Part shown: piece after piece, positions 1-19,847 of the stretch
Numbering within the stretch: the stretch's first letter is position 1
How the letters are laid out: each line of letters starts with the position of its first letter
Assembly (NCBI GenBank): GCA_964645535.1
Contig: CAZYCQ010000060.1
Location: 1-19,847, forward strand
Reading direction: 5' to 3'
From: an uncultured archaeon
GTDB lineage: Archaea; Asgardarchaeota; Heimdallarchaeia; Heimdallarchaeales; Kariarchaeaceae
Length of the DNA: 19,847 nucleotides
Made by a program: the position numbers and the translations under genes
The notes under the pieces: generated by a model
Told to the model about the DNA's origin: nothing
Database searches by the model: none
Seen by the model: only the letters and a program-made list of their open reading frames with translations

Positions 1-29
1 TCCCACCAGACCTGGCTCCTACGGGGGCT
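1..29. repeat. Partial copy of a hairpin repeat also found at 3211-3241 (truncated by the window start)
   Basis: TCCCACCAG-n5-GCTCC-TACG-GGGGC (1-28) matches TCCCACCAG-n8-GCTCC-TACG-GGAGC (3211-3241). The stem-loop is preserved through a G-T wobble. Confidence 0.7.
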
Positions 30-274
30 TACACTCATCCAGTACAAAATTGAATATGATCATAGTGAATGAATTGTTTTAAGCTGAAGTGTTAATTTGA
101 ATGAATTGAATGTATCTTAACGTGAATTCTAGTTCTGGTTCAACATAGGGATGGACGGATTGGTTCATGATTAGGGATAGTTTACAAAATTGATTTTGAA
201 AATGTTATAAAAAAATAAGGGAAAAACATAATATTTCTAGATTTTTATTGGTTTATAGGGAACGTGAAATTTAC

Positions 275-1543
275 ATGACAGATAACGGATATTTTCAAAG
301 GTATTTTATTAATTTTGATGAAGATATAACAGGTTTATTTTCAGAGAATGAGATCTTAAAATCCTTACTAGAATTATCAAGAAGGATTGCCATAGAGTTA
401 CAGGAAGAAAGATTTTCTGCCTTACACCATAGATTTAGGCTTGATGATATAAAACTTAAGGCAGTAGGATTGGGGAATGCGCAGAAAGATACCTATGATA
501 AAATTGCAAATTATGCATCTTATCTTTTTGCATTCCAACAATACTTTCATAGTTCATACAGGGCTAGGCAAGGAAGTGTCCTTGAAAACGTAATTAGTGT
601 CGGAATCAAACTCGCAAAACTAGAGAATTATAAAGTTGTGGAAAAAAAGAAGAGAAAATCAACTTTAATTTCTTTTTTCGGCCTAGAGAAAAATATCAAA
701 CTAGATATGGATGTAGTTATTTATTCTGAATCTAAGAAATTCATAATGCCAATCCAAATCAGGTCAAGAGATGATACCGGCGGTACTACGGCAAAGGCAT
801 CAAACGTAGACTATTTAAACGAAGTTTTAAAGCACTTTTTAAAGGATCAGAACCTTGAATCATGGATTGAAGAGAAAAAAAAAGCGGTTTTTGTAATTTT
901 AGTCTGGGAACCGTTAGATAAAAAACAAGCTAATTCGATGAAAAAAAAGATTTGGCAATCACTAGAACAGAGCTTGGTTCAATTCGATGAAAATATCAAT
1001 GAACAAGACTTTATCAATCACCTTGATGAAGGTTTTAAGATATCCCAATCCAATGTAACTTTGAAAACAATTTACGGTTTTGAGGAGTTTATGAATTTTC
1101 TTTCTTTTGAGTTTGAATCGAAGGAAATTGCAGAAATTCTTTCAAGAGTATGGAAATCTCTGGAAAATTGGGATGACCTTTGGTTGACATATACGATTGC
1201 TTCATTGGAATTTCCCCTCTTGAGTACCTATGGTAAAACAAATCTAGAAATAGTAAAAAACGGTTTAAAAAATGCGAATATTGAAATTTTGGAATACGAA
1301 CCGAGACAAATAATTGAATTGTCAAAAGATTGGGCATCAAAAATTGCAGCACATATAAAGGAGGAAAAATTTCCAACTATTGTGTCAAATATGCAAGAAA
1401 GAATGAATTATATCAGAGATCTCATTCTTGTTCTTGCTTTGAAACTCGTTGCAACTGAAAATGATTATAAACGGTTGAGAGAATTCCACAAAGATTTTTT
1501 CAATACAAAACTTAATTTTTTTGTTCCAAAAGACGATCAATAA
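275..1543 (+). CDS. Putative type II restriction endonuclease (divergent PD-(D/E)XK-like)
   Basis: Long AT-rich ORF convergent with, and overlapping by 32 bp, a DNA methyltransferase. Candidate core: GSVLE...DMD-x14-QIR. ATG 275 preferred over TTG 248. Function is inferred mainly from context. Confidence 0.55.
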   Translation: MTDNGYFQRYFINFDEDITGLFSENEILKSLLELSRRIAIELQEERFSALHHRFRLDDIKLKAVGLGNAQKDTYDKIANYASYLFAFQQYFHSSYRARQGSVLENVISVGIKLAKLENYKVVEKKKRKSTLISFFGLEKNIKLDMDVVIYSESKKFIMPIQIRSRDDTGGTTAKASNVDYLNEVLKHFLKDQNLESWIEEKKKAVFVILVWEPLDKKQANSMKKKIWQSLEQSLVQFDENINEQDFINHLDEGFKISQSNVTLKTIYGFEEFMNFLSFEFESKEIAEILSRVWKSLENWDDLWLTYTIASLEFPLLSTYGKTNLEIVKNGLKNANIEILEYEPRQIIELSKDWASKIAAHIKEEKFPTIVSNMQERMNYIRDLILVLALKLVATENDYKRLREFHKDFFNTKLNFFVPKDDQ

Positions 1544-2906
1544 TAGGATCGTGTTCATTCTCATTATAGGTTACACAAAGGGGTTGGTGTATGTTTCCTG
1601 TTTTTTTTAAAATTGTTAGAAATTCATGTTTCATTCCGTTTGGATTTGTATTTTTCCTTCCTTTGAACAAATTTTTGACTTTTATTGGATCTTTGTATAC
1701 TTTGACTATTTCAAATCCGTGATATGCAAGGTATTCATACAGTACTTTCCAGATTTCTATCTCAAACCCCTGCATTTTCGGATTACCAACGAAAATACCA
1801 ATAAAACCACCTTTTTTTAAGTTCTTGGAAACATGCTCTAGGCCTTTTAGTAGAAAATAGAAATAAGAATCAAATATACTTAACCAATCTTTCTTTGCAT
1901 TTTCTAATTTTTTTTCGTCAAGTGATTTCGATCGCATTCCATTCGCCTCTTCTAATGAAAGCATCTCAATTTTCCTTCTAACCATATCAATCGTAGGTGT
2001 TGAGATTCTTTCTGGTGCCTTTCTATAGGGAATTTCTAGATTGGTCAATTTACGCATTTTTGAATCCGAATAGTTCAACCAACACAAGTCAATTTTAAAT
2101 GACCTTATATATTCTTGCGCCTGCATATATGGGGGGGATGTAATTATTGCATCAATTGTTCCGTCATATTTCCAATTCAAGATGTCTTGAGGAGCAAAGA
2201 CCAAATGTTTTCCTTTTGGGGAGAGGCGATTATATTCAATAATTGCGTTTATATATTTATTACCGACCTCTTTTGCATGCTGTTTACAAATAGTCCTCCA
2301 ATCAACTTTTTTTAAAGATTCAACTCGTTTTTTGCTCTTTGGCGATTTGTAAAGTTTTGGGATTTTTTCATCCGTAGTTGCCAATTTCCTTGAAATACTT
2401 AGGCCTACGAGAAACAAAATATCCTTTATTTCATTTGCTTTGCATTCATATTTAATATAACCAAATATTTTCTTTAGAAATGGAAGAAATAAAGGATCAA
2501 TCCAATATGTAACTTTTTTCCAATTTGGATGAAATTCCTTGCCGTTATATTCAAACATTCGATCAATTTCCTTTAACAATAATGATCGCAAATTTTGAGG
2601 GGTTGATGTAATCTTGGTTTTACAATTCACTAGCAATTTGCTTATTGGGTTGATATCTAACGTTATGGAGTTCCGACCCATCAAAGAGCATTCAACTGCC
2701 ACTGTACCAGAACCTCCGAACGGGTCTAGCACTACGTCTCCTTCTTTTGTATAATTCTTTAGGAAATATCTTACGACTTGGGGAATAAATTTTGCAGGAT
2801 AGGTATGCAATCCATGAGTTGCGTATGTGGTTGTTGTGATTTCACTTACCAAATCTCTGAATGCTACATTTTCAACAGGGATTGTTAAACATTCCTGATC
2901 GTCCAT
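1512..2906 (-). CDS. Site-specific DNA methyltransferase, N4-cytosine type, alpha motif order
   Basis: HGLHTYPAKFIP, then SAM-binding motif I LDPFGGSGT, then catalytic motif IV IITSPPY far downstream. Confidence 0.92.
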   Translation of the reverse strand: MDDQECLTIPVENVAFRDLVSEITTTTYATHGLHTYPAKFIPQVVRYFLKNYTKEGDVVLDPFGGSGTVAVECSLMGRNSITLDINPISKLLVNCKTKITSTPQNLRSLLLKEIDRMFEYNGKEFHPNWKKVTYWIDPLFLPFLKKIFGYIKYECKANEIKDILFLVGLSISRKLATTDEKIPKLYKSPKSKKRVESLKKVDWRTICKQHAKEVGNKYINAIIEYNRLSPKGKHLVFAPQDILNWKYDGTIDAIITSPPYMQAQEYIRSFKIDLCWLNYSDSKMRKLTNLEIPYRKAPERISTPTIDMVRRKIEMLSLEEANGMRSKSLDEKKLENAKKDWLSIFDSYFYFLLKGLEHVSKNLKKGGFIGIFVGNPKMQGFEIEIWKVLYEYLAYHGFEIVKVYKDPIKVKNLFKGRKNTNPNGMKHEFLTILKKTGNIHQPLCVTYNENEHDPIIDRLLEQKN

Positions 2907-3202
2907 CTTTCATATTTAGTATCTAATTTCGCTTTATTAACTTGTTAATTGAAGTCAACACTGTGGATTATGTTTATCATGAGAGTCATAGATGAACGTT
3001 TTTCAATTTTTTATCAAGTAATGCTTTAATTTGTTCATCCAATATTCCATCAAAATTTTAAAAAATATCACCAATATTATTGTGCAATTTTTCAATAGAT
3101 AATTCGATAGTCTTCATAATTGGTTTTGGATACATAAAAGAGAACCCAGAATTCACAGGATGGCAAGAAAAATTTGTTTTCATGGGGCTGACCAATAGGT
3201 TG

Positions 3203-3319
3203 GCGTGTAGTCCCACCAGGGCCATACGCTCCTACGGGAGCTCAAGATTATAGAGGACGCCCTTTCAAGGAACATGGTTGTGCTTTTGTGGGACTACACG
3301 CTGTTCTTGAAAGGCGTCC
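3203..3319. repeat. GC-richer palindromic REP/REPIN-like element
   Basis: Perfect 14-bp inverted repeat GCGTGTAGTCCCAC (3203-3216) / GTGGGACTACACGC (3288-3301). Second imperfect inverted repeat 3255-3274 / 3302-3319. Internal GCTCC-TACG-GGAGC hairpin at 3228-3241. Confidence 0.7.
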
Positions 3320-3409
3320 ATTTTATGTTCTTGATTAATGTATTTAAACTCGGAAAATTATGATCCTCTAGAAATTGATGATGGGCTTGTTTGTCAAAAT
3401 GGATGATAC

Positions 3410-5779
3410 CTAATTTTGATTTTCATAGATCTTGGCCATTGTCTGATCAAACTCGTTGATCCGTAAAGCCATATCTTCAGGATATATCACCTGATAAATC
3501 CGGATCAACGGATAGTCACCAGAGGCAGGAGCACCTGCACCACCAGGAGGATAACCTGAACTTCTGAAGACTTCTTTGAAATAAGTGAGTGAGGTGACCG
3601 GATGACTATCCAGATCAGGAAGAAGGCTGTCCTTCAGACCCTTGCGATCAATGAATGGAGGACGGGACTGATCAATTCCGGTCATGTCAGGAGGGGCATA
3701 GGCCATCAGATTGTAGAGAACCGATTGATAGAACTTCTCCTTGTAACCGGAACCTTGATCAAAGTAGTCACTCTCTTTGACACCGTATTGTGGTGTATAC
3801 TGCTCTGAAATACGGATCATCCAGATCGCTTTTCCGATATCAGAGGACAGTGAAAGCACACCGGCGGCTGAATACACCAGAACATATTGTACGTTGTACT
3901 TGTACATCAGATTGATCGCAGCCGATGCATTCCACATCAGCATCGTTCCGACAGTCGCAATCTGCGTAGAATTGATCGTGGCGTTGTCTACTAACGTAAT
4001 TGTTTCTCCTAAACTTGTGATGTAATAGCCATAATCCCACCACGAGACCATTACAGGCGGTAAGCTGTCCATTCCGTTTTCTTTGATATGTTTTTTGTAA
4101 GATGTATGAGTTCTCATCCATTCGAATGCTTCCATCCAGTCATCGAGTGCACCGTTAGGTTTACCATCGAGGGATGGAGTTATTTCAGGTCTGGAGTATC
4201 GATCAGCCGCGGCATTAATTCCAGCACCGACCATTATAGCGAGGAGAGCGAAAACAGTTAGGTATGCTAGGAATGTATGAGCGTTACCAATTCTTTTCAT
4301 TCTCATGGTAGCTTTTGTTACCTTAATTCTTTTGTGAGAAATAAGTGCATAAGGTATGAGGAGGTTATCTACAGCGAGGGCAGTTAGTAGTGCAGCTGCG
4401 GGTGCAAGGATTAGCATAAGTCTGATCATGGATCCAGAGAAGTAGATTGTGATTAGTCCCCAAGTTAGGATGAAGAGGTTTCTTTCAGTAGGTTTGTTAA
4501 TTGCGAAGTATAGTCCTATTGGGATGAAGAATACCATAGTAGATATATTGAAGTAGAGGCTTCCCCAAGTCAGAGGTTGATGTTCAGATACGGAGTCGAT
4601 GAGTGGGAGAGCGGATCTGCTATCTGGGAGGATGACGGATATGAATTTATCACCTATTGCTTCGAGTGCTCCAATTGAAGCGAGTGCAATAGCGGCGAGT
4701 CCGATTACGGTCAGGAGTGTGACGAATGAGAGTATGATAAATTGTCTGAACACTTTAGGTGGTAGAGTTGAGGCGAGGTTTTGTATTATTCCGAAGAGGA
4801 TGAGGAATACGATGACACCGATTGGACCGACTCCTTCAGTAGAGAGGAGGAAAGCGCCTCCAATTCTTGGTATGAGTATCATAAGCAGTGAGCTGACAGA
4901 TATTGTGATGGTATATGTTTTGACGAGTCTTTCAGAGTAGTGTCCAGTCATGACCAGAACGAGGGCGTAGATACCGATAAGGTCATATCCGAATCTGAAA
5001 GCTCCCCAGCTGGTGGATAGTAGGAAGAGGGAAATTCCTGCGAGGATAGCGGAACCAGCGCTATTTCTTCGGAGTGCTCTGACGAAGAAGTAGAAAGAGA
5101 GCATGGTGAATAGTACGCCCAATGCTTCATTGTCGAGGAATCCAGCGATAGATCTCTGGACGTAAGATGGAGTTACAGCCATGATGAGAGCGACAATGAG
5201 TCCCCCTCTATCTGACACGAGTTCCTTTCCTAGGAGGTAGCTTACATATACGGCGATGGTTCCGAATACGACGGGAACGAGGTATCCAGCGAATGTAAGG
5301 GTTATATTGAATCCGAGGAACTGGAGGATACTGTAGATGAATATTGTTGCGAGAGGTATGGCGATATACATTGAAACGCCCACTTCTCTTCCGTATGGGT
5401 ACCATGAGTAGTAGTCATGCCATTTGAAGAAGGCGATGAGTCCATTCTGAAGGATATATCCAGCGCTTCTGAGCTGGAACCATGGATCAAACGCCTTGAT
5501 AAGCGGATCCCAACCGAGGAGGGTCGGGAAGAGCCGTACAACGAAAGCCAAGGTCAGGATGATGATAAGGGAGACATGTTTCATGGCCGAACCTTTTTCG
5601 ACCTCATATTCTCTGAAGTGTTCTTTGACACGTTCCCCTACCCTTTCCGTTAGCTCTTTGAATCTGTCGGAATGTGTAGTCGTGCTCATAATGAAAGCCT
5701 CTGTGGGATTTTGTAAAGGAGAAACGTTCTCTAGTTGTTGTTGAAAAGCACCCCTTAAAAAATCATGGTAACGCGACAT
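3410..5779 (-). CDS. aglB: Oligosaccharyltransferase AglB/STT3
   Basis: Multi-pass N-terminal region with AFDPW, FLDNE and SVSEH; soluble domain with WWDYG, DNAT and the DK motif DIGKAIWMIRI. True start may be ATG 5689. Confidence 0.97.
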   Translation of the reverse strand: MSRYHDFLRGAFQQQLENVSPLQNPTEAFIMSTTTHSDRFKELTERVGERVKEHFREYEVEKGSAMKHVSLIIILTLAFVVRLFPTLLGWDPLIKAFDPWFQLRSAGYILQNGLIAFFKWHDYYSWYPYGREVGVSMYIAIPLATIFIYSILQFLGFNITLTFAGYLVPVVFGTIAVYVSYLLGKELVSDRGGLIVALIMAVTPSYVQRSIAGFLDNEALGVLFTMLSFYFFVRALRRNSAGSAILAGISLFLLSTSWGAFRFGYDLIGIYALVLVMTGHYSERLVKTYTITISVSSLLMILIPRIGGAFLLSTEGVGPIGVIVFLILFGIIQNLASTLPPKVFRQFIILSFVTLLTVIGLAAIALASIGALEAIGDKFISVILPDSRSALPLIDSVSEHQPLTWGSLYFNISTMVFFIPIGLYFAINKPTERNLFILTWGLITIYFSGSMIRLMLILAPAAALLTALAVDNLLIPYALISHKRIKVTKATMRMKRIGNAHTFLAYLTVFALLAIMVGAGINAAADRYSRPEITPSLDGKPNGALDDWMEAFEWMRTHTSYKKHIKENGMDSLPPVMVSWWDYGYYITSLGETITLVDNATINSTQIATVGTMLMWNASAAINLMYKYNVQYVLVYSAAGVLSLSSDIGKAIWMIRISEQYTPQYGVKESDYFDQGSGYKEKFYQSVLYNLMAYAPPDMTGIDQSRPPFIDRKGLKDSLLPDLDSHPVTSLTYFKEVFRSSGYPPGGAGAPASGDYPLIRIYQVIYPEDMALRINEFDQTMAKIYENQN

Positions 5780-5791
5780 GGATGGGATGAG

Positions 5792-6532
5792 TTAGTCTTT
5801 CCATTTTTTCCAGATTGTCAGGATGGCGATTGCCATCGGGGCGACAATGAGGGAGAGTGGGGTCTTTTCCTCATAGGGAAGGGTGGGAAAGCCACCTGCA
5901 CAAAGTTGGGTTCTGAGACGACCAAGAAGGAAAAAACCATATGTTGGAGAGGGGAATTTTTCAGCGAGATAATAAAGCACAATCTTGACAGTATAGGGGT
6001 TGTCGATTGCCCAGATCCGTCCCCTTTCTTCAACAGTTCCGTTGAATGCGAGAGGGCTATACTCTTCAGATGCATTGATGGGATAATAGTCGTCTCGATT
6101 GTCTGCAAAGGGGAATTCAATATCCACTCCTCCAGAGTCGCTAGAGGGATCCATGAGAACAATGGAAGAGGATTTTCGGTAGTACCTTCCATCATCAACT
6201 ATTCCATAATCCTCGGGATTTTCCAGCACGGGAGTGCTTTCATTAAGAAGGAGGACGGCAGTATAGTTGAGATAAGACTGATCAGAGGTTGTGTTTTTCC
6301 ATACAATGGTCACAAATGTGAACCCTCTTCCGGTTCCATTCACATCATCAGCAAGGGTGATGTTGAAGGCAACAGTTCGATTTTCCGGAGTGAAGATGAG
6401 CTTCTTTTCACCATATTCTTTCTCACTCCAATCACCATCACAGCCGAGACGGGATTGAGTTGACTGTTGAGCTTGAATCAGCACGGTTGAGAGAACGAGA
6501 AATATACCAATCAGTATCATGTATTTTTTCAT
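5792..6532 (-). CDS. Secreted, C-terminally anchored surface glycoprotein (hypothetical)
   Basis: Signal peptide MKKYMILIGIFLVLSTVLIQA; C-terminal hydrophobic helix with basic tail (WKKWKD); eight N-x-S/T sequons. Confidence 0.8.
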   Translation of the reverse strand: MKKYMILIGIFLVLSTVLIQAQQSTQSRLGCDGDWSEKEYGEKKLIFTPENRTVAFNITLADDVNGTGRGFTFVTIVWKNTTSDQSYLNYTAVLLLNESTPVLENPEDYGIVDDGRYYRKSSSIVLMDPSSDSGGVDIEFPFADNRDDYYPINASEEYSPLAFNGTVEERGRIWAIDNPYTVKIVLYYLAEKFPSPTYGFFLLGRLRTQLCAGGFPTLPYEEKTPLSLIVAPMAIAILTIWKKWKD

Positions 6533-6807
6533 GATATCACCTCAATGCAGGCGGCAGTTCCGGATTTGCGTTTTCCATGACATGCCTTTGGGAAAGCGGA
6601 AAACTGTTGAAGTCGGGATCCATTGTCATAGTCCAGTGCGATAAAAACAGATTTAAGCTTTCTGGCGACCTTTCCTTTTTCCGGTATTGGAGAGAGAGTT
6701 CGGAGAGTGTGAGAAGGAGTGATGGGGGTAGAAACCATTTTTGGGTCGGGAAATGGAGGAGGGGATGGCAAAGGGGAAGTGGTGAATAGTAGTGAAAGGA
6801 AAACAGG

Positions 6808-7323
6808 TCAGGAATGGAGTTTGTCCTTGAGACGTTTTTGGCGTCGGAGTTTGGCAGCCTCGTATCTTCTCCGTTCCTCATCGGTCTGTGGGAGGACGGG
6901 GGGTACCCTGATGGGCTTGCCGTGTTCGTCGATGGCGACGAAGGTGAGATAGGCGGAACCGGTCTGTCTTCTTTCACCGGTGTAGAGGTTTTCGGTTTCG
7001 ACCCGTACCCCCACTTCAAGCGAGGTTCTTCCGGTGTAGTTGACGCTTGCCTTGATGATGAGGAGTTCACCGACGTGGACGGGATTGAGGAAGTCCATTC
7101 TGTCGATGGATGCGGTTACGGCTCGTGTTCTGCAATGGCGGAGGGCGACTAGGCCAGCGACGTTGTCGATGAGGTTGAGGATAGCACCACCATTGATGTT
7201 TCCCAGTTCGAGCGATCCGTTTCTCCAGCTTGGATTGCTTTGTCCGGGCATCATGAGTTGATAGGTGACGATAGCAGATTCCGAGGGGGGCTTTCCTTCC
7301 ATAGAGGGTACTTGTTCTTCCAT
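6808..7323 (-). CDS. Acyl-CoA thioesterase (hotdog fold, YciA-like)
   Basis: GNINGGAILNLID, AVTASIDRMDF, SVNYTGRTSLEVGVRV, SAYLTFVAID, RRYEAAKLRR. Start trimmed to ATG 7323 (or 7302) to avoid overlap with the upstream gene. Confidence 0.93.
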   Translation of the reverse strand: MEEQVPSMEGKPPSESAIVTYQLMMPGQSNPSWRNGSLELGNINGGAILNLIDNVAGLVALRHCRTRAVTASIDRMDFLNPVHVGELLIIKASVNYTGRTSLEVGVRVETENLYTGERRQTGSAYLTFVAIDEHGKPIRVPPVLPQTDEERRRYEAAKLRRQKRLKDKLHS

Positions 7324-7370
7324 AGGTCGAGGTGGAGAGAACCCTTTTTGAGGCGATTCATCAGAGGTAT

Positions 7371-8021
7371 CTACAATCGCAAAACTTTCATCATGGTGAG
7401 GAATCCGTCGACTTCCCACACTTCGACGATGGCTCCTTCTTGAATGCGGTCGACAGGCACTTTTTGCAGGGGGGTCCATTGGGTGAGGATGATTTCGCGT
7501 GGTTCATTGTCGATGGAGACGGTTGCGGCGTAGGGGATGGAGAATTTTCCGGTTTTTTCGGGGCTGGTCTCCTTGGCATCGACATCGAAGTGGAATTCCT
7601 CCTTGTCGGTCAGTCCTTCTGTAGGGGGACGATATGCGAGGATTCGGTCAATGGTGACAGTATGTTTCTTGGGGGTGAATACATCGATGGTTTTCATCAG
7701 GTCGAAATCATTGGCAAGGAAGCGAGTGAAATAGTGGTCATATCCACCGACGAATTTCCATACCTCGAAGAGGGCTGCGGGGATGGACTTGTCCATTTCT
7801 TTTGAGAAAACGTAGTAGATTGCTTCAGGCACCTGATTGGTTCCATATCTGATGATGTCGCCAGCCTCCACCATTGACAGGAGTTTTTGTTTGGAGGAGA
7901 AGTCAAGGAGATCCATATGATAGAATGGGTATGGGGAATTTTTAAGGGAATCATCGCGTTCAGTTTTTTTTGGAGGGAGGAAGTTCTGCCAAGGGGGCAA
8001 CATTTCAGGAGTCATTGGCAA
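7371..8021 (-). CDS. Hypothetical protein, possible C-terminal OB-fold
   Basis: Co-oriented ORF with normal composition. The start is uncertain because the annotated 5' end lies in the tandem array. Confidence 0.7.
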   Translation of the reverse strand: MPMTPEMLPPWQNFLPPKKTERDDSLKNSPYPFYHMDLLDFSSKQKLLSMVEAGDIIRYGTNQVPEAIYYVFSKEMDKSIPAALFEVWKFVGGYDHYFTRFLANDFDLMKTIDVFTPKKHTVTIDRILAYRPPTEGLTDKEEFHFDVDAKETSPEKTGKFSIPYAATVSIDNEPREIILTQWTPLQKVPVDRIQEGAIVEVWEVDGFLTMMKVLRL

Positions 8022-8210
8022 GATTGAGGGGTCATTCCTAACATCCAGGAGTCATTGGCAAGATTGAGAGGTACATTCAGGAGTCACAGCCAACATTCTG
8101 GATTAATCGCAACATTTCAGGTATCATATCCAATATTCTGACATCATCCTCGACATTCAGGAGCCATTCCCACCACACAGGAGTCATTCCCAATATTCAG
8201 GCGTCAATCC
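7998..8210. repeat. Degenerate tandem array, 20-bp period, about 11 units, consensus CAGGAGTCATTCCCAACATT
   Basis: Units start at 8006, 8026, 8046, 8066 (12-nt truncated), 8078, 8098, 8118, 8138, 8158, 8178 and 8198. An exact 23-mer occurs at 8006 and 8046. Confidence 0.9.
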
Positions 8211-9308
8211 TGTTGAATAGGGAAATGCCAGTTGGAGAATGGGGGAGAGGTCTCGTATTTGGGCGCCCATTCGTTCAAATGCTTCAAGATCTTCACGATA
8301 GAGTTCTCTGAACTTGCGGGCGAAGAACTTGAGAGAGCTTCGTTGCAGGGAGGTGGCATCCTTGGTTGTCAGGATGGAGTACAGGTAGGAACCGTCCCGA
8401 TAGATGAGGATGGAACGGTGTGCAGCCAGAAGCTGATGGAAGCTTTCCTTGGTTTCATGGTCATTGGCAGTCGTATCGATGATGGTCTGGATTGCGGTCA
8501 TGATTCCTCCGAGAAGGGTGGGGGAGATGGACAGGGAGGATTCCCGGAATCTGATGGAGGCGATCGGAACCCCTACAGGGCTCAGGACAAGAATGCCGCT
8601 CAACTGGACCGGGGTCAGCATGATGCTTGAAGGGGAAATGATGAAGACAAGGCCGACAGTCAGGAATCCCACCACAATCATGAGATTGCCCAAGACTTCG
8701 GCTCCCGGATTTTCTGGAAGCCCAAAGTTCTGCAACAGGCGATAGATGCGGCTGACAAGCAGGATGACTGCCATGGTCATCATGGCAAGCTTGGTGTTTT
8801 TTACCCGGGGCGAGGGGTTTTCGACTTGGATCTTGTAGTAGCCATAGAGAAAGAGGAGGGAAACATAGAGTTGGAAGATGATGGCCAAGAGCCGGTGATT
8901 GCTGGAATAGATGTCCGTTCCGTCAGGAAGGAAAAGTCCCGGGACACCCGCCTCATTGAACTGCCAGAAGATGATGGAAAATTGGACGAGAGCATAGCCG
9001 ACAACTCCGGGATAGAGGACATAAAGCGGGGGATGATACCAAAGCATTCGAACCATATGCAGAAAGAACAGGAAATAGGTAAGATTTCTTGCGGTAAACA
9101 TGAGCTGCCAGAAGAACAGCTCATTTGTTTCTTGGGCAAGCACTGAAGAGAAGGAGAAGAGGGAGGAGGTAAGGAAAACAGCACAGAAAATCAGGTATTC
9201 CTTGATCTGTGACATCCGGAAAAGCTTCAGGAGAGGAACGGTCGGAACGAGAGCTACAAAGCCAGCCATGAAAAGGATGGTTTCGATTGTATTGAGGTTC
9301 CATGCCAC
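8184..9308 (-). CDS. 7-TM membrane protein with C-terminal longin/roadblock-like domain
   Basis: Seven hydrophobic segments in about the first 230 aa, then GILVLSPVGVPI...PTLLGGIMTAI...ILIYRDGSYLYSIL, a pattern resembling Asgard longin-like domains. Confidence 0.75.
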   Translation of the reverse strand: MAWNLNTIETILFMAGFVALVPTVPLLKLFRMSQIKEYLIFCAVFLTSSLFSFSSVLAQETNELFFWQLMFTARNLTYFLFFLHMVRMLWYHPPLYVLYPGVVGYALVQFSIIFWQFNEAGVPGLFLPDGTDIYSSNHRLLAIIFQLYVSLLFLYGYYKIQVENPSPRVKNTKLAMMTMAVILLVSRIYRLLQNFGLPENPGAEVLGNLMIVVGFLTVGLVFIISPSSIMLTPVQLSGILVLSPVGVPIASIRFRESSLSISPTLLGGIMTAIQTIIDTTANDHETKESFHQLLAAHRSILIYRDGSYLYSILTTKDATSLQRSSLKFFARKFRELYREDLEAFERMGAQIRDLSPILQLAFPYSTGLTPEYWE

Positions 9309-9328
9309 ACACTAACTTATGTTTGTAC

Positions 9329-9393
9329 CTATTAAAGGATACCAGCAGACATTTGATTCCCATCATCCCGCCCTTTGAAAAGACCTTTATAGG
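9329..9393. promoter_or_regulatory. Divergent archaeal TATA promoters
   Basis: Minus-strand TTTAAT (about 9331-9336) lies ~23 nt before GTG 9308. Plus-strand GAAAAG-ACC-TTTATA (TATA 9386-9391) lies ~22 nt before GTG 9413. Both spacings fit leaderless transcripts. Confidence 0.5.
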
Positions 9394-9412
9394 AAAAAAG
9401 AATAGCGTTAAC

Positions 9413-11302
9413 GTGGATTTATGGAATGCCTTGTTTCGGGGGGATTTTTCCTATGCAAGGGAGGGCCTTGAGGCATCACCATCGACAGTTTCCGCATACT
9501 TGGCAGTCAAGGAAGGGCGTTTTTCCAATGCAATGGCTCTTGCCAAGCAGTGTGAACCGGCAGACGACCTGCATCGTCTTCTGGTACTGGCGGAGGGAGG
9601 GGCGAAATACGGATCTATACAGGAATCACAGGAAGCTGCAGAGGAACTCCTTCATCTAGCAAAGGAAAAGAATGACAGGATATTGGAATGCTTGGCCATG
9701 TATTCGCTTGGATTGAACAACCTGCAGCTCAGCAGACCGGAGACGGCCTTGATCCAGCTGTACCAAGCCAAGAATCTCGTCAACGCACAGGCCTACCCTC
9801 AAATCTATGGGGAAATTCTGGAGGCAATGGGAACGGCTCTTCTTGAAAAAGGATATTTTGAAAAAGCCATGAACACGTTGATTCAGGCAAGAGATTTCTT
9901 CCTCATGAGAAACAACCCATACTATCTGATTGCACTTCTTCAGATTGGCAAAACCTATAGTTCTGTGGGAGATTACAAGAAGGCAAGGGAAATCTACAAG
10001 GAAGTTGCGTTGGCTTCGGAAGACCAAGGGTTTACCTATGGGATTTTTCTGGCTACCACTTCCTTAGGCGAACTCCATGTAAAGCTTGGCCAGTTCGATC
10101 TTGCATTGTTGCAGTTCTCTTTAGCCCTCAGGCTCTCCGTGCAGACCGAAGTCAAGACCGAAGTCATCAGGATACACCAAAGAATGGCAGAAATCTACTA
10201 CTACAAGGACAAATACGGAATAGCACTTGCATTGATAGAGGCATCCATACAATTGCAAAAAGAGAATCCGTTGCTGCTTGCAAAATCCCTTTTTCTCAAA
10301 GGACTTGTGCTTCCCAAGCTCATGTTGCCCAACAGCATGGTAATTGAGGAGCTTGAGAAGATATGGCTCAAAAACCCGACGGAGACCATCAGAACCATGT
10401 ATCTGACACTCAAGCTCCAGAACAGGCAGATTGATGAACCTTCCCTCAATGAGATCAAGCATATGCTCCATAGTCCAGCAATTCCCATCGATATCCGCCT
10501 GAAGGCCATAGCCGTTCTCATCCACCATTCCCTGCAAACCATTGAGAACACCCAGACAGTTCATGTAGGAAGTCTTTTTGAAATCATCACTCTCCTTGAT
10601 TTTTTTGTTGAATTCGCAGACAAGCAGGGGTCCGTCTTTCATAAACTTGTGGCCATCCTCCTCAAGGCACGCCTCTACCTGCTTAGGGGGGAGATTGGAC
10701 TTGCAGAAGTGGCAATTGAGCTTGCCGAAGCACTCATGCTGGAGAATGAACTCTTCTCTTTTCAGAATGATCTTGAAAACATCAAGCTTCTCCTCCAACA
10801 GGATGTTCAGATCAAAAACTTTGAACATCAACTGCTCGAGCAGTTGGCCATCGATGAAGAGCTCACCTCCATCTACAAGCCGAAAATGGAGGAAAGGAAC
10901 GTCCCAGTAGCATTTCTCATCTCCAATCAGCACAATATCGAGATCCTCAACGTCTCATTCAGAAATCCGGAACAGGTTTCCCCATTCGTCACCGGATTGC
11001 TCTTCGCAATCAACCTTCTCCAAAAAACCAATATGGACATCAAGATCAGTGAGATCAAGCTGGTTGATTTTTCCATCCTTTTCAAGACCGTTGACGGAAT
11101 CACCTATTGGCTCATTGTCAAAGGAAAACCCACACCGGATCAAGAAAAGAGGTTCAACGGGATTGTGGAGGAACTTAGGCAGAACCGATGGATACAAGAC
11201 CAAAAGGACGAAATGGTTGTTGAAATACAGGACGAAAACAAGATCGTCGACCTGCTGTTTCAAACATTCTCAGAAACCATAAATGTAAGAAAAACAGAAT
11301 GA
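9413..11302 (+). CDS. Tetratricopeptide repeat protein with C-terminal longin-like domain
   Basis: Repeated TPR patterns (LGLNNLQLSRPETA, MGTALLEKGYFEKA, IGKTYSSVGDYKKA, LGELHVKLGQFDLA). C-terminal FVTGLLFAI...FSILFK...ITYWLIV. GTG 9413 preferred over ATG 9302. Confidence 0.85.
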   Translation: MDLWNALFRGDFSYAREGLEASPSTVSAYLAVKEGRFSNAMALAKQCEPADDLHRLLVLAEGGAKYGSIQESQEAAEELLHLAKEKNDRILECLAMYSLGLNNLQLSRPETALIQLYQAKNLVNAQAYPQIYGEILEAMGTALLEKGYFEKAMNTLIQARDFFLMRNNPYYLIALLQIGKTYSSVGDYKKAREIYKEVALASEDQGFTYGIFLATTSLGELHVKLGQFDLALLQFSLALRLSVQTEVKTEVIRIHQRMAEIYYYKDKYGIALALIEASIQLQKENPLLLAKSLFLKGLVLPKLMLPNSMVIEELEKIWLKNPTETIRTMYLTLKLQNRQIDEPSLNEIKHMLHSPAIPIDIRLKAIAVLIHHSLQTIENTQTVHVGSLFEIITLLDFFVEFADKQGSVFHKLVAILLKARLYLLRGEIGLAEVAIELAEALMLENELFSFQNDLENIKLLLQQDVQIKNFEHQLLEQLAIDEELTSIYKPKMEERNVPVAFLISNQHNIEILNVSFRNPEQVSPFVTGLLFAINLLQKTNMDIKISEIKLVDFSILFKTVDGITYWLIVKGKPTPDQEKRFNGIVEELRQNRWIQDQKDEMVVEIQDENKIVDLLFQTFSETINVRKTE

Positions 11303-11420
11303 ACCAGCCAACCAATTGATGCATGAACATCAGGCATGAAATCGGAAGGAGCCCCATGACTTATATAGATGGAATATATTGGTATTCTGTATCCGGAAAA
11401 ATCTGGATCAAGTGATAACA

Positions 11421-11573
11421 ATGAGTTTTAGAAACGATAACAGAGAAATGCATGATGCAATCTGTTCAGATTGCAATACCCAAACCCAAGTCCCCTTCAA
11501 GCCTGACGGTGAAAGGCCTGTCTATTGCAGGGACTGCTTCAGAAACCACCGCCCCCCCAGAAGAAGATTCTGA
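11421..11573 (+). CDS. CxxC-x17-CxxC domain zinc-ribbon protein
   Basis: REMHDAICSDC...VPFKPDGERPVYCRDCF. ATG 11421 follows GTGA; TTATATA near 11361. Confidence 0.92.
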   Translation: MSFRNDNREMHDAICSDCNTQTQVPFKPDGERPVYCRDCFRNHRPPRRRF

Positions 11574-11702
11574 AAAAAAAAATTAAGCAAGAAATTACAA
11601 AATAATAAGTGTTAAGCAGTTCGAAATCATCATGACCAATTAAACAACTGAACTTTCAATGACGTAACACCTGCTCTACAAAGCCAGATAGATTGACAAT
11701 CA

Positions 11703-12348
11703 TCACCTCTCCACTTTGAACCAGTCGTCTGAAACCTTGAACTTGAGACGACGGCGACGCAACTTCCGAAAAAGAAACAGCGAAACGACCATGCCAATGA
11801 ACCAGATCAAGGAATCCTTCACCCGATTAAGGAAGAAAAGATCCCCTCCAGCAATGAGAAGCCGTTTTTTGACCATGGTAATCCCCACGCTCTCGGTCCA
11901 TTCAACATCCCTGATAAAAATGAAAACCCAAAGGGAAAGTATCCTCTGGTCACGAGAAACATTGAGAAATCCTCTGAATCTTGCCTCCACTTCACCAGTA
12001 CCAGTTAAACATTCCTGCATAACCGCGGTTACCCTTAGACCCCCTAATAAGCCATATGTCCGGTTTTGATATTCAATGCCAAGGGTCGGATGATCATTAG
12101 CCGAATTGTAGCATTTCTTGCCAGCAAAATCATAAAGACCGGTAGCTTCCAAATGTAGCCATAACCTATCCAAAGAAAGACGTTCAAGCAGTTGAATGGA
12201 AAGAGAAACGATGGAAAATTCGAACATCATCCCCTGATAGGAGGGAATGTCAAAAGTAAAAACAGATGGCTCCTTGCGAAAGATAGAGATTGGCATGGAG
12301 ACCACACCATCATTCAAACTGGAAAAATCTCCCCGAATGAAGACCGTT
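11703..12348 (-). pseudogene. C-terminal part of a membrane-anchored surface protein interrupted by the IS607-like element
   Basis: Frame is open from 12350, has no signal peptide, and ends in a hydrophobic helix plus RKLRRRR. It can be joined in frame to 17376-17737. Confidence 0.55.
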
Positions 12349-12408
12349 GGTCATAAGTGGTCGAAAATCTAGCCAAACCTTTCCAAATGCGTTCTTCCAG
12401 ACCCAACT

Positions 12409-12961
12409 ATGTATATTGGTATTGGACATGATAGCAGACTGCTGGGAGTCTCCGTCACAACGATGAGGAGGTGGGACAGAAACAGGAAATTTCCTGCAGA
12501 CAGGAGAATCAAGGGAAACCATCGTAGGTACCTGTTCTCCCGTTTCCAGCAACAGAAGGGAAACGACAGGATGGCATTCGGCTATGCTAGGGTCAGCGGG
12601 CATAAGCAAACCAAAGATCTTGAAAAACAGAAGCAATCGATACAGAATTATGCAGACAAAAACGGATATGGAGGCTGCCAGATTTTTGTGGATATTGCAT
12701 CCGGATTAAACGACCAAAGAAGAAATCTGCAAAGGCTGATCAAGACTGTTGCAATATATCAGCCAGAGGTAGTGATTGTCACCTATCACGATCGGTTGGC
12801 AAGGTTTGGCCCTGATCCGGCAGTTCTGCCAACTTTTTGGAACGTCTCAATTCACCAAAAAGAGGATCGTCCAACAGGTTCTTGTTGAGGATGTCATTGC
12901 CATCATGACCTCTTATGCGGAGAAATTGCATAGAAGGAGGCGAAAAATTCCCGCTTTATAA
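12409..12961 (+). pseudogene. tnpA: IS607-family transposase TnpA (MerR-type HTH plus serine recombinase), frameshifted
   Basis: LLGVSVTTMRRW...GNHRRY, YARVS, DIASGLN and DRLARFG in one frame. The C-terminal LVEDVIAIMTSYAEKLH is in another frame after about 12808. Confidence 0.92.
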
Positions 12962-12987
12962 ACCTAAAATGGATTCTTTCTGTTGGT

Positions 12988-15207
12988 ATGAAATCCAGAA
13001 AGTACTTACTGACCAGTGAACGCCCTATCAATCACCTGTTGGAAATCGTTGCTTTGGAGCATCCGGGGATAGGCATCCAGATCCAAAGGTCGTTGGAAAG
13101 CAAGGCCTACCCATTTTTGGTCATCTTCACATATCATGACCAAGAGGTATTTCCATCGATGGTCGAGAAGCAGATGGAAGCCATTGGTGCCAAACGTTTG
13201 CCCCCATGGATCGAATGGGCGGTCAACACACAGATTGATATCCCCTTTTCGACCATTGAACCTGTTAAACCTCCCTTATCCAAAAAAAAGAAGATCCACA
13301 AAAGGAAGCAGTTTGTCTATCGTTTTCCGGTGGAAACGCTTGAACTTGATGAAGAGCTCTCGACAAAACTGCTCTCATACAAGAGGAAACGACCCTTGAA
13401 ATCAAGTTTCAGGGCCTATCCCGATCGGGGGGCCGACAACTACTTTGACGGGTTCCCGTTCTTGCCCAAGATCCTGCAATTGGAACTCAAGCAAACCACC
13501 TACCCGTGGAGATTCGATCCGGACCTCCTCCTTCCCATCCTTCATCGTCTTTTTGCATGGTATCTGCCTTTTGAGCCCCGACCTCGCCAACGCCTGATGA
13601 TCCAGGAACTCATCGAAGGGATGACAACCCCGTTTCATCGGTCCTGCGACCATGGGGAGGGGATCATCCTCAATGCAGCGACAGGAATGGGCAAGACCAT
13701 GATCTCACTTGCCAGCCTGTTGTTCAGGAGAGGCATGATGCGATCACCGGGGCAAGTGCTCGTCTTTGTCCGTACCCATTCGCAATACTATCCCATTCTC
13801 AGGGAATTCGGCAGGATTGAACACAGGAGACTTCAGGCACCATATTCCGTCTTCAATGGCCAAGAAGGCATCGACGGGTTAGGAAAGACCTTGATTTTAC
13901 CGGTCCTCCCCAAGAAATCATTGTGCAGGATTAACGAACTTATCGGAAAGACACCTTCCACCTGTAATGGCTGTCCGCTCTATGCTAAAGGAATTAAATT
14001 CAGGAAAGAATATGCCCAGCCAGCCAATTCCGTCCAGGTTCTCCTTCGTCTGCGCAATCGGTTGATGAGCGGAGAGGATCCCTTTAGATGCACTGAAAAG
14101 CTCCTGAAGGAACAGCCCGGCTGTCCATATATGACTCGCAACGCCCTTCTGCACGAGGCGGATCTGATCATCCTTTCCCAATCATTTCTCCAAAGAGAGA
14201 AGTTTGACATCATCCACCAATATCTTCGGACGCCTCTTACTGAACTCTTGGTTCTTGTTGATGAAGCCCATCATCTTGCTTCTGCCTACCTTGAGGAACG
14301 AGACGGCAGGCACTTCACCCAAGACCGGGACATCTCCCACCTGCACCCTGCAACCACTCTGATTCTCCAATCAGGATCTTTTGTGTTCCCTACGGTCTAT
14401 CGAGGGATGTTCATGGATTACGCCCGTATCATTGAGACTGAAGGAACACGTACCAGCCTCAGTCCGCAGGTTAAGAGGTTCCAATTGGCCCTTCCCAGAC
14501 TGAACAGCAGCGAGAGACAGAGAAAGGATGGTGAGCTGTACCAAAGATATGCGGACACCGTCCTGAAGCTGTTCAGGCATGGAAAAGGACATGCCTTGGT
14601 GGTTGCCCCTTCCTATGCTTTCCTTAACCAATTACTGCACGCTTTCCTTCCGTTTCGTCCAAAATATGTGGAGCAGCCTGACACCAAAATGGAAGAGTTC
14701 AATGGTCTACTCAACGAGGAGGAACGTCAACTGGTCTTGGTCATGGCAGGGGGCAAGTTCTCCGAAGGGGTGGAATGGAGCAAGAACGGAAAGAGTCTCG
14801 TTGATCAGGTCATCTTCACCGGAATTCCCTACCTGCCGAAAAGCAGTGACCTTGAATTCCACGTAAGGACATCCTGCCTCAAAAGGATCTATGACAACAA
14901 CAGGTGCCGGCAGTCGTCTCCCAAATCAAATATGGACTTCTTTTCCATGAAGAGAGATCTCAACCTTGTCATCCCACTGATCCAGAAGATTGACCAGACC
15001 ATTGGAAGAGCCATACGTAATGCACAGGATACAGCACAGGTATGGTTCATCGATGATCGGGAAACCGATTTCTTCTACAGCTATTACAAACCGAAATTAC
15101 GGTATCGCCTTCCGAGAGGTAATTTTTCACAACATTTCTCCAAAAAGCCATTCCTCAGGGGGCAACGAAAAGAATCAGATGCTATCGACCTTTTACGCGA
15201 TTTATAA
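12988..15207 (+). CDS. XPD/Rad3/DinG-family Fe-S DEAH helicase lacking the arch domain
   Basis: Q motif PRPRQ; motif I AATGMGKT; Ia VRTHSQ; Cys cluster LC-x12-CxxC...CPY; II DEAH; III SGS; IV PSY; V GGKFSEGVE; GIPY; VI QTIGRAIR. Confidence 0.92.
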   Translation: MKSRKYLLTSERPINHLLEIVALEHPGIGIQIQRSLESKAYPFLVIFTYHDQEVFPSMVEKQMEAIGAKRLPPWIEWAVNTQIDIPFSTIEPVKPPLSKKKKIHKRKQFVYRFPVETLELDEELSTKLLSYKRKRPLKSSFRAYPDRGADNYFDGFPFLPKILQLELKQTTYPWRFDPDLLLPILHRLFAWYLPFEPRPRQRLMIQELIEGMTTPFHRSCDHGEGIILNAATGMGKTMISLASLLFRRGMMRSPGQVLVFVRTHSQYYPILREFGRIEHRRLQAPYSVFNGQEGIDGLGKTLILPVLPKKSLCRINELIGKTPSTCNGCPLYAKGIKFRKEYAQPANSVQVLLRLRNRLMSGEDPFRCTEKLLKEQPGCPYMTRNALLHEADLIILSQSFLQREKFDIIHQYLRTPLTELLVLVDEAHHLASAYLEERDGRHFTQDRDISHLHPATTLILQSGSFVFPTVYRGMFMDYARIIETEGTRTSLSPQVKRFQLALPRLNSSERQRKDGELYQRYADTVLKLFRHGKGHALVVAPSYAFLNQLLHAFLPFRPKYVEQPDTKMEEFNGLLNEEERQLVLVMAGGKFSEGVEWSKNGKSLVDQVIFTGIPYLPKSSDLEFHVRTSCLKRIYDNNRCRQSSPKSNMDFFSMKRDLNLVIPLIQKIDQTIGRAIRNAQDTAQVWFIDDRETDFFYSYYKPKLRYRLPRGNFSQHFSKKPFLRGQRKESDAIDLLRDL

Positions 15208-15208
15208 A
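15201..15208 (+). promoter_or_regulatory. TATA box for the structured leader and tnpB-like gene
   Basis: TTTATAAA overlaps the helicase stop codon, implying a transcription start near 15230 where the structured region begins. Confidence 0.45.
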
Positions 15209-15229
15209 GCTTAAATTTACATGGATAGT

Positions 15230-15470
15230 ACCTCACAAGGGAAAAGCCTGAATAATGTCGACACTGTCGAACTTTCAGGTAAGATGCAATGGAGAACATT
15301 GCCGAGAGCAGACCGCACAACTGCTCGGGTCGTAGGCATTGGGTGAAAGCTCTTGGCTACGTTGGTGCCCCGCCACTGGCCGCTTTGCGGGTAACAAATG
15401 GCCTTAAAGGACCGGTATGGTCCATGCGCTCAGTATGGGTTGGATCTGCCGGTCCAGTCCATGCTGAGGT
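15230..15470 (+). ncRNA. Putative structured ncRNA or 5' leader
   Basis: Stems at 15247-52/15274-79, 15258-62/15266-70, 15286-91/15297-302, 15306-11/15321-26, 15409-13/15419-23, and a 16-bp stem 15429-44/15453-68 containing G-U pairs. Closing pair ACCTCA/TGAGGT (15230-35/15465-70). Confidence 0.55.
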
Positions 15471-15476
15471 GACAAG

Positions 15477-17234
15477 GTGATGACAATGACAAAACGAAAG
15501 AAAAACGTCTCCTCAAAGCAATCTGACGCGTCCGGCGGTTCCGGACAAACTGCAACCTATCGTGTTCACTACAAGATTCCTGATGAAGTTTCAGACCGGA
15601 AGGAATTCCGAACGCGACTGGCCAACAAGATTAGGGATCTGAAAGAGCTGAGCTTGGCAATGGCAAACCATCCTCGAGTTCTCGAGGGCATGGAGAAATA
15701 TGTGCTTCAGAGTCCAAGGTTCTCCTTGAACAAGTTCAGAAAGACCTTTCTCAATCCCTACAAAAACGAATTCGCTCAGGTCAAGGTGAAGCTGTCCACA
15801 GGGAAGGAAATGCCACTCTATGTAGGATCCAACCTGCATGAATCCACTTTTGCATATGTCCATGGGGCATTCAAGGCAAGAGAGGTACTGAAGAGGCTTT
15901 TTCTGAAAGTGGTCAAGGACTGCGAAATCATGTTTTCCCTCTTTGGCAGGGATCCGTTTATGGGTCTAAAGCTGCGGAAAATGAAATATACAAAGGCTTT
16001 TGCCTATAATTTTGTGGTCGGTCTCGGAAGGAAGCTGGACCAGCCGATCCCCCAATTTCGGGTAGAGCCGAAGGTCATTCGTCAATGGTATGATGACCTG
16101 TTCGAGCCGAAGACGGACAATCAAAAAAAATTTCATGAACGGGCACAGGTCATGGTCGATAACCCTGGCAAGGTTATTGCTGTGCTCACTGACTTTTTCA
16201 AAGATTGTGGACTTCCTTCGGACAATTGGGAGCTGCTCAAATCGACATTGAGCCATCGGTTTCCCAAGGTCTATGCCTCTCCTTTCCGTCACCTGATCTG
16301 CTATATCGCGGTCAAGCACGGCTTTCAGCCCCAGTTTGACTTGGACAAGCTATTTCCGCGTCCCGAGTTCAACGACCTTCCCATTCAGTTGGTGATGAGT
16401 AAGAAATACGTCATCAAAAGACCGGGCAACTCGTCAGAGATGACCGAATTGGTTTGCAAAGGTAAATCTATTGACCTCATCTTCCCCAACAAAGGGAAAC
16501 CGCTGGAAGTAACTATCAAGTTCCCCAAGGCTGTTGTCAGACGCATCTGCGCAGGTGCTGTCCTGAGCAGTTTCCGGGTGGATCTTGACCGTGACGGCCA
16601 GCCGCGTATTGATGTCATCCTTAGGAAGGTGCCCTCTCCCTGGAGTACCAAACTTTGGAAGATGGAGCTGGAAAAGACTCGAGTGGTGGCTCTGGACATC
16701 AATCGGTTGGGTGAACACATGCTCTCCTTCAATCAGCCAACGGACAACAGTGTGTTCAAGGAACTAAACAGGAAATATCAGGCAGTCAGTGACCAGATCA
16801 AGCAATACAAAAGCTCAGATCACTGGCAGCTTGGTCAACTGCATAGAAGGCGGAGCAACCTGCTGAAAACGGCTCATTCATTAGTTCCGCGGTTCATTGC
16901 CAGTGTGATCGTCAACTCCGGAGCGGAGGTTCTGGTAACGGAATTTTTGACAGTCACGACACGCAAAACCAAAGGGTCTTTAGCCAAGGCAATCACGACC
17001 ATGCCTCAAAAAGAGGAGCTGATTGCCAAGGCACTAGCCATCTGCAGGAAGCTGGGTCATGCAGTCGAGCACCGGATCGTGAATCCCCGTCACGTGAATT
17101 TCAAAGTGCACTTTGGATGTGGCGGCCGTCTAGACAGGGGTCCGGGCCAATGGGATTATGCTCCCTGCAAAAGATGCGGCGAGAAAGTGAATACGCACCA
17201 GAATGCCGCAGAATTGCTCGCTGCCCGCAGTTGA
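15477..17234 (+). CDS. Large TnpB/Cas12f-like RuvC protein with altered RuvC-III
   Basis: RuvC-I VVALDIN (D407), basic bridge helix LHRRRSNLLK, RuvC-II VLVTEFL (E489), VNP, zinc finger HxxC...CxxC, and terminal THQNAAELL. GAGGTGA RBS at 15466-15472 suits ATG 15480. Confidence 0.82.
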   Translation: MMTMTKRKKNVSSKQSDASGGSGQTATYRVHYKIPDEVSDRKEFRTRLANKIRDLKELSLAMANHPRVLEGMEKYVLQSPRFSLNKFRKTFLNPYKNEFAQVKVKLSTGKEMPLYVGSNLHESTFAYVHGAFKAREVLKRLFLKVVKDCEIMFSLFGRDPFMGLKLRKMKYTKAFAYNFVVGLGRKLDQPIPQFRVEPKVIRQWYDDLFEPKTDNQKKFHERAQVMVDNPGKVIAVLTDFFKDCGLPSDNWELLKSTLSHRFPKVYASPFRHLICYIAVKHGFQPQFDLDKLFPRPEFNDLPIQLVMSKKYVIKRPGNSSEMTELVCKGKSIDLIFPNKGKPLEVTIKFPKAVVRRICAGAVLSSFRVDLDRDGQPRIDVILRKVPSPWSTKLWKMELEKTRVVALDINRLGEHMLSFNQPTDNSVFKELNRKYQAVSDQIKQYKSSDHWQLGQLHRRRSNLLKTAHSLVPRFIASVIVNSGAEVLVTEFLTVTTRKTKGSLAKAITTMPQKEELIAKALAICRKLGHAVEHRIVNPRHVNFKVHFGCGGRLDRGPGQWDYAPCKRCGEKVNTHQNAAELLAARS

Positions 17235-17375
17235 GACTTATCCTCGGATAAGAAGTTTGATAGAGCTTTCAAAATCTATCCACTCGATCGCTTCGCATGA
17301 CGGGATCGGGGTCTGCAGTCCAATTGGACAACCAATCTAAGCTGTGACAGGGGCATGCAACTGCATGGCTAGATT
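17235..17375 (+). ncRNA. Putative right-end (omega/reRNA-like) scaffold
   Basis: Hairpins at 17237-52, 17259-64/17275-80, 17318-29 and 17354-67, directly 3' of the TnpB-like gene where TnpB guide scaffolds are normally encoded. Confidence 0.45.
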
Positions 17376-17737
17376 TGGGCAGATAGTAATACATGCGTGG
17401 AATTTACAGATGTGAAAATTACTTCAAATTCCACCACCTCAAAGGAAAGACCCTGAACTGAGGAGACAGGTCGGGGAAGACATCTCTCCTGAGTTTCCCA
17501 ACCATAAAATAGCCACGGAAGGATATGCTGGGAAAAAGTTAATGAAGAAACACAATCCCTACTATTGTTGTATAAGGACGAAAACCAGAAGGACACATTA
17601 ACCATGACACGATATCGATACTGCTTGAGCCAGAAAATACGCGAATCCTCAATACGATCAACCTCAATTCGGTTGTGGTTCGTAGCTGAAACAGGAACCG
17701 TCAACAGGAAAACCAACAAGATCAACATCAGACGCAT
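17369..17737 (-). pseudogene. N-terminal part of a secreted protein, truncated at the element right end
   Basis: Signal peptide MRLMLILLVFLLTVPVSA. Its stop codon lies inside the element's terminal 11-bp repeat. Confidence 0.55.
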
Positions 17738-17773
17738 AGGTAACCAAACACAAACAGCCCTTAAAAATACACC

Positions 17774-18331
17774 TCAGTCACCGACCAAAACAAAAAATGC
17801 AATCCAGAAGCTGTAGAACATCAACAGAACCTGAAGCAGAAAATGAAAGACCAGTTTCACCCTCCACCTTACAACCATCTCAAAAAGAATGAACGTAGGA
17901 AGGAGATACAGCACGTAAAAGGGATCAAAAAAACCGGTATCCCTATAGGGTGCCTGTTTCAGCGAATAAAGAGCCAAAACACCCCCAACCAGAACCAAAA
18001 AGATCAACTCCATCTGTGTTCTGCTGAGAAGACGCCCCCCATCCTCCCGAATGGCCAAAGCAATCAACGGAAAGCTGAGATTGATCACAATGACCGTCCA
18101 GACCTTGGCTGCAAGAATAAGGTCATAACCATTGAGCTGCGAAGTCTTCAGTTGCCAGAAAAAAGATTCCGAATAGCTGGAATAGGGTAAAAGCAGATCC
18201 TTCGGAGGAGGAACCACCCTGAAAAAAAGCAGATCCAGAAACATCAATGAAAGAAGCACATAGATACCGAAAGCAACAAGATCCCACCGATCCATACGCC
18301 AAATTTTCTTTTCCGAGACCACAGAACCCAC
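17774..18331 (-). CDS. Hypothetical multi-pass membrane protein
   Basis: About five hydrophobic segments; co-oriented with the downstream gene; start uncertain. Confidence 0.65.
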   Translation of the reverse strand: MGSVVSEKKIWRMDRWDLVAFGIYVLLSLMFLDLLFFRVVPPPKDLLLPYSSYSESFFWQLKTSQLNGYDLILAAKVWTVIVINLSFPLIALAIREDGGRLLSRTQMELIFLVLVGGVLALYSLKQAPYRDTGFFDPFYVLYLLPTFILFEMVVRWRVKLVFHFLLQVLLMFYSFWIAFFVLVGD

Positions 18332-18757
18332 ATATCAACGACAATGACAAGCCTAATAAACTTTATCCCCTCCAAATACCCGTCCAACTCTGCATACACT
18401 GCATCAAAGATAAAAAAATCATCCGCACATGGTTCCGTTGCCCCCTTCCAAGGATGCGAATTAGTGGTGTCCCGATATAGAAACCACGGATCAAAAATCC
18501 GTCACCATCTGGAAATTCAACCTCCCCTGAAAGAAGAAATCCTCCCCGATCCTTGCAACATAGAGAAATGACCTGCCAAACCCAAAATGGACAGAACCAT
18601 CGATACACCACCCACCCATCCGCAATTACCAATCCCAATCATCACAATCTTCACCTGACAGCCTTTCCCAAAAATTTTCCATTTGCAGAATCCAAGGACA
18701 GCTTATATAGTGTGATAGGATAGGGACATTGAGCAATGATGCTCAGGAGATAAAACA

Positions 18758-18889
18758 ATGAAAACAAAGAAAATCATACTTGCAATGCTTCCAATGCTGG
18801 TATCCATGCTTGCCCTCGTTGTTGGGGCTTATGGTGCTCAATCCTGCGACCCAGTCATCGCATCTCGTTTTTGCGATTTCCTACAATAA
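18758..18889 (+). CDS. 43-aa small secreted or membrane peptide (not in the ORF track)
   Basis: MKTKKIILAMLPMLVSMLALVVGAYGAQSCDPVIASRFCDFLQ. AGGAGA RBS at 18745-18750; TTATATA at 18703-18709. Confidence 0.65.
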   Translation: MKTKKIILAMLPMLVSMLALVVGAYGAQSCDPVIASRFCDFLQ

Positions 18890-18996
18890 AATATTCATAC
18901 AAAAACCTCGTCTTCAAACAACCAAGTATTTGTCTTATGATTACAACTGCCAAGTTCAAAAATATGAAACCTTCTTTTCCAAAGGCCTTGACATAC

Positions 18997-19235
18997 ATGA
19001 TCAACAAGAAAGTATACAAGGAAATTGTTGCCGAAAAAACATAGAAGGAAATACGGTCAAACTTATTGTGGATGACAATCCTGAACCTGTCATGCTGTAT
19101 CGAAAAATGTTTGAACAGATGATTGAATCAATACCGAAAAAGGATCTCTCTCCACAAACTCAAAATGTATTCAACTTGATCCAAAACCTTCGAAGCAATA
19201 TCAGAGTGATTAGAGTTCTCTTTGAAAAGATTTGA
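18997..19235 (+). CDS. Small hypothetical protein, probably frameshifted at an A6 run
   Basis: ATG 18997 gives MINKKVYKEIVAEK. One extra A at 19034-19039 would join it to NIEGNTVKLIV...LFEKI. Confidence 0.4.
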
Positions 19236-19397
19236 AAAGGGCACAAAAAAAAAATAATACAAATTGCAACTTCGGAAATCAAAAATAGAAATGAAACTTG
19301 AGCCTTCATGAATTGGTAAGATAGAATCTATAATAATCTAAAAAAAAATGGATGAAGGAAGGAGATAACCCCTGTAAATTCAGAAAATTAATGAAAA

Positions 19398-19489
19398 TGA
19401 CCCGACCGGGATTTGAACCCGGGTCGACGGGGATCTTCTCAATGAAGATTGAAAGCCCGCCATGATTGGCCGAGCTACACCATCGGGCC
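19398..19489 (-). tRNA. tRNA-Glu(UUC) with a 17-nt intron at 37/38 (intron 19433-19449)
   Basis: Acceptor GGCCCGA/TCGGGTC, anticodon stem GCGGG/CCCGT, loop CT-TTC-A^C, T arm CCGGG-TTCAAAT-CCCGG. Mature length 75 nt, no encoded CCA. Confidence 0.95.
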
Positions 19490-19575
19490 AGACCTGTTTT
19501 TTTTTGGTTTGATTAATTTTAGTCAATCGCCTTAGCGTATGACATTTTCATTTTTGTTTTTTAGTCACTTAAATG

Positions 19576-19847
19576 TTATTTTTGGTTACGCTTGAATTTT
19601 TTCATTGTTATTGTTATTGTGGCGGATATTGTTATGTATATTGTTATTTTCATATTTTGGTTATTTGTTTGTTGAGATGTTGTTTGTTGAGATGATGTTT
19701 TTTGTATTTCGGCGAATTGGTATATATTTAGTTTGATTCCGTTTGTTTGGTATAGGTATCCAGTTTCTTGTGTGATTGGGAGGTAAATCAATCCATGTTC
19801 AAAAGGTGATTCTTTGACGGATGCTACTGTTTGGTAGGTATTATTAA
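19576..19847 (-). CDS. C-terminal fragment of a surface protein (runs off the window)
   Basis: Frame is open to the window edge; S/T/Q-rich linker, Ile/Thr-rich segment, basic tail KKFKRNQK. Confidence 0.6.
   Translation of the reverse strand, partial: NNTYQTVASVKESPFEHGLIYLPITQETGYLYQTNGIKLNIYQFAEIQKTSSQQTTSQQTNNQNMKITIYITISATITITMKKFKRNQK

Follow-up and report, generated by a model that had tools for sequence, protein, structure and literature searches.

An IS607-family element of an Asgard archaeon carries an Arch-less XPD-type helicase gene and a structured leader ahead of its TnpB gene

Insertion sequences of the IS607 family follow a simple rule, in which a 2-bp core is used, no duplication is made and a sub-terminal inverted motif is present (Chen et al. 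2018, PMC6188088). Passages of Altae-Tran et al. (PMC10691335) describe TnpB branches in which an Asp-to-His exchange at RuvC-III is a conserved branch rearrangement that probably retains activity, and they also note rare cargo genes, including a helicase, in serine-recombinase TnpB elements. In the type IV-A CRISPR helicase CasDinG, removal of the Arch domain kept ATP hydrolysis but abolished unwinding, and the Arch was needed for unwinding and immunity (PMC10450177). Here we analysed a stretch of 19,847 nt (the window), which is an entire contig (C60) of a 3.6-Mb assembly and is also present in hot-spring metagenomes. A preliminary description, made from the letters of the window, had placed an IS607-like transposon with a Fe-S helicase, a structured spacer and an altered TnpB at 12349-17375. 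Comparison of the genome copies and reconstruction of the excised site corrected these limits to 12347-17397, and all parts were confirmed to lie on the + strand. The features were as follows.

12347..17397, + strand: entire IS607-family element, 5,051 nt, without target duplication; frame restored on removal
12343..12346, + strand: target motif ACCG of the left flank, from the empty-site reconstruction; its CG is the 2-bp crossover core, found again at 17396-17397
12347..12408, + strand: left end, 62 nt, with an 11-nt motif at 12365-12375
12409..12961, + strand: IS607 tnpA (MerR-type HTH and serine recombinase); NF033518 on both pieces, MerR plus Resolvase
12955..12962, + strand: TATA-like box seen in the sequence, 25 nt 5' of the helicase ATG
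12988..15207, + strand: 739-aa XPD/Rad3-type SF2 ATPase with intact reading frame, by sequence, profile and fold matches
15201..15208, + strand: TATA-like box that overlaps the stop codon of the helicase gene, with similar boxes at the corresponding position in C90, C34 and G001
15209..15476, + strand: structured leader RNA upstream of tnpB (z -4.1; C90 counterpart z -3.9)
15429..15468, + strand: 18-bp hairpin, the base of which covers the start of the tnpB Shine-Dalgarno site (15466-15472)
15477..17234, + strand: 585-aa TnpB of an Asgard family, with RuvC D407, E489 and H574, a HxxC/CxxC zinc finger and an enlarged helical N-lobe
17235..17397, + strand: right end and presumed omega-RNA scaffold, structured and conserved, with the flank from 17398 as the expected guide
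17398..17737, - strand: 5' part of the host gene cut by the element, from the empty-site reconstruction
11703..12346, - strand: 3' part of the same host gene, from the empty-site reconstruction

The element is a member of the IS607 family and functions like one. Like the described IS607 insertion sequences (PMC6188088; ISFba1 TnpB, PDB 8iaz), it has a TnpA(Ser), here a serine recombinase with an N-terminal HTH, dissimilar ends with a sub-terminal inverted motif, an identical 2-bp core without target duplication, a TnpB fold and a structured right end, and terminal inverted repeats are absent. Unlike them, it uses a CG core in ACCG where they use GG, and it measures 5.05 kb, with an extra 2.2-kb gene, a leader of ~270 nt and a 585-aa TnpB with His at RuvC-III. 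When 12347-17397 was excised and the shared CG was kept once, a 339-codon open frame was restored on the - strand, and the same one-CG rule restored frames at C100 and at G001:C80 of a sister species, which makes three sites altogether. Equal ends with differing flanks were found at C60, C100, C34, C80 and C91. The left ends were preceded by ACCG at C60, C100, C80, C34 and three sister-species sites, and by ACCA at C91; ACCG is presumed to be the TAM of the element's TnpB. The 11-nt motif of the left end and the motif 17366-17376 of the right end are reverse complements of each other, the right-end form was also seen in two sister species, and these sub-terminal inverted motifs of both ends are likely the TnpA sites. 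The tnpA gene was described as broken, and this was borne out by comparison with sister copies, which showed frameshifts from three microdeletions of 5, 7 and 5 nt. Its profile score was 104.9 bits, under the cut-off of 110, because the gene is broken, and the 26-nt gap between tnpA and the helicase was found as described. As the site comparison shows, TnpA (now broken, and supplied in trans if this copy still moves) recombines the ends into ACCG over the CG core without duplication. An IStron reading was rejected, the left end being 62 nt long; a group I intron core was sought there and Rfam gave no intron match at E up to 1.

A deletion copy on C100, at another site, retains the left end, tnpA, helicase aa 1-50 fused to TnpB aa 559-585, and the right end, and its helicase-TnpB joint was also present in sequencing-run contigs. 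Since this copy holds pieces of both genes elsewhere, the helicase was already inside the unit at transposition. Independent nested insertions, adjacent by chance, had been named beforehand as the finding that would count against a single system. The element is indeed a mosaic, since its left end and tnpA are a recent module common to elements with a TnpB of only 27% identity, but one clean excision repairs the host gene and the C100 copy keeps parts of helicase and TnpB together. For the present insertion these findings refute chance adjacency, which we regard as hardly credible. Retention or domestication, at which two intact large ORFs next to a broken tnpA had seemed to hint, is not indicated either, because a host gene was recently disrupted by the element, which has siblings at other sites. 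Miniature copies were also found. C34 consists of the left end, the promoter, a leader of ~190-200 nt and the right end with all genes gone; C131 and C88 resemble it, but their left end was not detectable, and the leader is absent from the other miniature copies. Between leader and right end, these three carry a filler of ~200 nt (G000:C34 21625-21822; C131, C88) in which long stems are possible. A search for the source of the filler identified none, and since C34, C131 and C88 share it, they have a single origin.

The TnpB model had a pLDDT of 83.6 and showed a WED/REC/RuvC/Zn-finger fold, with best matches to Cas12f and the ISFba1 TnpB (E 1e-11 to 5e-8) and a profile match too. The third residue of the canonical D-E-D triad is replaced by His (D407/E489/H574). 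In 26 sequences D407 was invariant and E489 and H574 were nearly so, and all three were invariant in a 10-sequence set; because it is kept across the family sequences, the His at RuvC-III is an old family trait. The same branch-wide Asp-to-His exchange, together with occasional cargo (including a helicase) in a serine-recombinase element, appears in the passages of Altae-Tran et al. (PMC10691335) mentioned above, whereas the element described here carries an XPD-type Fe-S protein that lacks the Arch; this comparison is by trait and not by named branch. Of the 61 genomes searched, 37 contained relatives of this TnpB, frequently with many copies per genome, and the 14 genomes outside the order in this sample contained none. 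In a wider scan, a Thorarchaeota record matched as well. On the genome contigs, a single-sequence scan for the family gave no matches and an alignment-based scan did. The preliminary description had called the TnpB altered and had pointed to the TldR repressors, but the protein is not an inactivated copy of that kind, since the triad is kept family-wide and the exchange is catalogued in the passages cited (PMC10691335). TldR proteins have an inactivated RuvC and have lost the transposon context; here, a conserved catalytic-type triad is kept in multi-copy elements with transposon ends, and the guide would be the insertion flank.

The right end folded better than 200/200 shuffles (z -3.6), which confirmed the hairpin-rich right end of the first reading, and an Rfam search of it was without match. 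By analogy with IS607 and TnpB biology, TnpB and the right-end omega-RNA, with the flank as guide, would cut or nick empty ACCG sites so that the element is retained. When the assembly was scanned for further guide targets, no match elsewhere was better than two mismatches in 14 nt beside CCG. With the ends known exactly, both the TAM (ACCG) and the guide can be predicted, so that this D/E/H family of TnpB could be assayed directly.

Between tnpA and the leader lies the helicase gene. Its TATA-like box suggests a leaderless transcript of its own. Like the XPD of S. acidocaldarius (PDB 3crv), the protein has HD1, the four Fe-S cysteines, HD2 and all helicase motifs, among them an intact Walker A, DEAH and motifs III, V and VI. 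Unlike it, the protein has an N-terminal extension of about 190 aa ahead of the core, which was poorly modelled and gave no usable match in an Atlas search, and lies on a long separate branch, and its whole Arch domain (about 90 aa) is missing. The DEAH-to-motif III spacing was 36 aa in the window and 33 aa in a paralog on C90, whereas the ordinary Asgard XPDs that were measured have 122-127 aa and the median of 129 matches was 153 aa, and the Arch was absent from the predicted structure. The helicase had been described as intact, which holds for the reading frame, motifs and Fe-S cysteines and does not hold for the Arch. In sequence and in fold it matches archaeal XPD best, rather than CasDinG, and it also gives scores with the DinG profiles of type IV. 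When 5.8 billion proteins and 1.84 billion representatives were searched, the sole true relative was the 47-48% identical paralog on C90 of the same genome, and ordinary XPDs were the only matches in 60 related genomes. The two Arch-less helicases found among the 1.84 billion representatives, in the window and on C90, are each followed immediately by a leader and a TnpB that are related between the two loci. In the tree, the helicase is not near either host XPD copy, and no donor is named. A literature phrase search found no XPD/DinG paper on an Arch-less form. With a natural, selected XPD that lacks the Arch, the abilities of the XPD core on its own could be tested directly.

The C90 copy consists of the Arch-less paralog, then a related leader, then a 573-aa TnpB that is 29-33% identical to that of the window. 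Between the two copies, synonymous sites were saturated or nearly so and dN/dS of the helicase core was about 0.16, so judging from these comparisons both genes have long been under purifying selection. An absence of any link between the helicase and this TnpB clade, which had been named in advance as evidence against a joint system, was therefore not what we found, because the helicase-leader-TnpB order recurs in the diverged C90 copy with both genes under selection. The two TnpBs are sister branches with support 91/78, which is weak, on long branches. At C90, tnpA and the IS607 end motif are absent. In another assembly the C90 contig is extended (L239 988-9952), and there an 8.9-kb block lies between perfect 45-bp direct repeats, containing two degenerate genes (one TrwB/HerA-like by its paralog), helicase, leader and TnpB in this order; the block sits inside a decayed peptidase-like gene, and an integrase is absent. 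The helicase-leader-TnpB block thus occurs in two mobile settings, one with IS607 ends and one with 45-bp direct repeats. The last 99 nt of the extended contig are the same as window 1-99, so that the two pairs are probably neighbours, about 13 kb apart. As both pairs belong to one genome and share one ancestor, they represent a single evolutionary event.

With these data, the mechanism offered in the preliminary description could be weighed, in which an R-loop made by a dead or altered TnpB would be the loading site of a CasDinG-like 5'-3' helicase, with silencing as the outcome, at a domesticated locus. As in type IV-A CRISPR (PMC10450177) and TldR systems, a protein of the XPD/DinG family, here with the DinG profile scores given above, stands beside an RNA-guided DNA-binding protein, and cutting by this family, with its His at RuvC-III, is a prediction. 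However, the D/E/H triad is family-wide in actively spreading elements, the guide would be the insertion flank alone, with no match elsewhere in the assembly better than two mismatches, the closest structures are archaeal XPD, and the element interrupts a host gene and has mobile siblings. The Arch is also lost, although CasDinG depends on it for unwinding and immunity (PMC10450177). Array-like repeats and further genes (Csf) were sought within the element and not found. The element is neither a TldR nor a type IV system, and we consider the silencing mechanism highly improbable. What stands of the first reading as a whole is one mobile unit with a recurrent helicase-leader-TnpB order, while the TldR-like TnpB, the CasDinG-like helicase and the domestication fell away.

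The spacer between helicase and TnpB, first put at ~240 nt and structured, measured 269 nt and folded better than 200/200 shuffles (z -4.1). The box at 15201-15208 is presumed to be the promoter of leader and tnpB, and in cargo-free relatives a similar TATA-like box was found immediately before tnpB. A sigma-70 promoter scan was set aside as unsuited to an archaeon. Equivalent hairpins at the ribosome-binding site, with changed but paired letters, were found in C90 and in G001, where the deleted element has no helicase, and two further leader loops were common to the window and C90 on stems of altered sequence. The leaders were compared motif by motif, the automatic window-C90 alignment having misregistered the hairpins, and with few sequences the covariation is indicative only. 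No Rfam family matched the leader, a DNA search in 60 relatives did not find it, and most TnpB family members lack it. Its simplest role, judged from the structure, is to damp TnpB translation by covering the ribosome-binding site; the leader would then be the 5' part of the tnpB transcript. Besides acting as a translation brake, it might be a tracr-like part of a two-piece guide RNA for the enlarged TnpB. This is suggested by the miniatures C34, C131 and C88 (of one origin), which kept promoter, ~190 nt of leader and right end while the genes were lost, and by a perfect 10-bp match between leader and right end in the window (reached in 1/60 shuffles). But the leader is missing from most family members and from other miniature copies, and the pairing was not found in C90 or G001 and is lost in C34, so a two-piece guide appears rather unlikely to us.

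We then compared what lies between tnpA and tnpB across the family. The collection comprised 129 TnpB-family loci, including some duplicates between collections, with at least 1.2 kb upstream at 77/129. XPD matches occurred at 2/129 loci, the window and C90, and at 0/127 others; a search for co-occurrence, proposed earlier, thus found the linkage again at C90 and found no helicase at the 127 other loci. At 41/46 loci having an upstream tnpA, it lies 31-164 nt from tnpB. In a same-genus genome (G002:C52), tnpA is followed by a 970-aa HerA/TrwB-like membrane ATPase, a seven-unit hairpin array and a TnpB that is intact and falls in the same four-member clade. The tnpA region of this element is 86% DNA-identical to that of the window until the last codons, where the cassettes diverge. 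C80 of the same genome as the window carries a truncated copy of this HerA/TrwB-cargo element, with a tnpA region likewise 86% DNA-identical. IS607-TnpB elements are thus gene carriers in Asgard archaea, and their slot took nucleic-acid motor genes more than once. The preliminary description knew of no account of such an architecture, but the passages of PMC10691335 cited above already mention cargo, a helicase among it, for TnpB elements of the Ser type.

Two kinds of repeat array were observed in these slots. The array of G002:C52 (L043 3453-3706), between the ATPase cargo and tnpB, has seven tandem hairpin units of 39-41 nt with a constant 13-nt core, which could be candidate protein-binding sites at the RNA or DNA level. 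In Thorarchaeota-type elements (L132 4868-5058, L221 4729-4887), 5-6 units of 32 nt, each GGTCA-N7-GCAA plus a variable spacer, lie between tnpA and tnpB and adjoin antisense HerA-like remains; since they fold no better than shuffles, they are possibly iteron-like DNA sites or a dual-repeat array.

The wider surroundings of XPD genes were also informative. A weakly matching HerA-like gene immediately precedes one of the nearest full-length XPD relatives. On C20, the host XPD has polB and paralogs of the two neighbour genes of C90 around it. From these neighbourhoods, the helicase's older company was HerA/TrwB-like genes. The C20 region (G000:C20 24303-44380; L103, L104) contains polB, XPD and several large proteins that lack annotation, of which at least one is TrwB/HerA-like without Walker A. 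It may be an integrated element or a locus for DNA transfer or repair. On C50 (G000:C50 14656-17127; L089), two cdc6-like genes flank a host homolog of the HerA-like cargo ATPase, and a cdc6-like neighbour is present in a sister species too.

We give about an even chance to the reading that this is a cargo-bearing IS607 element in which the helicase is a selected passenger from an Asgard HerA/TrwB-plus-XPD gene cluster. The TnpB cassette would have come behind the helicase, and the helicase-leader-TnpB block would later have joined the IS607 left end and tnpA. As the Arch is absent, the helicase is probably a nucleic-acid-stimulated ATPase or a short-range translocase, which would serve the parent element or the host and not act with TnpB. 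The single insertion, the C100 copy, the slot counts, the HerA neighbours, the CasDinG Arch data and the published cargo all count for a passenger. Against it count that both Arch-less helicases abut leader and TnpB, that helicase and TnpB have both long been intact, and that the block is found in two mobile settings; a neutral passenger should in time decay, so some benefit of the helicase must be assumed.

This benefit could also lie in direct help to TnpB, a proposal that we treat as tentative and somewhat doubtful. The Arch-less ATPase would open the leader hairpin, remodel the omega-RNA or strip TnpB from cut DNA for homing repair, and the Arch loss and N-terminal extension would be adaptations to this job. 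The gene order kept across saturated divergence, the purifying selection on both genes, the sister placement of the two TnpBs (weak, as stated), the finding of the Arch-less form at these two loci and nowhere else in the searches, and the covarying leader are consistent with such help. On the other side, the two cases come from one ancestor in one genome, probably about 13 kb apart, and so are one event, the intact TnpB of the same four-member clade has a different ATPase, the bulk of the family multiplies without a helicase, and the hairpin at the ribosome-binding site is also present in G001, whose deleted element has none. Co-folding of partial chains (TnpB 23-585 with helicase 1-432) gave a score of 0.01, which counts for neither side. 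If the proposal is true, this would be a helicase-assisted OMEGA system, in which a compact RNA-guided nuclease has gained a new kind of helper; in sister elements, the slot of the helicase might be taken by HerA-like ATPases.

Outside the IS607 element, the window contains some other features. At 248-2906 lies a low-GC (about 32%) convergent pair, consisting of a type II methyltransferase (1512-2906, - strand) and a 431-aa protein that is probably its restriction endonuclease. An ordinary STT3/AglB oligosaccharyltransferase gene lies at 3410-5779 (- strand). A tRNA gene at 19398-19489 (- strand) carries about 19 extra nt at its anticodon loop, which are probably an archaeal intron.

Follow-up and report, generated by a model that had tools for sequence, protein, structure and literature searches.

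The window analysed here is the whole 19,847-nucleotide stretch of contig CAZYCQ010000060.1 (assembly GCA_964645535.1), which belongs to an uncultured archaeon of the Kariarchaeaceae (Asgardarchaeota). It contains an IS607-type transposable element that carries a tnpA gene, a DinG/XPD-like helicase gene as cargo, a TnpB-like gene and a right-end region (Table 1). A putative leader lies in the 269-nt gap between the helicase gene and the 585-aa ORF and is the subject of this analysis. Throughout, C60 denotes the window's own contig, whilst C34, C131, C88, C90 and C100 are other contigs of the same genome.

Table 1. Features of the transposable element and of the leader upstream of its TnpB-like gene; positions are those of the window.
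Feature	Position	Strand	Basis
IS607-type transposable element, ~5.06 kb	12343..17400	+	blastn against own genome; ends ± 4 bp
tnpA, IS607-type serine recombinase, 159 aa	12409..12888	+	Pfam Resolvase (2.2e-17) and MerR HTH
DinG/XPD-like helicase cargo gene, 739 aa	12988..15207	+	Pfam Helicase_C_2, ResIII, DEAD_2
TATA box TTTATAAA, predicted promoter of the leader and tnpB-like unit	15201..15208	+	sequence
Predicted RNA 5′ end A15230 and anti-SD ACCUCA	15230..15235	+	~26 nt past TATA centre
Hairpins S1 (15246-52/15274-80, inner 15258-62/15266-70) and H2 (15286-91/15297-302)	15246..15302	+	MFE, RNAalifold
Hairpin H3, stem GAGCAG/CUGCUC, loop ACCGCACAA (15312-20)	15306..15326	+	C90 counterpart
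Branched helix H4 (helix 7 of the alignment model)	15327..15371	+	C60, C34, C131
Stem H5 (CCCGC 15369-73/GCGGG 15387-91), then single-stranded UAACAA (15392-97)	15369..15397	+	sequences
Conserved GCCUUAAAGGACCG and hairpin Pa (15409-13/15419-23)	15401..15423	+	Pa in C60 and C90
Hairpin Pb, 18 bp (15429-46/15451-68), loop UGCC (15447-50)	15429..15468	+	fold
SD GAGGUGA (15466-72); second AGGUGA (15475-80); candidate starts GTG 15477, ATG 15480, ATG 15486	15466..15488	+	sequence
TnpB-like gene, 585 aa, RuvC D407/E489/H574, HxxC...CxxC zinc motif	15477..17234	+	family profile
Right-end region, expected 3′ omega-RNA scaffold	17235..17400	+	kept in mini-elements; role expected from TnpB biology

The element was delimited by blastn against its own genome. 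Copies of its left end (from 12339-12343) were found on five other contigs and of its right end (to 17399-17402) on four, with different flanks, and AAATCTAGCC at the left end and GGCTAGATTT at the right end form sub-terminal inverted repeats. In-frame removal of the element restores a host ORF of ~325 aa on the opposite strand; since any in-frame excision would do the same, this test cannot fix the exact ends. The tnpA product also matches the NCBIfam model transpos_IS607 (1.4e-30) with 106.2 bits, slightly below the 110-bit cut-off. The helicase is additionally recognised by PADLOC as typeIV_DinG (1.5e-33), and its sole close relative among 5.8 billion proteins is the C90 paralogue described below. 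The 585-aa protein has no direct Pfam match, its homologues bear PF07282, and a profile built from 20 family sequences matches the IS607 TnpB structure 8iaz (E 2.4e-8) as well as ISDra2 TnpB. Moreover, D407, E489, H574 and the cysteines of the zinc motif are invariant in these 20 sequences; His in place of Asp in RuvC-III is a known trait of the large TnpB branch RIIIr-4 (PMC10691335). The hallmarks of an IS607-family element with TnpB are all found here, namely a serine-recombinase tnpA, a tnpB with RuvC and zinc motifs, defined ends and multiple copies.

The other contigs hold relatives of differing completeness. C90 (5230-9388) carries a second trio of helicase, leader and TnpB-like gene, in which the helicase is 50% and the TnpB-like protein 33% identical to those of C60. 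No tnpA was found upstream of this trio, nor a recognisable right end in the remaining 233 nt of the contig, and it may be an immobilised or domesticated copy. MITE-like mini-elements are located on C34 (21254-21990), C131 (~707-1251) and C88 (~737-1281). They comprise the TATA box and the 5′ module of the leader (15213-15401, 81-83% identity), a private 195-nt linker that ends in GTATAAAGGC, and the right end, which begins exactly at the TnpB-like stop codon and is 90-95% identical; the left end is present in C34 only. The linker contains no trace of coding sequence from the TnpB-like, helicase or tnpA genes. Because C131 and C88 match without a difference for more than 2.7 kb, they are either a single locus that was assembled twice or the product of a recent duplication. 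Lastly, C100 (6250-7290) contains a copy with an internal deletion that fuses 12343-13138 to 17150-17399; besides tnpA and the right end it retains ~150 nt from the start of the helicase gene and the terminal 85 nt of the TnpB-like ORF.

A preliminary description of this DNA had proposed a densely structured RNA of ~240 nt with at least six stems, several of them containing G-U pairs, immediately upstream of the TnpB-like gene. The stems are indeed present in the sequence. Using RNAfold, the + strand of 15230-15470 folds at -99.4 kcal/mol compared with -79.8 ± 4.75 kcal/mol for 200 dinucleotide shuffles (z -4.13), with 0/200 shuffles reaching this stability. The reverse complement gives z -1.43, and the fold signal is therefore strand-specific and dependent on G-U pairs, as the preliminary description had argued in favour of structure at the RNA level. 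However, the excess stability comes almost wholly from the 3′ third. Against shuffle controls, 15401-15478 alone gives z -5.43 (z -2.72 on the - strand), whereas 15228-15402 gives z -1.66, with 12/200 shuffles equally stable, and 15326-15402 gives z 0.00. The C90 leader splits likewise, with z -6.19 for its 3′ module on the + strand and z -1.31 (+) and -1.53 (-) for its 5′ part. The RNA structure is genuine and strand-specific, yet smaller than the ~240 nt claimed: the region as a whole withstands the dinucleotide-shuffle control, and the 5′ 175 nt fold at chance level.

The 3′ module consists of the two hairpins Pa and Pb, and in isolation the C60 and C90 modules fold alike. Pa has the form GGACC(G)/(C)GGUCC. 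The 3′ arm of Pb runs into CUGAGG and so covers the GAG of the Shine-Dalgarno sequence (SD) GAGGUGA, whose first five bases have a pairing probability of 0.9-1.0 in the ensembles of both C60 and C90. The preliminary description had drawn two pairings over this ribosome-binding site. Two were found here: one is the 3′ arm of Pb, and the other is formed in the full-length MFE, where the 5′-terminal ACCUCA (15230-35) pairs with UGAGGU (15465-70). Equally borne out were the complementary loops GGTA and TGCC and the alternative 9-bp pairing 15409-17/15447-55, which appears in the full-length MFE. In its local 78-nt context this alternative lies 6.3 kcal/mol above the two-hairpin fold; it enters the full-length MFE because the SD is freed to pair with ACCUCA. 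The corresponding pairing in C90 is weaker, at 12.8 kcal/mol above the best fold, and a 5′-terminal ACUCAG is again available.

Comparison of the two lineages shows that Pb has been maintained by compensatory change. When the arms are aligned from the loop outward, 18/18 pairs are standard in both C60 and C90. At positions 9 and 11 both sides have changed in register, four further positions vary on one side and still pair through G-U, and in the outer 5 bp the 5′ arms CUCAG and ACCUC face the same CUGAGGU with the register shifted by 2 nt. This is a two-way comparison of two independent lineages (C60-type and C90) within one genome, between which gene conversion is possible. Moreover, the 28-nt stretch GCGGGTAACAA-N3-GCCTTAAAGGACCG is the same in C60 and C90 except at its three N positions, and has been kept whilst the flanking proteins are only 50% and 33% identical; the motif GCGGGUAACAA-N3-GCCUUAAAGGACCG is likewise identical save for three N positions. 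The 3′ module therefore shows what is expected of a leader that sequesters its SD, namely a stable helix that includes the downstream SD (z -5.43) and compensatory change in relatives, here from two lineages only. In C90, GAGGUGA lies 18 nt before the ATG, which is too far for a canonical SD, and the motif may therefore be conserved for another reason.

These observations bear on two other explanations. The region could be a functionless G+C-rich spacer between the captured helicase gene and tnpB, its similarity among copies being due to gene conversion or to copying in the recent past. Being 81-95% identical, the C34 and C131/C88 copies are young and so say little about selection, and the 5′ part folds at chance level. 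However, the old paralogues C60 and C90 (33-50% protein identity) keep 25/28 nt, the H3 loop and a compensated 18-bp hairpin, and both 3′ modules have z below -5, so that we regard a mere spacer as improbable. Alternatively, the inverted repeats could act as DNA, either as operators for a dimeric regulator or as binding or loading sites for the recombinase or helicase. GGACC-N5-GGTCC (15409-23) and GGATC-N6-GGTCC (15442-55) are operator-sized palindromes and both are kept in C90. Yet Pb reaches 18 bp only via four G-U pairs, which turn into A-C mismatches in the complementary strand, none of the compensatory changes falls within the palindromic cores, and the - strand folds worse both locally (z -2.72 versus -5.43) and overall (z -1.43 versus -4.13). 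A role as DNA sites thus appears quite improbable.

For the 5′ module, C90 is a more informative comparison than the three C60-type copies. S1 and H2 are weakly supported, as changes among copies break their pairs as often as they keep them. For H3, the C90 counterpart is GAUGGGG-AACCGCACAA-CCCCGUC, in which the loop is kept and the stem wholly replaced yet paired; the loop sequence occurs at nine genomic sites and only those in C60 and C90 stand in leader context, within a predicted hairpin loop. Across the 13 pairs of H4 in C60, C34 and C131 we observed five one-sided changes that still pair, one compensatory change and one broken pair, with no clear counterpart in C90. The second pair of H5 is C-G in C60 and C90, U-A in C34 and U.G in C131, and the following GCGGGUAACAA is identical in C60, C131 and C90. 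Over the three C60-type copies of the 5′ part, 12 changes keep pairs, 11 break them and 3 are double. Covariation among these near-identical copies is weak, with 40/500 shuffles reaching the observed score; the covariation check suggested in the preliminary description thus finds compensatory pairs in Pb and little in the 5′ part. The remaining C90 leader could not be aligned with that of C60; the C90 leader as a whole is ~60% G+C with A+T-rich flanks.

Further contacts of the 5′ module were also sought. A pseudoknot between the H3 loop and 15361-68 was rejected, because by inspection neither C34 nor C131 retains it. Neither the C60 nor the C90 element contains a complement of the H3 loop or of GUAACAA. 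Duplexes of the whole leader with the right end are energetically no better than those of shuffles, and the best ungapped helices (12 bp with G-U pairs and a perfect 10-mer) fall within the shuffle range. The 10-mer, 15344-15353/17262-17271 (TGAAAGCTCT/AGAGCTTTCA), is kept in C131 and lost in C34.

The TATA box that had been placed just upstream of the structured region is present, and the helicase stop codon sits within it. TATA boxes are found at the equivalent position in C34 (TTTTTATAG) and C90 (TTTTTAAAG). In C90 the helicase stop and the TATA box are separated by a T7 tract, the arrangement that would be expected of a terminator followed by a new promoter. From the usual archaeal spacing, transcription would be expected to start near A15230; at the predicted start C90 has ACUCAG in place of ACCUCA. 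Neither C60 nor C90 contains a T-tract between Pb and the TnpB-like ORF, so the simplest transcript would comprise the leader and the mRNA, and probably the right-end RNA too.

The leader is non-coding. ORFs in the C60 and C90 leaders share no protein similarity and C34 has a 7-nt indel. A 63-aa ORF (15289-15480) was rejected as coding because it is not conserved. The same applies to a 24-codon upstream ORF (15398-15472), which is not conserved in C34, where it stops after 5 codons, or in C90, where there is no start codon in frame. This upstream ORF starts at the ATG of GUAACAAAUGG, covers both hairpins and stops at the TGA inside GAGGUGA, and its translation could in principle melt Pb.

We then compared the leader with catalogued RNAs. 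The preliminary description had pointed to HEARO-like motifs at 15295-306 and 15356-63 and had named ribozymes and group I introns as candidates, to be checked against Rfam. An omega-RNA of the HEARO/IscB type (RF02033) would, like the leader, lie upstream of an RNA-guided nuclease gene, and IStrons carry their intron RNA 5′ of tnpB (10.1101/2023.11.20.567912), where the leader also lies. The Rfam check was run and returned nothing of the kind. No Rfam 15 family, HEARO included, matched 14900-17600 on either strand even at E ≤ 10, there was no relevant match at the gathering score in the window or at E ≤ 1 in the C90 locus or mini-element, and no group I intron core model was found in the window region, the mini-element or C90. 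Moreover, no IscB or IsrB gene adjoins the leader, as the downstream protein matches TnpB structures, and the element, which carries a TATA box itself, is oriented antisense to the host ORF that it interrupts. The resemblance to HEARO is therefore not supported, and a HEARO-type RNA, intron or other known ribozyme is highly improbable.

The TnpB-like family provides a wider context. It is small, with 226 representatives among 1.84 billion proteins, almost all in Asgard (Heimdall-type) genomes, with 48 loci in reference genomes and a presence in 27/29 genomes of one related family; tnpA adjoins the homologues in at least 12 loci. In both helicase-linked loci (C60 and C90) the 100 nt upstream of the start codon give z -4.5. 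Over the same interval, 15 family loci that lack the helicase have z between -1.45 and +1.9, showing no structured leader, and many of these loci have a TATA-like box near the start and only ~100-200 nt between tnpA and tnpB. A covariance model of the 5′ module (R1) recovered the four own-genome copies only, with none in ~80 related loci, and missed C90 as a whole. A DNA search for the leader in 60 relatives gave no match, and the 25-base conserved motif was absent from the metagenome contigs searched and, at up to 3 mismatches, from the 400 genomes of the phylum besides its own. A protein-based metagenome scan also returned no relatives, although its search patterns were probably poor. Some family members are much larger (P0026, P0030, P0044, P0047, P0051 and P0052, 1200-1800 aa); these have long N-terminal extensions and are not helicase fusions. 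P0047 and P0051 show weak MazE-like matches, consistent with the RHH/MazE association of the branch with His-type RuvC-III (PMC10691335).

At its 3′ side the element retains the usual right end. The region downstream of the TnpB-like ORF folds with z -2.5, and its terminal CATGCGT(G) is homologous to the CGTGCGT at the ends of 15 family loci. As the right end is conserved to the terminal CRTGCGT, C60 included, the guide RNA of this family most likely lies 3′. The terminus is common to the whole Asgard family, reading ...AATACATGCGTG in C60 (17389-17400) and ...CATAACGTGCGT in the others. It is preceded by a hairpin whose loop, AACGCACGU (UUCGCAUGA in C60), shares CGCA with the H3 loop; the resemblance is short and may be due to chance.

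This location matters for the scaffold or tracr-like RNA entertained in the preliminary description. The omega-RNAs (reRNAs) of TnpB elements are located downstream of tnpB, finish at the right end and take their guide from the flank (PMC8612924, PMC11061315). The leader resembles them in belonging to a TnpB-carrying IS607-type element and in being a structured non-coding RNA of 150-250 nt, but it is located 5′ of the gene instead of 3′ up to the right end, and a constant scaffold joined to a copy-specific guide is not seen. After GTAACAAATGG, C34 and C131 remain alignable with only an indel, and C60 and C90 share the next 14 nt. Together with the conserved 3′ right end and the 15 leaderless relatives, the lack of a variable guide-like segment speaks against the proposal, and the leader is probably not a new guide-RNA scaffold.

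Nevertheless, the leader or its 5′ module could be a separate trans-acting RNA, either an extra scaffold or tracr-like partner of the combined TnpB-like and helicase machinery, or a small RNA derived from the leader. It has its own TATA box, a structured leader is found only where the helicase is present, and the loop ACCGCACAA and the single-stranded UAACAA resemble recognition sites. There is also a precedent in the 5′UTR of IS200, which is processed into a regulatory RNA (PMC5435999). Moreover, the 5′ module (15213-15401) is kept at 81-83% in the TnpB-less mini-elements (C34, C131/C88), linked to the right end by the 195-nt linker, and a trans role is therefore possible. In the mini-elements, a transcript driven by the promoter and 5′ module would run through the right end, and the module may be either merely promoter-proximal RNA or trans-acting. 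However, the mini-elements derive from a single deletion event, so that its retention may be accidental. The 5′ module also folds at shuffle level (z -1.66 and 0.0 in C60, -1.31 in C90), and its copies covary only weakly. Neither a terminator ahead of the ORF nor a variable block of guide type is present, and the conserved right end of the family argues for a 3′ guide RNA. Furthermore, the 15 helicase-less relatives apparently function without a structured upstream RNA and R1 finds none in ~80 loci. On this balance a trans-acting RNA is a tentative proposal that we consider rather unlikely. A particular form of it, in which the RNA arose with the captured DinG-like helicase as a second trans component of a machine made of helicase and TnpB-like protein, for instance as a leader-derived RNA with one of these two proteins attached at its ACCGCACAA loop and UAACAA tail, is doubtful. 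Were it true, helicase action or TnpB-like synthesis would be coupled to RNP assembly, and the mini-elements would spread this RNA together with the right-end guide RNA.

Taken together, these data are best explained by a cis-acting leader. We hypothesise, with a probability of about 0.55, that the region serves the tnpB-like unit as its promoter-proximal leader (5′ UTR, ~240-255 nt) and that it hides the ribosome-binding site, limiting or gating TnpB-like synthesis. Transcription would begin near A15230, ~26 nt past the TATA box. With no terminator in between, it would read into the TnpB-like ORF and, if it behaves as in other TnpB elements, extend as far as the right-end omega-RNA. The final ~75 nt of the leader would fold into Pa and the 18-bp Pb, the 3′ arm of which would pair with the SD. 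In a second conformation GGACCGGUA would pair with UGCCGGUCC and the SD with the 5′-terminal ACCUCA. Since the ribosome-binding site would be hidden in either conformation, TnpB-like synthesis would be kept low or conditional, and an 'on' state, if any, would need a further factor. The 5′ ~175 nt would form a looser module in which hairpin H3 and stem H5 with its UAACAA tail probably bind a factor or tune the fold; this part, which the mini-elements keep although they have no TnpB-like ORF, is unexplained by the cis-acting leader. Among the roles named in the preliminary description, a translational switch is thus the one that the evidence favours, as the 3′ module sequesters the SD in two ways and is kept with compensatory changes in a paralogous locus with 33-50% protein identity.

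The closest parallel is the tnpA 5′UTR of IS200, where the SD is locked in a stem-loop (nts 69-138 of the element) that prevents 30S binding (PMC4513863). Both are leaders from the IS200/IS605/IS607 superfamily in which a stable stem-loop hides a near-perfect SD, and both are compact structured RNAs that could also exist alone. The IS200 leader, however, is bacterial (Salmonella/E. coli), shorter, and regulates tnpA alongside an antisense sRNA and Hfq, whereas the C60 leader is from an Asgard archaeon, precedes a tnpB-like gene, measures ~250 nt, offers two anti-SD pairings as alternatives and has no sequence in common with it. SD-sequestering riboswitch platforms and RNA thermometers likewise use two exclusive pairings to set access to the ribosome-binding site. 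In contrast to riboswitches, the C60 leader has no known aptamer in Rfam and both of its conformations keep the SD paired.

Descriptions of TnpB elements usually name tnpA, tnpB and a 3′ guide RNA, and the amount of TnpB protein is rarely considered. In the present Asgard archaeon, a tnpB-like gene is clearly a candidate for being controlled post-transcriptionally by its own leader, whose structured form is restricted to the lineage with the captured DinG-like helicase. Should this be confirmed, the hidden ribosome-binding-site logic of IS200 would be extended to tnpB and to archaea, and there would be a handle on the expression of helicase-carrying TnpB elements that is relevant to reconstituting the system. 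By itself the leader is a modest finding, a so far genome-restricted variant of a known regulatory principle, and the element is the more unusual of the two.

Two further features were noted elsewhere in the window. At 7998-8210 there is a degenerate intergenic tandem array with a 20-bp period, ~11 units and 59% matches, which is unrelated to the leader. A tRNA gene lies on the - strand at 19398-19489 (Rfam, 44.7 bits), ~2 kb past the right end of the element; the match spans 92 nt compared with 71 model positions, and an intron or a long variable arm is therefore possible.
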